A DNA stretch of 64,000 nt. Source: Solirubrobacterales bacterium. Its GTDB lineage: Bacteria > Actinomycetota > Thermoleophilia > Solirubrobacterales > 70-9. The notes beneath the pieces are model-generated. The model had not been told where the DNA came from. It did no database searches and was given only the letters and a program-made list of their open reading frames with translations. This document shows positions 1 to 64,000 of the stretch, one piece after another (positions within the stretch are counted from its first letter, which is position 1; each line of letters opens with the position of its first letter). Location: NCBI GenBank assembly GCA_036494495.1, contig DASXOF010000133.1, positions 3,315 through 67,314 on the forward strand. The letters are read 5' to 3'. The position numbers and the translations under genes are program-made.

Positions 1-128
1 TCGTCCTGCCGACGGAAAACCCGTCGCCGGCGGTGCAGAAGTTCGTCGACTGGGCACGGACCAGCGCCCTGGCCGCCCCCGCCATCAGCAGCGCCGGCGG
101 CGTCCCCGCCTTCAACAAGAAGAAGTAG
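1..128 (+). CDS. pstS: phosphate ABC transporter substrate-binding protein, C-terminal fragment (5' end outside window)
   Basis: The frame is open from the window edge (...VLPTENPSPAVQKFVDWARTS...AFNKKK) and ends at TAG 126-128. It lies directly upstream of pstC-pstA-pstB, and the identity rests mainly on this operon position. Confidence 0.55.
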   Translation, partial: VLPTENPSPAVQKFVDWARTSALAAPAISSAGGVPAFNKKK

Positions 129-143
129 GGACCGGGGCACAAG

Positions 144-1136
144 TTGGAAGACCAGTACTCACCCGAGTACGGGCCCTCGTGGCCGGACCAGCGCGTCGAG
201 CGGATGCTCGGCGCGCTGGTCGTCTTCGTCGTCGGCCTGCTGTTGGCGCTGATCGCGGTCGTCTTCGTCCGCGCCTGGCCGTCCTTCTCCCACAACGGGC
301 TCGCCTGGTTCAGCTCGAGCGGCTCGGTCGAAGACCAGCTCAACGCGATCTCGCTCTCGGCCGAGACCGGCGCCCACTACGTCTACACCTTCCACGCCTG
401 GCCGCTGATCTGGTCGACGCTGCTGATCACCGGCGGGGCGGTCGCGATCGCCCTCTTCGCGGCGCTCTTCGTCGCCGTCTTCATCGTCGAGTTCGCGCCG
501 GAATGGATGGCCAACATCCTGCAGCCGGTGGTCCGCTTCCTGGCCAGCGTGCCGTCGGTGATCTACGGGCTGATCGGGGTCATCGTCCTCGTCCCCTTCA
601 TCGGCAACCACCTGGTGAGCGAGGACCAGAAGGCCTCGGTCGCCGGCGTCATCTCGCTCACCGGCTACAGCCTGCTGGCCGCGGTCACGGTGCTGACGGT
701 GATGATCGCGCCGCTGATGGTCTCGATCTTCAGCGACGGCCTGCGCTCGGTCAAACCGGGCTGGCTCGAAGGCTCGTTGGCGCTCGGCGTCAACCGCTGG
801 CGCACGGTCTGGAAGATCGGCGTCCGCACCGCGCGGCCGGCGATCGTCGCCGGCACCGTGCTGGCCGTCGCCCGCGCGATCGGCGAGGCGGTGATGCTGG
901 CGATGATCTCCGGCTCGGTCGCCTTCGCGCCCAACCCGGCCGACGGGCTGATCTTCGTCTACGAGCCCTCGCGGCCGCTGGCGCCGACGATCGTCAAGAA
1001 CATCGACCAGCTGAGCTCGCCGCCGTTCAACGCGACCCTGTTCTCGATCGCCGCGGTGCTGCTGCTCTCGGCGGCAACCTGCTCGATGGCCGGCTACGTC
1101 GCCCGCCGGGCGATGCGCAAATACGGGAGCCCGTGA
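144..1136 (+). CDS. pstC: phosphate ABC transporter permease PstC
   Basis: The 330-aa ORF is a multi-TM permease. It is the first of two permeases preceding a PstB-type ATPase. The start is TTG at 144. Confidence 0.85.
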   Translation: MEDQYSPEYGPSWPDQRVERMLGALVVFVVGLLLALIAVVFVRAWPSFSHNGLAWFSSSGSVEDQLNAISLSAETGAHYVYTFHAWPLIWSTLLITGGAVAIALFAALFVAVFIVEFAPEWMANILQPVVRFLASVPSVIYGLIGVIVLVPFIGNHLVSEDQKASVAGVISLTGYSLLAAVTVLTVMIAPLMVSIFSDGLRSVKPGWLEGSLALGVNRWRTVWKIGVRTARPAIVAGTVLAVARAIGEAVMLAMISGSVAFAPNPADGLIFVYEPSRPLAPTIVKNIDQLSSPPFNATLFSIAAVLLLSAATCSMAGYVARRAMRKYGSP

Positions 1137-2116
1137 TGGAGGCCGCAACCGTCAAACCGCCGCAGCCGGCGAAGCAGCCGACCGGCGCGGTCGAGGGCAG
1201 CGCCACCTGGCGCCTCACCGACCGCATCGGGCTGGCTATCTGCTGGGGCTTCGGCCTGCTCTTCTGCGCGATCGCGGTGGCGATCGTCGTCTACCTCTTC
1301 ATCCAGGGCATCACCTACCTGAAGCCCTCGATGCTGACCACGCCCGCCGCCTCCGGCGTCACCCAGAGCGAAACCGGTGGCTTCTCCGACGCCCTGATCG
1401 GGACCCTGATGGTGGCGACGCTGGGGATCGTGCTGGCGCTGCCGACCGGGATCGCGATCGCGGTCTGGCTGGTCGAGTACGGGCGGCCGGCGGCGCTGGC
1501 GCGGATCACCGAGTCGACGATCGAGTCGATCGCCGGCATCCCCTCGATCGTCCTCGCCCTGTTCGGGACCGTGATCTTCTCCTCCTCGGCGCTCTCCTTC
1601 CTCAGCCGCGAAACCGAAGGCGTGGTCTTCGGCAAATCGTTCTTCGCCGCCGGCGCGATGCTCTCGCTGGTGGCGCTGCCGCTGATCGTCGCCAGCGTCC
1701 GCGAGGGGCTGAACTCGATCCCGCGCCACGTCCGCGAGGCCTCCTACGCGGTCGGCAAGACCAAGGCGGCGACGGCGCGGCGGATCCTGCTGCCGGCCTG
1801 CCGGCCCCAGGTCGCGACCGGCGCGGTGCTCGGGCTCGGGCGGATCATCGGCGACACCGCGATCATCGTCGTCCTGCTCGGGGCGACCCAGAACTTCGGC
1901 CCGGTCGAAGGCGCGCCGTTCCCGCTCAACTTCCTCCGTGGGGTCGGCACGACCCTGACCAACTTCGTCTACGAGGCCTCGCCGACCGGCAACCTCAACC
2001 AGCCGCAGAAAGCCTACGCGGCGGCTTTCGTGCTGCTGATCCTGGTCCTGATCCTGAACGCGATCGTCGACCTCATCCACCGCCGCGCCAGAAAGGTGGG
2101 CACGTGGAGCTCCTGA
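1136..2116 (+). CDS. pstA: phosphate ABC transporter permease PstA
   Basis: ATG 1136 overlaps the pstC stop (TGATG). The product begins MEAATVKPPQPAK...; it is a multi-TM permease of about 326 aa. The upstream part of track ORF 179..2116 is an out-of-frame artefact over pstC. Confidence 0.85.
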   Translation: MEAATVKPPQPAKQPTGAVEGSATWRLTDRIGLAICWGFGLLFCAIAVAIVVYLFIQGITYLKPSMLTTPAASGVTQSETGGFSDALIGTLMVATLGIVLALPTGIAIAVWLVEYGRPAALARITESTIESIAGIPSIVLALFGTVIFSSSALSFLSRETEGVVFGKSFFAAGAMLSLVALPLIVASVREGLNSIPRHVREASYAVGKTKAATARRILLPACRPQVATGAVLGLGRIIGDTAIIVVLLGATQNFGPVEGAPFPLNFLRGVGTTLTNFVYEASPTGNLNQPQKAYAAAFVLLILVLILNAIVDLIHRRARKVGTWSS

Positions 2117-3030
2117 ACACGCCGCCGCCGCCGATCCGGCGGCTGCCGCTCGAAGACGCCGAGCCGGCGACGCAGGTGCTGCCGCCGGACCCGGGCTCCA
2201 ACGGCCACGGCGGCGCACCACCGGCAGCCGGCGGCTTCACCGCGGCGCGGCGCTCGATCGGCGCGCCGCAGTTCTCGATCCGCCGCATGGAGGTCGACGA
2301 CGTCTCGATCTCCTACGGCGAGAAACGGGCGGTGAAGAACGTCTCGCTGCCGATCCGCCAGGGCGAGGTGCTGTCGCTGATCGGGCCCTCGGGCTGCGGC
2401 AAGACGACGCTCCTGCGCTCGCTCAACAGGCTCACCGAGCTGACCGCCAGCGCGCGCCTCGACGGCAGCATCCGGCTCGACGACGTCGACATCACGCTGA
2501 TCGAGCCGACCCTGCTGCGGCGCCGGGTGACGATGGTCTTCCAGCAGCCGAACCCGTTCCCGATGTCGGTCTTCGACAACATCGCCTACGTCCTGCGCGA
2601 GCAGGGGTCGCGGCGGGCGCGGAAGAAGGAGCTCGAGCCGGCGGTCCACAGCGCCCTGCAGCGGGCCGGCCTCTTCGAGGAGGTGAAGGACAACCTCAAG
2701 CACCCGGCCCTGAAGCTCTCGGGCGGGCAGCAGCAGCGCCTCTGCATCGCCCGTGCGCTCGCCGCCGAGCCCGAGGTGCTGCTGCTCGACGAGCCCTGCT
2801 CGGCGCTCGACCCGCAGTCGACCCAGGTGATCGAGGACCTGATCGTCAAGCTGCGCGACGACGTCGCCGTCGTGATCGTCACCCACAACCTGCAGCAGGC
2901 CTACCGGATCGCCGACCACGTCGCCTTCATGTACCTCGGCGACCTGGTCGAGTACTCGAGCGCCACCGCCCTCTTCGGCTCGCCCCGCGAGCAACGGACC
3001 CGGGAGTACGTCAGCGGTGCCTTCGGCTAG
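2104..3030 (+). CDS. pstB: phosphate import ATP-binding protein PstB
   Basis: Walker A is GPSGCGKTT, the signature is LSGGQQQRL and Walker B is LLLDEP. The C-terminus REYVSGAFG is PstB-like. The start is uncertain: GTG 2104 or ATG 2287. Confidence 0.9.
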   Translation: MELLNTPPPPIRRLPLEDAEPATQVLPPDPGSNGHGGAPPAAGGFTAARRSIGAPQFSIRRMEVDDVSISYGEKRAVKNVSLPIRQGEVLSLIGPSGCGKTTLLRSLNRLTELTASARLDGSIRLDDVDITLIEPTLLRRRVTMVFQQPNPFPMSVFDNIAYVLREQGSRRARKKELEPAVHSALQRAGLFEEVKDNLKHPALKLSGGQQQRLCIARALAAEPEVLLLDEPCSALDPQSTQVIEDLIVKLRDDVAVVIVTHNLQQAYRIADHVAFMYLGDLVEYSSATALFGSPREQRTREYVSGAFG

Positions 3031-3253
3031 GCCCGGACCGAGCCGGCGGCCGCGGCCGCTCCTGCGCGCGGCGGTCCTCGCCGCCTGCCTGGCGCTGGTC
3101 GGCGCCGGCGTCGCCGGCTGCGAGACGACGCAGGAAAAGGCGGCCAAGCAGCAGGCCCGGGCGGCCCACATCCTCAAAGCGCGCGCCGAGCGGCAGGCGA
3201 AGAAGCAGCGCGAGAAGTCAAAGCACCATCACGGGAAGGAGCACGAGGAGTGA
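3017..3253 (+). CDS. small lipoprotein, Lys/His-rich tail
   Basis: The 78-aa product has a basic n-region, a hydrophobic core and the lipobox LVGAGVAGC. Its stop overlaps the next start (GTGA at 3250-3253). Confidence 0.55.
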   Translation: MPSARPGPSRRPRPLLRAAVLAACLALVGAGVAGCETTQEKAAKQQARAAHILKARAERQAKKQREKSKHHHGKEHEE

Positions 3254-3921
3254 CGACCCAGGCGCCCCAGCAGCAGGGCGGCTACGAGCCCTGCGAAGAG
3301 TGCGGTTCGCCGCTCGACGCTCAGCAGCGCTACTGCGTCGAATGCGGGGCGCGGCGGGGCAACGGGGCCAACCCCGCCTCGCGCTACTTCGCGACGATGA
3401 GCAAACGCGCGCGGCGCCCGGTGACCGGGCCGCCGAAGCGGCCGCCGGCGAGCCGCGCCGCCGCGGTCGGCTTCTTCGCCCTGCTGCCGATCGCGGTCGC
3501 GCTCGGGGTCGTCGTCGGGCGCAGCGGCTCCGACAGCGGCAACGAAGCCGCCCTGCTGCGGGCGCTGAAGTCGAGCGAAGCGCAGCAGACCGCGAGCGCC
3601 GGCGCCGGCGCCGAGCAGCCCACCGCCGCAGCCCGGAAGCAGCCGCGGAAAGGCAAAGGCGCCGGCCAGAAATCGAAAGCCGAGAAGAAGCTCGAGAAGG
3701 AAGGCGGCAAGACGCTGGCGGAGACGAAGAACGGCGCCGTCCACCAGGTCACGGGTTACAAGGCGACCAAGGCGAAGGAAGAAGAAGACACCAAGATCGT
3801 CGAAGAAAACCCCGAACAGACGGGCGAAAACTACATAAAGGCCCAGCAGAACCTGCCCGACGTGGTGGTCGTCGGCGGCGAAGGGGGCGGCGAAGAACCG
3901 AGCTCGGGAGCCGAACCGTGA
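3250..3921 (+). CDS. zinc-ribbon membrane protein
   Basis: The N-terminus carries CEECGSPL...YCVECG (CxxC...CxxC). One TM segment (AAAVGFFALLPIAVALGVVVG) follows, then a Lys/Glu-rich tail. GC3 is high. Confidence 0.65.
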   Translation: MTTQAPQQQGGYEPCEECGSPLDAQQRYCVECGARRGNGANPASRYFATMSKRARRPVTGPPKRPPASRAAAVGFFALLPIAVALGVVVGRSGSDSGNEAALLRALKSSEAQQTASAGAGAEQPTAAARKQPRKGKGAGQKSKAEKKLEKEGGKTLAETKNGAVHQVTGYKATKAKEEEDTKIVEENPEQTGENYIKAQQNLPDVVVVGGEGGGEEPSSGAEP

Positions 3922-4262
3922 AGGGCGCTCCAGAGCAGAAACCCGACAAGAAACCGGAAGAGAGCGCCGAGCTGCTCGCCCAGCGCGATCGCCTGCTGGA
4001 GAAGTTCACGGTGATGCAGGCAGACCTCGGCGGCGCCTTCTACGAGATGGCGATCCGCGACCACGTCCGCATGGACGTGCTGACCCGCAAAGCGGCGGAG
4101 CTGCAGCGGGTCGACGCCGAGCTGCTGGCGGTCGAGCGGGTGCTGGAGCTGCAGCGCGAGGACGCGGCGGGCCTCTGTCCGAGCTGCGCCGCCCCGTTCG
4201 CCCCAGGCGTCCGCTTCTGCGCCCAGTGCGGCAACCCGCTGGTCGCCGAGGTGCCGCGGTGA
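3918..4262 (+). CDS. coiled-coil protein with C-terminal zinc ribbon
   Basis: GTG 3918 overlaps the upstream stop (GTGA). The product begins VKGAPEQKPDKKPEE... and ends CPSCAAPF...FCAQCG. It occupies only the last 114 codons of track ORF 3300..4262. Confidence 0.6.
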   Translation: MKGAPEQKPDKKPEESAELLAQRDRLLEKFTVMQADLGGAFYEMAIRDHVRMDVLTRKAAELQRVDAELLAVERVLELQREDAAGLCPSCAAPFAPGVRFCAQCGNPLVAEVPR

Positions 4263-5599
4263 AGGGCTGGCTCGCCACCCGGATCCAGGCGGCGATCGGG
4301 GCCGCCGCCTCGCTGACCGGCAAACGGTTCGGCCTGCTCGTCGCTTCCTCGCTGGTAGCGACCTCGGCGATCGTCGCCGCCGGGATGAGCTCGGGCGGCC
4401 GCGATCTGGGGCCGCTGGCGGCGCTGGTCGGCCGCAGCCTGGCGGCGGAGAGGACGGTGGCGGAAGCGCCGGTGGCAGCACCCGAACCGGCGCCGGAAGT
4501 CGAAGCCGAGCCTGAAGCTTCGCCGCGACCGGTGGCGAGCGAACCCGAACCGGCGCCGCTGGTCGAACCGGCGCCCGAACCGGCCGCGGCAGAAGAAGCC
4601 GCGCCCGAACCCGAACCGGAAGAAGCAGCGCCGCCGCCCAAAGAAGAAGCCAAGCCCGAAGCCGGGCGGGTCAAGCACGTCTTCGTCATCTCCCTCGCCA
4701 GCCCGGGTTACGAAGCGGCTTTCGGGCCGGGCAGCGTGCAGATGCCCTACCTGGCGGAAACGCTGCGCCCGCAGGGCGACCTGCTGAGCGGCTTCACGCT
4801 GCTGCGCGAAAGCTGGCTGGCGAACTCCTTCGCCTCGATTGCCGGCCAGAAGCCGATTGCGGAGTCCGAAAAGGACTGCCCCGAATACGAAAAATGCATC
4901 TTCCCGGTCGAAACGATGTCCTTCGCCGACCAGCTCGCTACCGCCCAGTTCAGCTGGCGCGGCTACTTCGAAGGCATGGTCGACGCAACCGGCAAGCCGG
5001 CCAACTGCGTCCATCCCGAACCGGGCGCGAGCGAAGCGGCGGCGCCCGGCGGCTACTCGGCGGTGCTGAACCCGTTCGTCTACTTCCACACCCTGCTCGA
5101 CCTCGGCGAATGCGCGGCCAACGACGTGCCCTTGACCGAGCTCGAAAAGGACCTGCGCAAGGCGACGAAGACGCCCAACTTCAGCTACATCTCGCCCGAC
5201 CTCTGCAACGCCGGCGTCGTCCCCGGCCAATGCGCGGAAGGCGCGGCCGACGGTGCGGCAGCCGCCGACGCCTGGCTCTCGACCTGGGTGCCGAAGATCC
5301 TCGAATCGCCTGCCTACAAGGCCGACGGCCTCGTGATCGTCACCTTCGGCGCGGTCAACCCCGTCCCCAACCCGGACCCGACCCAGCCCCCGACGCCGGC
5401 GACCAGCCTGAAGACCGGGACGCTGCTCCTCTCTCCCTTCCTCACCCCCGGCTCGAGCGACGCGGCCCGCTACGACCCCTACTCGCTGCTGGCCACCGGC
5501 GAGGACCTGTTCGGGCTCAACCGGCTCGGAGAAGCCGGCGGCAAGAAGGTGAGGTCGCTGGCACCGCAACTGCTGGAGGAGGAAAACGGCGGCGACTGA
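4259..5599 (+). CDS. membrane-anchored phosphoesterase-family-like protein (PLC/AcpA-like, tentative)
   Basis: GTG 4259 overlaps the upstream stop; the alternative start is 4226. The product has a TM anchor and a Pro/Glu-rich linker. Its domain begins KHVFVISLASPGYEAAFG and includes PNFSYISPD and LVIVTFG, which resemble the phosphoesterase family layout. The locus is linked to pst. Confidence 0.45.
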   Translation: MKGWLATRIQAAIGAAASLTGKRFGLLVASSLVATSAIVAAGMSSGGRDLGPLAALVGRSLAAERTVAEAPVAAPEPAPEVEAEPEASPRPVASEPEPAPLVEPAPEPAAAEEAAPEPEPEEAAPPPKEEAKPEAGRVKHVFVISLASPGYEAAFGPGSVQMPYLAETLRPQGDLLSGFTLLRESWLANSFASIAGQKPIAESEKDCPEYEKCIFPVETMSFADQLATAQFSWRGYFEGMVDATGKPANCVHPEPGASEAAAPGGYSAVLNPFVYFHTLLDLGECAANDVPLTELEKDLRKATKTPNFSYISPDLCNAGVVPGQCAEGAADGAAAADAWLSTWVPKILESPAYKADGLVIVTFGAVNPVPNPDPTQPPTPATSLKTGTLLLSPFLTPGSSDAARYDPYSLLATGEDLFGLNRLGEAGGKKVRSLAPQLLEEENGGD

Positions 5600-5606
5600 G
5601 GGTCCT

Positions 5607-5645
5607 GGTTGTCTTTCGTAACGCCAGCCGTTACGAAAGACAACC
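5607..5645 (+). terminator. perfect 17-bp stem / 5-nt loop hairpin after the phosphoesterase-like gene
   Basis: The sequence is ggttgtctttcgtaacg-ccagc-cgttacgaaagacaacc, starting 8 nt after the stop at 5599. No U-tract follows. Confidence 0.55.
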
Positions 5646-5681
5646 ACGCGGCCGGCGGGCGATTTCTGACACGCTCTGGCG

Positions 5682-6170
5682 ATGAACGGACCCGCAGGAC
5701 AGACCGGCGAGCCGATCACCGCCGCCGGCATCGAGGAACTGAAAACGGAGCTGGCCGAGCTCGAAGGGCCGAAACGGCAGGCGATGGCGGCGCGGATCAA
5801 AGCCGCGCGCGACGAGGGCGACCTCAAGGAGAACGCCGAGTATCACGTCGCCAAAGAGGACCAGGCCCACATGGAGACGCGGATCAAGCGGCTCCAGGAA
5901 CGGCTGCAGAACGCGGTCGTGGTCGAGGTCGACGATGCCGCCGGCGACGTCTTCGCCTTCGGCCGCTCGGCCGAAGTCCTCGACCAGTCCAAAGACGAGA
6001 CCAACACCTGGACCCTGGTCGGCTCGACCGAGGCGAGCCTGGCCGAAGGACGGCTCTCGGCCGAGTCGCCGATCGGCCGGGCGCTGATGGGCGCGCCGGT
6101 CGGCTCCACGGTCGAGGTCGAGACGCCGAAAGGCGTCAAAGCCTTCAAGGTCCTGAAGCTGGTCGGTTAG
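5682..6170 (+). CDS. greA: transcription elongation factor GreA
   Basis: The 162-aa product carries ...LKTELAELEGPKRQAMAARIKAARDEGDLKENAEYHVAKEDQAHMETRIKRLQERL..., the typical GreA coiled-coil, plus the C-terminal domain. Confidence 0.92.
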   Translation: MNGPAGQTGEPITAAGIEELKTELAELEGPKRQAMAARIKAARDEGDLKENAEYHVAKEDQAHMETRIKRLQERLQNAVVVEVDDAAGDVFAFGRSAEVLDQSKDETNTWTLVGSTEASLAEGRLSAESPIGRALMGAPVGSTVEVETPKGVKAFKVLKLVG

Positions 6171-6198
6171 CCGCCGGGGCGGCGCCGACAATGGCGCG

Positions 6199-7100
6199 GT
6201 GCTGCAGCTGCGCGCCTCCGTCCCCGACGCTCACAGCGAGCGCTTCGGCCGCCTGCTCGGCGACCACGACGGCGTGCGACGGATCTCGCGCCAGCGCGAA
6301 GACGGCACCGGCGCCGCCGACGTCTTCGTCGCCGACGTCGAGCCCGCCGCGGCCGACCCGCTGGTGGCGGCGATCACGGAGATGGGGATCGGGGTCGACG
6401 ACTGGGCCCTGACCAAGCTCGACCTGGTCGCCCCGCTCCGCCACCCGGCCGCGGCTTCGGCGACGCCGGCTTCGCCTGGGTCGAGGTGGTCGGCCAGGCG
6501 CGGGCCAACTCGCGGCCGCTGGCCCGCTACCTGGCGCTGATCAACGTCGCCGCGGTGATCGCCGCGCTCGGCGTCATCACCGGCAGCTCGATCCTGATCG
6601 TCGGCGCGATGGCGGTCAGCCCCGACCTGCTGCCGGTCTGCGCCACCTGCGTCGGCCTCGCCAGCGGTCGCCGCACCCTGGCCGCCCGCTCCTTCGTCAC
6701 CCTCTGGCTGGGGCTCGCCCTGGTCGTCGTCACCGCCGCGGTGCTGAGCGAGCTGCTGAAGCTCGCCGGCCTCCTCCCGGACGGCTTCAAGGTCGAGGAA
6801 TCGCCGCTCAACGGCCTCGCCCACACCGACTACTCGACGGTGCTGATCGCGCTGGCGGCCGGCGTCGCGGCGATCCTCTCGTTCGAGACCCGCGCGAGCG
6901 CCGCGGTCGGGGTGGCGATCTCGGTGACGACGATCCCCGCCTCCGCCTACCTCGGCGTCGCCCTCGGCGGCGGCGGGATCGAGAACGCGCTCGGCGCCCT
7001 CGTCGTCCTCGTCGTCAACGTCGGCCTGCTGATCGTCTCCGGCACGGCGACGCTGCTGGTCCAGCGCTGGCTGCCGAACCGCAGCGGCGCGCCGGTCTAG
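6199..7100 (+). pseudogene. DUF389-family membrane protein, apparently split by a frameshift near 6420-6460
   Basis: The N-terminal soluble part (MLQLRASVPDAHSERFGRLL...) is in frame 1. The membrane part (...GFGDAGFAWVEVVGQARANSRPLARYLALINVAAVIAALG...) is in frame 3, and that frame is already open upstream of the GTG at 6486. Together the two parts have the length and order of one DUF389 protein. Confidence 0.55.
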
Positions 7101-8179
7101 GTCCGGGCCGGCTCGACGGGCTCCGCCGCCGCAGCGGGCTCGGCCGCGGCCGCCGGCTCGGGCGCCGGCACCGACCAGGGCGCCGGCGCCGGGCGGCGCT
7201 CGTCGTAAACCACATCGGTGCCGGCGATGCGGTCGGCGAAGCCCTGCCGCGACTGGCGCAGGATGATGCCGAGGAAGGGCAGGCCGAGGCAGAAGAGCGA
7301 GATCCCGATCCCGAAGACGCGGCGGACCGCCCGTCCCGGCTCCAGCCGGCCGCCCTCGATGCGGACGCCGAGGAAGCGCATCCCCGGGGTCTGGCCGGCG
7401 AGGCTCCAGAAGACGACGAAGTAGGCGCCGCTCATCACCATCCAGGTCAGCGAGCCGGCGGCGATCGCGAAGTTGGAGCCGCCTTCGGCGCCGCCGCCGA
7501 AGGCGTTGTCGACGAGGGTGACGAGGGCGGCGATCGCGGTGAAGCCGAGGTTGATGAAGGCGACGTCGATCGCGAAGGCGAGGCCGCGGCTGACGGCGCC
7601 GGCGTGGTCGGTCGGCACGGTCCGCGGCGGGCGGAAGAGGATGCGGCGGACGATCCGCTCGAGCTCGAGGTCGAAGCGGCCCGCGAGGCGGCCGATCGTG
7701 CGGCCGATGTCGTCGAGCAGGCCGGCGCCCTGGGCGCTGATCGCGGCCCGCAGCTCGGGCGCGCCGGCGATCCGCTCGACCAGCTGCTGCGCCTCCTCGC
7801 TGGCCAGAAGCCGGCGCCAGACCTCGTCGACCAGCTCCGAGTCCATCGCCTCGAGGATCGCCCGCTTGACCGCGTCGGACTCGAGCGCTCCCTGCACCGC
7901 CTCCTCGACCACCGGCCCGCGCAGGACCCGGGCCATCGCCCGTTCGACCGCCTCGGACTCGATCGCGCCGACGATCGCCTCCTCGGCGGCCAGCTGCATC
8001 GTCCGGTCGATCCCGGTCGCCTTCCCGATCCCGCGAGCGCCGCGGACGCCGACTCCGAGCAGCCGGGCCGAGAGCGGCACCTCCTCGTCGCGGTGCGGGC
8101 CCGCACCGTTGACGCTGGCCCCGTTCAGGTCCGGCTTGGCGGCGGCGGCCGCCGCGTGCTCAGTCGGGCCGGTCTCCAT
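7097..8179 (-). CDS. RDD-family membrane protein with N-terminal helical repeat region
   Basis: The start is ATG 8179 (METGPTEHAAA). The longer track ORF would overlap the NUDIX gene. The C-terminal part is RDD-like (RGLAFAIDVAFINL...GMRFLGVRI...FADRIAGTDVV). Confidence 0.7.
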   Translation of the reverse strand: METGPTEHAAAAAAKPDLNGASVNGAGPHRDEEVPLSARLLGVGVRGARGIGKATGIDRTMQLAAEEAIVGAIESEAVERAMARVLRGPVVEEAVQGALESDAVKRAILEAMDSELVDEVWRRLLASEEAQQLVERIAGAPELRAAISAQGAGLLDDIGRTIGRLAGRFDLELERIVRRILFRPPRTVPTDHAGAVSRGLAFAIDVAFINLGFTAIAALVTLVDNAFGGGAEGGSNFAIAAGSLTWMVMSGAYFVVFWSLAGQTPGMRFLGVRIEGGRLEPGRAVRRVFGIGISLFCLGLPFLGIILRQSRQGFADRIAGTDVVYDERRPAPAPWSVPAPEPAAAAEPAAAAEPVEPART

Positions 8180-8211
8180 TCCCCTCGCGAGTATAGGTCC
8201 GCTGGGGCCGA

Positions 8212-8703
8212 CTACGCGGCGGATTCGGCGTCCGGCTCGAGCTGCTCGAGCAGGCGGTCGATCAGCGGCGCCTGGCCGCCGAGGATCTTGACCCGGGCGG
8301 CGTCGGGCGAGAACCACCCGGCCCGGTCGACCTCGGGGAAGCTCGCCTGCGTGTCGGAGCGCGGCGGCCATTCCATCTCGAACTCGATGCTCGCCAGCTC
8401 GGCCGGATCGAAGTCGCCCTCGGCCCCCCAGGCGTCGACCACCTTGCCGGCGCGCTGGCGCACCGAGCCGAGCTCGATCAGCTCTGCGCGGTCCAGCTCC
8501 GGGGCCGGACCGAGCTCCTCCCCGAGCTCGCGCAGCGCCGCCGCAAGCGGCTCCTCCCCCGGCTCGATCTCGCCCTTCGGGATCGACCAGGCGCCGTCAT
8601 CGCGGCGTTTCCAAAAAGGACCGCCGGGGTGCACCAAGAGCAGCTCGATCCCCTCGGCGCCGCGGCGGAAGAGGAGGATGCCGGCGCTGTGCTTGGTCGC
8701 CAC
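8212..8703 (-). CDS. NUDIX hydrolase
   Basis: The 163-aa product has the Nudix box-like segment PKGEIEPGEEPLAAALRELGEELG. Confidence 0.85.
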   Translation of the reverse strand: MATKHSAGILLFRRGAEGIELLLVHPGGPFWKRRDDGAWSIPKGEIEPGEEPLAAALRELGEELGPAPELDRAELIELGSVRQRAGKVVDAWGAEGDFDPAELASIEFEMEWPPRSDTQASFPEVDRAGWFSPDAARVKILGGQAPLIDRLLEQLEPDAESAA

Positions 8704-8712
8704 GAGCGCAAG

Positions 8713-9306
8713 TTAGCGGGGAGCCCGGGCGGGTGGCGAGATCAGGGCGTCGATCGCCGGCTGCAGGGCCGCGAGGACGTCGCCGCGCTCGGCCCCGGCG
8801 AGCGCCTCGAGGGTCCCGTTGGCGCGGGTCATCGCCACCCCGACCGCGATCGCGACCAAGAGCTCGGCCCGCATCTCGCAGTCGGCGACGCCGCGCCGCT
8901 CGAGCTCGGCGCCGAGCTTGAGCCGCAGCCGCTCGCGGACCACGGTCGCCACCTGCTGGCGCATCTCCTCGCTGAGGCCGAGGCTGGCCAGGGCGCGGCT
9001 GAGCGGGTTGTGGCCGTGCTCGTCCCAGCGCTCGAGCAGGAAGGCGACCAGCGTCTCGGCTTCGACGTCATATTCGACCTCGGCCTCGGCGGCGGCGATC
9101 GAGGCGAGGAAGAGACCTTCCTTGGAGTTGAAGTAGCGGGCGATCAGGGCCGGGTCGACCCCGGCCCGCTCGCCGATCTCGCGGGTCGTCGCGAGCTCGT
9201 AGCCGAGCTCGTCGAAGGCCGACCTGGCGGCGCGCAGGAGGGCGGCGCGAGTGGCGTCGGAATCCCGCGATCGCCGCGTGCTAAGTTTGTCAGCGGTTGA
9301 TGACAT
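8713..9306 (-). CDS. TetR/AcrR family transcriptional regulator
   Basis: The N-terminal HTH reads TRAALLRAARSAFDELGYELATTREIGERAGVDPALIARYFNSKEGL. Confidence 0.88.
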   Translation of the reverse strand: MSSTADKLSTRRSRDSDATRAALLRAARSAFDELGYELATTREIGERAGVDPALIARYFNSKEGLFLASIAAAEAEVEYDVEAETLVAFLLERWDEHGHNPLSRALASLGLSEEMRQQVATVVRERLRLKLGAELERRGVADCEMRAELLVAIAVGVAMTRANGTLEALAGAERGDVLAALQPAIDALISPPARAPR

Positions 9307-9359
9307 CGCTTGGTGACAGTATCACTGAAGATATCCGCCGGCTGGGAACCGACGCGTAA

Positions 9360-9839
9360 ATGGGCTGCTACCACAAGATCCTCGTCGCGCTCGACGGCTC
9401 GCCCGATGCCGAGTCGGCGCTGATGCACGCGATCTCGCTGGCCCGCGACCAGAACGCCCGCATCACCCTGCTGACGGTCGGGCCGACCGTCAACCGCAGC
9501 GCCGCGGTCGGCACCGCGCCGCCGCCCGACCTGATCGAGGTCCACCAGGAGATCCTCCGCGACGCCACCGACCTGATCCCCCACGACATCGGCGTCACAA
9601 CCCGGCTCGAGCGCGGCGACGCCGCCGCCACGATCCTCCGCGTCGCGCGCGAGGAGGAAGACGACCTGATCGTGATGGGCTCCCACGGCCACAGCCGCAT
9701 CCACCGCGCCCTGCTCGGCTCGATCTCCCAGCGCATCCTCGCCCAGAGCCAGATCCCGGTGCTGCTGATGCGTGGCAATGGCTGCGGGGAATCAGCCCCC
9801 GCCGAGGAACCCGCACGAGCTGAGGCCGCCGGCGCCTGA
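9360..9839 (+). CDS. universal stress protein
   Basis: The product carries KILVALDGSPDAESAL...DLIVMGSHGHSRIHRALLGSISQRILAQSQIPVLL. It is divergent from the TetR gene. Confidence 0.85.
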   Translation: MGCYHKILVALDGSPDAESALMHAISLARDQNARITLLTVGPTVNRSAAVGTAPPPDLIEVHQEILRDATDLIPHDIGVTTRLERGDAAATILRVAREEEDDLIVMGSHGHSRIHRALLGSISQRILAQSQIPVLLMRGNGCGESAPAEEPARAEAAGA

Positions 9840-9849
9840 CGGCCCTCCC

Positions 9850-11415
9850 CTAACCCCCGAGGCGGAAGGCGACCAAGGCCGGTTTCTGACCTTCGGCGAC
9901 GGCGATCCCGGCCGGCACCAGCAGGGTGTCGCCGTCGACAGCGAGGCCGGTGTTCGAACCGGCCGGCAGGCTCCCCGACCAGACTTCGCCGCCGGTCTTG
10001 GCGTCGAGGCCGCGGACCGTGCCTTCGAAGCTGCTGACGAAGACCATGTCGTTGACCGCGGTCGGGGCGCCGTAGACCGGCGTCGGCGAGTGCTGCTGCC
10101 ACTCGACCTTGCCGGTCGCGAGGTCGAGCGCGACCAGTTCGCCGGTGTTTTCCGAGCCCTGGCCGAGCTCGGTTCCAGAGGCGAGCTGCAGCGGGTCGTT
10201 GACGACCGGCACGAACAGCGTCGTCTCGTTCGCCGCCATCGGCGCGATCACGCCGCCGAGGATCCCCGGGTAGACCGTCCCCAGCTTGATCTTCGAGTAT
10301 TCGCCGCGCATCGCGTGGAGCGAGTCTTCGTCGTGGCCGTTGTGCTTGCCGACCGGCGTCTTCCAGACCGGCTTGCCGGTCTTGGCGTCGACGGCGACGA
10401 CCATCCCCGACTTGCCGGCCCCGATCGCCAGCTCCCGGCCGCCGGCGCTGGCCAGGATCGGCGGGTCCTGGAGGTCCCAGTCGTAGATGTCGTGCGGGGT
10501 CTGCTGGTAGAACCAGTCGAGCTTGCCGGTCTTGGCGTCGAGCTTGACGATCGAGTCGGTGTAGAGGTTCGGGCCGGGGCGGCTCGAGCCCCAGGGATGG
10601 CTGCCCTCGCCCGGGAACGGCACCGGGTTGCCGACCCCGAAGTACATCCCGCCTTCGCCGTCGAAGGAGGGCGAGTACCAGAGGCCGCCGCCGGCGTTGA
10701 CCGCCTTGTTGCCCCAGAGCGATTTCGGCACGGTGTCGAAGTGCCAGGCTTTCCTGCCGGTCTTGGCGTCGAGGGCCCACAGCGTCCCGACCCCGCCCGA
10801 GGGATATTCGGAGCGGACGTTGGTCGGCACGGTCGAGACGTAGACCAGCCCTTCGTGGTAGCCGGGGGCCATGTCGATCGCTTCGGTCGAGCCGTCGGCG
10901 AGGTGCACCGACCACAGCTCTTCGCCCGTTTCGCGGTCGAGGGCGAAGGCCTTGGTCGGGGTCGCGCCGAAGACCGCTTCGCCGCCGACCGTCACCCCGT
11001 TCGGGCCCTGGTCGGGTTCGGAGTACTGCTTCGCCCAGAGGACCTTGCCGGTCTCGACTTCCACCGCCTGCACATTCGACTCGAGGTCCTGGACGTAGGC
11101 GACGCCGCCGGCGATCACCGGGGTCGCCGAGATCGCCCCGTAGGAGCTTTCCGCGGTCAGCGGCAGCGACCACGCTTCTTTCAGCTTGCCGGCATTGGCG
11201 CGTTCGATTTCGGCTTCGGGGTTGCGGGTGTTCGCCAGGTCGGTGCCGGGATAGGCGTCGCCGCTGAAGCTGACGTCGCCCGAGCCCGAACTCGAACCGG
11301 ACCCGCCGCCGGTGCCAGAACCTCCACCAGTGCCCGAGTCGCCGCCGCCACACCCCGCCGCAAACGCCAGCACCAGCACGATCGCGATCGCCCCCACCGC
11401 GTGGATCACCCGCAT
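9850..11415 (-). CDS. PQQ-repeat beta-propeller lipoprotein (PQQ-dependent dehydrogenase-like)
   Basis: The lipobox is LAFAAGC, followed by a Gly/Ser linker. Repeated motifs include LDAKTGK..W and the sequence HDIYDWD. A strong SD (GGAGGA) sits 19 nt after the upstream gene's stop. Confidence 0.75.
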   Translation of the reverse strand: MRVIHAVGAIAIVLVLAFAAGCGGGDSGTGGGSGTGGGSGSSSGSGDVSFSGDAYPGTDLANTRNPEAEIERANAGKLKEAWSLPLTAESSYGAISATPVIAGGVAYVQDLESNVQAVEVETGKVLWAKQYSEPDQGPNGVTVGGEAVFGATPTKAFALDRETGEELWSVHLADGSTEAIDMAPGYHEGLVYVSTVPTNVRSEYPSGGVGTLWALDAKTGRKAWHFDTVPKSLWGNKAVNAGGGLWYSPSFDGEGGMYFGVGNPVPFPGEGSHPWGSSRPGPNLYTDSIVKLDAKTGKLDWFYQQTPHDIYDWDLQDPPILASAGGRELAIGAGKSGMVVAVDAKTGKPVWKTPVGKHNGHDEDSLHAMRGEYSKIKLGTVYPGILGGVIAPMAANETTLFVPVVNDPLQLASGTELGQGSENTGELVALDLATGKVEWQQHSPTPVYGAPTAVNDMVFVSSFEGTVRGLDAKTGGEVWSGSLPAGSNTGLAVDGDTLLVPAGIAVAEGQKPALVAFRLGG

Positions 11416-11434
11416 GCTTCCTCCGATCTCGGTT

Positions 11435-12796
11435 TCAACCTGACTCCGCCGTCACTGCAAGTCGCTCCCCGGCGAGCTCCGGCAGCAGCGGCTGCAGGAC
11501 CCGGTTGGCGGTCAGCCCGAGGCAGCCGAGGTTGGCGAACCCCGGCCCCTGGCTGAGGCCGCCGAGGCCGGGGATGTGAAGTCGCGGCGAGAGGCCGCGC
11601 AGCTCCAGCGCCCGGCCGATCGGGACCTCGGTCCCCGGCGGCGTGTCCCAGACCTGACCGGCCTCGCGCTCGACCACGGCCCGGACCTCGTCGGAGAAGA
11701 GGCTGCGCAGCTGCGCCAGCAGGTCGAAGCCGGTGCAGTTGACGACGTAGTCGAACTCGGCCGCCACCACCCCGCCCGGCGCCTCGTACTCGAGGCTGAG
11801 CGCCTCACCGCTCGCGGCGAGGCCGGCGTGGAGGGCGCGGCCGACCTCGAACGAGGAGTGCCCGTCGCCCGACAGCGAGGCGATCACGCCGGCGTCGAAG
11901 ACGCCGCGGTCGGCGTGCTTGACGAAGTCGCGGCGGGCCTGCTGGTCGAGCCGTTCCCAGCTGACGTCGTCGGGGTCGGCGAAGACCCGGTTCTCGAGGA
12001 AGCTCTCGCCGCGGCTCATCGGCAGGAGCGGCGTGAAGACGGTGAGACTTGCGAGCGGCCGGAAGGCGCGGAGGAAGACGAGGGCGCTGAGGGCGCTCTC
12101 GCCGCCGCCGAGGATCGCGATCTCGACCTCCTCGTCCTCGGCGATGCCGGCGAACTCCGAGCGGCGGCTGTCGCAGTGGAAGAGCCGCGGCGCCGCCGCC
12201 GGGTCGTGCGGCAGGGCGCGGTGGACGCCCGGGCCGGTCAGCAGCAGGGCGCCGCCGACGTGGCGCTCGGGGTCGTCGGGCTGGCCGCGCTCGGTCACCG
12301 CGATCGCCCAACGCTCGGGGTCGTCTTCGATCGTCACCGACTCGACCCGGCCGTGCAGCAGCCGCACCCCCTCGGTTGCGCGCTCGAGCACCCAGCTCAG
12401 ATAGGCGCCGTAGTCGCGGTGGCGGACCGAGGGCGCGCCGGAGTTGACCCAGCCGGCGTACTCGCCGCGTTCGATCGCGTAGCGCTGCCAGCTGAACGGC
12501 AGGAGCGCCGCGTCGATCGCGTCGCCGGCGGCGCCGAACTGCCGGTAGCTGCGGTACGGGAAGCCGACGTCCTTGATCGGCGGGATCGCCAGCGGCTCCT
12601 CGCCGGAGGTCATCCCGTTGCGGCCGAGCCAGGACGCGGCGGGCTCGGTTTTCTCGACGATCGTCAGCGTCAGCTGGCCGAGGCCGAGCCGGTTGACGAC
12701 GTGGACCTTGGCGGCGATCGCCGCCGCCTTGGCGCCGGCGCCGACAATCAGGAGGTCGGCTTCCGGCGGCGCCTCCGTCTGGCTTGCGGTGCTCAT
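11435..12796 (-). CDS. FAD/NAD(P)-binding monooxygenase (lysine/ornithine N-monooxygenase-like, tentative)
   Basis: Two dinucleotide-fold motifs are present (LLIVGAGAKAAA and IAILGGGESALSA). ATG 12796 overlaps the P450 stop (ATGA). Confidence 0.6.
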   Translation of the reverse strand: MSTASQTEAPPEADLLIVGAGAKAAAIAAKVHVVNRLGLGQLTLTIVEKTEPAASWLGRNGMTSGEEPLAIPPIKDVGFPYRSYRQFGAAGDAIDAALLPFSWQRYAIERGEYAGWVNSGAPSVRHRDYGAYLSWVLERATEGVRLLHGRVESVTIEDDPERWAIAVTERGQPDDPERHVGGALLLTGPGVHRALPHDPAAAPRLFHCDSRRSEFAGIAEDEEVEIAILGGGESALSALVFLRAFRPLASLTVFTPLLPMSRGESFLENRVFADPDDVSWERLDQQARRDFVKHADRGVFDAGVIASLSGDGHSSFEVGRALHAGLAASGEALSLEYEAPGGVVAAEFDYVVNCTGFDLLAQLRSLFSDEVRAVVEREAGQVWDTPPGTEVPIGRALELRGLSPRLHIPGLGGLSQGPGFANLGCLGLTANRVLQPLLPELAGERLAVTAESG

Positions 12797-14085
12797 CAGG
12801 CGACCGGTTCGGCGATCACCAGGCCGCGCCTGGCGGGCGCGAAGGAGATCGCGGATTTCTTGATCGCCTCGCCGCGCCGCTCGGCCGGTTCGAGGCGGAC
12901 GCTCGCGAGCACCGTGCGGATCACCCGCTTCATCTCCATTTCCGCGTAGGAGGCGGCGAGGCAGCGGCGGACGCCGCCGCCGAAGGGGATCCAGGTGTAG
13001 GTGCCGGGCGGCGTCGCGAGGAAGCGCTCGGGGAGGAAGCGGAGCGGTTCGGCATAGTTCGCCGGGTCGCGGTGGACGAGGTGGATGCAGGGCGCGACCG
13101 TGGTCCCCGCCGGCAGCTCGCGGCCGGCCAGCCGCAGCGGCGCCAGCAGCCGGCGGACCACCACCGGCACCGGCGGCCGCAGCCGCAGCGTCTCCTTGAT
13201 CACCGCGTCGAGGTAGGCGTCGCCCTCGCCCGCCAGCACCTCCTCGCGGGTCCGGGCGAGCACGTCGGGGTTGCGCAGCAGCCGCTCGAAGGCCCAGGCG
13301 AGGGTGCTCGAGGTCGGGCCGTCGGAGAGCAGCGTCACCAGTTCGTCGCGCAGGTCGCGCTCGCTCATCGGCGAGCCGTCCTCGTAGCGGGCGCGGACCA
13401 GCATCGAGACCACGTCGCGGGGCTCCTCCTCGGGCTCGGCGCGGCGGCGGCGCGCCTCGGCGATCACCGCTTCCTCGACCGGCCGCATCGCCTCCCGGTA
13501 GCCGCGGCTGCGGGTCATCGCGCCGGGGCCGAAGGCGGCGAGCAGGGCGAGGTTGCGGGGGCTGTTGAGCCAGGCGGTGAGGCGGCGCAGGCGCTCGCGC
13601 AGGCCGTCGAGGCGGCGGTTCTCGCCGGAGCCGAAGACCGCCCGCATCACCACCTCCTGGGTGATCTCCTGCATCCGCGGCCAGAGCTCGAACGGCTCCC
13701 CCACCGGCCAGCGCTCGACTTCCTGCCGCGCCACCGTCGCCATCATCTCGGCGTCGGCCTGGACCGCGCCGCCGTGGAAGGAGGGCAGCATCAGCTTGCG
13801 CCGCTGCAGGTGCTCGGGTTCTTCCATCAGCATCACCGAGCGCGGGCCGAGGACCGGCCCCAGCAGCGGGTTGGCGAGGTCGACGCCGACCGCCTCGCCG
13901 GCGGTGAAGACGGCTTTGACGTCGGCCGGGTCGCTGAGGATCACCCAGTCGCCCCAGTGCATGATCCGCAGCGTGAAGGCGTCGCCGTACCGCCTGTGGC
14001 AGCGCTCCAGATAGGGCAGCGGCCGTTGCGTCCAGGCGACCGCCTGCATCGCCCGCGGCAGCCGCGGGCCGGGTGGCATGCTCAC
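12796..14085 (-). CDS. cytochrome P450
   Basis: The heme-thiolate loop is FGGGVRRCLAASYA and the ExxR motif is in KETLRLRPP. GTG 14085 overlaps the upstream stop; the alternative start is ATG 14079. Confidence 0.9.
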   Translation of the reverse strand: MSMPPGPRLPRAMQAVAWTQRPLPYLERCHRRYGDAFTLRIMHWGDWVILSDPADVKAVFTAGEAVGVDLANPLLGPVLGPRSVMLMEEPEHLQRRKLMLPSFHGGAVQADAEMMATVARQEVERWPVGEPFELWPRMQEITQEVVMRAVFGSGENRRLDGLRERLRRLTAWLNSPRNLALLAAFGPGAMTRSRGYREAMRPVEEAVIAEARRRRAEPEEEPRDVVSMLVRARYEDGSPMSERDLRDELVTLLSDGPTSSTLAWAFERLLRNPDVLARTREEVLAGEGDAYLDAVIKETLRLRPPVPVVVRRLLAPLRLAGRELPAGTTVAPCIHLVHRDPANYAEPLRFLPERFLATPPGTYTWIPFGGGVRRCLAASYAEMEMKRVIRTVLASVRLEPAERRGEAIKKSAISFAPARRGLVIAEPVA

Positions 14086-14405
14086 GCCGCCCGCTCCCGG
14101 CCCAGCCGGCGTTCGCGCTCGAGCCGGTCCATCAGCTCGTCCTCGGCCCGGCAGGTGGCGGCGATCAGCAGCTCGAAGAGGTTGGCGGTGAAGTCCGCCG
14201 GCAGCTCGACCGCGGCGCCGCGGTCGAGGTAGCGCCGGCGCACGACCTCGACCCGGTCGGGCTGCATCATCGCGATCTCGTGCTCGCTCTTGTAGACGGC
14301 GACTTCGCGGCAGATCTGGAAGCGCTCGCCGAGCAGGCGGGCGACCTCCTCGTCGATCACGTCGAGGCGGTCGCGGAACGGCTGCAGGCCGCCGGTCTCG
14401 CTCAT
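14082..14405 (-). CDS. AroQ-class chorismate mutase-like protein (candidate 4-amino-4-deoxychorismate mutase)
   Basis: The 107-aa product reads MSETGGLQPFRDRLDVIDEEVARLLGERFQICREVAVYKSEH...QPDRVEVV. ATG 14405 overlaps the upstream stop. Confidence 0.75.
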   Translation of the reverse strand: MSETGGLQPFRDRLDVIDEEVARLLGERFQICREVAVYKSEHEIAMMQPDRVEVVRRRYLDRGAAVELPADFTANLFELLIAATCRAEDELMDRLERERRLGRERAA

Positions 14406-15385
14406 GCCGCCTCCCCGAGCAGGCCGGAGGCGAAGGAGTGGGCGCAGGCGGCGAGCGCGTCGACCGCGTAGCCGCCCTCCTGGACGACGCAGACCGGCCG
14501 CTCGCAGGCGGCGAGCAGGGCGCCGATCCGGGTGAAGACCTCGGGCTCGAGGCCCCAGTTGCCGTGCGGGTCGCCGCGCACGGTGTCGTAGCCGAGCGAG
14601 ACGACCAGCGCCGCCACCGAGGCGGACAGCGCCTCGACCGAGGCGGCGACCTCGGCGACGTAGGCGTCGGCGTCCGGCGCCTGGTCGAAGGCCAGCGCCC
14701 GTTCGCCCGGCAGCCGCGGCAGCTCGGTGCCGGCGGGGACGTTGGTGACCGGCGCCGCGTGCAGCGAGTGCAGGGTGGCGAGCGGGCCGTCGCCGTTCCG
14801 CTCCGGCAGGCGCTCCAGCAGGGCCGAGGTGCCGTTCGGGTAGTGGAGGTCGAGGTCGAGGACGCCGATCGGCCGCAGGCCGCCGTCGAGCAGGGTCCGC
14901 ACCGCCGCGGCGGCGTTGTTCAGGTAGCAGTAGCCGGCGTGGAAGGCGGGGCCGGCGTGGTGGCCGGGCGGGCGGCAGATGGCATAGGTGAACTCGGCCC
15001 CGGCGAGGGTCCGCTGGGCGGCGCTGATCGCGGTCCGCACCCCCTCGCGGGCGGCGGCGACGAGGCCGGCGTTGATCGGGATGTCGGGCTCGAGGCCGGG
15101 CGGCGCGAACTCCGCCATCACCACCGGCTCCTCGCCCTCGAGCCGTTCGAGCGCCGCCAGGTAGTGGGGCTCGTGCAGGGCGCCGAGGGTGCGGGCGACG
15201 GTGGCGTCGGCGGCGTCGGCATCGAGGGCGCGGACGCCGCGATGGCGGACCAGGCCGGCGCGGAGCGCGATCAGCCGCGCGTCGCTGTCCTGCCCCGGCA
15301 GCCGCTCCACTCCTTCGCGCACCCAGAGCGAGGCGCCGCCGCGGCCGGCCTGGCGCCGCTGCTCGATGATCACCAGTTCGCTCAC
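14402..15385 (-). CDS. histone-deacetylase/acetylpolyamine-amidohydrolase family deacetylase
   Basis: Motifs present are RPPGHHA, DLDLHYPNGT and QEGGY. GTG 15385 overlaps the GNAT stop (GTGA). Confidence 0.8.
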   Translation of the reverse strand: MSELVIIEQRRQAGRGGASLWVREGVERLPGQDSDARLIALRAGLVRHRGVRALDADAADATVARTLGALHEPHYLAALERLEGEEPVVMAEFAPPGLEPDIPINAGLVAAAREGVRTAISAAQRTLAGAEFTYAICRPPGHHAGPAFHAGYCYLNNAAAAVRTLLDGGLRPIGVLDLDLHYPNGTSALLERLPERNGDGPLATLHSLHAAPVTNVPAGTELPRLPGERALAFDQAPDADAYVAEVAASVEALSASVAALVVSLGYDTVRGDPHGNWGLEPEVFTRIGALLAACERPVCVVQEGGYAVDALAACAHSFASGLLGEAA

Positions 15386-15855
15386 GCCGCCGCCCCGTTC
15401 GTGCCGAGCAGCAGGCGCATGCGCGGACCGAGGTGCTCGAAGCCGGCGCCGCGGTAGAAGGCCTCGGTCTGATCGAGGGCGGCGAAGCCCTCGCGCGGCA
15501 GACCGACCTCGAGCCGCGCCACCCCCTGCTCGCGGGCGCGGTCGGCCAGCGCCGCGACCAGCTCGGCGCCGATCCCGCGGCTGCGCCACGCGGGGTCGAC
15601 CCAGAGGTCCTGGATCGTCGCGTAGCGGCCGGGGACGTGGATCGCCCGCTGCCAGGAGGCGGCAAGGACGCCGACGATCGCGCCGTCCTCCTCCGCCACC
15701 AGCAGCTCCCCCACGCCCTGCCCGTCGATCAGCGCCGCCACCTCGGCCTCGAGCTCGGCCGCCTGCGGCCGCCGCCCGCCCAGCTCCTCGAGCAGCGCCC
15801 CGACGCCGGCGGCTACCGCGTCGGCGTCCGCGCCCGTCGCCGGCCGCACGCTCAC
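15382..15855 (-). CDS. GNAT family N-acetyltransferase
   Basis: The 157-aa product has an acetyl-CoA binding-type segment (WRSRGIGAELVAAL). GTG 15855 overlaps the PabAB stop. Confidence 0.8.
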   Translation of the reverse strand: MSVRPATGADADAVAAGVGALLEELGGRRPQAAELEAEVAALIDGQGVGELLVAEEDGAIVGVLAASWQRAIHVPGRYATIQDLWVDPAWRSRGIGAELVAALADRAREQGVARLEVGLPREGFAALDQTEAFYRGAGFEHLGPRMRLLLGTNGAAA

Positions 15856-18011
15856 GCCGCCGCCTCCAGCGGCTCGAGCTCGACGCTCCAGGCGGTGCCC
15901 TGCTCGGCGGAGCCGGTCACCGCCTCGGCGATCGCGGACATCGGCGCCCGCGCCTTCAGCAGGATCTCGTCGAACTCCTCCTCGGGGTCCGACTGCATCA
16001 CGATCGCGCCGCCGGCGCCGATCGTCGTCCGCCCCGGCCGCATCACGATCGTCCGGATCACGATCGAGAGGTCGGTGGCGCCGTCGAGCCCGAAGTAGCC
16101 GATCGCCCCCGAGTAGACGCCGCGCGCCTCGGCCTCGAGGTCGTCGATGATCTCCATCGTCCGCTCCTTCGGCGCCCCGGTCATCGAGCCGCCCGGGAAG
16201 CAGGCGCGGACGCACTCGGCGGCGCTGCGGTGGCGCTCGAGCCGGCCGGTGATCGTCGAGACCACCTGGTGGACGGTCGCGTAGGGCTCGACCACCATCA
16301 GGTCGGGGACGCGGACGCTGTCGATCTCGCAGACCCGGCCGAGGTCGTTGCGCAGCAGGTCGACGATCATCAGGTGCTCGGCCCGGGTCTTTTCGTCGGC
16401 GGCCAGCTCGCGGCGGCGGGCCTCGTCCTCGGCCGGGTCCTCGGCGCGCGAGATCGTCCCCTTGATCGGGCGGGCCTGGACGGTGCGGTCGCGGCCGACC
16501 GAGAGGAAGCGCTCCGGCGAGGAGCTGACGATCGCCCGCTCGCCGAAGCGCAGGAAGGCGGCGAACGGGGCGGGGTTGGCACGGCGCAGGCGTCGGTAGA
16601 GCGCGAACGGGTCGGGGCTCGCGTCGGTCGAGATCTGGTCGGTCAGGCAGACCTCGTAGGACTCCCCAGCGGCCAGTTCTTCCTGGCTGCGGACGATGTC
16701 GGCGAGGTAGCGCTCGCGGCCGCGGCCGCAGCGGAAGGAGACGTGGGCGCCGGGCTCGGCCGGCGGGGCCAGCGGCGCCTCCGGCGGCGGCGCGGCGATC
16801 CACATCTCGACCAGCTCGCAGGTCTCGGCGAACCAGCGCTCGGCCTCGGGGTCCTGCTCGCGGGCGAGGGCGAAGACGTGGCTGCGGCGACTGGCGTGGT
16901 CGACCGCGACCACCCGGTTGGCGAGCATCAGCATCGCGTCGGGGAGGTCGGAGCGGTGCTGGTTGACGGCGCCGCAGTCGGCCTTCAGCTCGTAGCCGAG
17001 GTAGCCGACGTAGCCGCCGACGAGGCCCTTGGCGATCTCGGGCGGCGCCTCGAGGCGGTTGCGGGCGAGCTCGCGGTCGAGCAGGTCGAAGATCGAGCCG
17101 CGCTCCTCGAGCTCGCGGCCGCCGCGCCGCACCCGCGTCCGCTTCTCCTCGACGTCGTATTCGAGCAGCGCCTGGCCACGGCCGGCGCTGGTCCCCATGT
17201 AGGAGGCCTGGGCGAGCCAGGTCGGGGCGTCGGCGCTGTCGAGCCAAAAGCTCGACTCGGCCGCGGCGAAGAGCCGTTCGTAGAGCTGCTCGGGCGGGGC
17301 CTCGCCCTCGAAGCTGCGTGCCATCAGCCGCAGGCGCCCGTCGGCCCTGGGAGTCGACGGGTCGGGGACCGAGGCCTGGGGCCGGTCCTCCTCCCGCCAC
17401 CGACGGGCGGCCCTGCGACTGCGGCTCGCGAGGAAGTCGTCTGCGAGCGAGTAGAAGTTCTCGGCGATCGCGCGGCCGTGCTCGGTGGCGATCGACTCGG
17501 GGTGGAACTGGACGCCCCACATCGGCCGCTCGGAGTGCTCGATCCCCATCACCACGCCGTCGTCGGCCCAGGCGGTCTCGTGGCCCTGCGGGCCCATCGG
17601 GCTGGTGATCGCGAGCGAGTGGTATCGGACCACCGAGAAGTCCTGCGGCAGGCCGGCGAAGAGGCCGGTGCCGTCGTGGCGGACGCGGCTGAGGCGGCCG
17701 TGCATCGCCATCGGCGCGCGGCTGACGCCGCCGCGCAGGAGGTTGCCGATCCCCTGGTGGCCGAGGCAGATCCCGAGCACCGGGATCTCGCTGTAGCGGA
17801 GGATGTCGCGGCAGACGCCGAAGTCGTGCCAGCGTTCGGGCCGGCCGGGGCCGGGCGAGAGGACGATCGCGTCGAAGTCCGAGCGCGAGAGCACGCGCCA
17901 GCTGACCGCGTCGTTGTTGACCACGACCGGGGCCTCGCCGGAGGCGGCGGCCAGCAGGTGGAAGACGTTGTAGGAGTATGAGTCGTGGTTGTCGACCAGG
18001 AGCGTCCTCAT
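15852..18011 (-). CDS. pabAB: fused glutamine amidotransferase / aminodeoxychorismate synthase (PabA-PabB fusion)
   Basis: ATG 18011 begins MRTLLVDNHDSYSYNV. The GATase motifs are GICLGHQ and FHPES. The PabB-type motifs are RPIKGT (Lys, not the Ala of TrpE) and FPGGSMTGAPK. The N-terminal 570 codons of track ORF 15852..19721 are an artefact. Confidence 0.9.
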   Translation of the reverse strand: MRTLLVDNHDSYSYNVFHLLAAASGEAPVVVNNDAVSWRVLSRSDFDAIVLSPGPGRPERWHDFGVCRDILRYSEIPVLGICLGHQGIGNLLRGGVSRAPMAMHGRLSRVRHDGTGLFAGLPQDFSVVRYHSLAITSPMGPQGHETAWADDGVVMGIEHSERPMWGVQFHPESIATEHGRAIAENFYSLADDFLASRSRRAARRWREEDRPQASVPDPSTPRADGRLRLMARSFEGEAPPEQLYERLFAAAESSFWLDSADAPTWLAQASYMGTSAGRGQALLEYDVEEKRTRVRRGGRELEERGSIFDLLDRELARNRLEAPPEIAKGLVGGYVGYLGYELKADCGAVNQHRSDLPDAMLMLANRVVAVDHASRRSHVFALAREQDPEAERWFAETCELVEMWIAAPPPEAPLAPPAEPGAHVSFRCGRGRERYLADIVRSQEELAAGESYEVCLTDQISTDASPDPFALYRRLRRANPAPFAAFLRFGERAIVSSSPERFLSVGRDRTVQARPIKGTISRAEDPAEDEARRRELAADEKTRAEHLMIVDLLRNDLGRVCEIDSVRVPDLMVVEPYATVHQVVSTITGRLERHRSAAECVRACFPGGSMTGAPKERTMEIIDDLEAEARGVYSGAIGYFGLDGATDLSIVIRTIVMRPGRTTIGAGGAIVMQSDPEEEFDEILLKARAPMSAIAEAVTGSAEQGTAWSVELEPLEAAA

Positions 18012-26065: not shown

Positions 26066-26112
26066 GGTCCCATCCTCGCCGATCCGACCTCGACCGCGGT
26101 TACAAGTACGGG

Positions 26113-26637
26113 ATGGCCGCCGTCGCGATCCGGGTCCCCAGCGTCGAAGCGTTGTTCGACGCCTGGAGCCCGGAGCCGCTGGCGCGGCGGCCGCTCAACG
26201 ACGAGGCCCGCAGCCGCATCGTCGACGCCTGGATCGAAGCGAGCAAGCGCAAGCGCCATCCCGACGGCCTCGAGCTGACCCTCCCGGCCGGCGAGCGCGC
26301 CGAGGGCCTCGAGCAGTCGATCCTCGCCGCGATCCGCCGCGACATGGAGGCGATGCGGGTCGACGCCCGCCACCACTGGATCCGCCGCGCCGTCGCCCCG
26401 CGCGAGAGCCGGATCGGCTTCCTCGTCTTCATCTCCGCCCTGGTCGTCGCCGGGCTGATCGACTACGGCAGCGAGGAAGGCAGCCTCAGCACGATGCTCT
26501 CGCAGACCTTCGTCGTCCTCGCCTGGGTTGCCCTCTGGGGCCCGGCCTACCGGCTGATGACCTCGGCCTCCTGGCGCCTCGGCCGCCGCTCCTTCGCCGA
26601 GATCGCCGAGGCCGAGATCGAGATCCGCTGGGCCTGA
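26113..26637 (+). CDS. hypothetical membrane protein
   Basis: ATG 26113 begins MAAVAIRVPSVEALF. Two TM segments lie near the C-terminus. GC3 is high and no family was recognised. Confidence 0.5.
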   Translation: MAAVAIRVPSVEALFDAWSPEPLARRPLNDEARSRIVDAWIEASKRKRHPDGLELTLPAGERAEGLEQSILAAIRRDMEAMRVDARHHWIRRAVAPRESRIGFLVFISALVVAGLIDYGSEEGSLSTMLSQTFVVLAWVALWGPAYRLMTSASWRLGRRSFAEIAEAEIEIRWA

Positions 26638-26641
26638 ACGG

Positions 26642-27025
26642 CTAGAGGTCCTCCTCGATCTCGTCGGCTTTGGCGCCGTGGACGCGGGCGCGCTGGCGCT
26701 CGCTCTCGACCCGCTCCTCGGCCCGCTCGGACTCCTCGGCGAGCTGGTCGGCCTGCTCGCGGCGCTGCTTCGCCTGGCGCTCGAGCCGCTCGGCCTCGGC
26801 CGCCCGCTGCGCCGCCGCGGCCTCGCGCTCGCGGCTCTCCTGCTCGAGGGTGGCGGCTCTGGCGGCGTGGCTCTCGGCCTCGTCGCGGTGCGCGTCGGCC
26901 TTTTCGCTCAGGCGCTCGCGTTCGAGCCGTTTGCGCTCGGCGGCGCGGCGCGCGGCGAGCGCGGCGACGGCGAGCAGCACCAGCACGACGACGACGACGA
27001 TCACGACGATGAGCACGGTTGACAT
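26642..27025 (-). CDS. single-pass membrane protein with Arg/Glu-rich coiled coil
   Basis: The product begins MSTVLIVVIVVVVVLVLLAVAAL and continues with about 100 aa of charged helix. Confidence 0.5.
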   Translation of the reverse strand: MSTVLIVVIVVVVVLVLLAVAALAARRAAERKRLERERLSEKADAHRDEAESHAARAATLEQESREREAAAAQRAAEAERLERQAKQRREQADQLAEESERAEERVESERQRARVHGAKADEIEEDL

Positions 27026-27078
27026 CGGTTGCTCCCCTCGTTGGCGGACCGGATCGGTCTCCCTTAGCGGAGCTTCGG

Positions 27079-28017
27079 CTACCCCTCCTGGCGGCCCGGA
27101 AACAGCTCGGCGCAGATGCGGGCGACGTGGCGCTGGTCGGTCCCACAGCAGCCGCCGACGACGCGGAGGTCGGGCAGCGCGGGCGCGAGGGCGGCGTATT
27201 CGCGGCCGAGCTCCGCCGGGTCGCCGCTGTCGAGGCCGTCGGCTTCATCGAGCTCGGCGTGGCTGCGGCGCGAGGCATTGGCGCGGATGCCGGCGATCCG
27301 GCCGACCCACTCGCCGCCGGCCTCGAGCTCGGCGGCGAAGTGGCTCGGGTGGGCGCAGTTGATCATCAGGTACTCGGCGCCGGCGCCGGTCTCGGCGTCG
27401 AGCCGCGCCACCGCCTCGGCCAGCGGCTCGCCGCTCGGCAGCCGCCCGTCGGTCTCGACCGTGAACGAGATCGAGACCGGGATGCCGGCCGCCGCGGCGG
27501 CGCCGACGATTCCGATCGCCTCCTCGACGTAGGTCAGGGTGTAGGCGGCGATCATCTCGGCGCCGGCCTCGGCGAGCGTCCCGACCTGGGCCGAGTGGTA
27601 CTGCTCGGCGGCATCCGCGCTCAGCAGCCGCTCGGGCCGGTAGGCGTCGTCCTCGGGGCCGACGACGCCGCAGACGGCGATCGGCGCCTCCGCGGTCTGC
27701 CACCGGTCGCGCAGGCCCTGGGCGAACGCGACCGCGTCGCGGTTGACCGCGGCCAGCCGCTCGGGCGAGTAGCCGAGCCGCTCGCCCCACCTGGCGCTGG
27801 CCCGCCACGTCGGCGTGTCGAGGGTGAAGCCGACCTCGTGCCGGCGGGCGAGCTCGAAGAAGCTCTCGTAGTAGGAGCGCAGCAGCTGCCGCCCGCGCTC
27901 GTCCTCGAGCAGGACGAAGGCGGCGAACTCCGGCAGCTCGACCCCCTCGACGAAGATCATCGTCGTCTCCATGCCGCCGTCGCCGATGAAGGCGCGGCTG
28001 CCGTCCGGGATCGCCAT
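27079..28017 (-). CDS. homocysteine S-methyltransferase family protein
   Basis: The product has a Hcy-binding domain layout and the zinc-ligand motif VVGGCCGT near the C-terminus. Confidence 0.85.
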   Translation of the reverse strand: MAIPDGSRAFIGDGGMETTMIFVEGVELPEFAAFVLLEDERGRQLLRSYYESFFELARRHEVGFTLDTPTWRASARWGERLGYSPERLAAVNRDAVAFAQGLRDRWQTAEAPIAVCGVVGPEDDAYRPERLLSADAAEQYHSAQVGTLAEAGAEMIAAYTLTYVEEAIGIVGAAAAAGIPVSISFTVETDGRLPSGEPLAEAVARLDAETGAGAEYLMINCAHPSHFAAELEAGGEWVGRIAGIRANASRRSHAELDEADGLDSGDPAELGREYAALAPALPDLRVVGGCCGTDQRHVARICAELFPGRQEG

Positions 28018-28067
28018 CGCTCCATCGTAGATGCGCCGACCGGCCCTCGGGGTAGCTTCAGCCGGCG

Positions 28068-28790
28068 ATGACGCCGCCGCCTGAGATCGGGCCGCGCCCC
28101 GGCTGGCTGCTGGACGAGCTCGGCTCCGCCGGCCGCGAGAACCTCGACCCCGCGCACGTCGCCCGCTATGACGAGAAGGAGGACGCCGACGCGGCCGCCG
28201 AGGTGGCGCTGCTGGAGGGGCTGGGCCTCGGGCCGGACTCGACGCTGGTCGAGCTCGGGCCGGGCACCGGGCAATTCACGCTGGCGGCGGCGGGGCGCTG
28301 CCGGCGGCTGGTCGCGGTCGACGTCTCGGCGCCGATGCTGGAGCGGCTGGGCGGCAAGCTCGCCGCCGCCGGGGTCGAGAACGTCGAGGTCGTCCGCGCC
28401 GGCTTCCTCAGCTACGAGCACGCCGGCCCGCCTGCCGACTTCGCCTACTCGCGCTACGCCCTCCACCACCTGCCCGACTTCTGGAAGGCGGTGGCGCTGG
28501 CGCGACTGCGGGCGCTTCTGCGGCCGGGCGGCGTGCTGCGGCTCTGGGACGTGGTCTTCGACTTCGAGCCGGCCGCGGCCGGGGCGCGGATCGAGGCCTG
28601 GTGCGCGAGCGGCGGCGAGAGCGCCGAGGGCGGCTGGAGCCGGGCCGAGCTGGAGGAGCACGTCCGCGACGAGCACTCGACCTTCACCTGGCTGCTCGAG
28701 CCGCTGATCGAGCGTTGCGGCTTTGCGATCGAGGCCGCCGAGCGCTCCGAGGACGGGATCTTCGCCCGTTACGTCTGCCGCGCGGCCTGA
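28068..28790 (+). CDS. class I SAM-dependent methyltransferase
   Basis: SAM motif I is LVELGPGTGQFT and the remainder has a Rossmann-like layout. Confidence 0.8.
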   Translation: MTPPPEIGPRPGWLLDELGSAGRENLDPAHVARYDEKEDADAAAEVALLEGLGLGPDSTLVELGPGTGQFTLAAAGRCRRLVAVDVSAPMLERLGGKLAAAGVENVEVVRAGFLSYEHAGPPADFAYSRYALHHLPDFWKAVALARLRALLRPGGVLRLWDVVFDFEPAAAGARIEAWCASGGESAEGGWSRAELEEHVRDEHSTFTWLLEPLIERCGFAIEAAERSEDGIFARYVCRAA

Positions 28791-29581
28791 CGGTGCCGCC
28801 CCCACCAGCCCTGGGTCCAGGCGAACCAGGTGGCGCCGGCGATCACCCCGATGCAGGCGACGAAGAAGTTGAGGCGCAGGCCGAGGATGTAGTGGGAGGG
28901 GTCGACCCGCAGCAGCTCCTCGAAGATGCGGAAGGCCGAGTAGCCGGTGACGTAGAGGGCGAAGAGGCCCGGCGGGCGGATGTCGCGGTGGCGGCCGAGC
29001 CAGATGAGGAAGCCGGCGAGGGCGAGGTCCCAGGCGGCCTCGTAGAAGAAGGTCGGCTGGAAGGTGGCGTACTGCCTATAGCCCTCGGGGCGGTGGGCGG
29101 GGTCGATTTCGACCGCCCAGGGCAGGGTCGACGGCTTGCCGTAGAGCTCCTGGTTCAGGTAGTTTCCGAAGCGCCCGATCGCCTGCGCCACCAGCAGCGC
29201 CGGCGCCACCGCGTCGAGCCCCAGCGAGACCGAGGCGCCGCTGCGGCGGAAGCGCCAGATCCCGACCAGGACCGCGGCGCCGAATGCCCCCCAGCTGCCG
29301 AGGCCGCCGTGCCAGACCGCGAACGGGCCCCACCAGTGGTCGGGGATTTCGTCGCTGCTGGTGAGGTCGAAGTAGATCCGGCCGCCGATGATCCCGGCCG
29401 GCACCGCCCAGAGGACGGCGTCGAAGATCTCGTCGCTCTTGCCGCCGACGGCCTCCCAGCGGCGGACCAGGATGAAGAGCCCGACGATCAGGGCGAGCGC
29501 GTAGGTGAGCCCGTAGAAGTGGAGTTCGAAGGGGCCGACCTCGAAGTCGTTGATGGAGGGGCTGGGGATGTACGCGTACAT
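28769..29581 (-). CDS. lgt: prolipoprotein diacylglyceryl transferase
   Basis: ATG 29581 begins MYAYIPSPSINDFEVGPFELHFYGL. The Lgt signature is GRFGNYLNQELYG. Only the last 270 codons of track ORF 28769..30301 are used. Confidence 0.88.
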   Translation of the reverse strand: MYAYIPSPSINDFEVGPFELHFYGLTYALALIVGLFILVRRWEAVGGKSDEIFDAVLWAVPAGIIGGRIYFDLTSSDEIPDHWWGPFAVWHGGLGSWGAFGAAVLVGIWRFRRSGASVSLGLDAVAPALLVAQAIGRFGNYLNQELYGKPSTLPWAVEIDPAHRPEGYRQYATFQPTFFYEAAWDLALAGFLIWLGRHRDIRPPGLFALYVTGYSAFRIFEELLRVDPSHYILGLRLNFFVACIGVIAGATWFAWTQGWWGRHRQAARQT

Positions 29582-29623
29582 CGGGGGCGCGCTGACCCTA
29601 GATGATTGATCTAGGCTCGGCCG

Positions 29624-30304
29624 GTGCGCGAGGCGACGATCGGCCAGCCGCTGACCAGGGCGCTGCTGGTCCTGACCTTCACCACCGGCCTGATCGACGC
29701 GGCCAGCTTCCTCGGCCTCGGCAGCGTCTTCGTCGCCAACATGACCGGCAACGTCCTCTTCCTCGGCTTCGGCATCGCCGGCAGCGGCGACCTGCCGGTG
29801 GTGGCGCCGCTCGTCTCGCTCGCCGCCTTCCTCGCCGGCGCCACGGTCGGCGGCCGCCTGGCGGCGGGGCCGGAGCGGGCCCTCTACCTCTCGCGGGCGA
29901 TGCTGATCGAGGTCGGCCTGATCCTCCTCGCCCTGCTCTGGACGCTCGTCGTCGACGTCACCCCCGGCCGCTTCTCGGCCGACCTGGCGATCGCCCTGCT
30001 CGCCTTCGCGATGGGCAGCCGCAACGCCAGCGTGCGCCGGCTCACCGTCGCCGAGCCGGCGACGCTGGTGCTGACCACCACCCTGACCGGGCTGGCGGCG
30101 GAGTCGAGCCTCGGCGGCGGCGAGGGCAGCGGCACCGGGCGCCGCGCCCTGGCGGTCGTGGCGATGCTGCTGGGAGCGATCGCCGGCGCCCTGCTGCTGA
30201 AGGTCGACCTCAGCCTCGACCTGGCGCTGGCGGCTCTGCTCGGGCTTGCGACCTGGCTGATCTTCGTGCCGGCTGCACGAATCGGCGCGCGCGCCGAGCA
30301 ATAG
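29624..30304 (+). CDS. DUF1275/YoaK-family membrane protein
   Basis: The product carries LLVLTFTTGLIDAASFLGLGSVFVANMTGNVLFLGFG and is multi-TM. Confidence 0.7.
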   Translation: MREATIGQPLTRALLVLTFTTGLIDAASFLGLGSVFVANMTGNVLFLGFGIAGSGDLPVVAPLVSLAAFLAGATVGGRLAAGPERALYLSRAMLIEVGLILLALLWTLVVDVTPGRFSADLAIALLAFAMGSRNASVRRLTVAEPATLVLTTTLTGLAAESSLGGGEGSGTGRRALAVVAMLLGAIAGALLLKVDLSLDLALAALLGLATWLIFVPAARIGARAEQ

Positions 30305-30338
30305 GCTCCCCAGCCAGTCGCTACACAGTTACATTTGT

Positions 30339-31976
30339 GTGATCTCGCAGGGGATCGCGAAGACCATCTCGCTCGTCGCTCTGGCGGCAATCGTCGCCGT
30401 GCTCGGCCTCGGCGGCTGCGGCAGCTCCTCCGACGCGCCGCAGGACGGGACCCTGCACGGCGTCACCGTGACCTTCCCCGACTACCTCGACCCGGCGCTC
30501 TCGCTCTCGATCGAAGGGGTGAGCGCGATGTGGAACACCTACCTGCCGCTGCTCACCTACGTCCATGCCGACGGCGCCGCCGGCACCAAGCTGATCCCCG
30601 GGCTGGCACGGGCGCTGCCGCGGATCGGCGACGGTGGCCGCACCTACACGCTGTTCCTGCGCCAGGGCCTGCGCTACTCGGACGGGACGCCGGTGCGGGC
30701 CTCGGACTTCAGCCACGAGATCGAACGCGTCCTCGCCCTCAGCTCCGGCGGCTCGGGCTTCTTCGACGACATCGTCGGTGCCGAACGCTTCCAGGAAACC
30801 AAGCACGGCGGCATCGCCGGGATCCGGACCGACGACGGCAGCGGCCGGATCACGATCCACCTGCGCGAACCGAGCGGCACCTTCACCTACGAGCTGGCGA
30901 CGCTGTTCGCGGCGCCGGTCCCGGGCGACACCCCGGACGAAGACATGACCGCCGACCCGCCGCCCGCCACCGGGCCCTACGAAATCGTCTCCACCCGGCC
31001 CGGTCGCAGCTGGGAATACCGCCGCAACCCCGAATGGGCCGCGCACAACGCGAAGCTGTTGCCGCAGCTGCCGAGCGGCCACTACGACCGGATCGAGATC
31101 GACGTCGTCACCAACCCGCAGACCGAGGTCAACGACGTCGAAAAAGGCAAGGCCGACTGGATGGTGAACCCGCCGCCGAGCGAGCGGATCGGGTCGCTGC
31201 GGCAGGACTTCGACGAACAGCTGGTGGTGACGCCGCAGATCAGCGTCTTCTACTTCTGGATGAACACCTCGGCGCCGCCGTTCGACGACGTCCGCGTGCG
31301 GCGCGCGGTCAACTACGCGATCGACCCGCGGGCGCTGGCCCGGATCTACGCCGGCCAGGTGGCGCCGATGCAGCAGATCCTGCCGCCGGCGATGCCGGGC
31401 CACGTCGCCTACACGCCGTTCCCGCACGACCTGGCGAAGGCGAAGGAACTGATGGCGGCGGCCGATCCGAAGGACCGCCAGATCGACGTCTGGACCAACA
31501 GCTACCCGGCCAACCTCGAAGCCGGTGAGTACTACGAAGGCGTGCTGCGCGAACTCGGCTTCGAACCGAAGCTGAAGACGCTGGACCCGGCCAACTACTT
31601 CACGGTGATCGGCAACCTCAGCACGCCCGACCTCGACACCGGCTGGGGCAACTGGCTGCTCGACTACCCGCACCCGAACGACTACTTCGAACCGCAGCTG
31701 ACCAAGGACGGGATCCAGCAGACCAACAACACCAACTGGGCCCAGTTCGACGACCCCGCCCTCTCGGCCGAAGTGGCGCGGCTGCGGCGGGAGCCGCTCG
31801 GGCCGGCGCAGAAGCGGGCCTACGCGCGGCTCGACCGCGAGTACATGCGGCAGGCGCCGTGGGCGCCGTTCGGGACGATCGCCTTCAACACCTTCGTCTC
31901 CTCGGCGATCGAAGCCGACGACGTGGTCGTCAGTCCGATCTACGGCCAGGACCTGGCCAGCTTCCAGCCGAAGTAG
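30339..31976 (+). CDS. ABC transporter substrate-binding lipoprotein, family 5 (peptide/nickel type), orphan
   Basis: The lipobox is LGLGGCGSS. The 545-aa product has an SBP_bac_5-like layout. No permease or ATPase gene is adjacent. Confidence 0.8.
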   Translation: MISQGIAKTISLVALAAIVAVLGLGGCGSSSDAPQDGTLHGVTVTFPDYLDPALSLSIEGVSAMWNTYLPLLTYVHADGAAGTKLIPGLARALPRIGDGGRTYTLFLRQGLRYSDGTPVRASDFSHEIERVLALSSGGSGFFDDIVGAERFQETKHGGIAGIRTDDGSGRITIHLREPSGTFTYELATLFAAPVPGDTPDEDMTADPPPATGPYEIVSTRPGRSWEYRRNPEWAAHNAKLLPQLPSGHYDRIEIDVVTNPQTEVNDVEKGKADWMVNPPPSERIGSLRQDFDEQLVVTPQISVFYFWMNTSAPPFDDVRVRRAVNYAIDPRALARIYAGQVAPMQQILPPAMPGHVAYTPFPHDLAKAKELMAAADPKDRQIDVWTNSYPANLEAGEYYEGVLRELGFEPKLKTLDPANYFTVIGNLSTPDLDTGWGNWLLDYPHPNDYFEPQLTKDGIQQTNNTNWAQFDDPALSAEVARLRREPLGPAQKRAYARLDREYMRQAPWAPFGTIAFNTFVSSAIEADDVVVSPIYGQDLASFQPK

Positions 31977-31981
31977 GGGCG

Positions 31982-32437
31982 CTAGCGGAAGCGGACGATC
32001 GCGCGGCTCTGCTTGAAGCCGCCGTAGGACTGCGCGGTGCGGGCGACGGCGACGGCTGCGGCGCCGGGGCTGGCGAAGCCGGAGCCGACCGCGACGGCAA
32101 GGCGCTGGTGCGAGCCGGCGTAGAGCGAGAACGGCGTGGTCCGGGTCTGGCCGCCGCTCGAGAGGCTGACGGTGCCGCTGCAGAGGGAGTCGCGGGGGCC
32201 TTCGCATTCGACCGCGACCAGGGCCTGGGTGCCGACCAGGCGGGCGCTGCCGCCGGCGACGGAGAGGCTGGTCGCGGCGCCTCCGGGGATCTGGGTGCTG
32301 GCGAGGGCCGCGGCGGTGCCGGCGGTCACCTCGACGGCGGCAAAGCCCGGCAACAGCGCGGCCACCAGTAGACCGAGCGCGCCGCGCCGGGCTTTCCCTC
32401 CCCGAGTCCATTGCCTGACTGCGGTCATCGGCAGCAA
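31982..32437 (-). CDS. secreted hypothetical protein
   Basis: The 151-aa product has a signal-peptide-like N-terminus and a Cys pair (CEGPRDSLC). Confidence 0.45.
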   Translation of the reverse strand: MLPMTAVRQWTRGGKARRGALGLLVAALLPGFAAVEVTAGTAAALASTQIPGGAATSLSVAGGSARLVGTQALVAVECEGPRDSLCSGTVSLSSGGQTRTTPFSLYAGSHQRLAVAVGSGFASPGAAAVAVARTAQSYGGFKQSRAIVRFR

Positions 32438-32577
32438 CGATCTCAGGCCGCGGGCGACGGATGTTGAGCCAATCGCTACGAGATTCGTCCAGTTCGAGAC
32501 CGGAGGCTCAAGTGCGCATCGGCTGAGTTTCGGGCCGAGCGCTCAAGGCTGGGCCGCCCGCGCCGATCACCTCGGGG

Positions 32578-34242
32578 ATGGCATCGCTCTCCACCTCGGC
32601 GCGGCGGTTCTCGGCCGCCCTCTCGCTGACGCTGCTCGCCGCCCTCCTCGCCGCTGCCCCCGGTGCCGCGGCGAAGCCGAGCTGCGGCGGCAAGCCGGCG
32701 ACGATCGTCTCCAACGCGGCCCGCATCGTCGGCACCAAGGCACCCGACGTGATCGTCGCCGGGCCGGGCGACAACACGATCCTCGGCGAAGGCGGCAACG
32801 ACCTGATCTGCGCCGGCGACGGCAACGACACCGTCTACGGCGGTCGCGGCGACGACAGCGTCTACGGCGAAGAAGGCAACGACTCGCTCTACGGCGAACG
32901 CGGCTCCGACCACCTCGACGGGGGCGGCGGCGAAGACCTGGTTGCCGGCGAAAGCGGCAACGACACGCTCGAAGGCGGCGCGGGCAACGGCGACAGGGTC
33001 GACGGCGGCGCCGGCGACGACTCGCTCGGCGGCGGCGCCGGCGACTTCGACGTCCTCACCGGCGGCCCCGGCAACGACTCGATCGACGGCGGGCCCGGCG
33101 AGCACGACATCGCCTCCTACGCCGGCACCGGCGGCGCGGTGACGATCGACCTCGGCGCCCAGAGCGTGAGCGGCGCCGAGTCCGAGCACCTGAGCGGGAT
33201 CGAGGACGCGATCGGCGGCTCCGGCGACGACACGTTGATCGGTGACCCGGGCAGCGCCAACCGGCTCGACGGCGGCCCGGGCGACGACCAGCTGCAGGCC
33301 GTCGGGCCCGGCGACGAAGCATTCGGCGGCCCCGGCTCCGACCAGTGCGGCGGCGACTTCGCCGCGGAAGCCTCGTGTGGGCCGAGCCAGGGGCAGGCGG
33401 GGACGGCGGTCGAGCTCTACGAAAGCGTCGACGGCTCCTCGAGCCTGATCGTCACCGGCGGCAAAGGGGTCGACGCGGTGACGGTCTCCGCCGGCGGCGG
33501 CGCCTACACGGTCCAGGGCGAAGCGGGCGGCTCCCAGGTCCTGCTCGGCGACCCGGGCTCGAGCGCCTGCAGCCGCAACGCCGCCGCCAACTCGGTCTCC
33601 TGCAGCGGCGCGGTCGACTCGATCCTCGCCTCGCTCGACGGCGGCAACGACAGCTTCACGGTCGACCCCAGCGTCCCCGCGGGCGTCTCCGCGGTGATCG
33701 ACGGCGGCCCCGGCAGCGACACCCTGCGGGGCGGCGCCGGCAGCGACGTCATCTACGGCGGCGAGGACCACGAACCCGACACGCTCGAAGGCGGCGGCGG
33801 CAACGACGTCCTCTACGGGGTCAACATCTTCCACCCGCGCAAGGACTCGGGCGCGGCGACGATGGTCGGCGGCCCCGGCGACGATTTGATGATCGGCGGC
33901 CAGCCCTGCGACGGCGACAGCTTCGACGGCGGGCCCGGCGACAACGACAGCGCCTCCTTCGCCCGCGTCCACAACACCGGCATCTCGGTCGAGGCGACGA
34001 TCGGCGGCGCCGTCCTCGACCCCGACGTCCCCGGCTGCAACGCCGGCCACATCGACTCCAGCACCGAGAAGATCGAGGGCTCCCCCGGCCCCGACATCCT
34101 CAGCGGCGACAACGGCCCCAACGTCCTGCTCGGCCGCGGCGGCGACGACCAGCTCGACGGCGAGGGCGGCGACGACTCCTGCATCGGCGGCGGCGGCAAC
34201 GACACGGCCAAAGCCTGCGAGAGCGTCGCCTCGGTGCCGTAG
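32578..34242 (+). CDS. secreted calcium-binding beta-roll (RTX-like GGxGxD repeat) protein
   Basis: A Sec-type signal (LTLLAALLAAAPGAAA) is followed by more than 15 nonapeptide-like repeats (GGNDLICAGDGNDTVYGGRGDDSVYGEEGNDSLYG...). A second repeat block lies near the C-terminus. Confidence 0.8.
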   Translation: MASLSTSARRFSAALSLTLLAALLAAAPGAAAKPSCGGKPATIVSNAARIVGTKAPDVIVAGPGDNTILGEGGNDLICAGDGNDTVYGGRGDDSVYGEEGNDSLYGERGSDHLDGGGGEDLVAGESGNDTLEGGAGNGDRVDGGAGDDSLGGGAGDFDVLTGGPGNDSIDGGPGEHDIASYAGTGGAVTIDLGAQSVSGAESEHLSGIEDAIGGSGDDTLIGDPGSANRLDGGPGDDQLQAVGPGDEAFGGPGSDQCGGDFAAEASCGPSQGQAGTAVELYESVDGSSSLIVTGGKGVDAVTVSAGGGAYTVQGEAGGSQVLLGDPGSSACSRNAAANSVSCSGAVDSILASLDGGNDSFTVDPSVPAGVSAVIDGGPGSDTLRGGAGSDVIYGGEDHEPDTLEGGGGNDVLYGVNIFHPRKDSGAATMVGGPGDDLMIGGQPCDGDSFDGGPGDNDSASFARVHNTGISVEATIGGAVLDPDVPGCNAGHIDSSTEKIEGSPGPDILSGDNGPNVLLGRGGDDQLDGEGGDDSCIGGGGNDTAKACESVASVP

Positions 34243-34260
34243 CGGCCCAGCCGCCCAACC

Positions 34261-34307
34261 ACGCGTCTGCGATTTGCCGTCTATATGGCGGCAAATCGCA
34301 GACGCGT
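34261..34307. repeat. 47-nt palindromic intergenic element, copy 2 (bidirectional terminator-like)
   Basis: The sequence is acgcgtctgcgatttgccgtc-tatat-ggcggcaaatcgcagacgcgt. It sits between the convergent stops at 34242 and 34348. The stem extends to about 23 bp when the flanking cc/gg are included. Confidence 0.85.
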
Positions 34308-34347
34308 GGCCGCTCCGCGGACGGGACCCTGGGAGCGCGGCGGCGGC

Positions 34348-35115
34348 TCAGACCTTGTAGCCGCCGTCGACGCTGATCACCTGGCCGGTGATGCCGGCGC
34401 CTGCGGGGCTGGCGAGGAGGACCGCCATCGGGACCAGCTCCTCGGGGTCGAGGACGCGGCCCTGGACGCTCTGCGCCTCGGCTTTGACCGCGGCCGCGGC
34501 GGCGCCGCCGGACCCGCCCCAGTTGAGCAGCTCGGTGTCGGTCCATCCCGGGCAGAGGCAGTTGACCGTGACCTGCGGCGGCACCTGGCAGGCGAGGGCG
34601 CGGGTGAAGCCGACGAGGCCGTGCTTGCCGGCGCTGTAGCCGAGGGTGCCGCCGCCGTGGGTGGCGTAGCCGGAGCCGATGCTGAGCACGCGGCCGTAGC
34701 CGCCGGCGACCATCGGCGGCAGCGCCGCCCGGGTCGCGTAGTAGGCGCTGGTCAGGTTGAGGAAGAGGTTGCGCTCGAACAGCTCGTCGTCGTGCTCGAG
34801 GGCACCGAGCTGCGCCGGCTCGCCGACCAGCCCGCCAACGTTATTGACCAGCACGTCGAGCCGCCCGAACCGCTCCCCCACCCCGGCCACCGCCGCTTTC
34901 AGCGCCGGCCCGTCCATGCAGTCGACGACCAGCGCCAGCCCCTCGCCGCCGCGCTCGCGCGCCGCCGCGGCGACCTGCTCGAGCTCGGACCCGGTGCGGG
35001 AGACGACCGCGACCGTCGCGCCCTCGGCCGCGAGGCCGAGGGCGATCGCCCGGCCGATCCCGCGGCCGCCGCCGGTGACGACCGCGACCTGGTCGCGCAG
35101 GGCGTCGCCGCTCAC
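34348..35115 (-). CDS. SDR family oxidoreductase
   Basis: GTG 35115 begins VSGDALRDQVAVVTGGGRGIGRAI. Motifs present are NNVG and YSAGK. Confidence 0.85.
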   Translation of the reverse strand: MSGDALRDQVAVVTGGGRGIGRAIALGLAAEGATVAVVSRTGSELEQVAAAARERGGEGLALVVDCMDGPALKAAVAGVGERFGRLDVLVNNVGGLVGEPAQLGALEHDDELFERNLFLNLTSAYYATRAALPPMVAGGYGRVLSIGSGYATHGGGTLGYSAGKHGLVGFTRALACQVPPQVTVNCLCPGWTDTELLNWGGSGGAAAAAVKAEAQSVQGRVLDPEELVPMAVLLASPAGAGITGQVISVDGGYKV

Positions 35116-35303
35116 CGCTCGGGCCCTCTCGCCGGCTCTGCCTCGTCGACCCTCCACATCGACCCAAGTTACGCCCGCCCCGATGGCCCGGCCCGACCGG
35201 GGCCGCAGCTCCTGGTCGATTCGCACAGGCGCAACCGGGTAGGGAGGACGGGCGCCGCGCAAGGAAACCGATCCGAACGCAACCCACGAAGCAAGGAGAA
35301 GCA

Positions 35304-35378
35304 ATGACCATCGTCTGGATCCTCATCGTCATCGTCCTCGTTCTGCTGGTGATCGGCCTCGCCCGCCGCGTCCTCTGA
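35304..35378 (+). CDS. 24-aa hydrophobic micropeptide (not in ORF track)
   Basis: The SD AAGGAG (35293-35298) lies 5 nt before ATG 35304. The product is MTIVWILIVIVLVLLVIGLARRVL and the stop is TGA 35376-35378. The next gene starts 18 nt downstream. Confidence 0.5.
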   Translation: MTIVWILIVIVLVLLVIGLARRVL

Positions 35379-35395
35379 GCGGCTGAGGTCGGTAG

Positions 35396-36136
35396 ATGGC
35401 TGCCGGGCACGCGCCGGAGCTCGAAGGGCAGACCGTCGTCGTGATCGGCGGCAGCGCCGGGATCGGGCTGGAGACGGCGCGGCGGGCGCGGGCGGAGGGG
35501 GCCGAGGTGGTGATCGCGGGGCGTAATCCCGAGCGGCTGGCGCGGGCGGCCGCGGAGGTCGGCGCTCGCCAGACCGCCGCCTTCGACGCGGGCGACCTGG
35601 AGGCGATGGAGGAGTTCTTCGCCGGGCTCGAGGCGCTCGACCAGGTGATGGTGACGGCGGGCGGTCCCTACTACGCGCCGCTGGCCGAGATGGACTTCGA
35701 CAAGGCGGCGCAGGGGCTGGCCGACCACCCGCTGCTGATGCTCGGCGTCGCCCGCTTCGCCGGCCCGAAGGTGCGACCCGGCGGCGGCTTCGTCTTCATG
35801 GGCGGCACCGGCGGCCGTGACCCGAGCGCCGGGGCCGGGATCGTCGGCGCCGGGACCGCGGCGTTGCCGGCGCTGACCAGGAGCCTCGCGGTCGAGATCG
35901 CGCCGGTGCGGGTCAACCTGATCGCCGCCGGCTTCGTCGACACCCCGCTATCGGCCTCGCTGCTCGGCGATGGATTGGAGGCCCGCCGCGAGGAACTGCG
36001 ACGGCGGCTGCCGATCGGGCGGGTCGTCGGCCCCGAGGACGTCGCCGCCCTCGCCGTCCACATCATGTCCAACACGGCGCTCACCGGCGCCACCTTCGAC
36101 ATCGACGGCGGCCAGCAGCTGGTCGCCCACGCCTAG
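35396..36136 (+). CDS. SDR family oxidoreductase
   Basis: The N-terminal dinucleotide motif is VVVIGGSAGIGLETA, and the 246-aa product has the SDR layout. Confidence 0.8.
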   Translation: MAAGHAPELEGQTVVVIGGSAGIGLETARRARAEGAEVVIAGRNPERLARAAAEVGARQTAAFDAGDLEAMEEFFAGLEALDQVMVTAGGPYYAPLAEMDFDKAAQGLADHPLLMLGVARFAGPKVRPGGGFVFMGGTGGRDPSAGAGIVGAGTAALPALTRSLAVEIAPVRVNLIAAGFVDTPLSASLLGDGLEARREELRRRLPIGRVVGPEDVAALAVHIMSNTALTGATFDIDGGQQLVAHA

Positions 36137-36372
36137 CGCCGGGGGCGGCGCCGTCGCGCCCGCGGGCTCCGCCGGCAGACCGCGAGTCCGACGAATTCGA
36201 TCGCGACCCAGGCGAGCAGGAGGATCGCGACGAGCGCTCCGGCGAAGCCGAGGATCCCGACGCCGGCGCTGATCAGCATCGCGACCACCGTCAGGGCCAG
36301 CGCCGCCAGGCCGTCGAAGAGCAGCGCCCGGCGGGCCCGGGCAGCCGGGGCGACGTCTCGCGGCAGCCTCAC
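36133..36372 (-). CDS. small two-TM membrane protein
   Basis: GTG 36372 overlaps the upstream stop (GTGA). The product carries ...LAALALTVVAMLISAGVGILGFAGALVAILLLAWVAIEFVGLAV.... Confidence 0.4.
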   Translation of the reverse strand: MRLPRDVAPAARARRALLFDGLAALALTVVAMLISAGVGILGFAGALVAILLLAWVAIEFVGLAVCRRSPRARRRRPRR

Positions 36373-37508
36373 CAGCCCTGCCCCGCCCGCAGGTAGACGG
36401 CGAAGAAGTCGCGTTCGTCGGGCACCAGATACCGTTCCGGCGAGCGGAACATTTCCGGCAGCAGGTTGCTCGGCTCGCGGCCGCCCGGGTGGCGATAGGT
36501 GATGAAGCTGGTCCAGTCTTCGTTGATGTCGAGCTCGAGGGCGCGGACGGCGCCGGCCGCCTTCAGCACCTTGGCGAGCGATTCGACCGTCTGGTAGTTG
36601 GCGGCGGCGTAGAGCAGGTTGCCGCGGGCGTCGACGCCGAGGCCCGAGCGCCACACCCTGGTCGCGTTGTTCACCGTTTCGCCCCATTCCGGGCCGTCGG
36701 AGAGGTTCGGGTTGAGCTTGCCTTCGTAGATGATCGGCGGCAGGTTCTGCTTCGCGAACCAGATCCCGGCGGGCACCTGGTTCCCCTGGTGCCAGCGGAC
36801 GATGCCGATCCGCCCGTCGCGGTAGCCGACGATCGTCGCGACCCCGTCCACCATCGCTTCGACCACCTTGCCGCGGTAGATCAGGCCGGCGTTCGAGGTT
36901 TCAAGCGGGAAGCCGCCGTTGAAGGTGGCGACGAGGCCGGCGCGCAGCCCGGCCGGCACTTCGCCGGAGCCGCGGTGTGCGAGCGGTTCCGGCGGCTCGG
37001 CCGTGCCGGGGGTGTATTCGAGCCGCGTCCGGCTGCCGTCGATCCAGGCGACGCCGGCCACGAACTGGGGGTATTCGGGGTCGCTGCGGAAGCTCGTCAG
37101 CAGGACCGGCGGGCGCTTGCCGGCGTGGGCGCCGGCCGGCTTCCAGACCCCCTCGCCCGGCAGCGCCGGGCGGATCGGCGGCACCACCCGCGGCGGCCGG
37201 TAGAGGCGCGCGCGCCCGGCTTCTTCGCCGCCTTCGCCGCCGGCGACCCCGACCTGCGGCAGCGAGGTCAGCGCCGGTCCGCCCTTTTCCGGCGCGTTCA
37301 GCTGGTAGTACCAGTTCTCGATTTCGGAGACGACCGAGTTGCCGCCGTGCGAGCGCAGCCACTCGACGCTCGAGACCCCGAGCCCGACCTCGTGGTGTTC
37401 GGCCATCGCCGGGATGTAGGAGGTGGCGGCGACGGCGACGCAGGCAAGCGCGCTCAGCAGGACGATCCGCCGCGCGCGGCGCCAGGGGGGAAGCGGGCGA
37501 GTGGACAT
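36369..37508 (-). CDS. phosphodiester glycosidase family (DUF2233/NAGPA-like) secreted protein
   Basis: The product has an N-terminal anchor, and its C-terminal domain carries GFPLETSNAGLIYRGKVV...RSGLGVDARGNLLYAAA...ALELDIN. Confidence 0.65.
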   Translation of the reverse strand: MSTRPLPPWRRARRIVLLSALACVAVAATSYIPAMAEHHEVGLGVSSVEWLRSHGGNSVVSEIENWYYQLNAPEKGGPALTSLPQVGVAGGEGGEEAGRARLYRPPRVVPPIRPALPGEGVWKPAGAHAGKRPPVLLTSFRSDPEYPQFVAGVAWIDGSRTRLEYTPGTAEPPEPLAHRGSGEVPAGLRAGLVATFNGGFPLETSNAGLIYRGKVVEAMVDGVATIVGYRDGRIGIVRWHQGNQVPAGIWFAKQNLPPIIYEGKLNPNLSDGPEWGETVNNATRVWRSGLGVDARGNLLYAAANYQTVESLAKVLKAAGAVRALELDINEDWTSFITYRHPGGREPSNLLPEMFRSPERYLVPDERDFFAVYLRAGQGW

Positions 37509-37557
37509 TCGCCCGTCCGAGTCTGCGACCGCTGCATGTGTCGCTCCTTAGCCGGGA

Positions 37558-37585
37558 GTGAGAGAGCTCTCATCTTCGCTCTCAT
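37558..37585 (+). promoter_or_regulatory. candidate operator: 16-nt motif GTGAGAGAGCTCTCAT plus direct repeat GCTCTCAT-N4-GCTCTCAT
   Basis: The motif occupies 37558-37573 and ends 45 nt before the response-regulator ATG. The repeat GCTCTCAT occurs at 37566 and 37578, a 12-nt phase. A near-identical 16-mer recurs at 39411-39426. Confidence 0.45.
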
Positions 37586-37617
37586 TTCGGCTTAACGCCG
37601 GAGCCTACGATCGAGGC

Positions 37618-38292
37618 ATGAAGATCGCCGTCGTCGAGGACGAGGTCGCGATCGCCGACTTCCTCGAGCGCGGCCTCAACGCCGAGGGATACGAGGTGCG
37701 GGTGGCGGCCGACGGGCTAACCGGCGAGCGCGCGGCGCTCGACCCCGATGTCGACCTCCTCGTCCTCGACCGGATGCTCCCCGGCGCCGACGGCGACGCG
37801 GTGCTCGCCAGCGTGCGCGCCGCCCGGCCGGGGCTGCCGGTGATCATGCTGACCGCGCGGAGCGAGGTCGCCGACCGGGTCGAGGGGCTCGATCGCGGCG
37901 CGACCGACTACCTGACCAAGCCCTTCGCCTTCGACGAGCTGCTGGCACGGATCCGCGCCCGCCTGCGGGAGCAGGCCGGCGCCTCGGAGACGGTGCTCGC
38001 GGTCGGCGACCTGCGCCTCAACCTGCTGACCCGCGAGGCGAACCGGGGCAGCCTCTCGATCCGCCTTCCCGAGCGCGAGGCCGGGCTGCTCGCCCACCTG
38101 ATGCGGAACGCCGGCCGCGTCTGCACCAGGAAGGAGATCCTCGCCTCGGCCTGGGGCTATGACCACGACCCGGGGACCAACGTCGTCCAGGTCTACGCCG
38201 GCTACCTGCGGCGCAAGCTCGGCCTGCCGGGGGCGCCGCTGCCGCTGGAGACGGTCCGCGGCGTCGGCTACCGGCTGCGGGCCGAGGGATGA
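37618..38292 (+). CDS. OmpR/PhoB-family response regulator
   Basis: The receiver domain carries LLVLDRMLPGADG and TKPF. The winged-helix C-terminus carries VRGVGYRL. Confidence 0.9.
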   Translation: MKIAVVEDEVAIADFLERGLNAEGYEVRVAADGLTGERAALDPDVDLLVLDRMLPGADGDAVLASVRAARPGLPVIMLTARSEVADRVEGLDRGATDYLTKPFAFDELLARIRARLREQAGASETVLAVGDLRLNLLTREANRGSLSIRLPEREAGLLAHLMRNAGRVCTRKEILASAWGYDHDPGTNVVQVYAGYLRRKLGLPGAPLPLETVRGVGYRLRAEG

Positions 38293-39437
38293 GGCGCGCC
38301 TGGGCCCGGCTCGGACTGCGGGGACGGCTGGCGATCTCGATCGGGGCGATCGTCGTCCTCGCCTTCGCGCTCGTCTTCGCCGCCGTCCGGATCCAGATGT
38401 CGCGCGAGTCCGCGGTGATCCAGCGCGAGGAGGGGCGCGAGGCCAGCGCGCCGGGCGCCGGCGGCCAGGAGCGGGGCGACAGCCTGGCGGCCTCGCCGAT
38501 CGAGGACGCCCACTCCGACGTCGAAAAGACCTTCTTCCTGGTCGGCGGGATCAGCCTCGCAGCGGCGCTCCTGGCCGGCTACCTGCTCGCCACCCGCACC
38601 GCCTCCCCGCTGCGCCGCTTCGCGGCGACGGCCGCCGCGGTCGATGCCGGCGACCTGACGCCGCGGCTCCGATCCGACCCCGCCTCGGCAACCGAGCTGC
38701 GCGCCCTGGCGGAGGCCTTCAACCACATGCTCGATCGCCTCGACGCCGCCTTCTCCCGGCAGCGCCGCTTCGTCTCCGACGCCTCGCACGAGCTGCGCAG
38801 CCCGCTGACCGCGGTCCGCGGCCAGCTCGAAGTGCTGGCCCGCAGCGACCGCCCCGGCGTCGCCGAGGTGCGCCGGGTCGAGGGGCTGGCGATCGCCGAG
38901 CTGGCCCGGGTCGAACGGCTGGTCGAGGAGCTGCTGGCGCTGGCGAGCCTCGACGAGGGGCAGGGACCGATGCTGAGCCCGGTCGCGGCGCGGCCCTTCC
39001 TCGAGCGGCTCGCCGCCACGGCTCCGGGCGGTGCCGAGACCGGCGAGCTGGCGGCGGGGACGCTCGAAGCCGACCCCGATCTCCTCGCCCGCGTCCTCCG
39101 CAACCTGCTGGAGAACGCCCGCCGCCACGCCGGCGCCGACGGGCGGGTCCGGGTCTCCTCGCACGCGACCGGCGGCGACCTCCTGATCGCGGTCGACGAC
39201 GACGGCCCGGGAATCGCCGCGGAGGAGCGCGAGCGGGTCTTCGACCGCTTTCACCGCAGCGACGCCGCCCGCGACCGGGCCAGCGGCGGCAGCGGCCTCG
39301 GGCTGGCGATCTCGCGCGAGATCGCGGTCGCCCACGGCGGCCGCATCTGGGTCGAGGGGTCCGCCCTGGGAGGCGCCCGATTGTGCCTGCAATTGCCGCG
39401 GTTCTCGAGCGTGAGAGATCTCTCACTGAAACCTTAG
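38289..39437 (+). CDS. sensor histidine kinase (HAMP-HisKA-HATPase)
   Basis: The H-box is SHELRSPLT, the N-box is NLLENARRH, and DDDGPGI and GGSGLGLAI are present. It has a 4-nt overlap with the regulator gene. Confidence 0.9.
   Translation: MRRAWARLGLRGRLAISIGAIVVLAFALVFAAVRIQMSRESAVIQREEGREASAPGAGGQERGDSLAASPIEDAHSDVEKTFFLVGGISLAAALLAGYLLATRTASPLRRFAATAAAVDAGDLTPRLRSDPASATELRALAEAFNHMLDRLDAAFSRQRRFVSDASHELRSPLTAVRGQLEVLARSDRPGVAEVRRVEGLAIAELARVERLVEELLALASLDEGQGPMLSPVAARPFLERLAATAPGGAETGELAAGTLEADPDLLARVLRNLLENARRHAGADGRVRVSSHATGGDLLIAVDDDGPGIAAEERERVFDRFHRSDAARDRASGGSGLGLAISREIAVAHGGRIWVEGSALGGARLCLQLPRFSSVRDLSLKP
39411..39426 (+). promoter_or_regulatory. perfect 16-bp palindrome GTGAGAGATCTCTCAC, second copy of the TCS-associated motif
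   Basis: The palindrome lies in the last codons of the kinase gene and ends 47 nt before ATG 39473. It matches 14 of 16 positions of the motif at 37558-37573. Confidence 0.45.
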
Positions 39438-39472
39438 GAGCCACCCATCTGCGGCGGTGAGCATTCGCCGCC

Positions 39473-40099
39473 ATGTACGGGCCAGAGGCAGTCCCGCTCC
39501 GCGACCGCACCTCCACCCAGAGGGCGGGCTGGCTGCGGGGAGGGGTGAGCGGCAACGCGCGGCTGACGGGCAGCGTCGCCGCGGCGCTGCTGATCCTCCT
39601 GGCCGCCGAGGGGCTGACCATCCCCCTGATCGGCCGGCTGCTCGGCCCGCACATCTTCATCGGCCTGCTGCTGGTCCCGCCGGTGGCGCTGAAGCTGGGC
39701 AGCACCGGCTACCGCTTCGTCCGCTATTACAGCGGCGACCAGCCGTACGTCGGCAAGGGACCGCCGGCGCTCCCCCTGCGCCTGCTCGCCCCCGGCGTCG
39801 TCCTCACCACCCTCGCCCTGTTCGGCACCGGGGTGGCGCTCGCGCTCGCCTCGCCGCCGAGCAGCACGCTCGTCTTCGCCCACAAGCTCAGCTTCATCGC
39901 CTGGATCGCGTTCATGACCATCCACGTGCTCGGGCACCTGCTCGAGGTCCCGCCGGTGATCGGCGTCGACTGGCTGCCGCGGCGGGGCGGCGTCGAGGCG
40001 GCCGGGAGAGGGCAGCGGACGACCCTGCTCGTGATCTCGATCCTGGCCGGCATCGGGCTCGGGCTGATCGGTCTCTCGGTGGCGGCCTCATGGCTCTGA
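39473..40099 (+). CDS. integral membrane protein with conserved-His helices (possible b-type heme binding)
   Basis: The 208-aa product has about 5 TM segments. Histidines sit within the helices (GPHIFIGLLL and FAHKLSFIAWIAFMTIHVLGHLLE). Confidence 0.55.
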   Translation: MYGPEAVPLRDRTSTQRAGWLRGGVSGNARLTGSVAAALLILLAAEGLTIPLIGRLLGPHIFIGLLLVPPVALKLGSTGYRFVRYYSGDQPYVGKGPPALPLRLLAPGVVLTTLALFGTGVALALASPPSSTLVFAHKLSFIAWIAFMTIHVLGHLLEVPPVIGVDWLPRRGGVEAAGRGQRTTLLVISILAGIGLGLIGLSVAASWL

Positions 40100-40114
40100 G
40101 CGGGCGCTGACGAC

Positions 40115-40543
40115 ATGGACGACTTCGAAAGGCAAGAGCGGATCCGCGCGGCGAACCGGCGCCGGGTCGCCCAGCGCAACCGGGCCGGGCGGCTGCGCGG
40201 CCGGGTGATCGCCGCCTCGCTGATCTGCTTCGCCCTGCTCTGGGGCGTCGTCTTCGTGCAGATGGCAACCGGCAACGACCCGGTGCTGAGCGAAAAGCCG
40301 GCCGCCGCCGGCCGCAGGACGAAGCCGGGCCGCGCCGCCGCCCGGCCCGCGCAGGGGCAAGCGGCGGAAGGCGAAGTCGAGGCGGAGCCCGAAAGCGGTC
40401 TCGAAATCGAACCGCAAGCCGAAGTCGCCCCGGAACCGGAACCGGAATTCGAACCCGAACCCGAACCCATCCCGGAAGCGGAAGCCGAAGCGGTCCCGGA
40501 ACCCGAAGCCGAACTCGAACCGCTGACCACGAGCCAGTCATGA
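40115..40543 (+). CDS. membrane-anchored protein with acidic Pro/Glu repeat tail
   Basis: A basic N-terminus and one TM segment (VIAASLICFALLWGVVFV) are followed by EPEPEFEPEPEPIPEAEAEAVPEPEAELEP. Confidence 0.5.
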   Translation: MDDFERQERIRAANRRRVAQRNRAGRLRGRVIAASLICFALLWGVVFVQMATGNDPVLSEKPAAAGRRTKPGRAAARPAQGQAAEGEVEAEPESGLEIEPQAEVAPEPEPEFEPEPEPIPEAEAEAVPEPEAELEPLTTSQS

Positions 40544-41469
40544 GCGAGTCGCGGATCGAGTTCGAGTGCTTCGGCGGCTGCGTCGAGGTCCGCGCCGGCG
40601 GCGGTGCCGGCGCGCCGGCGGCGCTCGAACGTGCCCGGGCCCGGCTGCTCGACGCCCACCGCCGCCTCTCCCGCTTCGACCCCGGCAGCGAGCTCTCCCG
40701 CCTCAACCGCGACCAGCGCTGCGAGGTCCCGGCCTCACCGCTGCTCCGGCAGCTGGCGGTGGCGATAGCCGAGGCGGGCGAGCGCAGCGGCGGCCTGGTC
40801 GACGGCACCCTGCTGCGTGAGATCGAGCGCGCCGGCTACGCCGACTCGCTGCCGCAGGGCCGGCGGCCGACGCCTCCTCCTGCCGTGGCGCCGAGCGGTC
40901 CCGCCGGGCCGCGCGACCGCGCCGACTGGGCGGCCCTCCGAGTCGACCAGCGGGCCGGCACGGTGATCCGCCCGCCGGGGGTGCAGATCGACGGCGGCGG
41001 CCTCGCCAAGGGCATGCTCGCCGACCTCCTCGGCGCCGACCTGGCCGGCTTCGGATCCTTCGCCGTCGACTGCTGCGGCGACCTCCGGCTCGGCGGCAGG
41101 GCCGGTGCCGAGCGGCGGGTCATGGTCGACGATCCCGGCGGCGGCCCACCGGTCGGGGAGCTGCGGCTGCGCGCCGGCGGGGTAGCGACCAGCGGCATCA
41201 GCCGCCGATCCTGGCGCCGGGCCGGCGGGCGGCCCGGGCACCAGATCATCGACCCGCGAAGCGGGGAGCCCGCCTTCACCGGGGTCCTGCAGGCGACCGC
41301 GGTAGCCCCCACGGCCCTGCTGGCCGAGGTCTACGCCAAGGCAGCCCTGCTCGCCGGGCCCGAGGAGGCGCCGGCGTGGCTCCCCTTCGGCGGCGTCCTC
41401 GTGCTCGCCGGCGGCACCGTCGAGACGGTCCCGGCCAGCACCGAGCTGCCGCAGCCGGTGCCGGCGTGA
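40540..41469 (+). CDS. apbE: FAD:protein FMN transferase (ApbE family)
   Basis: Motifs present are SRFDPGSELSRLN, ATSG and HQIIDPRSGEP. It has a 4-nt overlap with the upstream gene. Confidence 0.8.
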   Translation: MSESRIEFECFGGCVEVRAGGGAGAPAALERARARLLDAHRRLSRFDPGSELSRLNRDQRCEVPASPLLRQLAVAIAEAGERSGGLVDGTLLREIERAGYADSLPQGRRPTPPPAVAPSGPAGPRDRADWAALRVDQRAGTVIRPPGVQIDGGGLAKGMLADLLGADLAGFGSFAVDCCGDLRLGGRAGAERRVMVDDPGGGPPVGELRLRAGGVATSGISRRSWRRAGGRPGHQIIDPRSGEPAFTGVLQATAVAPTALLAEVYAKAALLAGPEEAPAWLPFGGVLVLAGGTVETVPASTELPQPVPA

Positions 41470-42086
41470 ACGTCGGGCCCCACCTCTTCTGGATCACCAG
41501 CCGGGCCGCCGGCGGAGCCGCGCTGCTCCTCGCCAGCGCCAGCGTCACGGTCGGCCTGATGATCAGCGCCCGCAGCAAGGGGTCGAACAAGCGCGACTTC
41601 CGCTCGATCCACGAGGCGCTCTCGCTGAGCGCGCTGGCGATGGTCGCCGTCCACGGGGTCTCGCTGCTCGGCGACGCCTACCTCGATCCCGGCCTGAGCG
41701 GGATCGCGATCCCCCTGGCCGGCTTCTACCGGCCGATCTGGACCGCGCTCGGAATCGTCTCCGGCTACGGCCTCGCGGCGCTCGGGCTCACCTACTACCT
41801 GCGCGACCGGATCGGCGCCGCCCGCTGGCGCCGCCTCCACCGGCTGACCGCGGTCTTCTGGATCGCCGCGATCGCCCACACGATCGGCGCCGGCAGCGAC
41901 GCCGCCGAGCCCTGGTTCCTGGCGATCTCGGCGGCGCTGGTCGTGCCGGCGGCGCTGCTGCTGGCGCTGCGCTGGCTCGGACGCCGGTGGGACGCCCCGG
42001 AGCCGAGTGTCGCCGACAGCCGCGCTCACGCCCGGACCGCCACCTCGTGGTCCGCATCGACCTCGGCCAGGAACGGGGTCAGGTAG
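41466..42086 (+). CDS. ferric-reductase-like transmembrane domain protein (MsrQ/YedZ-like)
   Basis: GTG 41466 overlaps the apbE stop (GTGA). The product has six TM segments with helix histidines (IHEALSLSALAMVAVHG and IAAIAHTIG). Confidence 0.65.
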   Translation: MNVGPHLFWITSRAAGGAALLLASASVTVGLMISARSKGSNKRDFRSIHEALSLSALAMVAVHGVSLLGDAYLDPGLSGIAIPLAGFYRPIWTALGIVSGYGLAALGLTYYLRDRIGAARWRRLHRLTAVFWIAAIAHTIGAGSDAAEPWFLAISAALVVPAALLLALRWLGRRWDAPEPSVADSRAHARTATSWSASTSARNGVR

Positions 42087-43165
42087 CGGGCGACGATCTT
42101 CGCCGTGCCCTCGTCCCAGGGCGGGCGCTCGGTGGCGGTCGAGGTTTCGCCGTGACCGCCGGCGAGCCAGCCCTGCAGGTAGAGCGGCGCATAGCCGGTC
42201 CAGAGCACGCCCCGCAGAACCGGGTCGAAGGCCTTCGGCACGACCGCCGCGCCGAGCTCGGCGGCGATCGATTCGGCGGCGACGTCGGCCTGCTGGGCGG
42301 CGATGCCGCCCTGCTTCACCGGGAAGCTGGTGACGTCGCCGGCGGCGTAGATCCGCTCCTCCTCGAGGACCCGGCAGTGCTCGTCGACCCGGGCGAAGCA
42401 GTCGGGGTCGTGGCGCACGCCGCGCACCGCCCGGCCCTGGAGACGGGGCACGCTGATCACCTCGTCGAAGCGAAGCGCCTCGCCGGGCACGGTCTGCAGG
42501 CGGCCGTCCTCGAAGCGGACCGGGTGCGTGCCGGTCACCACCTCGATCCCGCGCTCCGCCAGCAGCGCGGCGACGCCTTCGCTGGCGCCGCGGCCGAAGA
42601 GCTCGAGCGGCCGGTCCTCGGGAGTGACGATCGTCAGCTCGACCCCCTCGCCGCCCTCGCTCGCGATCTGCGCCTCAGCCAGCAGCGCCAACTCGTACAT
42701 CGGCAGCGCCCAGCCTTCGGCGCCGGGCATCGTGAAGCCGATCCGCCGCGCCTCGCCGGCGCGGATCCGCTCCATCACCGCCTCGACCTCGCCGCTGTCG
42801 ACGATCCCCCAGAACGTGGTGGCGCCGGGGACGGGCCACTGCCGCGATGCACCGGCGGTGAGGACGAGGTAGTCGTAGGAGACCGAGACGCCGTCGTGGG
42901 TGGTGGCGAGGCGCGCCCCGGTGTCGACCGAGGCGATGCTGCTGGCGTGGAACCCGGCCGCGCAGCGCTCGGCCAGCGATTCGAGGTCGTACCTTTTGAC
43001 CCGCGCCGTCCCAAAGGGCTCGCCGACGGCGTAGGGCCGGTAGACGAAGTCGCGGCGCGGCGAGTAGATCTCGACCGCGACCCGGTCGCCGGCGAGCTCG
43101 TGCAGCGCCAGCGCTGCCTCCATCGCGGCGACCCCGCCTCCGACGATCACGACTCTTGCCTTCAT
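42026..43165 (-). CDS. NAD(P)/FAD-dependent oxidoreductase (sulfide:quinone oxidoreductase/NDH-2-like)
   Basis: ATG 43165 is preceded by the SD GAGGAGG. The product begins MKARVVIVGGGVAAMEAA and contains IYAAGDV. Only the last 379 codons of track ORF 42026..43936 are used. Confidence 0.8.
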   Translation of the reverse strand: MKARVVIVGGGVAAMEAALALHELAGDRVAVEIYSPRRDFVYRPYAVGEPFGTARVKRYDLESLAERCAAGFHASSIASVDTGARLATTHDGVSVSYDYLVLTAGASRQWPVPGATTFWGIVDSGEVEAVMERIRAGEARRIGFTMPGAEGWALPMYELALLAEAQIASEGGEGVELTIVTPEDRPLELFGRGASEGVAALLAERGIEVVTGTHPVRFEDGRLQTVPGEALRFDEVISVPRLQGRAVRGVRHDPDCFARVDEHCRVLEEERIYAAGDVTSFPVKQGGIAAQQADVAAESIAAELGAAVVPKAFDPVLRGVLWTGYAPLYLQGWLAGGHGETSTATERPPWDEGTAKIVARYLTPFLAEVDADHEVAVRA

Positions 43166-43294
43166 CTCGGTGCCCTCCTCGCGGTTGCTGTGAGAGGCAA
43201 TGTCGCCGCGATCGGCGGCGGCGCCATCCGCCCACGCCCCCCGACCTGAGTGCGGGATAACCACGATGGGCTCGGGCGCGGGCCGGCCTAGCGT

Positions 43295-43927
43295 GTGCCC
43301 ATGTCGAGCTCCCTGGCACTGCTGGTCGCGGTCGCGGTGGTCTTCGCGGTCAACCTGCTGCCCGCCTTCGGGCCGCCCACCTGGGCGATCCTCGTCTTCT
43401 TCAGCATCCAGTCGGACGCGCCGGCGGTGCCCCTCGTCCTGCTCGGGGCGCTCGCCGCCGCGTCCGGGCGGCTGCTGCTCGCGAGCGGCACCCGCAGGCT
43501 GCGGCCGCGCCTCTCGGCCGCACGCCTCGAGCACATCGGTCACGTCCAGCAGATGGCGAGCGCCAACCGCGGCCGCAGCGCCGCCGGGCTCGCCCTCTTC
43601 GCCCTCTCCCCGGTTCCCTCGGGCCAGCTTTTCGTCGCCGCCGGCCTGATGACGGTGAGGCTGCTGCCGCTCACCCTCGCCTTCTTCGCCGGCCGCCTCG
43701 TCTCCTACTCGATCTACGTCGCCGCCGCCACGGTCGCCGCGGCGAGCCTCGGCGAGATCGTCACCGACGCCCTCACCTCGCCGCTCGGACTCGGCCTGCA
43801 GGTCGCGATGCTGATCGGCCTCGCCCTGCTGGCCGGCGGCTTCGGGCCGATCGGCGGCGACCACACCCACCGATGTGGGTCTCCCCGGGTGCGCGAGCGG
43901 CCCGGCCGCGATTTGATCGACCCATGA
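43295..43927 (+). CDS. membrane protein (DedA/YqaA-like, tentative)
   Basis: The product is multi-TM and carries NLLPAFGPPTWAILVFF. The start is GTG 43295 or ATG 43301. Confidence 0.5.
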   Translation: MPMSSSLALLVAVAVVFAVNLLPAFGPPTWAILVFFSIQSDAPAVPLVLLGALAAASGRLLLASGTRRLRPRLSAARLEHIGHVQQMASANRGRSAAGLALFALSPVPSGQLFVAAGLMTVRLLPLTLAFFAGRLVSYSIYVAAATVAAASLGEIVTDALTSPLGLGLQVAMLIGLALLAGGFGPIGGDHTHRCGSPRVRERPGRDLIDP

Positions 43928-44307
43928 GCGCTCCAAGCCCGATCCGCAGCGGCAAGGCCGGCCCGGCGTGCGACCAGAGGGTGTGGACGACCCCGCAGGC
44001 GATCGACGTGATCGCCCACATGCGGGCCGAAATGGGACACCTGGTCCTGCGCCACACCGGCGGCCGCCAGGGCACCGCCGAGGCCCGGCTCGTCACCATG
44101 CCGACCCAGGCCGCGCGGGCCGACTTCTGCGTCGGCGTCGCCGGCGGCGTTCCCTTCTACGTCGACTGCGACGAAGACGCCGCCCTCGGCTACCCCGACT
44201 TCTTCGTCGACGTCGTCACCGCGCCCGGGCGCGGTGAGGCTGGCTCTCGGGAGGGCTGCCAGCAGCTGGTCAGCCGCGCCGTCGCACCGGAGCAGTGCGG
44301 GCGATGA
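43924..44307 (+). CDS. DUF779-like protein (Cys motif not conserved)
   Basis: ATG 43924 overlaps the upstream stop (ATGA). The layout VWTTPQAIDVIAHMRAEMGHLVLRHTGG...GGVPFYVD...VDVVTAPGRG resembles DUF779, but the usual GGCCDG motif is GGRQGT here. Confidence 0.4.
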   Translation: MSAPSPIRSGKAGPACDQRVWTTPQAIDVIAHMRAEMGHLVLRHTGGRQGTAEARLVTMPTQAARADFCVGVAGGVPFYVDCDEDAALGYPDFFVDVVTAPGRGEAGSREGCQQLVSRAVAPEQCGR

Positions 44308-44840
44308 CCCGCGTCCTGGTCAGCGCCGCCAGCCGCCACGGCTCGACGACCGAGATCGCCGAGGCGATCGCTCGGGGACTGCACGGGCACGGCATCGAAG
44401 CCGACGCCGTGCCGCCCGAACAGGTCGAGGTGACGAGCGATTACGACGCCTTCGTGATCGGCAGCGCCCTCTACGTCGGGCACTGGCTGGAGCCGGCGAT
44501 CGAGCTCTGCGAGCGCCTCGGCCCCGACCTCGCCGGCCGCCCGGCCTGGCTCTTCTCCTCCGGCCCGGTCGGCCCGCCGGAGAGCAGCTTCGCGAAGAAG
44601 ATGTGGACCGATCCCGTCGACCTGGAGCGGGTGCGGCAGGCCACCGGCGCCGCCGAGCACCGCATGTTCGCGGGGAAGCTGGTCCGCTCCGAGCTCAGCC
44701 GGGCCCAACGTGCGGCGCTCTTCTTCTTCAGGCGCCTCGACGGCGACTACCGCGACTGGGACGAGATCTCGGCCTTCGCAAACGAGGTCGCCGGGGCGCT
44801 GGGCGCGCCGCGGGCAGACCGGATTCGAACCAGGAGGTAG
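44304..44840 (+). CDS. flavodoxin-domain protein (HemG/flavodoxin_5-like)
   Basis: ATG 44304 overlaps the upstream stop. The product carries MTRVLVSAASRHGSTTEIAEAIA...AFVIGSALYVGHW. Confidence 0.7.
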   Translation: MTRVLVSAASRHGSTTEIAEAIARGLHGHGIEADAVPPEQVEVTSDYDAFVIGSALYVGHWLEPAIELCERLGPDLAGRPAWLFSSGPVGPPESSFAKKMWTDPVDLERVRQATGAAEHRMFAGKLVRSELSRAQRAALFFFRRLDGDYRDWDEISAFANEVAGALGAPRADRIRTRR

Positions 44841-44843
44841 GAG

Positions 44844-45914
44844 ATGAAGGCGGCGGTCGTACACGACTTCTCGCAGCCGATCGGGGTCGAGGAGGTGCCG
44901 ATCCCCGAGCCGGGCCCCGAACAGGTCCTGGTCGAGATCGAGACCTGCGGCCTCTGCCACACCGACATCCACGCCGCGCGCGGCGAGTGGCCGGTGAAGC
45001 CGAGCCCGCCGTTCATCCCCGGCCACGAGGGCGTCGGCCGCGTCGTCTCGCTCGGCCCCGGGAACCCGCACGGGATCGAGGCCGGGATGCGGGTCGCGCT
45101 GCCCTGGCTCGGCTACGCCTGCGGCGACTGCCGCTACTGCAACAGCGGCTGGGAGACGCTCTGCGAGCGGCAGCTCAACATGGGCTACTCGATCGACGGC
45201 GGCTTTGCCGAGTACGCGGTCGGATATGCCCGCCACGTCGTCCGCGTCCCCGACGGCGTCGACCTGCTCTCGGCGGCGCCCCTGACCTGCGCCGGCGTGA
45301 CCACCTTCAAGGCGGTCAAGGTCTCCGGCGCCGGCCCGGCCGACCTCGTCGCCGTCTTCGGCGCCGGCGGCCTCGGCCACCTGGCGATCCAGTACGCAGC
45401 CGCCGTCGGCGCCGAGGTGGTCGCGGTCGACGTCAACGAGGCGCGGCTGAGGACGGCACGCGAGCTCGGTGCCGAGCACCTCGTCAACGCCACCGAGGAA
45501 GACCCGGCGACGGAGCTGAAACGCCTCGGCGGGGCTGACGCCGCGATCTCGACCGCCGTCACCCCGACGGCCTTCGAACAGGCTCTCGGCGGCCTTGCCC
45601 GCGGCGGCACCCTGGTCTGCGTCGGGCTCCCCGCCGATAACGCGATGAAGCTGCCGATCTTCGAGACCGTGCTCGAGGGCCTCACCGTGCGCGGCTCGAT
45701 CGTCGGCACCCACCGCGACCTCGAGGAGGTCTTCGAGCTGCACCGGCGCGGCGTCACCAGGGTCGAGTGCGCCCCCTGCGCGCTGGACGACGTCAACACG
45801 GCGATCGGGCAGGTGCTCGACGGCAGCGCCCCGGCACCGCGGCTGGTCTTCGACATGCGCCACCCCGGGACGGCCGAGTTCGACGAGGAGATCTCGACCG
45901 CCGCCGCCGGCTAG
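44844..45914 (+). CDS. zinc-dependent alcohol dehydrogenase
   Basis: Motifs present are GLCHTDIHAARGEWP, GHEGVGRV, the structural zinc motif CGDCRYCNSGWETLC, and GAGGLGHLA. Confidence 0.9.
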   Translation: MKAAVVHDFSQPIGVEEVPIPEPGPEQVLVEIETCGLCHTDIHAARGEWPVKPSPPFIPGHEGVGRVVSLGPGNPHGIEAGMRVALPWLGYACGDCRYCNSGWETLCERQLNMGYSIDGGFAEYAVGYARHVVRVPDGVDLLSAAPLTCAGVTTFKAVKVSGAGPADLVAVFGAGGLGHLAIQYAAAVGAEVVAVDVNEARLRTARELGAEHLVNATEEDPATELKRLGGADAAISTAVTPTAFEQALGGLARGGTLVCVGLPADNAMKLPIFETVLEGLTVRGSIVGTHRDLEEVFELHRRGVTRVECAPCALDDVNTAIGQVLDGSAPAPRLVFDMRHPGTAEFDEEISTAAAG

Positions 45915-45920
45915 CCGAGC

Positions 45921-46559
45921 TCAGTCGATCAACCCGTTGGCGAGCGCGTAGCGGGTCAGCTCGGGCCGGGTCGCGAGGCCGAGCTTCTGCTGGATGTGGG
46001 CGCGGTGGGTCTCGACCGTCCGCACGCTGAGCTCCAGCTGCCCGCCGATCTCGCGGTTGGTGTGGCCGAGGGCCATCAGCCGCAGGACCTCGGTCTCGCG
46101 CGGCGAGAGCGCCGACTCCTCCTTGCCGTCCGGTCGCGAGAGGCCGGCCGAGACCGCCGCCGGCAGGTACCGCTCCCCGGCCGCGGCGGCCTTCACCGCG
46201 TCGATCAGCTCGAGGTGGGCGGCGTCCTTGAAGAGGTAGCCGAGCGCGCCCGCCTCGAGCGCCCGCCGGGCCAGGCTGAGGTCGCGTTCCATCGTCAGCA
46301 GGACCACCTCGGTCCCGGGTGCGCTCGCCCGCAGCTCGGCCACCGCGTCGACGCCGAGGCCGTCCGGCATGTTGACGTCGAGCAGCAGCACCCCCGGCGC
46401 ATTGTCGGCGACGGCCGCCCGCGCCCCGGCGAGATCGCCCGCCTCGGCGATCACCTCGATGCCGTGGCCCTCGAGCAGCGAGCGCAGCGCGCCGCGGACG
46501 ACCGCGTGGTCGTCGGCGAGCACGACGGTGATCGGCTCGGGATCGGCTCCCTCGCTCAC
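45921..46559 (-). CDS. NarL/LuxR-family response regulator
   Basis: GTG 46559 begins VSEGADPEPITVVLADDHAVVR. The receiver carries LLLDVNMPDGLG and the HTH carries LSPRETEVLRLMALGHTNREIG. Confidence 0.88.
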   Translation of the reverse strand: MSEGADPEPITVVLADDHAVVRGALRSLLEGHGIEVIAEAGDLAGARAAVADNAPGVLLLDVNMPDGLGVDAVAELRASAPGTEVVLLTMERDLSLARRALEAGALGYLFKDAAHLELIDAVKAAAAGERYLPAAVSAGLSRPDGKEESALSPRETEVLRLMALGHTNREIGGQLELSVRTVETHRAHIQQKLGLATRPELTRYALANGLID

Positions 46560-46612
46560 GGCGCCCAGCCTACCGCCGGAAACCGGGGCATCCGGGATGT
46601 GGAGGAACACGG

Positions 46613-47566
46613 ATGGGCGCCCGGCCGGCGGCACCTAGCCTGGCAGCGATGACCCCGCCCCCAACCCCCGACAGCAGCGCCGCCCACCCGCACCCCGGAG
46701 CCGCGAGGACCGGGGTGCGGGCCGGCGCCTTCGCTCGGGTCCTGGTCGGCTTCGACTCCGTTCCCGGCTCCTTCGACGCGCTGAAGCTCGGCGCCGGCCT
46801 CGCCGAGCCGGGCGAAGCCGAGCTGATCCTCACCGCGGTTCTCAGCGGCTGGCCGGAGGCGATCGCCCCGGGCGAGTACGCCGGCCTCGTGCTCGAGGAG
46901 GAGCGGCGCGTCACGCGCGAGGCCTCGGCGCTGCTCGGGGCCCGCGAGTTCAGGGTCGACGCGATCGCCGGCGGCAGCGCCGCCGAGGGCCTGCGCTCGC
47001 TGGCCGCGGCCGAGGAGGCGGACCTGATCGTGATCGGCTCGACCCACCGCGGGCCGGTCGGCCGGGTCCTGCCGGGAAGCGTCGGCGAGCGGGTGCTCGA
47101 CGGCGCGCCCTGCGCGGTGGCGATCGCCCCGCGCGGGCTCGCCGAGCGCGAGCCCGAGCTGCGCCGCGTCCTCGTCGGCTGCGACGGCAGCCGCGAGTCC
47201 CTGGCCGCGGTGGAGCTCGCCGCCACGGTCGCCGAGGCGAGCGGCGCCCGGCTGACCCTGCTCGGCGTGGTCGAGATGCGCTTCGACCTCGCCGGCTTCC
47301 CCCGTCCCGCGGCGCCGGCCGAGGTCGCCCGCATCGAGCGGGCGCTCGCGCGCGCCCGCCGCGGCCTGTCGCCGACGCTCTCGCCGGAGATCAAGGAAGT
47401 GCACGGGGTCGCGGCCGAGGTGATCGCCGCCGCCGCAGGCGACGCCGACCTGCTGGTGGTCGGCTCGCGCGGCCAGTACGGACCGCTGCGGCGGACCCTC
47501 CTCGGCAGCGTCGCGGCGAAGCTCGCCCGCAGCGCCCCCTGCGCGACGCTGATCACCCCCGCGTAG
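46613..47566 (+). CDS. tandem universal stress protein
   Basis: Two Usp domains are present (...DLIVIGSTHRGPVGRVLPGSVGERVL... and ...DLLVVGSRGQYGPLRRTLLGSVAAKL...). The start is possibly ATG 46649. Confidence 0.85.
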   Translation: MGARPAAPSLAAMTPPPTPDSSAAHPHPGAARTGVRAGAFARVLVGFDSVPGSFDALKLGAGLAEPGEAELILTAVLSGWPEAIAPGEYAGLVLEEERRVTREASALLGAREFRVDAIAGGSAAEGLRSLAAAEEADLIVIGSTHRGPVGRVLPGSVGERVLDGAPCAVAIAPRGLAEREPELRRVLVGCDGSRESLAAVELAATVAEASGARLTLLGVVEMRFDLAGFPRPAAPAEVARIERALARARRGLSPTLSPEIKEVHGVAAEVIAAAAGDADLLVVGSRGQYGPLRRTLLGSVAAKLARSAPCATLITPA

Positions 47567-47599
47567 CCCGGCATCCGCCCTGGCAGACTGGAACCGCCG

Positions 47600-48247
47600 A
47601 TGGCCGACCAGGAGCAGATCACCGTGGTCCTCGCCGACGACCACAACGTGATCCGCGCCGGCCTCCGCAACCTGCTCGAAGCCGAGCCGCGGCTGCGGGT
47701 GATCGGCGAGGGCGGCGACGCCGCGGCGGCGGCGAAGCTGACCGCCGACCGCCGTCCCGACGTCCTCGTCCTCGACCTGCAGATGCCCGGCGCCGAGCCG
47801 CGCCGCGACGTCCCCCGCCTGCGGGAGGAAGCGCCGGGGACGGCGATCATCGTCCTGACGATGCAGAGCGACCCGCGGATGGCGCGCGACCTGCTGCGCG
47901 CCGGTGCCAGCGGCTACGTCCTCAAGCAGGCCGCCGAGCGGCAGCTGGTCGAGGCGATCTTCGCCGCGGCGCGCGGCGGCTCCTACGTCGACCCCGAGCT
48001 CGGGGGCGCGATGGCGAAGCTGGAGACCGACCCGCTGGAGGCGCTGAGCGAGCGCGAGATCGAGCTGCTGCGCCTGGTCGCCCTCGGCTACACCAACCGC
48101 GAGATCGGCGAGCAGCTCTTCCTCAGCGTGCGGGCGATCGAGGTCAACCGCTCGAAGCTGCTGGAGAAGCTCGGCATCGGGTCGCGCCCCGAGCTGGTCC
48201 GTTTCGCGATCGCCAGCGGCGTGATCGAGAGCGGCGGCAGGTCCTAG
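47600..48247 (+). CDS. NarL/LuxR-family response regulator (DosR-like)
   Basis: The product carries ITVVLADDHNVIRAGL, VLVLDLQMPG and LSEREIELLRLVALGYTNREIG. Confidence 0.9.
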   Translation: MADQEQITVVLADDHNVIRAGLRNLLEAEPRLRVIGEGGDAAAAAKLTADRRPDVLVLDLQMPGAEPRRDVPRLREEAPGTAIIVLTMQSDPRMARDLLRAGASGYVLKQAAERQLVEAIFAAARGGSYVDPELGGAMAKLETDPLEALSEREIELLRLVALGYTNREIGEQLFLSVRAIEVNRSKLLEKLGIGSRPELVRFAIASGVIESGGRS

Positions 48248-49968
48248 CCGCGCCGCTGGTCGGGGCCTTCGTCGAGCGGCAGATTCGCCTCGACGCGGCA
48301 ACCCCGCTGCCCCTGCGCCGGACCGATCGAGAGCTCCCCGCCGAGCATCTCCACCCGCTCGCGCATCCCGGTCAGGCCGCGACCCTGCGGCGCCTCGCCC
48401 GCCTCGAACCCGCAGCCGTCGTCCTCGACCGCGATCTCGACCTTGCCGCCGTCCGCCCGCGCCCGCAGCGAGACGCGGCCGGCGCCGGCGTGCCTGACGA
48501 CGTTCGTCAGCGCCTCCTGGGCGAGGCGGTAGACGACCCGCTCGCGCTCGCCGCTCAGCCGCCCCTCGAGCTCGACCTCGGCCTCGATCTCGAAGCCGCC
48601 GCGGTTCGCCGCCTCGAGCGCCAGCGACTCCAGCGCCCCGGCCAGGCCGAGGCGCTCGAGCGGCGCCGGCCGCAGGTCGTCGATCAGCCGGCTCAGCTCG
48701 GTGATCTGCGCCTCGAGCTCCTCCACCGTCGCCTCGGCGGCGCCTTCCAGGCGCTCGCCGCGATCCTCCCCCCGCCCCTGCAGTGCCGCGGCCAGCGAGA
48801 TCCGGATCGCGGCCAGGCCCTGCAGGGCACCGTCGTGGAGCTCCCGCGCCCAGCGGCGGCGCTCCTCGTCGGCGACCTCGACCTGCTGCTGCAGCCGCTC
48901 GGCGCGGACCGTCTGCGCGGTGCCGATCGCGGTCGCCGCCGAGCCGGCGAAAGCCTGCAGCAGGCGCAGGTCCTCCTCGCTGAAGTCGCCCCCGCCGGCG
49001 TCGCGGTCGAGCGCGACGAGCGCCCCCACCGCGCGGCCGCGGAAGAGCAGCGGCACGACCAGCGCCGCCTCGGCCCCGACCCGCTCCCGCAGCCGTGCCT
49101 CCGACGGCGGCGATCCGGGCTCCAGGTGCCGGGCGACCCGCTCCTGCATCGCCGCCTGGAAGGCCGCGTCGGCGACCGGGATCGTCAGGCCGCTGAGGTC
49201 GCGCCCGGCGTCGCCCGCCCTGGCCAGAACCTCGAGCCGATCGCCGCGCCGCATCAGCACCAGCAGCGTCCTCGCCTCGACCAGCGCCCGCGCCCGCTTG
49301 ACGATCAGCTCGAGGACCCGGCCGACGTCGGTCTCGCCGCCCAGCGCGCGGGCGATGTCGGCGGAGGCCTCCGCCTGTCGCAGGCCCTTCGACGCCTCCT
49401 CCTCGCGCTCGCGCAGCGAGGTGTAGAGGCGGGCGTTCTCGATCGCGATCCCGGCCCAGGCGGCGAGCGTCGTCGCCGCCTCCTCGTCGCCCTCGCCGAA
49501 CTCGGCGCCCCCCTTCTTCTCGGTCATGTAGAGGTTGCCGTAGACCGCGCCGCGGATCAGGATCGGGACGCCGAGGAAGGTGCGCATCGGCGGGTGCCCC
49601 GGCGGGAAGCCGTAGGCGTGCGGGTGCTCCTCGAGGTCGGCGACCCGCAGCGGCTCGGGGTGCCGGATCAGCTCGCCGAGGACGCCGCGCCCGCGCGGCA
49701 GCGGGCCGATCACCCGCCTGGTCTCGTCGTCGATGCCGAGGTGGATGAAGCGCTCGAGCTCGGCGCCGTCGCGGTCGAGCACGCCGAGCGCCGCGTACTC
49801 GGCTTCGGTCAGGTCGCGAGCCGCCTCGACCACCGAGCGCAGCACCGTCTCCAGGTCGAGCTCGGCGACGATCGCGCTGCCGACCTCGAGCAGGCGCTGG
49901 AACCTGTCCTGTCCCGGCATGCCAGGCGAGCATAGCGCCCGTTCGGAGGACCGGACCAAAGTCCTCAA
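48244..49968 (-). CDS. tandem-GAF sensor histidine kinase (DevS/DosT-like)
   Basis: Two GAF domains are followed by HisKA_3 (ARELHDGALQGLAAI) and an HATPase domain. TTG 49968 overlaps the upstream permease stop; the alternative start is ATG 49920. Confidence 0.85.
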   Translation of the reverse strand: MRTLVRSSERALCSPGMPGQDRFQRLLEVGSAIVAELDLETVLRSVVEAARDLTEAEYAALGVLDRDGAELERFIHLGIDDETRRVIGPLPRGRGVLGELIRHPEPLRVADLEEHPHAYGFPPGHPPMRTFLGVPILIRGAVYGNLYMTEKKGGAEFGEGDEEAATTLAAWAGIAIENARLYTSLREREEEASKGLRQAEASADIARALGGETDVGRVLELIVKRARALVEARTLLVLMRRGDRLEVLARAGDAGRDLSGLTIPVADAAFQAAMQERVARHLEPGSPPSEARLRERVGAEAALVVPLLFRGRAVGALVALDRDAGGGDFSEEDLRLLQAFAGSAATAIGTAQTVRAERLQQQVEVADEERRRWARELHDGALQGLAAIRISLAAALQGRGEDRGERLEGAAEATVEELEAQITELSRLIDDLRPAPLERLGLAGALESLALEAANRGGFEIEAEVELEGRLSGERERVVYRLAQEALTNVVRHAGAGRVSLRARADGGKVEIAVEDDGCGFEAGEAPQGRGLTGMRERVEMLGGELSIGPAQGQRGCRVEANLPLDEGPDQRRG

Positions 49969-50756
49969 GCGGTGAGATCGCGGCGCTCGAAGGCCCAGGC
50001 GCCGAGCGCCGTGAGCAGCACCGCCAGCACCGTCAGCCCGAGGAAGGCGAGCGGTTCGATCCCGGCCTCGATCGCGTTGCCGTAGTACTTGAAGATCGAG
50101 CCGTAGCGAAGCCAGGAGAGGCCGGAGTCGAGCTTGCCGACCAGGTCGGCGACATAGGCCGCGACCAGGGCGCCGGCGACGACGCCGGTGACGACCGGGG
50201 TGCGCAGCGAGAAGCCGCTGACGAGCACCGCCAGCCCGGCGCCGATCAGGGCCAGCGGCCAGACCGCGGCGAATCCGGCGGCGGCGTGACCGGCGCCGAG
50301 GCCGGCGCCGGCGAGCAGGCTGCCGATCCCGGTGAGGATCGCGGTCACCAGCAGGACCCCGGCCAGCTCGACGGCGGCTCCGGCGAAGCTGGCCGCGCAG
50401 AGGCGACGCCGCGGCAGCGGCGCCGAGAGCAGCACGTCGAGGCGGCCGCTTTCGGCGGCGCCGCTGAGGTCGGCGGCGACCGCCCGGGCCGCCAGGTAGC
50501 CGGCGGCCAGCGGCACGATCAGGCTCAGCATCTCGCCGTGCAGGTACTGCTCGACGTTGTTCAGCTCGCCGATCCCGAACGCTTCCTTGAGCCCGGTCGG
50601 GTATTTCTCGACGACTTCGCGGAGAGCTCCCTGGACCGAGGGGAAGATCGCGACGATGAACGCCGACATCAGCCCCAGCGGCAGGCCCCAGGCGAGCAGC
50701 GAGCGGCGGCGGTCGTGGAGGTGGGCCGCCGTCAGGGCGAGGACCTGCGAGCTCAC
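49965..50756 (-). CDS. ABC-2 type transporter permease
   Basis: The 263-aa product has six TM segments. It has a 4-nt overlap with the ATPase gene upstream. Confidence 0.75.
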   Translation of the reverse strand: MSSQVLALTAAHLHDRRRSLLAWGLPLGLMSAFIVAIFPSVQGALREVVEKYPTGLKEAFGIGELNNVEQYLHGEMLSLIVPLAAGYLAARAVAADLSGAAESGRLDVLLSAPLPRRRLCAASFAGAAVELAGVLLVTAILTGIGSLLAGAGLGAGHAAAGFAAVWPLALIGAGLAVLVSGFSLRTPVVTGVVAGALVAAYVADLVGKLDSGLSWLRYGSIFKYYGNAIEAGIEPLAFLGLTVLAVLLTALGAWAFERRDLTA

Positions 50757-51649
50757 GGCGCTTCGGCCCCCTCGTAGAACCCGAGGAAGACCTGCTCGAG
50801 GTCCGGGTGGGTCGCCTCCAGGTCGAGGACGCGATGGGCGGCGAGCGCCTTGACGACCGGGTCGAGGTCGCCGGCGACGCTGAAGCTGACGCGCCCGTCG
50901 TCGGCCTCGAGGTCGCTGACGCCCGGCAGCGCCCGCAGGTCGGCGATGCCGGCGTGGTCGCCGAGCCGGACGCTGACCCGGCGCCGGGCGCGCCCGAGCA
51001 GCTCGCCGACCGCCTCGACCGCGATCAGCCGCCCCTCGCGCACCATCCCGACCCGGTCGCAGACCCGCTCGACCTCGTCGAGCTCGTGCGAGGAGAGGAA
51101 GACGGCCGCACCGCGCTCGCGTTCCTCTGCGACCAGGGCCAGGAACTCCTCCTGCATCAGCGGGTCGAGGCCGCTCGTCGGCTCGTCGAGGATCAGCAGC
51201 TCGGGCCGGTGGAAGCAGGCGAGGATCAGGCCGACCTTCTGCCGGTTGCCGCGCGAGAGCTGCCCCAGCGGCCGGTCGAGGTCGGCGCGGAAGCGCGAGG
51301 CCAGCTGCTCGGCCCGGCCGAGGTCGCCGAGCCCGCGCAGCCGCGCCAGCAGGCGCAGCGCTTCCCTGCCGCTCGCGGTGCGGCCGTAGCCGAAGTCACC
51401 GGGCAGGTTGCCGAGCCGGGCCCTGATCGCGACGCTGTCGCGCTGGCTGTCGAGGCCGAAGAGGCGGGCCGATCCCGCGCTCGGGTGGATCAGGTCGAGG
51501 AGGGTGCGGATCGTCGTCGTCTTGCCGGCGCCGTTCGGGCCGAGGAAGCCGAAGACCTCCCCGGGCAGCACCTCGAGGTCGACGTCCTCGATCCCCCGGG
51601 CGGCGCCGTAGCGCTTGCTCAGCCCGCGAGTCTCGATCACCGCCCCCAT
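50753..51649 (-). CDS. ABC transporter ATP-binding protein (ABC-2 exporter type)
   Basis: ATG 51649 begins MGAVIETRGLSKRYG. Motifs present are GPNGAGKTT, LSRGNRQKV and LILDEPTSGLD. The remainder of track ORF 50753..53032 is antisense to mntH. Confidence 0.88.
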   Translation of the reverse strand: MGAVIETRGLSKRYGAARGIEDVDLEVLPGEVFGFLGPNGAGKTTTIRTLLDLIHPSAGSARLFGLDSQRDSVAIRARLGNLPGDFGYGRTASGREALRLLARLRGLGDLGRAEQLASRFRADLDRPLGQLSRGNRQKVGLILACFHRPELLILDEPTSGLDPLMQEEFLALVAEERERGAAVFLSSHELDEVERVCDRVGMVREGRLIAVEAVGELLGRARRRVSVRLGDHAGIADLRALPGVSDLEADDGRVSFSVAGDLDPVVKALAAHRVLDLEATHPDLEQVFLGFYEGAEAP

Positions 51650-51757
51650 CCACGCCCAAGCTAGGCGGGTCCGGGGGGACCCATATCCGGGAAGGCCCGC
51701 ACCGGTCTCTGCGGGTTTGCCCGCGCCGCGGCATCCGGGCGCGCCTACGATCGCCGC

Positions 51758-53125
51758 ATGAGCGACGGCCGCGGCGCCGTGAAGGGCAGGGCAGACCGAA
51801 GCGGCGGCGCGGGCGCGACGCAGCCGGGCCGAGGGGTCCTGGCCCGCCACGTTCCCGGCCGCCACGCCCACGGCCGGATCGTCCGCCACCGCCGCCGGCT
51901 GCTCCGCGCCGGCGGCCTCGCCGCGCTGCTCGCGGTGCTGGGGCCGGGCGTGCTCGCCGGGCTCTCCGACGACGACCCCGCCGGGATCACCACCTACTCG
52001 ATCCTCGGCGCCCGCTACGGCTACGAGCTGATCTGGGTCCTCGTCCTCTCGACGGCGGCGCTGATCGTCTTCCACGAGCTCGGCGCCCGGCTCGGCATCG
52101 TCACCGGCAAAGGGCTGCTGACGCTGGTCCGGGAGCGCTTCGGCGGCCGCGCCGCGGCGCTCGTCCTCGCCGCCCTGGTCGTCGCCAACACCGGCACCCT
52201 CTGCGCCGAGTTCGCCGGCGTCGCCGCCGGCGCCGAGCTGCTCTTCGGGACCAGCCGCTACGTCAGCGTGCCGCTCGCCGCCCTCGCCGTCTCGGCGCTG
52301 GTGCTGCGCGAGAACTTCCGCCACGTCGAGCACGTCCTGCTGCTGCTCGGCTCGATCTTCGTCACCTACGTCATCTCCGGCGTCCTCGCCCATCCCGACT
52401 GGGGCGCCGCTGCAAGGGGCGCCGTCGTCCCCGTCCTGCCGGTGAACCGCGACGCCGTCCTCGTCGCCGTGGCCACCGTCGGCACCACCCTGGCGCCCTG
52501 GGGGCTCGCCTTCATCCAGTCCTATGTGGTCGACAAGCGGTTGCGGGTCGCCGACCTGCGGCTCGAGCGGGTCGACGTGATCGTCGGCGCCGTGCTGACC
52601 GGCGTCATCGGCCTCTTCGTCGTCGTCGCCTGCGCGGCGACGCTGCACGCCTCGGGGATCGACGTCAACGACGCCCGCGACGCGGCGACCGCGCTCGAGC
52701 CGCTCGCCGGCGGCGCCGCGGCGACCCTGTTCGGCCTCGGCTTCCTCGGCGCGGCGCTGCTGGCGGCGGCGATCGTGCCGCTCTCCACCGCGTACTCGAT
52801 CTCCGAGACGCTGGGGCGGAAAGCGGACCTCGACGACAGCTTCGGCGAGGCCCGGGTCTTCTACCTCAGCTTCGGCGCGGTCAGCGCGGTCGCCGCCGCG
52901 GTGGTCCTGATCCCCGGCGCCCCGCTGATCGAAATCCTCTACCTGACCCAGGCGCTGAACGCCGTCCTGCTGCTGGTGATGCTGCCGTTCATGCGTCGCC
53001 TCGGCCGCGACCGCGAGCTGATGGGCAGGCACGCCCTCGGCCGCGCCGGCCGGATCTCGACGGGGGTGGCGCTGGCGGCGATCGCCGCCTCGGTGCTGGC
53101 GCTCGCCGTCCTCAGCCTGACCTGA
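51758..53125 (+). CDS. mntH: NRAMP-family divalent metal transporter
   Basis: The product carries LAGLSDDDPAGITTYS...GARYGYELIWVLVLS and is multi-TM. The exact start is uncertain. Confidence 0.85.
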   Translation: MSDGRGAVKGRADRSGGAGATQPGRGVLARHVPGRHAHGRIVRHRRRLLRAGGLAALLAVLGPGVLAGLSDDDPAGITTYSILGARYGYELIWVLVLSTAALIVFHELGARLGIVTGKGLLTLVRERFGGRAAALVLAALVVANTGTLCAEFAGVAAGAELLFGTSRYVSVPLAALAVSALVLRENFRHVEHVLLLLGSIFVTYVISGVLAHPDWGAAARGAVVPVLPVNRDAVLVAVATVGTTLAPWGLAFIQSYVVDKRLRVADLRLERVDVIVGAVLTGVIGLFVVVACAATLHASGIDVNDARDAATALEPLAGGAAATLFGLGFLGAALLAAAIVPLSTAYSISETLGRKADLDDSFGEARVFYLSFGAVSAVAAAVVLIPGAPLIEILYLTQALNAVLLLVMLPFMRRLGRDRELMGRHALGRAGRISTGVALAAIAASVLALAVLSLT

Positions 53126-53137
53126 CCGGGACGGGCT

Positions 53138-53878
53138 TCAGACGCCGATCAGGGCGCTGAGGCCGAGCATCACCAGCGCCCCGGCGGCCAGGCCGGCGCC
53201 CGGCGCCAGCCGGCGTCCGGCCGCGAAGGCGCTGGGCAGCATCTCGACCACGATCAGCGCCAGCATCGCGCCGGCGGCGAAGGCGAAGGAGATCGGCAGC
53301 AGCGCCTGCACCGCTTCGACCGCGAAGTAGGCGATCAGCGCCCCGACCGGCTGCGGCGCGCTGGTCGCGACCGCGGCCCAGAACTGCCGCTTCGCGCCGA
53401 ATCCGGCCTCGGCCATCGGGATCGCGACGCTGGTCCCCTCCGGTACGTTCTGGATCGCGATCGCGAGGATCACGAAGAGGCCGAGGCCGGCGCGTTCGGA
53501 GGCGAAGGCGGTGCCCACCGCGAGCCCCTCCGGCAGGCTGTGGACGAAGAGGACGAGGAAGACCAGCGCCGAGGTGCGGACGCCGGCGCCGCTGCGGCCC
53601 ATGAAGTGGGCCCCGGGCCGCGACCACGACCGCGCCACGACCAGGAAGGCGACCCCGGCCAGGAGGCCGCCGGCGACCTCGGCGGCCGAGCCTTCTTCGG
53701 CGGCCGGGATCAGCAGCCCCGCCACCGCCGCGACCGCCATCACCCCGGCGGCGAAGCCGAGCAGAGCCGGGGCCAGCTCCCGCGCCCGCGGCCCGAGCAG
53801 GATGACCGGGACGGCGCCGAGGCCGGTGGCCAGGGCCGTGCCGCAGGCGGCGAGGAAGAGCGCGATCGCTTCCGGCAT
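53138..53878 (-). CDS. ZIP-family metal transporter
   Basis: ATG 53878 begins MPEAIALFLAACG. Motifs present are HSLPEGLAVG and QNVPEG. Confidence 0.85.
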   Translation of the reverse strand: MPEAIALFLAACGTALATGLGAVPVILLGPRARELAPALLGFAAGVMAVAAVAGLLIPAAEEGSAAEVAGGLLAGVAFLVVARSWSRPGAHFMGRSGAGVRTSALVFLVLFVHSLPEGLAVGTAFASERAGLGLFVILAIAIQNVPEGTSVAIPMAEAGFGAKRQFWAAVATSAPQPVGALIAYFAVEAVQALLPISFAFAAGAMLALIVVEMLPSAFAAGRRLAPGAGLAAGALVMLGLSALIGV

Positions 53879-54031
53879 CCGCCCGGAGTTTCGAGCAGGC
53901 GGCAGCCGGCTCCATCGTGGCGGCGCCACCGCAACGCTGCGGAGTTCTGCGGATTCCACGCCGCCGCGGCCGGCTTAGCGTCGTTCCCGGCAAGAGCCGG
54001 TGGAGCAAAACGGACTCGAGGAGGAACCGAA

Positions 54032-54943
54032 ATGGCGCAGATCGATGCAGCGACGACCGAGAAGCGGGCCACCAACGACCCGGCGCCGGCGCCCGTCGTC
54101 GTCGGCTTCGACGGCAGCGAGGAGGGCCGCGACGCGCTCGAGCTGGCCCGCGTCCTCTGCGAGGCGCGCGGCGCGCGCTGCATCGTCGCGACCGTCCTCG
54201 AGTACGGACCGGTGTCCGTCCGCCGGGCGCTCAGCGACTCCGAGCAGAGCGAGGCCGACGCGATCTTCGACGAGGCCCGCCACCGGCTGACGGGGATCGA
54301 GGTCGACTGCCGCATCGCCGGCACCCGCTCGCCGGCTCGGATGCTCGCCGAGGTCGCCGAACGCGAAGGGGCGGCAACCCTGGTGGTCGGCTTCCCGCAC
54401 CACCGCTCCCGCGCCGGCCGGGCGCTGCTCGGCTCGGTCGCCGAGCACCTCCTCCACCACTCGCCCTGCGAGGTGGCGATCGCACCGCTCGGCTACGGCA
54501 GCACCAGGCTCTCGCACTTCGGCTTCGACCAGGTCTCGGTCGCCTTCGACGGCACCGAGGAGTCCGGGCGGGCGCTGAAGGGCGCCGAAGAGCTGGCCCG
54601 GGTGTCCGGGGCGACGATCCAGATCCTCGTCGCCGAGGACCCGGTCGTGACCGCGGTCGAAGCGGAAGGTCAGCAGGAAGCCCGCCACCGCGGCGAGAGC
54701 GTCCTCGCCGCCGCGATCGAGTCGGTGCCCGACTCGCTGCAGCCGCGCGGGATGGTGGTGAAGGCCAACGGCCGCGACGTCGCCCCGCACATCGCCACCG
54801 CGCTCGCGACCCGCTGCGACGGCGACGTGCTCGTCTGCGGCCGTCGCTCGCCGCAGGATCGCGCCCTGCTCGGCTCGGTCACCACCCACCTGCTCCTCGC
54901 CGCCCGCTGTCCCGTCCTCATCGTCCCGCCGCTACCGGGCTAG
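54032..54943 (+). CDS. tandem universal stress protein
   Basis: The SD GAGGAGGA precedes ATG 54032. Two Usp domains are present, each ending in a G-x-S/V...LL...C-V-I-P type segment. Confidence 0.85.
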   Translation: MAQIDAATTEKRATNDPAPAPVVVGFDGSEEGRDALELARVLCEARGARCIVATVLEYGPVSVRRALSDSEQSEADAIFDEARHRLTGIEVDCRIAGTRSPARMLAEVAEREGAATLVVGFPHHRSRAGRALLGSVAEHLLHHSPCEVAIAPLGYGSTRLSHFGFDQVSVAFDGTEESGRALKGAEELARVSGATIQILVAEDPVVTAVEAEGQQEARHRGESVLAAAIESVPDSLQPRGMVVKANGRDVAPHIATALATRCDGDVLVCGRRSPQDRALLGSVTTHLLLAARCPVLIVPPLPG

Positions 54944-55704
54944 GGCAGGCTGGAGATCACCAGCCGGCGGAACTCGGCCGGGGCTTCCAGCGGCGCCAGG
55001 TGGCCGCAGCCGGCGATCACCGTGGTGCGGGCCCGCGGCAGCTTGCCGGCCAGCTCGGTCGCGGCCTGCCTGAAGTCGGTCATATCGCTTTCGCCGACCG
55101 CGAGCAGGACCGCGCAGGCGATCCCGGCGAGCCGGGCAGGGTCCTGCTCGAGCGGGTCGGGCGCCTGCTCGGGCTCCGGCTCGGCGGCGTGGCGCTCGTA
55201 GTTCTCGCGCTGCATCGTCGCCACCCGCTCGCGCACCGCGTCCGAGGCCTCCGGCCGCACCCAGCCGGCGAGGACCGCGGCCACCGCTCGCTCGTGGTCG
55301 CCGGCCGCGACCGCCTCCTCCTCCCCCTCCCAGGCGGCCAGCAGCTGCGGCGAGGGCTCGGGTTCGGGCACCGCCGCGACCGAGAAGAGGAGCAGCGCCG
55401 AGACCCGCTGCGGGTGCAGGGCGGCGACCCGCAGCGCCACCTGGGCGCCGAAGGAGCTGCCGACCAGCGCCGCCTCGCCGATCCCGAGCGCGTCCATCGT
55501 CTCCAGCACGTCCTCCCACTGCGCCACCGGCCCCGGCCCGGCGCCCACCGCCTCGCCGAACCCGGGCAGGTCGACGGCGACGACGCGGCGCCCGGCGGCC
55601 GCCAGCGGCTCCAGGTGCTCGGCCCACATGCGGCGGTCGGCGACGCCCGCGTGCAGCAGCAGCACCGCCGGCCCTTCGCCGGTCTCGTCGCAGGGCAGCC
55701 GCAT
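54940..55704 (-). CDS. alpha/beta-fold hydrolase
   Basis: The product carries PAVLLLHAGVADRRMW and DLPGFGEA. The nucleophile elbow is GSSFGA. Confidence 0.8.
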   Translation of the reverse strand: MRLPCDETGEGPAVLLLHAGVADRRMWAEHLEPLAAAGRRVVAVDLPGFGEAVGAGPGPVAQWEDVLETMDALGIGEAALVGSSFGAQVALRVAALHPQRVSALLLFSVAAVPEPEPSPQLLAAWEGEEEAVAAGDHERAVAAVLAGWVRPEASDAVRERVATMQRENYERHAAEPEPEQAPDPLEQDPARLAGIACAVLLAVGESDMTDFRQAATELAGKLPRARTTVIAGCGHLAPLEAPAEFRRLVISSLP

Positions 55705-55714
55705 CGCCGGGCCC

Positions 55715-56845
55715 TCAGCCGAACCAGCGGGCGCGGCGGCTGGAGCCGAACTCCTCCTTCTCGGCGGCGAGCGCCGCCGAGGGCGCGTTGAAGGTGCCGG
55801 TCCGCTCGGGGCCGGAGAGGAAGTCGATGTCGACGCTGGCGACGCGTCCGTGGCCGAACTCGATGTAGCAGGTGCCCTGGCCGAGGTGGCGCCCCGGCGG
55901 CTCGGCCCCGGTCAGCTCCGCCAGCAGCTGCTGGGCGACGACGCGGCCGGCGCCCTCGGCGAAGACACCCGCCTTCGGCACTCCGGCGGTGGCGACGTCG
56001 CCGACCGCGTAGACGCCCTCGAAGCGGGTCCGCAGCGTCGCCGGGTCGACCGGCACGTAGCCGCCCTCGGCGATGCCGCTGGCGAGGACGACGTCCGGAG
56101 CGCGGTGCTTGGGGACGCCGAGGAAGAGGTCGAAGGGCAGCTCGCGGCCGTCGTCGAGGGCCGCGACGCTGCGCTCGGGGTCGAGCGAGGCGATGCGGTG
56201 GCCGGCGATCAGCTCGATCCCGCGCTCGGCGAACTCGGCTTCGAGCGCGGCCGAGGTCTCCGGCGAGGGCGGCACCGGCGAGGGGAGCGGGATCACGAAG
56301 GAGATCCGGCACTGCTCGCGGACGCCGCGCGCCCGCAGCTCGTCGTCGAGCAGCAGCGCGCACTCGCTCGGCGCCGGCGGGCACTTGAAGGGAGCGCCGC
56401 AGACGCCGATCACGGCCTCGCCGCGGTCGAAGCCGGCGATCGCCGCAGCGGCCCGCTCGGCCCCGGCGACCGAGTAGAACTCGTTGCCGCCGGCGGCCAG
56501 GCCCGGGGTGGCGTCGAAGTCGTAGTCGGCGCCGAGCGCGATCACCATCGCCTCGCCCTCGTACTCGCCGCCCTCGGTGGTGACCCGGCGCGCCGCGGGG
56601 TCGATCGCGGTGATCGTCTCCCGCACCATCGTCACCCCGGGCTTCGCCAGCCCGGCGTAGGGGATCCGCACCTCCTCGACCGTGGCGCGGTCGAACATCA
56701 GCTCGAGCTTGGAGAAGCCGAAGACGAACCCCTCCCCCTTGTCGATCAGGGTCACCTCGATCTCGCCGCCGCCCCGCTCGGCGAGCAGCGTCGCGATCTC
56801 GAGGCCGCCGAACCCGGCGCCGAGGATGAGGACCCGCTGGCTCAC
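55715..56845 (-). CDS. NAD(P)/FAD-dependent oxidoreductase (sulfide:quinone oxidoreductase-like)
   Basis: The product carries RVLILGAGFGGLEIA, CGAPFKCPPAPSE and VYAVGDV. Confidence 0.8.
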   Translation of the reverse strand: MSQRVLILGAGFGGLEIATLLAERGGGEIEVTLIDKGEGFVFGFSKLELMFDRATVEEVRIPYAGLAKPGVTMVRETITAIDPAARRVTTEGGEYEGEAMVIALGADYDFDATPGLAAGGNEFYSVAGAERAAAAIAGFDRGEAVIGVCGAPFKCPPAPSECALLLDDELRARGVREQCRISFVIPLPSPVPPSPETSAALEAEFAERGIELIAGHRIASLDPERSVAALDDGRELPFDLFLGVPKHRAPDVVLASGIAEGGYVPVDPATLRTRFEGVYAVGDVATAGVPKAGVFAEGAGRVVAQQLLAELTGAEPPGRHLGQGTCYIEFGHGRVASVDIDFLSGPERTGTFNAPSAALAAEKEEFGSSRRARWFG

Positions 56846-56892
56846 GCCGCGATCCTCTCAGACCGCGGCGTGAAAATCCTCTCCAGCTGCCC

Positions 56893-58032
56893 TCAGCGAC
56901 TGCCGAGGGTGGCGCTGACGGTCCCGGTCTCTTCGCCGCGGACCACGCTCAGCTCGACTTCCTCGCCGGCTTCGTCGGCGCCGACGACCTGCGCCAGTTC
57001 TTCCATGCCGCCGAGCTGCTGGCCGTCGATCGCGACGATCACGTCGCCGGCTTCGATCCCGACTTCGGCCGCGGGGCCGCCCTGGACCGCTTCCTGGACC
57101 AGGACCCCGGATTCCACCGGCAGGCCGTACTGCTGGGCGAGCGCCGGGGTGATCGAGGCGCCGCTGATGCCGAGGAAGCCGCCGGAGCCGGCCGGGGCCG
57201 AGCCGCTTTCGGGGGTGGCGGCCGAGCCGCCCGCCTCGAGCTGGGCGATCTCTTCCTTCGCGGTGTCGATCGGGATCGCGAAGCCGATGCCGACGTTGCC
57301 CTCGGAGCCTTCGCCGCCGGTCTCGATCTGCGAGTTGATGCCGATCACTTCGCCGTCGGCGTTGATCAGCGGGCCGCCGGAGTTGCCGGGGTTGATCGCC
57401 GCGTCGGTCTGGATCACGTTGTCGATCGCGTTTCCGTTCGGCGCCTGGATTTCGCGCTGCAGGGCGGAGACGATGCCGCTGGTGACGGTCCGTTCGAGGT
57501 CGAACGGGTTGCCGATCGCGACCACCGGGTCGCCGACTTCGACCTCCGAGGAGTTGCCGAGCTTCAGCGGGTGGAGCTTCGAGGCCGGCGCTTCGACCCG
57601 CAGCAGGGCCAGGTCGGAGTTGGGTTCGGTGCCGACCACCGTCGCCGGGTAGGCGGTCCCTTCCGATTCGAGCTTGACCGAGATTTCGCTGCCGCCTTCG
57701 ACCACGTGGTTGTTGGTCAGGACGTGGCCTTCGGAGTCGAGGACGATCCCCGAGCCCGAGGCGACACCTTCGGCCTGGCGCGATTCGATGAAGGCGACCC
57801 CGTCGCCGTCGGCCTTGTAGATCTGGTTGATCACATTGCTGGATTCTTCGCTGCTGACCGAGGCCGCCGGCCTCGCTTGGCCGGCGCCGACGACGGCGGT
57901 CGGGTTGGTGGATGAGCTGGCGCTGCCGGTGCCGAGCAGTCCGGTCGCGATCGCGACCACCGCGGCAACGGCAACGATCGCTCCGCCGAGGAAGGCGGAA
58001 CCGAACGTGTTGGCACTTCTCTTCTTGGGCAT
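56893..58032 (-). CDS. htrA: HtrA/DegP-family serine protease with PDZ domain
   Basis: The product has a TM anchor, the catalytic segments TNNHVV and GNSGGPL, and a C-terminal PDZ domain (GASITPALAQQYGLP...GDVIVAIDG). Confidence 0.88.
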   Translation of the reverse strand: MPKKRSANTFGSAFLGGAIVAVAAVVAIATGLLGTGSASSSTNPTAVVGAGQARPAASVSSEESSNVINQIYKADGDGVAFIESRQAEGVASGSGIVLDSEGHVLTNNHVVEGGSEISVKLESEGTAYPATVVGTEPNSDLALLRVEAPASKLHPLKLGNSSEVEVGDPVVAIGNPFDLERTVTSGIVSALQREIQAPNGNAIDNVIQTDAAINPGNSGGPLINADGEVIGINSQIETGGEGSEGNVGIGFAIPIDTAKEEIAQLEAGGSAATPESGSAPAGSGGFLGISGASITPALAQQYGLPVESGVLVQEAVQGGPAAEVGIEAGDVIVAIDGQQLGGMEELAQVVGADEAGEEVELSVVRGEETGTVSATLGSR

Positions 58033-58053
58033 GCCCCCAGGGTCGGGGGCATG
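58030..58053 (-). promoter_or_regulatory. 9-bp GC hairpin that contains the htrA start codon
   Basis: The mRNA sense reads CAUGCCCCC-GACCCU-GGGGGCAUG. The 3' arm contains the AUG (58032-58030) and the G-run immediately 5' of it. Confidence 0.4.
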
Positions 58054-58164
58054 CCTGCGCCGTCGCCTAAAGAAATGAGAAGCACTTCTTAAAAGGTTGC
58101 GAAGCGTTTCCTAAAGGGGCGAGCCGAAACCGGCTTCGGGCGCGCATTCGGTGACAATGCGGCG

Positions 58165-59754
58165 ATGCTCGGCGTGCTTCTCGTCTCGATCTCGTTGGCC
58201 CTGGCCGCCTTCGGCGCCGACGCGGCGCCGGCGCCGGCCGAACCGGGCTCGCCGCCGGCACTGAGCGTCAGCGGCAACCGGCTCGTCGACGCGAACGGCA
58301 ACACGGTGCGGCTGCTCGGCGTCAACCGGGTCAGCCCGGAGTACGCCTGCACCTTCGGCGAGATCGGCTCGGGGCCGGAAGCAGGCTTTCCCGGCTACAA
58401 CCCGCTGACCCCCGCCGACGCGGCGGCGATCGCGGCCTGGCACCCGACCGCGGTGCGGGTGCCGCTGAACGAGGACTGCTGGCTCGGCCAGAACGGGATG
58501 CCGACCCAGGGCCTCAGCGCCGCCACCTACCGCGAAGCGATCGTCGCGTACGTCGGCTACCTGCACGCGCGGGGCCTCTACGCGATCCTCGACCTGCACT
58601 GGTCGAACCCGCTGAACCTGCCCTCCGGCGAGGGCCTTCACCCGATGCCCGACCAGCAGGCGCCGGCCTTCTGGAAATCGGTCGCGGAAGCGTTCGCCGG
58701 CGACGGCGCGGTCGTCTTCGACGCCTTCAACGAGCCGTATGACCCGGCGACCCACGGCGACCCGAGCCACCCTGTGAGCTGGAGCTGCTGGCGCGACGGC
58801 GGCTGCCAGGTCCCGGCCGCTCCGGACACCCAGCCTCCTAACCCCGGCCAGACCTACACCGCCACCGGCATGCAGCAGATCGTCAGCGCGATCCGCTCGA
58901 CCGGCTCGCGCCAGCCGATCATGCTGGGCGGGCTCGAATACGCCAACGACCTCAGCGGCTGGCTGGCCCACGAGCCGACCGACCCGGCAGGCGCCCTCCT
59001 CGCCTCCTTCCACAACTACAGCGGCCAGGAATGCGACGACGAAGCGTGCTGGAACGGGACGGTCGCACCGGTCGCCGCGGCGGTCCCGGTCCTCACCGGC
59101 GAGTTCGGCGAGACCGACTGCCCGCCATCCGGCACCGACCCGAGCAACTTCGACAACACCTTCATGCGCTGGGCCGACGCCCACGGCGTCGGCTACCTGG
59201 GCTGGGGCTGGGTGATCCCGGACCCGCCCCGCACCTGCGCGACGCCGTACCTGATCTCCAACTACGACGGGACCCCCGTCGACCCCAACGGCGTCGCCCT
59301 GCACGACCACCTGGCGCAGCTGTGGGCGGCGGCCCATGCTGCCGGCGCCGGCAGCGGCGCCGCGACCTCGGCTCCGACCGTCGCCACTCCCGGCGCCCGC
59401 TCCTCGAGGTCATCCCGGAAGATCGCCACCGCCCTCGCCGCCTTCCTGCGACGCGCCGGCGAGCCGCCGAGCGCCGCGAAGCTGCTGCGCGCGAACGGCT
59501 GGAGGGCGAAGTTCGCGGCGCCGAGCGGCGGCCTCTTCCTCGCCCGCTGGCAGCTGCGGAGCGGCAAGGCGCTGGCCCGCGGGGGCCGCGGCTTCGGAGC
59601 GCCCTCGACGGCGACGATCTGGCTGCGCCTGACCCCGGCCGGGCGCAGGGCGCTCGCCCGCCATCCCCACCTCAGCGCCCGGCTCGTCGCCTCGTTCCTT
59701 CCCCGCAGCGGGGCAGCCGAGGTGCGCCGCGCCCGCATCTCCCCCGCGCCGTAG
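58165..59754 (+). CDS. glycoside hydrolase family 5 (cellulase-like) secreted protein with basic C-terminal extension
   Basis: The product has a signal peptide. The acid/base Glu is in FDAFNEPY and the nucleophile Glu is in LTGEFGETDC. About 130 aa of Arg/Ala-rich tail follow. Confidence 0.8.
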   Translation: MLGVLLVSISLALAAFGADAAPAPAEPGSPPALSVSGNRLVDANGNTVRLLGVNRVSPEYACTFGEIGSGPEAGFPGYNPLTPADAAAIAAWHPTAVRVPLNEDCWLGQNGMPTQGLSAATYREAIVAYVGYLHARGLYAILDLHWSNPLNLPSGEGLHPMPDQQAPAFWKSVAEAFAGDGAVVFDAFNEPYDPATHGDPSHPVSWSCWRDGGCQVPAAPDTQPPNPGQTYTATGMQQIVSAIRSTGSRQPIMLGGLEYANDLSGWLAHEPTDPAGALLASFHNYSGQECDDEACWNGTVAPVAAAVPVLTGEFGETDCPPSGTDPSNFDNTFMRWADAHGVGYLGWGWVIPDPPRTCATPYLISNYDGTPVDPNGVALHDHLAQLWAAAHAAGAGSGAATSAPTVATPGARSSRSSRKIATALAAFLRRAGEPPSAAKLLRANGWRAKFAAPSGGLFLARWQLRSGKALARGGRGFGAPSTATIWLRLTPAGRRALARHPHLSARLVASFLPRSGAAEVRRARISPAP

Positions 59755-59880
59755 AGAAGGGTTCTCCTCGAATCAGGGGAGGTTCTTCTCAGATCCTTTC
59801 CGAACCCCGGCCAGCGCCGCCGGCGTCGACTACGATCGCCGCGCAGGGGAGTAATCGGTCAGGGAACGGGGAGGCGGGCA

Positions 59881-60834
59881 ATGGCTTTGCGACGATTGCG
59901 TACGGGGCAGCTCTGGAAGATCTGCGTTTGCGCGGTGGCGCTGGCCGCTGCTCTTGCGGCAGCGGTCGGGGCGGCCGAGGCGAAGGCGGACTCGCCGGTA
60001 CTGGAAATCGTCGCTCCCGCCCTCCCCGTCAGCTTCACCGCCGAAGGTGGCGCGGTGACCGCGGCGATGACCGACTTCGACACCGTCGTGCACTGCACCG
60101 GGTCCCACGGCGAAGGTGCGATCGTCGGCCCGCGCGCCGCCATCTCGAACTACTTCTTCACCGGCTGCACCACGCAGGGGGGCACCGCCGGCGGCGCCAA
60201 ATGCAAATCCGAAAGCGCCAACGCGGAAGAAATCAGGACCGGGGCGATCGAAGCCGAGCTCGTCTTCATCTCCCAGGCCCGGGATGAAGTCGGGATGCTC
60301 CTCAACCCGCACGGCGGCGTCTACATGGACTTCGAATGCGGCAGCGAAGACGTCAAGGCGATCGGCTCCTTCCTCTCGCCGGTCGGCCCGCTCAACCAGC
60401 GGACCAGCTCCTTCTCGGCGACCCTCGCCCGCTCCGGCACCCTGCAGATCCCGAGCGAATACGAAAACGCCTTCGGCGACAGGCTGAAGGCGCTTCCGAC
60501 CGGCGAACGCGAAGGCCAGCCGGCGGCCGCGACCGGGGTCGAACTGGCCTTCGCCATCCACCCGAGCATGCCGCTCGAAGTCAAGGCCCTCACCGGGGCG
60601 GAAGTCGAAGCCAGGCGGCACGATCAGGAAGCCGCGGCGAAGAAGCGCGAGGACGAAGAAGCCGCGGCCAGGAAGCGCCTGGAAGAGGAACTGGCGGCGC
60701 AGAGGAGCCTCCTCGCCCGCGAGCGCAAGCTCTCGAAGGCGCTCGCGCGCTGCCAGAAGGTCGCCTCGAAGGGCAAGCGGGCGAAGTGCGTGCACCGCGC
60801 CAAGCGGCGGTACGGCATCCACCTGCAGATCTAG
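59881..60834 (+). CDS. secreted hypothetical protein with C-terminal charged coiled coil
   Basis: A signal peptide (VALAAALAAAVGAAEA) precedes a Cys-containing domain. The tail reads EARRHDQEAAAKKREDEEAAARKRLEEELAAQR.... Confidence 0.55.
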   Translation: MALRRLRTGQLWKICVCAVALAAALAAAVGAAEAKADSPVLEIVAPALPVSFTAEGGAVTAAMTDFDTVVHCTGSHGEGAIVGPRAAISNYFFTGCTTQGGTAGGAKCKSESANAEEIRTGAIEAELVFISQARDEVGMLLNPHGGVYMDFECGSEDVKAIGSFLSPVGPLNQRTSSFSATLARSGTLQIPSEYENAFGDRLKALPTGEREGQPAAATGVELAFAIHPSMPLEVKALTGAEVEARRHDQEAAAKKREDEEAAARKRLEEELAAQRSLLARERKLSKALARCQKVASKGKRAKCVHRAKRRYGIHLQI

Positions 60835-60877
60835 AAACGGGGAGTCGCCGCGCGGCCGGATTAGGATCTCCGGCCTC

Positions 60878-61795
60878 GTGCTGCTCGACGACGCCGACCG
60901 ATCGCCGCTGCGCCGCGGTCGGCGCCGCGCCCTCCTTGCAGCGCTCGCAGCGACCCTCGTCATCTCGGCGGTCCCCGCCGCGGCCACCGGCAGCGCACCG
61001 GGCGGGCCGAGCGCCCGTCCCGTGCCGAGGATCCTCAGCGCCTCGTGGGGCACCAACGACGCAGTCGGCTGCCCGGGCGGCGAGCAGGGGCTCGACAACA
61101 TCCCGGTGACCTTCGACTGGTTCATCCGCCGCGCCTCGATCCAACCCGCCGATTTCCGGATCATCCGCAGCGACGGCAGCGTCGCGACCCCCACCTGCGC
61201 CCTCCAGTTCCCGCCCGATGAGGCCGACGAGGCCCAGACGGTGAACCTGATCGGCGACTTCGGCGACCCGGCGAGCGGCCCGACCCCGGTTGCGGTCCGC
61301 GTGATCGGAGCCCTCCAGGGCAAAGCCCCCGGCGCACCTGCGTGGCGCCCCGTCAAGCGCCTGCCGAAGAGCGAAGTGGACCCGCTCTCCGGCGGCCCCT
61401 ACATCGTCGACGCCTGGACGCTGACGCCGAAGGTCTACCGCGGCGACCGCAACCGCTGCCTGGTCGGCAACACCTTCGTCCGCGTGATGTGGTCGAACGG
61501 CCTCACCGCCTTTCCCAGCGGCGAAGAGGTCGGCGCCCCGGTGCTCGCCTCCTACCGCGCGCTCTACCGGCTGCCGGCCGGCAGGACCGTCGCGATCGCC
61601 CCGCTCGAAGTCGCCGACCTCCACGACCACGAAAGCTCGTTCAACGCCGACAACATGCACGACCTCTGCCTGCCCCGGCCGCCGCACGGAGCGACGCTCA
61701 GCGGCGTGACGATCGCCGCCGGCCTGATCCAGGACCCCAACGGCGACCCGAACCTGGCGCAGAGGTTCAGCGTCCCGCAGCCCGGCCGCGGCTAG
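60878..61795 (+). CDS. secreted hypothetical protein
   Basis: The N-terminus is Tat-like (RRGRRRALLAALAATLVISAVPAAA). The start is GTG and no family was recognised. Confidence 0.5.
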   Translation: MLLDDADRSPLRRGRRRALLAALAATLVISAVPAAATGSAPGGPSARPVPRILSASWGTNDAVGCPGGEQGLDNIPVTFDWFIRRASIQPADFRIIRSDGSVATPTCALQFPPDEADEAQTVNLIGDFGDPASGPTPVAVRVIGALQGKAPGAPAWRPVKRLPKSEVDPLSGGPYIVDAWTLTPKVYRGDRNRCLVGNTFVRVMWSNGLTAFPSGEEVGAPVLASYRALYRLPAGRTVAIAPLEVADLHDHESSFNADNMHDLCLPRPPHGATLSGVTIAAGLIQDPNGDPNLAQRFSVPQPGRG

Positions 61796-62715
61796 CCCGC
61801 CGCCAGATAGCGGGCGAGCGAGTGGCCGATCGGCTGCTCGGTGATCGACTCGTAGTAGCTGAAGGCCGGGCTCGGGTTGACCTCGAAGCAGAAGACCTCG
61901 TCCTCCGGCGTGATCCGCAGGTCGATGCCGGCAAAGGGAAGCTCCAGGTCGGCCGCAAGCTCGACGCAGCGCTCGGCGACCTCGTCCGGCAGCTCCACCG
62001 CCCGCATCTCCGCGCCGCGCCCCGACTGTCGCGCCGCGTAGCGATAGTCGGTCGCCTCGCTCGACACCGCGGTGGCGATCACCTCCTCGCCGATCACGTG
62101 GGCGCGGACGTCGGTGCCCGGCACGTGCGCCTGGAACTGCACCGGGCACCAGCGGATCAACTCGAGGCGCTCGAGGTCGTCCTCGCCGAAGGTCTGGACG
62201 ATCGAGCGGACGCCGCTGATCGACTTGTAGATCACCCGCGGATGGGCGGCGACGAACTCGCGCACCAGCTCCGGCTCGTTGCTGATCAGCGTCTCCGGGA
62301 TCGAGAAGCCGTGTCGGGCGATCAGCTGGGCCTGGTAGGGCTTGGAGCCGTTCGACCCCTGCGGCCGAGAGCGGTTGACGACCCGGCCGGGGGCGATCTC
62401 GAACCAGCGGGTCAGCGTTTCGTGCAGGCGCCGGCAGTGGGCTCGCAGGGGCGAGTCGGCGGGCTCCTCGCGCAGCTCGGGCAGGAAGCGGTCGTCCATC
62501 AGCCGCGTGTAGACGCCGCTCAGCTCGCGCAGGGGATAGACGGAATCGCCGACGCGGAGCGCCCCGTCGACTTCACCGGCGGCGAGCTCGAACTCGAGCG
62601 CCATCGAGGCGAACTGGCGCTGGTTGAAGACGACATGGTCGACTCCCAGCCGCTCGACCTCGCGGACCGCGATCGCCAGCGAGGTCTCCGACGGGATGCC
62701 GCAGAGGAGGATCAT
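61792..62715 (-). CDS. ATP-grasp ligase, microviridin/graspetide-maturase-like (MdnC/MvdD-like)
   Basis: ATG 62715 overlaps the upstream stop (ATGA). By eye the following segments are collinear with MdnC-type enzymes: MILLCGIPSETS..., LSGVYTRL, NGSKPYQAQLIARHGFSIPETLISNEPELVREF, CPVQFQAHVPGTDVRAHVIG, ATDYRY and FAGIDLRITPEDEVFCFEVNPSPAFSYYE. Confidence 0.7.
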   Translation of the reverse strand: MILLCGIPSETSLAIAVREVERLGVDHVVFNQRQFASMALEFELAAGEVDGALRVGDSVYPLRELSGVYTRLMDDRFLPELREEPADSPLRAHCRRLHETLTRWFEIAPGRVVNRSRPQGSNGSKPYQAQLIARHGFSIPETLISNEPELVREFVAAHPRVIYKSISGVRSIVQTFGEDDLERLELIRWCPVQFQAHVPGTDVRAHVIGEEVIATAVSSEATDYRYAARQSGRGAEMRAVELPDEVAERCVELAADLELPFAGIDLRITPEDEVFCFEVNPSPAFSYYESITEQPIGHSLARYLAAG

Positions 62716-63455
62716 CACGCTGCCCTGGCGGTCAGCTCGGCGGCGAGATGGTCGACGAGCTCCTCGCCGCCGACCCGCAGGTCGGGCATGGGGTGGGCTC
62801 CGGCGAACCGCCACTCGCCGCCGCCGTTCAGGTGCAGCTCGACCCCGAGGACGTCGGCGCCGCTCAGCTCGGCGAGGCGCAGGCAGGCCTCGCTCGCCGC
62901 GCCCGGCGGCGCGGCGCCGAACACCGCCCCGCAGGCGACGACCACGTTGCAGTCGGGGATCACCCACCTGGCGCCGTGCCCGTTCTGGTCGTCGGGAACC
63001 CGCACCGCTGGCACCGGCAGCCCCGCCCGGGCAGCGAGCGCGTGCCACTGCAGCGAGTCGAGACTCGGCCCCGAAAGGGCGAACGGGACAGGCCGGTTGA
63101 GGACCGGCCCCGGCATCGCCGTCAGCCAGCTGAGGAAGAGCGCCGAGACCTCCTGCATCGCGTACTCGCGTTCCTCCTCGTGGGACACCGCGAGATGGCC
63201 CATCGGCGGGTGGACGATGCGGTTGAGCATGCCGCGCACCCGGTCGCTGGAGATCGTCCGCCCGTCCGCCACCTCGATCCGCACCGAGGGCTCGCCAGCG
63301 CCCAGCCGGTGCTCGATCGCGGTGGAGCAGGCGAGGCTCTCGGCGCTGACCACCTCGACCGGGTCGAGCCCGCGGCTGCGGAGGCCGCGGGCAACCCAGA
63401 GAGCAGCTTCGTCGCCGGGATGGCAGGCGATCAGCCACATCGCGCTGCCGCTCAA
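62715..63455 (-). CDS. second, divergent ATP-grasp-like/partner protein
   Basis: The 246-aa product carries SLQWHALAARAGLPVP and LGVELHLNGGGEWRFAGAHPMP. TTG 63455 overlaps the upstream stop; the alternative start is ATG 63440. Confidence 0.5.
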   Translation of the reverse strand: MSGSAMWLIACHPGDEAALWVARGLRSRGLDPVEVVSAESLACSTAIEHRLGAGEPSVRIEVADGRTISSDRVRGMLNRIVHPPMGHLAVSHEEEREYAMQEVSALFLSWLTAMPGPVLNRPVPFALSGPSLDSLQWHALAARAGLPVPAVRVPDDQNGHGARWVIPDCNVVVACGAVFGAAPPGAASEACLRLAELSGADVLGVELHLNGGGEWRFAGAHPMPDLRVGGEELVDHLAAELTARAA

Positions 63456-64000
63456 GCCTCAGACAGCTTGGTGTCGGCCGCCACCTTGGAGCGCATCGCG
63501 GCCGCCGCTTCTTCACCGAGCTTGGGCGCGTCCGGCTCGTTCGTCAGCGCACCTTCGCTCAGGTCGGGCCTGAGCTTGGGATCGATGAAGTGCGAGACCA
63601 GGTTCTCGAGTCGCGTCAGGCGCTGGTCGAGGCCGCCCTCGCCGGTGACCTTCCCCTGTCGGCGGAACATCTTTTCGGGGGTGTCCTGATAAGGCTGCTT
63701 CTGGTCGGGGAACTCGATCTTCTCGTACTTTTCGTCCTTCGTGTCCTTCGTGTCCTTGACTTCCTTGCCGTCCTGCTCGCCCTTCTCGTCCTTGCGCTCC
63801 TTGTCCTTGTCCCCCTTCTCGTCCTTGGTGTCTTTGTAGTCCTTGTCGTCCTTTTCCTGCTTCGGTGCCTCGGCCGGCTCGCCCTTCTCGTCCTTCTCGA
63901 ATTTCTCCCGCTTCTCGTCCTTGTCTTTCTGCTCTCCCTTGGCCTCCTTCTCGCCCTTGTCCAGCTTTTCCTTGCCCCATTCCGTCTCGTCGGTGAGCGC
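63452..64000 (-). CDS. Lys/Asp/Glu/Thr-rich protein, partial (N-terminus beyond window); candidate ATP-grasp substrate/precursor
   Basis: The frame of track ORF 63452..63670 stays open with high GC3 up to the window edge. It reads ...KDYKDTKDEKGDKDKERKDEKGEQDGKEVKDTKDTKDEKYEKIEFPDQKQPYQDTPEKMFRRQGKV...LTRLENLVSHFIDPKL...RSKVAADTKLSEA. A 72-aa product from ATG 63670 is the alternative. Confidence 0.5.
   Translation of the reverse strand, partial: ALTDETEWGKEKLDKGEKEAKGEQKDKDEKREKFEKDEKGEPAEAPKQEKDDKDYKDTKDEKGDKDKERKDEKGEQDGKEVKDTKDTKDEKYEKIEFPDQKQPYQDTPEKMFRRQGKVTGEGGLDQRLTRLENLVSHFIDPKLRPDLSEGALTNEPDAPKLGEEAAAAMRSKVAADTKLSEA

Follow-up and report, generated by a model that had tools for sequence, protein, structure and literature searches.

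A predicted aminodeoxyprephenate branch without PapC in a tRNA-linked operon of Solirubrobacterales

A 64,000-nucleotide stretch of a Solirubrobacterales genome (GCA_036494495.1, DASXOF010000133.1:3315-67314; hereafter the window) carries an operon that encodes both a fused PabA-PabB protein (PabAB) and a small AroQ-type mutase. This raises the question of whether the two proteins form a biosynthetic branch from chorismate to 4-amino-4-deoxyprephenate and, if so, how the product of that branch is finished in an operon that has no papC. The initial annotation proposed an aminodeoxyprephenate branch with missing downstream steps, and at the level of sequence this proposal is supported by a second PabAB in the genome, by the mutase being an extra one, by the lack of PapC and by the cassette-borne relatives of the mutase. 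We consider it fairly probable that PabAB and the mutase serve a specialised chorismate branch, apart from folate synthesis and from phenylalanine and tyrosine synthesis.

Organization of the operon

Genes were called from third-position GC profiles together with ORF calls, and all genes of the operon lie on the minus strand (Table 1). Consecutive genes from the ArgRS-like gene through the mutase all overlap by 4 bp; the P450 gene follows the mutase with a further 4-bp overlap if the GTG at 14085 is taken as its start, and after a 32-bp gap otherwise, and the monooxygenase and P450 genes overlap by 1 bp. No terminator-like sites were found on the coding strand of the operon. The chain of 4-bp overlaps confirms that PabAB and the mutase belong to the same coupled operon, as had been annotated; the earlier reading needs correction in that the two are not adjacent, with genes for a GNAT and an HDAC-fold deacylase between them.

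Table 1. Features of the operon and its upstream tRNA gene; positions are counted from the first nucleotide of the window.
Feature	Position	Strand	Basis
PQQ-dehydrogenase-like beta-propeller lipoprotein, last conserved gene of the block	9850-11409	-	PQQ, PQQ_2 (~1e-40)
Flavin N-monooxygenase, NbtG (lysine N6-hydroxylase) homologue, 453 aa	11435-12796	-	PF13434, PF13454
Cytochrome P450, 417 aa (429 aa from GTG at 14085)	12796-14049	-	PF00067 (1.9e-53)
AroQ/CM_2 mutase, PapB-type (putative ADC mutase), 107 aa	14082-14405	-	CM_2, relatives
HDAC-fold metal-dependent deacylase, 327 aa	14402-15385	-	PF00850 (3.4e-38)
GNAT N-acetyltransferase, 157 aa	15382-15855	-	Acetyltransf_1 (2.3e-15)
PabA-PabB fusion, putative 4-amino-4-deoxychorismate (ADC) synthase, 719 aa	15852-18011	-	Pfam, TIGR00553, motifs
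ArgRS-like divergent paralogue, first of the operon's protein-coding genes	18008-19663	-	weak tRNA-synt_1d match (1e-5)
Private tRNA, anticodon UGU, upstream of the ArgRS-like gene	19717-19789	-	ARAGORN

The GNAT passed no NCBIfam model. The deacylase, whose translation shows PPGHHA, DLDLH, GYD and EGGY, has acetylpolyamine amidohydrolases as its closest solved relatives (PDB 9gkz and 3q9b, E values of about 1e-27), and the solved structures nearest to the P450 are distant CYP4, CYP51 and CYP170 relatives only. The N-monooxygenase is matched over its full length by PDB 4d7e, an 'L-Lys monooxygenase' (1.8e-60). The P450 and this flavin enzyme had been described as the only redox enzymes of the operon; both assignments stand, but the propeller lipoprotein is a further possible redox protein, though an extracytoplasmic one. 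Its top NCBIfam model, 'acido-empty-quinoprotein', falls under the cut-off, and it is syntenic in all related loci.

The PabA-PabB fusion and the AroQ mutase

PabAB contains GATase (PF00117, 1.4e-42), Anth_synt_I_N and Chorismate_bind (PF00425, 1.1e-88) domains by Pfam, and its glutaminase motif GICLGHQ at residue 80, together with HPES, marks a class I glutamine amidotransferase with the catalytic cysteine. The motifs RPIKGT (515) and PGGSMTGAPK (606) are both present, with PIKGT at residue 515; anthranilate synthase has alanine in place of the lysine of this motif, and the TrpE of the same genome reads PIAGT at the equivalent place. Against the NCBIfam pabB equivalog TIGR00553, PabAB scores 365.7 bits, above the cut-off of 328.4, and all NCBIfam trpE models fall far under their own cut-offs. 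The initial annotation was therefore right to take the two motifs as signatures of ADC synthase rather than anthranilate synthase, and the domains, the equivalog cut-off and PIKGT together give strong family evidence for a predicted ADC synthase.

That this is not the plain folate route is borne out by the rest of the genome. No PabC-type lyase had been noticed in the window; Aminotran_4 (PabC-type) matches are absent from its contig, and PabC-like Aminotran_4 genes are found elsewhere in the genome. A lone pabB would have implied a folate role for the operon copy; there is a second PabAB fusion on contig C143, 50% identical to the first and also above the pabB cut-off. The genome is a 200-contig draft, 95% complete, and five closed genomes of the genus agree with it: each has an identical set of four chorismate-binding enzymes, and the two PabAB copies hold throughout. 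The second PabAB, the PabC-like genes and the closed genomes thus indicate that the operon PabAB is not needed for folate. Orthologues of the operon PabAB occur in all related loci (61-90% identity), and in a tree these form a long-branched clade of their own, separate from the housekeeping copy and from the PapA proteins of mutase-PabAB-PapC cassettes; a branch with 97/98 support splits the cassette PapA proteins from the operon and housekeeping copies. Because it lies outside the cassette PapA clade, PabAB was probably not acquired jointly with the mutase as a pap cassette.

The mutase matches CM_2 (PF01817, 4e-17) by Pfam, and its best NCBIfam model, TIGR01803 'CM-like', is under its cut-off. 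In a gap-free alignment with the E. coli chorismate mutase (1ecm), R11, R28, K39 and R51 are kept, and D48, E52, S84 and Q88 are replaced by Q48, V52, T84 and E88. The 1ecm match has an E value of 2e-4 and the PchB match only about 0.02; the protein does not fall with PchB, being closer to 1ecm and partnered with a predicted ADC synthase, not an isochorismate synthase. A search of 400 genomes sampled from the phylum gave just three matches below 1e-15 from outside the lineage (E about 1e-16, 42-44% identity), and around all three the gene order is mutase, PabAB and a PDH-like dehydrogenase, with an aminotransferase as well in two. The operon mutase and these cassette mutases have in common PMMQPxRV, after K39, and TCxxED; canonical mutases have DPxRE. 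The phylogeny proposed in the initial annotation places the operon clade (97/94) beside a cassette mutase, at a node (87/90) whose support is only moderate in a tree built on about 100 columns. Throughout the related loci the mutase is linked to PabAB. As the nearest relatives are all found in mutase-PabAB-PapC cassettes, we read the protein as a PapB/CmlD-type enzyme that would convert ADC to 4-amino-4-deoxyprephenate, although at 42-44% identity the function of an AroQ protein could have shifted, to that of a pyruvate lyase or a plain chorismate mutase. The primary mutase of the genome is of the AroH type (contig C109), so the AroQ protein is an additional mutase; the single prephenate dehydratase and the single TyrA likewise lie outside the operon.

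The absence of PapC, first noted for this locus, extends well beyond it. No prephenate-dehydrogenase-family match was found on the window's contig, and just one TyrA exceeds the PF02153 cut-off in this genome and in each of the five closed genomes. Three PapC queries returned nothing at E 1e-3 or better from the genome itself and only noise from the closed genomes. The dehydrogenase that the canonical PapABC pathway requires is accordingly missing from all six.

Conservation of the block and its private tRNA

The ArgRS-like protein scores 84 bits against TIGR00456 (cut-off 262), and a canonical ArgRS with all three domains is encoded on contig C110. The ArgRS-like family comprises some 190 clusters (50% identity) at E below 1e-30 and is present in 6 of 81 sampled genera of the order. 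The private tRNA lies upstream in all 52 related loci that extend that far. Its identity to the canonical tRNA-Thr(UGU), which is encoded on contig C167 and has counterparts in the five closed genomes, is just 58%. The anticodons of the private tRNAs differ by lineage and are all sense (UGU, UAA, UAG and UCU); ACA makes up 0.34% of the threonine codons in this genome.

Downstream of the tRNA, the eight genes (ArgRS-like, PabAB, GNAT, deacylase, mutase, P450, NbtG-like N-hydroxylase and propeller lipoprotein) keep an identical order in about 60 Solirubrobacterales loci (>50) from three genera of one family. A genus of a second family (g314) has the same genes in two divergent units, with the P450 transcribed with the N-hydroxylase and not with the mutase; the P450 occurs wherever PabAB and the mutase do. 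At a more distant locus (L127), adjacent genes encode orthologues of the ArgRS-like protein (48%), deacylase (49%) and N-hydroxylase (51%), a propeller orthologue (54%) lies 8 kb away, and the surrounding 10 kb in each direction contain no PabAB, GNAT, mutase or P450; a second genome has the same trio. These core-only loci were viewed over 10 kb each side, and PabAB and the mutase could sit elsewhere in those genomes. Since the distant loci keep just the trio, PabAB, GNAT, mutase and P450 seem to have been added to an older core as an accessory module, and the private tRNA, ArgRS-like enzyme, deacylase and lysine N6-hydroxylase homologue behave as that core. Its place in the core with the ArgRS-like enzyme and the deacylase makes the N-monooxygenase unlikely to process aminodeoxyprephenate.

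Proposed pathway and comparison with known systems

We propose that the PabA-PabB fusion would convert chorismate and glutamine to ADC, which the AroQ protein would rearrange to 4-amino-4-deoxyprephenate. Oxidative decarboxylation to p-aminophenylpyruvate would follow, with the co-inherited P450 as the most likely enzyme and the lone housekeeping TyrA as the fallback, and a general aminotransferase could then yield p-aminophenylalanine. Co-occurrence and the lack of alternatives suggest the P450 as the best candidate for the aromatising step, with TyrA second. The GNAT probably acetylates the amino group of an intermediate; the deacylase may or may not remove this acetyl group later, since the deacylase also occurs without the GNAT. 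As the accessory module is carried on a tRNA-linked core, the aminoaryl unit would be a building block for the product of that core, completed and used by steps that have yet to be described, and the branch may represent a new variant of the PapABC route. More speculatively, and on balance rather doubtfully, the PapC-less branch could be the half that builds the amino acid in a natural cassette equipped with its own tRNA and synthetase. The aminoaryl product, or a form of it that has stayed non-aromatic, would either be attached to an N6-modified lysine from the core or take the place of that lysine. The ArgRS-like enzyme would load the product onto the private tRNA, from which it would be handed on in activated, carrier-bound form or, with lower probability, be decoded at a rare sense codon.

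The ring of 4-amino-4-deoxyprephenate might instead be kept non-aromatic, the GNAT stabilising the allylic amine by acetylation and the P450 oxidising the ring, as in bacilysin or dihydrophenylalanine, whose cyclohexadienyl and cyclohexenyl amino acids derive from prephenate. The lack of PapC from six genomes, the GNAT and deacylase genes between PabAB and the mutase and the co-inherited P450 are all in keeping with this; however, a prephenate decarboxylase or reductase of the BacA/AerD type is missing from the operon, aromatisation could be carried out by TyrA or the P450, and we know of no natural product derived from non-aromatised aminodeoxyprephenate, so that we think such a route unlikely. 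A slim chance also attaches to the AroQ protein being a PchB-like pericyclic pyruvate lyase that makes p-aminobenzoate from ADC for tailoring by the rest of the operon. Neither PabC nor PapC would then be required, AroQ-fold lyases exist, PchB does match the protein, the top NCBIfam match is to a 'CM-like' subfamily and not to a chorismate mutase equivalog, and E. coli E52 and Q88 are replaced. Yet its substitutions are common to the cassette mutases, the PchB match is weaker than that of the E. coli enzyme, and the closest relatives adjoin PapC-like dehydrogenases, enzymes that require aminodeoxyprephenate rather than p-aminobenzoate.

The CM_2 fold and the four retained basic catalytic residues would suit an ordinary chorismate mutase that supplies prephenate or balances chorismate flux, with PabAB working independently. 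This is very improbable: the genome already has its AroH mutase, the protein lacks the DPxRE signature of the canonical AroQ mutases in our sample, its nearest relatives are all PabAB-linked, and the core-only loci, which have no PabAB, do not encode it either. That the operon PabAB is a folate-pathway copy trapped by chance is scarcely credible. Both copies do pass one and the same pabB model, but the genome has, outside the operon, a second PabAB that is kept throughout the genus, as well as PabC-like genes, and the operon copy, in its own long-branched clade, is invariably found in company with the mutase, GNAT and P450.

To our knowledge the PapA/PapB/PapC route, widely used in metabolic engineering, is the only one described to p-aminophenylalanine. 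The long retention of PapA- and PapB-type enzymes without PapC would imply either a new aromatising enzyme, the P450 or TyrA, or a fate not seen before for 4-amino-4-deoxyprephenate; the operon concerned belongs to the core genome of an abundant uncultured soil lineage of Solirubrobacterales. As a private tRNA and an ArgRS-like gene lead the operon, the branch is the most chemically readable entry to an undescribed tRNA-linked pathway, and the range of possible substrates of the ArgRS-like enzyme would shrink once the aminoaryl intermediate was identified.

Several known systems share parts of this arrangement. The accessory enzymes of mycobactin and nocobactin synthesis include MbtI, a salicylate synthase, MbtG/NbtG and MbtK, and here too a chorismate-utilising enzyme, a lysine N6-hydroxylase homologue and a GNAT lie in one locus. 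This operon, however, has no NRPS or PKS, its chorismate enzyme is a predicted ADC synthase, and its GNAT is outside the siderophore acyltransferase family. In the pyrrolysine cassette, pylT-pylS-pylBCD, a tRNA gene and a synthetase-family gene precede genes for an unusual amino acid; the same succession of tRNA, synthetase-family gene and predicted amino-acid-building genes occurs here, but with a class I ArgRS-like family, sense anticodons that vary by lineage and a core that is also found without the aminoaryl genes. The folate enzymes PabA/PabB/PabC have the same first enzyme and signature (PIKGT, TIGR00553), whereas this operon has no linked PabC and the genome holds separate PabAB and PabC-like genes. 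With PchB the AroQ protein has in common, at weak similarity, a small AroQ fold coupled to a chorismate enzyme of the menaquinone, siderophore, tryptophan (MST) family; the partner here is an amination enzyme instead of an isochorismate synthase, and the relatives are PapC-linked. A further group makes p-aminophenylalanine, namely PapA/PapB/PapC for pristinamycin, CmlB/CmlD/CmlC for chloramphenicol and PFLU_1771/1772/1770 in Pseudomonas fluorescens (PMC6148955, PMC4863162). As in these systems, a fused PabAB, the predicted ADC synthase, accompanies a small AroQ mutase in a genome with a separate folate PabAB, and the mutases of such cassettes are the nearest relatives of the mutase described here. 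Unlike PapABC, this operon and genome have no PapC, a GNAT and a deacylase separate the two genes, and PabAB lies outside the cassette PapA clade; the setting is not a sporadic antibiotic cluster but a tRNA/ArgRS-like operon in the core genome of small-genome soil bacteria.

Gene layout and the PabAB fusion

Gene boundaries in the window, where G+C is 70-76%, were drawn from third-position GC profiles together with a codon-usage gene call. The initial annotation had read 14082-18011 as a PabAB fusion and an AroQ mutase; both genes stand, but the two-gene span does not, as it resolves into four minus-strand genes. From the ArgRS-like gene through the mutase there is a 4-bp overlap at each junction, and no terminator-like site was found on the coding strand of the block. 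The P450 may start at a GTG at 14085 (429 aa) instead of the ATG at 14049, which would give it a 4-bp overlap with the mutase stop, as at the other junctions. The divergent genes at 22606-24908 (aminotransferase, amidohydrolase) are not syntenic in relatives and were excluded as pathway members on that ground. Nothing in PDB or NCBIfam pointed to a substrate for either the P450 or the GNAT protein.

Features of the operon in the window, and tRNAs beside ArgRS-like genes at related loci (L-numbers)
Feature	Location	Strand	Remarks
tRNA	19717-19789	-	anticodon UGU; upstream of ArgRS-like gene
Divergent ArgRS-like gene	18008-19663	-	upstream of PabAB
PabAB fusion	15852-18011	-	GATase, Anth_synt_I_N, Chorismate_bind domains
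GNAT acetyltransferase	15382-15855	-	
HDAC-fold deacylase	14402-15385	-	
AroQ mutase	14082-14405	-	107 aa; CM_2 4e-17
P450	12796-14049	-	downstream of mutase
Flavin N-monooxygenase	11435-12796	-	full-length homologue of lysine N6-hydroxylase NbtG (PDB 4d7e, 1.8e-60)
PQQ-dehydrogenase-like propeller	9850-11409	-	
tRNA, related locus	L127:9661-9733		
tRNA, related locus	L141:6722-6795		
tRNA, related locus	L143:3552-3624		
tRNA, related locus	L144:16103-16175		
tRNA, related locus	L145:10918-10991		

The operon PabAB passes the NCBIfam pabB equivalog (365.7 bits against a cut-off of 328.4) and falls far under the cut-offs of all trpE models. The motifs RPIKGT and PGGSMTGAPK, earlier taken as signatures of 4-amino-4-deoxychorismate (ADC) synthase, are both present, and the TrpE of the same genome has PIAGT at the former position. 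This genome, an uncultured Solirubrobacterales MAG of 3.37 Mb in 200 contigs (95% complete), encodes four chorismate-binding enzymes: the operon PabAB, a second PabAB fusion on contig C143 that is 50% identical to it and also over the pabB cut-off, TrpE, and a shorter fourth enzyme. Each of five single-contig genomes of the genus holds the same four. The window's contig carries no Aminotran_4 gene, consistent with the earlier observation that no PabC-type lyase is linked; a genome-wide search for pabC homologues located PabC-like Aminotran_4 genes on other contigs (C28, C121 and C143), whose top NCBIfam matches are aminodeoxychorismate lyase models, under their cut-offs.

A folate role for the operon PabAB was rejected because the second PabAB and these PabC-like genes exist, in agreement with the initial annotation, which had made its case against the folate PABA route depend on the presence of another pabB. 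The genome also has an AroH-type mutase (C109), one prephenate dehydratase and one TyrA, and the AroH enzyme led us to reject the AroQ protein as the primary mutase of the cell. With these enzymes and the second PabAB encoded elsewhere, PabAB and the AroQ mutase of the operon are extra copies, and a plain folate or Phe/Tyr role for them is unlikely.

The mutase and its relatives in pap cassettes

The mutase aligns without gaps to the E. coli chorismate mutase (1ecm), retaining R11, R28, K39 and R51 and carrying Q48, V52, T84 and E88 where the E. coli enzyme has D48, E52, S84 and Q88; roles of the aligned residues follow the 1ecm structure. A search of 400 genomes sampled across the phylum gave matches at E <1e-15 in three genomes only, at 42-44% identity, the remaining matches being at most 37% identical. 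At all three best-match loci a CM_2 gene, a PabAB fusion and a prephenate-dehydrogenase-like gene follow in that order on one strand. This matches the canonical papB-papA-papC arrangement known for pristinamycin, chloramphenicol and Pseudomonas fluorescens (PMC6148955, PMC4863162). Two of these cassettes additionally encode a class I/II aminotransferase, and one has ATP-grasp ligase, MFS, methyltransferase and oxidase genes around it. Cassette and operon mutases have the motifs K39...PMMQPxRV52 and T84-C-x-x-E88-D in common, while ordinary AroQ mutases in the 400-genome sample carry DPxRE.

A maximum-likelihood tree of 24 mutases, the phylogeny that the initial annotation had proposed, groups the operon proteins in a single clade (97/94) whose sister is one of the cassette mutases (87/90). 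Both belong to a wider group (82/83), which also includes the remaining cassette mutases and several CM_2-glyoxalase fusions and leaves the canonical mutases outside; support is moderate, in line with an alignment of about 100 columns. The fusions, in which CM_2 is joined to a glyoxalase/VOC domain, occur in one actinobacterial family (loci L098-L102, e.g. L099:991-1776) and have QPxRV and E88, both non-canonical features, in common with PapB-type mutases.

In the PabAB tree the operon copies group by themselves (100/100), and a 97/98 branch splits the cassette PapA proteins from the operon and housekeeping copies. Given this split, the synthase and mutase were probably recruited separately; their joint acquisition from a pap cassette is unsupported by this tree. 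Three PapC-like queries from the cassettes had no match at E 1e-3 or better in the genome and gave noise only in the five closed genomes of the genus, and PF02153 recovered one TyrA over cut-off in each of the six. A PapC hidden elsewhere was not found by either approach, and the reported lack of PapC extends from the window to the whole genome, TyrA being the only PF02153 protein over cut-off.

Conservation, the ArgRS-like family and its tRNA

Every related locus with a long enough contig (about 60 loci in at least three genera) keeps the order of the eight genes, at 55-90% identity. In g314, a genus of another family, these genes are arranged as two divergent units, one with the tRNA, ArgRS-like, PabAB, GNAT, deacylase and mutase genes and the other with the P450, N-hydroxylase and propeller genes. 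Six of the 81 genera sampled within the order have the ArgRS-like gene. Two genomes with distant members have the ArgRS-like, HDAC-fold deacylase and Lys/Orn N-oxygenase genes adjacent (L127:10001-13917 in one), with PabAB, GNAT, mutase and P450 missing from the 10 kb viewed on each side of both loci; the L127 trio is 48-51% identical to the window proteins, and a 54% identical propeller orthologue lies 8 kb away. Since the trio occurs without them, these four genes have the appearance of an accessory module added to an older core of three genes, as judged from the 10-kb flanks. The L127 lineage had no member in a 400-genome sample of the class. The core suggests an older lysine-N6-centred pathway, with the aminoaryl module added later. 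In two closed genomes (loci L028 and L029) the P450, N-hydroxylase, deacylase or propeller genes match only in several frame-shifted pieces, which could reflect indel errors of long-read sequencing or genuine decay.

The ArgRS-like gene was rejected as the housekeeping ArgRS, given a canonical three-domain ArgRS on C110 and the absence of the paralogue from most genera of the family. It encodes a member of a sizeable undescribed family, of about 190 clusters (50% identity) at E <1e-30 in an exhaustive profile-free search, and in the ESM Atlas it matches only 'hypothetical, tRNA-synt_1d' clusters. A second paralogue in the same genome (C169:16681-23044, L088), 36% identical to the operon protein, adjoins a truncated LeuRS-like protein and lysine 5,6-aminomutase alpha and beta genes; a coupled LeuRS-like/ArgRS-like pair is also seen in L128. 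Other members head small operons unlike that of the window (L092:266-5505 and another contig), one with P450, Aminotran_4, GTP cyclohydrolase II and Rieske protein genes, and another with PPTase, A-T didomain, guanidinoacetate-type N-methyltransferase and GNAT genes.

The tRNA neighbouring the ArgRS-like gene is an additional, private one. It was rejected as an ordinary tRNA-Thr(UGU), as a canonical copy, only 58% identical to it, lies on C167 and each of the five closed genomes has one too. It is 69-78% identical to tRNAs beside distant ArgRS-like genes, whose anticodons are UAA (g314), UAG (L127) and UCU (genomes G118 and G727), and these homologues are closer to a tRNA-Arg(UCU) than to Thr tRNAs. 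ACA, the codon matching the anticodon of the operon tRNA, makes up 0.34% of Thr codons in this genome; GCA, CCA, TCA, CGA and GGA are 4-8 times commoner in their own families, and only CTA (0.30%) and GTA (0.62%) are as rare, figures somewhat biased by the choice of the 2378 confidently called genes with a codon model. According to PMC2034488, ArgRS is among the synthetases that need tRNA for amino-acid activation; a private cofactor or carrier is therefore a sensible reading of the operon tRNA.

Proposed pathway and relation to the PapABC route

We propose that the PabAB fusion would convert chorismate to ADC, for which the family evidence is strong, and that the mutase would convert ADC to 4-amino-4-deoxyprephenate, as suggested by its relatives and linkage. 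Oxidative decarboxylation to p-aminophenylpyruvate would follow. The N-hydroxylase and deacylase belong to the core and occur also without ADC genes, and the propeller is extracytoplasmic, which leaves the P450 and the housekeeping TyrA as candidates for this step; the P450 is co-inherited with PabAB and the mutase, and on weak grounds we rank it above TyrA. The GNAT protein probably acetylates an amino group of an intermediate.

Two rivals are live. Aminodeoxyprephenate may have a non-aromatising fate, or the AroQ protein may instead be an ADC lyase yielding p-aminobenzoate. The PabAB/mutase finding is real, and its reading as an aminodeoxyprephenate branch is supported at the level of sequence. 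In the literature library searched, no paper on an ArgRS-like paralogue in biosynthesis or on a PapC-less PapA/PapB set came up: searches on ArgRS-like paralogues, on aminoacyl-tRNA synthetase-like enzymes paired with N6-hydroxylysine and on aminodeoxyprephenate returned only canonical PapABC work and MetRS-like hydrazine synthetases, none of it matching the operon. Compared with the canonical route, the PabAB/mutase set is, by its predicted functions, a variant of PapABC within an undescribed tRNA-linked operon.

What the first reader, a model, noticed from the sequence alone, without database searches (positions are those of the whole stretch)
61792..64000. Graspetide-type ATP-grasp pair translationally coupled to a Lys/Asp/Glu/Thr-rich ORF
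Three minus-strand genes are chained by 4-nt overlaps (TTGA at 63452-63455 and ATGA at 62715-62718).

The last gene encodes an ATP-grasp protein that is collinear by eye with microviridin-type maturases (MdnC/MvdD). The shared elements are the N-terminal MILL..S..S segment, the xPETLISNxPExV segment, CPxxFQ, and the C-terminal IDLxxTPxxExxFxEVNP segment. The middle gene encodes a shorter, divergent ATP-grasp-like partner. The first gene encodes a protein extremely rich in exactly the residues that such enzymes cross-link (Thr/Ser to Asp/Glu, and Lys to Asp/Glu). It ends in a predicted helix (LTRLENLVSHFI) followed by an S/T/D/E/K-containing tail.

Known precursors are short, with an N-terminal leader and C-terminal core. 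Here the repeat region is long and the gene runs off the window, so the architecture would be atypical.
Basis: partly seen in the sequence, partly recalled or inferred. Interest (0 to 1): 0.75.

Follow-up and report, generated by a model that had tools for sequence, protein, structure and literature searches.

The report
ATP-grasp pair with tagged Lys/Glu-repeat protein
A three-gene module found in hundreds of mostly soil and freshwater bacterial species pairs a peptide-cyclising type of enzyme and its inactive twin with a neighbouring Lys/Glu-repeat protein, here fused to a protease, whose conserved C-terminal tag is probably what the enzyme binds and cross-links; that would supply the substrate a 2022 survey could not find.

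Summary
Three co-directional minus-strand genes end at 61792.

Gene 3 is a graspetide-type ATP-grasp ligase. Its best full-length matches are PsnB, MdnC and TIGR04187, and RimK matches only weakly.

Gene 2 is a catalytically dead, shortened paralogue. This rests on an AF2 model, Foldseek and hhalign.

Gene 1 is not a short precursor. Overlapping contigs and orthologues show an approximately 780-aa S8 subtilase, then period-3 Lys/Glu/Asp repeats, then a C-terminal tag, (ERLxxLExxVxxL)HFIxxxxRPDLxxGALxxE.

This trio recurs in at least 573 species across many phyla. About 75 of 76 loci with enough upstream DNA carry a tagged protein directly before the pair. Five of five proteins found by the tag alone have the partner gene directly downstream. 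No fourth gene is conserved.

Most tagged proteins are only repeats plus tag. The long ones tested are nearly all serine proteases of two unrelated folds.

The tag's Glu is invariant (218 of 218). The enzyme keeps PsnB's leader-Phe pocket and its acid-recognising Arg.

Most likely, the heterodimer docks on the tag and makes a side-chain ester or isopeptide at that Glu. It may also cross-link the repeats. The chemistry and the biological role are untested.

This is a new variant of a known kind. It probably corresponds to "branch 8" of Makarova et al. 2022, for which no precursor was predicted.

The parts
63452..64000 (-). 3' end of gene 1: the last 182 codons plus the TGA stop. The full protein is an S8 subtilase, then Lys/Glu/Asp repeats, then a C-terminal tag. 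The rest of the gene lies beyond the window.
   Evidence: Translation. Identical overlapping contigs L001 and L002 extend it by about 370 codons into a Peptidase_S8 domain. The full-length orthologue in L003 is 779 aa, with Peptidase_S8 at 6e-12.
63701..63976 (-). Lys/Asp/Glu repeat region with a three-residue period (xK[DE] triplets). It is a possible multi-site Lys-to-acid cross-linking substrate, or a flexible tether.
   Evidence: K+E+D is 66%. The K-to-K frequency is 0.69, 0.59 and 0.54 at +3, +6 and +9, against 0.00-0.25 off phase. KK neighbours are absent. Apart from five 58-100 aa probable fragments, every one of 218 distinct tagged proteins has such a region.
63593..63631 (-). Amphipathic helix LDQRLTRLENLVS, family consensus ERLxxLExxVxxL, immediately before the tag.
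   Evidence: Alignment A3 of 76 loci. Predicted helical in the AF2 single-sequence model, at low confidence. It is absent in a minority of family members.
63536..63592 (-). Conserved tag HFIDPKLRPDLSEGALTNE, family consensus HFIxxxxRPDLxxGALxxE. It is the proposed docking and modification site.
   Evidence: F, I, R, P, L and E are invariant in 76 loci. Over 218 distinct proteins, Glu is present in 218, His in 212 and Asp in 212. An HMM search of 1.84 billion representative proteins finds 481 clusters, and in the 150 listed hits the match almost always ends within a few dozen residues of the C-terminus.
63536..63538 (-). Codon of the invariant tag Glu (residue 155 of the fragment). It is the proposed acyl-phosphate site.
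   Evidence: Present in 218 of 218 distinct tagged proteins. The enzyme keeps the Arg, R204, that in PsnB (R213) holds the ring-forming Glu (bioRxiv 10.1101/2021.03.09.434688).
63557..63559 (-). Codon of the Ser after RPDL (residue 148), seven residues before the invariant Glu. It is the candidate ester nucleophile.
   Evidence: Ser or Thr at this position in 186 of 218 proteins. Eight proteins have no Ser, Thr or Lys between RPDL and the Glu.
63455..63529 (-). C-terminal extension APKLGEEAAAAMRSKVAADTKLSEA. It looks by eye like a degenerate copy of the motif LSQQLQKxAxDAKQAKDxKDxEK that follows the tag in protease-linked forms.
   Evidence: Tail listing. L003 has KLDKEAAEAKRSKDAKDIEKATEV. Predicted helical at low confidence.
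62715..63440 (-). Gene 2: a 241-aa catalytically dead, shortened ATP-grasp paralogue (the partner). The start is taken as the ATG at 63440. The ORF could begin at the TTG at 63455.
   Evidence: The AF2 model has pLDDT 90.9. Foldseek hits are MdnB, AMdnB, PruB, PsnB, MdnC and CdnC, with E from 3e-10 to 4e-8 and TM 0.62-0.71. hhalign against the active enzyme gives 94.7% probability. That alignment shows three losses: the central domain (YKSISG...RWCPVQFQ), the DYRY hairpin and the Mg ligands (CFEVNP becomes FAGAHP). There is no Pfam or NCBIfam hit.
61792..62715 (-). Gene 3: a 307-aa active graspetide-type ATP-grasp ligase.
   Evidence: Invariant residues are K164, E278 and N280 (ATP/Mg), R71 and R204 (PsnB R72 and R213), D223-Y224-R225 (the DFR loop), and Y163, R183, L184 and F194 of the PsnB leader-Phe pocket; I187 of that pocket is nearly invariant and V192 varies between Val and Thr. 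Identity is 55-80% across phyla.

Best explanation
**What the module is**
The three genes form a self-contained protein-modification module. This part is shown by comparative genomics, and three points are shown directly.
- Gene 3 is an active ligase of the graspetide family.
- Gene 2 is its inactive, shortened paralogue. It is almost always translationally coupled to gene 3.
- The gene just upstream always encodes a protein with period-3 Lys/Glu repeats and the tag HFIxxxxRPDLxxGALxxE. Here an S8 subtilase is fused in front. In most genomes nothing is fused. In others a chymotrypsin-fold serine protease is fused.

**How it most likely works (inferred)**
1. The two ATP-grasp proteins form a heterodimer in place of the usual homodimer.
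2. The tag's invariant Phe sits in the conserved leader-binding pocket of the active subunit.
3. The invariant Glu, 17 residues downstream, is held by Arg204 and phosphorylated by ATP.
4. A side-chain nucleophile then attacks. Most likely this is the Ser or Thr seven residues upstream, giving an 8-residue ester ring. Where that residue is missing, a Lys would attack instead.
5. The same complex may go on to make Lys-Glu/Asp lactams in the repeats.

**Biological role**
The role is unknown. My best guess is a covalently constrained C-terminal loop that regulates or inhibits the fused or a partner serine protease. Known graspetides are serine-protease inhibitors.
For: **Enzyme family**
- Searches place gene 3 with solved graspetide synthetases over its full length.
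- The PsnB residues that bind the leader Phe15 are Y171, I193, L196, V201, F203 and R192. They align with Y163, L184, I187, V192, F194 and R183. Five of these are invariant or nearly so in the family; position 192 varies between Val and Thr.
- PsnB R72 and R213, the latter holding the ring-forming Glu, correspond to R71 and R204.
- The DFR loop is present as DYR (PsnB paper read).

**Partner**
- Searches show a dead ATP-grasp. It keeps the equivalent of R72 (invariant R74).
- It overlaps the ligase start by ATGA in 58 of 66 loci.

**Substrate link**
- At least 573 species carry the ligase.
- About 75 of 76 loci with enough upstream DNA have a tagged protein directly before the partner.
- Five of five proteins found by the tag alone have the partner gene directly downstream. 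In the three contigs with enough complete sequence, the full ligase follows; on L088 only a fragmented ligase gene is called.
- All-against-all clustering finds no fourth conserved gene.

**Tag**
- Glu is present in 218 of 218 proteins and Ser or Thr in 186 of 218.
- The Phe-to-Glu spacing is 17 residues, against 22 in the PsnA2 minimal precursor.

**Precedents**
- Corallotide: KxxxD lactams on a 22-kDa precursor, made by a TIGR04187 enzyme.
- Processive (KxxE)n lactams by MyxF, and an ATP-grasp that works only in complex with others.
Against: - No chemistry has been observed.
- Eight of 218 tags have no Ser, Thr or Lys between RPDL and the Glu. A self-contained Ser-Glu ring therefore cannot be universal.
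- The Asp of RPDL is Asn in two cases.
- The tag lies C-terminal to the repeats, the reverse of the usual leader-then-core order. One protein, P0273, has it on the N-terminal side.
- The scores are far below the curated cut-offs of the named graspetide subfamilies: 127 against 350 bits.
- The protease-regulation idea does not explain why most tagged proteins have no protease domain.
Confidence: 0.6

Rival explanations
1. The tag is only a docking element, a C-terminal 'follower'. The real substrates are the period-3 repeats. The complex would move along them making many Lys-to-Glu/Asp lactams, for example i to i+4, and so turn a disordered K/E region into a stapled, protease-resistant rod or a string of small rings. 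This is compatible with the main explanation. The difference is where the cross-links are.
For: - A K/E/D-rich region is present in every full-length tagged protein.
- It has a strict three-residue period, with K followed by an acid at +4 in 40-48% of cases.
- Corallotide carries five KxxxD lactams on a 22-kDa precursor.
- MyxF processes up to four tandem KxxE motifs in a fixed order.
- P0273 has the tag before the repeats, in the canonical leader-then-core order.
Against: - Repeat number, unit and sequence drift freely, even between close relatives. The ligase, by contrast, is 55-80% identical across phyla.
- Some members have very short repeat regions, for example L046, L054 and L081.
- The 100% conserved Glu, with flanking Pro and Gly, looks like a reacting site rather than a helix used only for docking.
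Confidence: 0.3
2. The activated tag Glu is joined to a Lys on another molecule. The target could be another copy, giving a covalent K/E polymer as an ATP-driven analogue of transglutaminase cross-linking. It could instead be a target protein, a Pup-like conjugation that would tether the fused protease.
For: - Some tags lack any internal nucleophile.
- The proteins are Lys-rich and probably disordered (low confidence).
- No export or processing genes are conserved, and the N-termini I read show no obvious signal peptide, though this was judged by eye and no predictor was run.
- The chemistry, a Glu side-chain acyl phosphate attacked by Lys, is that of PafA with Pup. This point is from my own knowledge.
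Against: - All characterised enzymes of this clade make intramolecular rings.
- Ser or Thr at a fixed spacing from the Glu in 85% of tags argues for a ring.
- No conserved candidate target gene is nearby.
Confidence: 0.1
3. This is the proposal of Makarova et al. 2022 for their branches 7 and 8. The neighbouring peptidases would cut other cellular proteins, encoded elsewhere, to supply peptides for the ATP-grasp. The adjacent protein would then not be the substrate.
For: Stated in PMC8939145. Peptidase domains of two unrelated folds do occur in these loci.
Against: - Most loci have no peptidase at all, only a repeat-plus-tag protein: 143 of 218 are 150-400 aa and 44 are 400 aa or longer.
- The feature shared by all upstream proteins is the tag, not a protease.
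- The tag is as conserved as the enzyme's predicted binding pocket.
Confidence: 0.05
4. The ligase works like RimK. It would add glutamate or other amino acids to the C-terminus or to side chains of the K/E protein, rather than cross-linking it.
For: Pfam reports only the RimK ATP-grasp domain (1.4e-9). Several sources annotate homologues as RimK-like or as glutathione synthase.
Against: - RimK and LysX match only the C-terminal 200 residues, and 25 orders of magnitude more weakly than graspetide synthetases.
- The N-terminal domain, the DxR loop and the leader pocket of graspetide enzymes are all present.
- The C-termini of the tagged proteins are not conserved.
Confidence: 0.05

Closest known systems
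Plesiocin synthetase PsnB with its precursor PsnA2 (group 2 graspetide; PDB 7drm)
   Same: - It is the best solved-structure match over the full length (2.7e-34).
- It shares the leader-Phe pocket residues, the two substrate-binding Arg and the DFR/DYR loop.
- Its substrate has an aromatic docking residue followed about 20 residues later by a ring-forming Glu. The Thr/Ser-to-Glu spacing is similar: TTxxxxEE against SxGALxxE.
   Different: - PsnB is a homodimer. Here a dead paralogue is co-encoded.
- PsnA2 is a short peptide with an N-terminal leader and repeated, well-defined cores.
- Here the substrate is a 130-920 aa protein. The conserved element lies at the C-terminus, and a protease is often fused.
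Microviridin ligases MdnC/MvdD and MdnB/MvdC
   Same: They are collinear over the full length (MdnC 1.7e-31; NCBIfam hits). The products of that family inhibit serine proteases, and here the fused domains are serine proteases.
   Different: - Scores fall far below the equivalog cut-offs: 95 against 475 bits.
- There is no PFFARFL leader and no TxKYPSDWEEY core.
- No GNAT or transporter genes are conserved nearby.
- Only one of the two ATP-grasp proteins is active.
Corallotide (CorA/CorB, graspetide group 15; PMC13097080)
   Same: The precursor is large (about 22 kDa), with repeated Lys...acid motifs (KxxxD) turned into i-to-i+4 lactams by a TIGR04187-type enzyme. The same paper also shows that graspetide synthetases can depend on a partner protein.
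   Different: - The corallotide clusters also encode a 2OG oxygenase and a beta-lactamase, and occur only in Corallococcus.
- The partner shown in that paper, MirC of rosaritide, is a SurA-like chaperone, not an ATP-grasp.
- There are no K/E triplet repeats and no HFI..RPDL..GAL..E tag.
Myxomiditide pathway (MyxF, MyxD1, MyxD2; PMC12848669)
   Same: It makes processive lactams on tandem (KxxE)n motifs. It also shows one ATP-grasp that lacks leader recognition and works only together with other ATP-grasp proteins.
   Different: - All Myx ligases are catalytically competent. Here the partner has lost the nucleotide-binding domain and the Mg ligands.
- The Myx substrate is a short microviridin-type peptide.
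'Branch 8' ATP-grasp loci of Makarova et al. 2022 (PMC8939145)
   Same: That paper describes ATP-grasp loci with peptidases of several unrelated families plus a truncated, inactive ATP-grasp, and no predicted precursor. This matches what is seen here.
   Different: - I could not confirm that the sequences are the same family. The stored supplementary tables are cut off and contain neither our motifs nor our organisms.
- The paper proposes substrates encoded elsewhere.
[quoted passage not shown] The partner here keeps N- and C-terminal parts and lacks the central one.
RimK / LysX alpha-L-glutamate ligases
   Same: They share the ATP-grasp fold and the acyl-phosphate chemistry. Pfam and many annotations call this protein RimK-like.
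   Different: Only the C-terminal 200 residues align, at 5e-9 against 2.7e-34. RimK extends a C-terminal main-chain carboxylate, and the C-termini here are not conserved.

Membership tests
Graspetide (omega-ester/amide peptide) synthetases, ATP-grasp clade of MdnC/PsnB/CdnC | Full-length collinearity with solved members, including the N-terminal pre-ATP-grasp domain, and a better match than to other ATP-grasp families | tested here: met
   The family profile against the PDB gives PsnB 2.7e-34 (profile positions 3-305), MdnC 1.7e-31, CdnC, MdnB, AMdnB and PruB. RimK scores 5e-9, over positions 102-306 only (single sequence).
Graspetide (omega-ester/amide peptide) synthetases, ATP-grasp clade of MdnC/PsnB/CdnC | Conserved Arg pair that binds the core peptide (PsnB R72 and R213) and the DxR (DFR) loop | tested here: met
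   R71 and R204 are invariant, and D223-Y224-R225 is invariant. They align with PsnB chain residues R92, R233 and IDFR, which are native R72, R213 and DFR (roles from bioRxiv 10.1101/2021.03.09.434688, and PMC13097080).
Graspetide (omega-ester/amide peptide) synthetases, ATP-grasp clade of MdnC/PsnB/CdnC | Intact nucleotide and Mg2+ binding residues | tested here: met
   K164 (IYKSISG), E278 and N280 (CFEVNP) are invariant and align with the PsnB equivalents. In the partner these are deleted or replaced.
Graspetide (omega-ester/amide peptide) synthetases, ATP-grasp clade of MdnC/PsnB/CdnC | ATP-dependent loss of water from a ribosomal substrate through a side-chain ester or amide | not testable with these tools
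   This needs co-expression and mass spectrometry.
NCBIfam TIGR04187 / TIGR04184 / TIGR04185 (SAV_5884, MvdD and MvdC maturases) | Score above the curated cut-off | tested here: not met
   127, 95 and 79 bits against cut-offs of 350, 475 and 425. The protein is a relative, not a member of these named subfamilies.
RiPP/graspetide biosynthetic gene cluster in the usual sense | A short precursor peptide with an N-terminal leader and a C-terminal core, usually with a leader peptidase or exporter | tested here: not met
   The associated proteins are 130-920 aa. The conserved element is at the C-terminus. No transporter, peptidase or other fourth gene is conserved in 80 loci. None of the RODEO groups checked (30, 32-36) shows this precursor, and the tag motifs do not occur anywhere in that paper's supplementary files.
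RimK family alpha-L-glutamate ligases | Score above the cut-off and full-length match | tested here: not met
   TIGR00768 scores 60.8 against 143.4 bits, covering residues 100-303 only.
Makarova 2022 'branch 8' ATP-grasp loci | ATP-grasp with a truncated inactive ATP-grasp and peptidases of unrelated families in the same locus | tested here: met
   The partner is shown. S8 and Nal1/chymotrypsin-fold peptidases are shown.
Makarova 2022 'branch 8' ATP-grasp loci | Sequence identity with proteins listed in that branch | tested here: inconclusive
   The supplementary tables and FASTA files are held only in part. No match was found to family motifs or organism names.
Known anti-phage defence systems (PADLOC) | Match to any defence-system protein model | tested here: not met
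   None of the three proteins has a hit. There are no close homologues of the ligase in the phage or plasmid collections.

The most novel reading that the evidence does not exclude
This would be a widespread, previously unrecognised way of modifying whole proteins. A short portable tag (HFIxxxxRPDLxxGALxxE) marks full-size cytoplasmic proteins for ATP-driven side-chain cross-linking by a live/dead ATP-grasp heterodimer. The marked proteins are serine proteases of two folds and Lys/Glu-repeat proteins. The product would not be a secreted peptide natural product. It would be a covalently constrained or polymerised protein, for example a protease switched on or off by an enzyme-installed macrocycle, or an ATP-dependent analogue of transglutaminase cross-linking of K/E-rich proteins.
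Probability: 0.25. Interest if true: 0.85.

Novelty: new variant of a known kind. Interest (0 to 1): 0.66.

Why it matters
**The gap it fills.** Graspetide-type ligases are studied as makers of small cyclic protease inhibitors. A large and very conserved branch of them was left in 2022 without any predicted substrate. It counts at least 573 species and more than 5,000 protein clusters, with 55-80% identity across phyla.

**What this work adds.** The gene next door always carries the same 19-residue tag and a Lys/Glu repeat, whether or not a protease is attached. That gives a concrete substrate candidate, an invariant Glu to mutate and a dead-paralogue partner to test.

**What would follow if confirmed.**
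- The chemistry would extend from peptides to full-size proteins.
- It would give an example of a pseudo-enzyme subunit in this family.
- It would provide a compact tag-and-ligase pair for protein cyclisation or stapling.
- It would open the question of what these abundant K/E-repeat proteins do in soil bacteria.

Tried and rejected
1. **Modelling the ligase-tag complex.** I fused the tag to the ligase with a Gly-Ser linker.
2. **AF2 of the window's gene 1 fragment without an alignment.** The model has mean pLDDT 57.5. I used it only as a weak hint of a helix-loop-helix arrangement.
3. **Word-index search with the tag profile.** It returned only 12 short proteins. The two I looked up (L088, L089) look like frameshifted or truncated gene calls of ordinary tagged proteins. 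The exhaustive HMM search was far more useful.
4. **Looking for this precursor or family in the supplements of Makarova 2022 and Carter 2026.** Nothing was found, and the files are partly truncated.
5. **Defence-system or mobile-element origin.** There are no PADLOC hits and no close relatives on plasmids or phages.
6. **Natural partner-ligase fusions.** The long ORFs in the ligase frame (527-574 aa in the window, L045, L071 and L073) are most simply read as a high-G+C artefact, because in the window the called partner gene lies in a different frame.
7. **A conserved fourth gene.** All-against-all clustering of ORFs from 80 loci found only the three genes and their antisense shadows.
8. **The Asp of RPDL as the reacting acid.** I dropped this idea because it is Asn in Archangium minus and in one other protein.

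Full report
**1. The observation**

The region holds three co-directional minus-strand ORFs.

Gene 2 is 246 aa if it starts at the TTG at 63455. Gene callers on two identical public contigs start it at MWLIAC, and the consensus of 37 homologues likewise begins MWLxLC. That is the ATG at 63440, 11 nt after the gene 1 stop.

The gene 2/gene 3 junction reads GTGATG. The TGA stop shares one base with the conserved ATG. In 58 of 66 related loci the same junction is a 4-nt ATGA overlap.

The gene 1 fragment (63452-64000) is 66% Lys+Glu+Asp over its first 100 residues, in a genome of 73% G+C. It is not Thr-rich (5%).

**2. What gene 1 really is**

Two public contigs carry exactly this locus, L001 and L002. 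They extend gene 1 upstream into a Peptidase_S8 domain with the HGT and GTSSASP motifs.

The full-length orthologue in a related Solirubrobacterales genome (L003) is 779 aa. From N- to C-terminus it has:
- a propeptide-like N-terminus;
- the subtilase domain;
- about 250 residues of Lys/Glu/Asp repeats;
- a helix;
- the tail.

The source name of the identical protein says the window comes from a Solirubrobacterales MAG.

**3. The two ATP-grasp proteins**

Gene 3's best NCBIfam hits are the three graspetide maturase models, each over the full length:
- TIGR04187, 8e-37;
- MvdD, 4.5e-27;
- MvdC, 3.6e-22.

All three are well below their curated cut-offs. rimK_fam scores 1e-16.

Against solved structures, the family profile matches PsnB (2.7e-34), MdnC (1.7e-31), CdnC, MdnB, AMdnB and PruB over the full length. 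RimK matches only over the C-terminal 200 residues, at 5e-9 (single sequence).

I checked the residues that the PsnB study identifies as functional (bioRxiv 10.1101/2021.03.09.434688). They are conserved here:

| PsnB residue(s) | Role | Here |
|---|---|---|
| R72, R213 | substrate binding; R213 holds the ring-forming Glu | R71, R204 (both invariant) |
| DFR loop | needed for activity | D223-Y224-R225 |
| nucleotide Lys | ATP binding | K164 |
| Mg ligands | Mg2+ binding | E278, N280 |
| Y171, I193, L196, V201, F203, R192 | pocket for leader Phe15 | Y163, L184, I187, V192, F194, R183 |

Gene 2 has no Pfam or NCBIfam hit.
- An AF2 model built from 37 homologues has pLDDT 90.9.
- Its top 32 Foldseek hits in the PDB are all graspetide macrocyclases, with E from 3e-10 to 4e-8 and TM 0.62-0.71.
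- Profile-profile comparison with the active enzyme gives 94.7% probability over the full length.
- That comparison shows what is missing: the central nucleotide- and leader-binding domain, the DYR hairpin and the Mg ligands (CFEVNP becomes FAGAHP).
- Gene 2 does keep the equivalent of R72 (invariant R74).

Gene 2 is therefore a catalytically dead paralogue.

**4. Conservation of the trio**

The ligase has more than 5,000 relatives in the 90% clusters. It was found in at least 573 species genomes. These include:
- Actinomycetota;
- Acidobacteriota;
- Alpha- and Betaproteobacteria;
- Chloroflexota;
- Nitrospira;
- Verrucomicrobiota;
- Myxococcota;
- Gemmatimonadota;
- WOR-3.

Identity to the window protein is 55-80%.

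In the 80 loci fetched, the ORF just upstream of the partner ends in the same element in about 75 of the 76 loci with enough upstream sequence. Archangium minus looked like an exception, but it has the element with RPNL in place of RPDL.

Alignment of 76 tags gives invariant F, I, R, P, L and E. H, D, G and A are nearly invariant. The consensus is (ERLxxLExxVxxL)HFIxxxxRPDLxxGALxxE.

Clustering all ORFs of the 80 loci finds no other conserved gene, so there is no conserved transporter and no separate peptidase.

The reverse test also holds.
- A tag profile searched against 1.84 billion representative proteins finds 481 clusters. In the 150 listed hits the tag is almost always close to the C-terminus.
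- All five tag-selected proteins whose contigs I fetched have the partner gene directly downstream.
- The three contigs with enough complete sequence (L091/L092, L093) also carry the full-length ligase. On L088 the ligase gene is called only in fragments.

**5. What the tagged proteins are**

Of 218 distinct tagged proteins:
- 143 are 150-400 aa, consisting of repeats plus tag;
- 44 are 400 aa or longer.

Of the 36 proteins of 390 aa or more that I scanned:
- nine are S8 subtilases;
- most of the rest are chymotrypsin-fold (Nal1-like or trypsin-like) serine proteases;
- six had no assignable domain (L021:4675, L071, P0265, P0298, P0318, P0325).

The repeats have a strict three-residue period. 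The K-to-K frequency peaks at +3, +6 and +9. Neighbouring KK and neighbouring acidic pairs are almost absent. Lys is followed by an acid at +4 in 40-48% of cases.

**6. Mechanism**

Shown:
- the enzyme family and its catalytic integrity;
- the dead partner;
- the tight three-gene association;
- the conservation pattern of the tag.

Inferred:
- The invariant Phe of HFI plays the role of the leader Phe that inserts into the conserved pocket.
- The invariant Glu lies 17 residues later, against 22 in the PsnA2 minimal precursor. It is the residue held by R204 and phosphorylated.
- The nucleophile is most likely the Ser or Thr seven residues before the Glu, which is present in 186 of 218 tags. This spacing resembles the outer ring of plesiocin, whose core motif (TTxxxxEE) I cite from my own knowledge rather than from a paper read here.

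Eight tags have no Ser, Thr or Lys in that stretch. In those cases at least, the nucleophile must lie elsewhere, and the Lys-rich repeats are the obvious source.

There are precedents for repeated Lys-acid lactams on large precursors, and for ATP-grasp enzymes that need partners:
- corallotide and rosaritide (PMC13097080);
- MyxF and MyxD2 (PMC12848669).

I could not model the complex.

**7. Function**

No function is shown. Three facts constrain it:
- the only N-terminal domains I could assign are serine proteases, of two unrelated folds;
- characterised graspetides are typically serine-protease inhibitors;
- the N-termini I read show no obvious signal peptide (judged by eye; no predictor was run), and no exporter is conserved.

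My preferred reading is a cross-linked C-terminal loop that controls a fused or partner protease. It does not explain the majority of family members, which have no protease domain. Structural cross-linking of K/E proteins and Pup-like conjugation remain open.

**8. Relation to the literature**

Makarova et al. 2022 (PMC8939145) describe ATP-grasp 'branch 8'. Its loci have peptidases of several unrelated families and a truncated inactive ATP-grasp. No precursor was predicted, and the authors suggested substrates encoded elsewhere. The present family fits that description. I could not verify sequence identity because the stored supplements are incomplete.

The 2026 RODEO update (PMC13097080) raises the number of graspetide groups to 43 (24 original plus 19 new). 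None of the groups whose co-occurrence tables or example precursors I read (30 and 32-36) shows this precursor, and the tag motifs do not occur in any of that paper's 112 supplementary files.

In the papers I could search and read, the conserved tag is not described, nor is the idea that the peptidases and K/E proteins themselves are the substrates.

**9. Verdict**

It is extended in two ways:
- the 'precursor' is a tagged full-size protein;
- the module is a widespread, highly conserved and uncharacterised variant of the graspetide system.

The interest is moderate to high, because the prediction is sharp and cheap to test.

Noticed in passing
L021:2637-6174 (Nitrospira MAG): Two tagged proteins sit in tandem before a single partner plus ligase pair. 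One is a 659-aa S8 subtilase. The other is a 500-aa protein with only a weak lectin-like hit. One enzyme pair may therefore serve several substrates.
   Followed up: partly
L093:4341-4832 (protein P0273): This 163-aa family member carries the complete tag near its N-terminus. The K/D/E region follows it, and a degenerate second helix (LTHFA, no RPDL) lies at the C-terminus. A MarR-type regulator gene is directly upstream.
   Followed up: partly
N-termini of short tagged proteins, e.g. L010, L014, L016, L019, L034, L054, and P0185, P0188, P0192, P0193: Many repeat-only forms begin with a loosely conserved motif, M-x-[ST]K[PQ]F[EKV]EK[QE]. Most are from the Acidobacteriota loci, but L010 (a betaproteobacterial MAG) and L054 (a Margulisiibacteriota MAG) have it too. 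It could be a second recognition element at the opposite end of the repeats. A strict pattern matched 36 of 164 short proteins, and a looser reading by eye matches more.
   Followed up: partly
Tails of L013, L021, L024, L030, L053, L055, L058, L062, L067, L070; window 63455-63529: Protease-linked forms, and the Archangium repeat-only form, carry a second conserved C-terminal motif after the tag: LSQQLQKxAxDAKQAKDxKDxEK. The window protein appears by eye to have a degenerate version. Its role is unknown, and it contains conserved Lys residues.
   Followed up: no
L003:4626-4898: A 90-aa ORF just upstream of the S8-repeat-tag gene resembles the N-terminal propeptide-like part of that same protein. 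Both end in A(Y)[MV]KP(S/P)AEPP. It may be a duplicated propeptide or inhibitor module.
   Followed up: no
P0262 (647 aa) and L050:5260-6255: Some members contain two or three copies of the ERLxxLE helix, spaced between K/E-rich segments. Only the last copy is followed by HFI..RPDL..GAL..E.
   Followed up: no
window 56893-61795: The genes next to the module appear unrelated to it:
- an HtrA-like trypsin-PDZ protease (56893-58032, minus strand);
- a GH5 cellulase with a long Arg/Ala-rich C-terminal region (58165-59754, plus strand);
- two proteins with no Pfam match (59881-60834 and 60878-61795, plus strand).

The last of these ends one base from the ligase stop codon, so the two genes converge with no gap.
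   Followed up: no
L006:10518-16556 (Gaiellaceae): A caspase-like Peptidase_C14 gene and a CHAT-domain, beta-propeller gene lie a few kb downstream of the module in this genome. They are not conserved in other loci, so this is probably coincidence.
   Followed up: no
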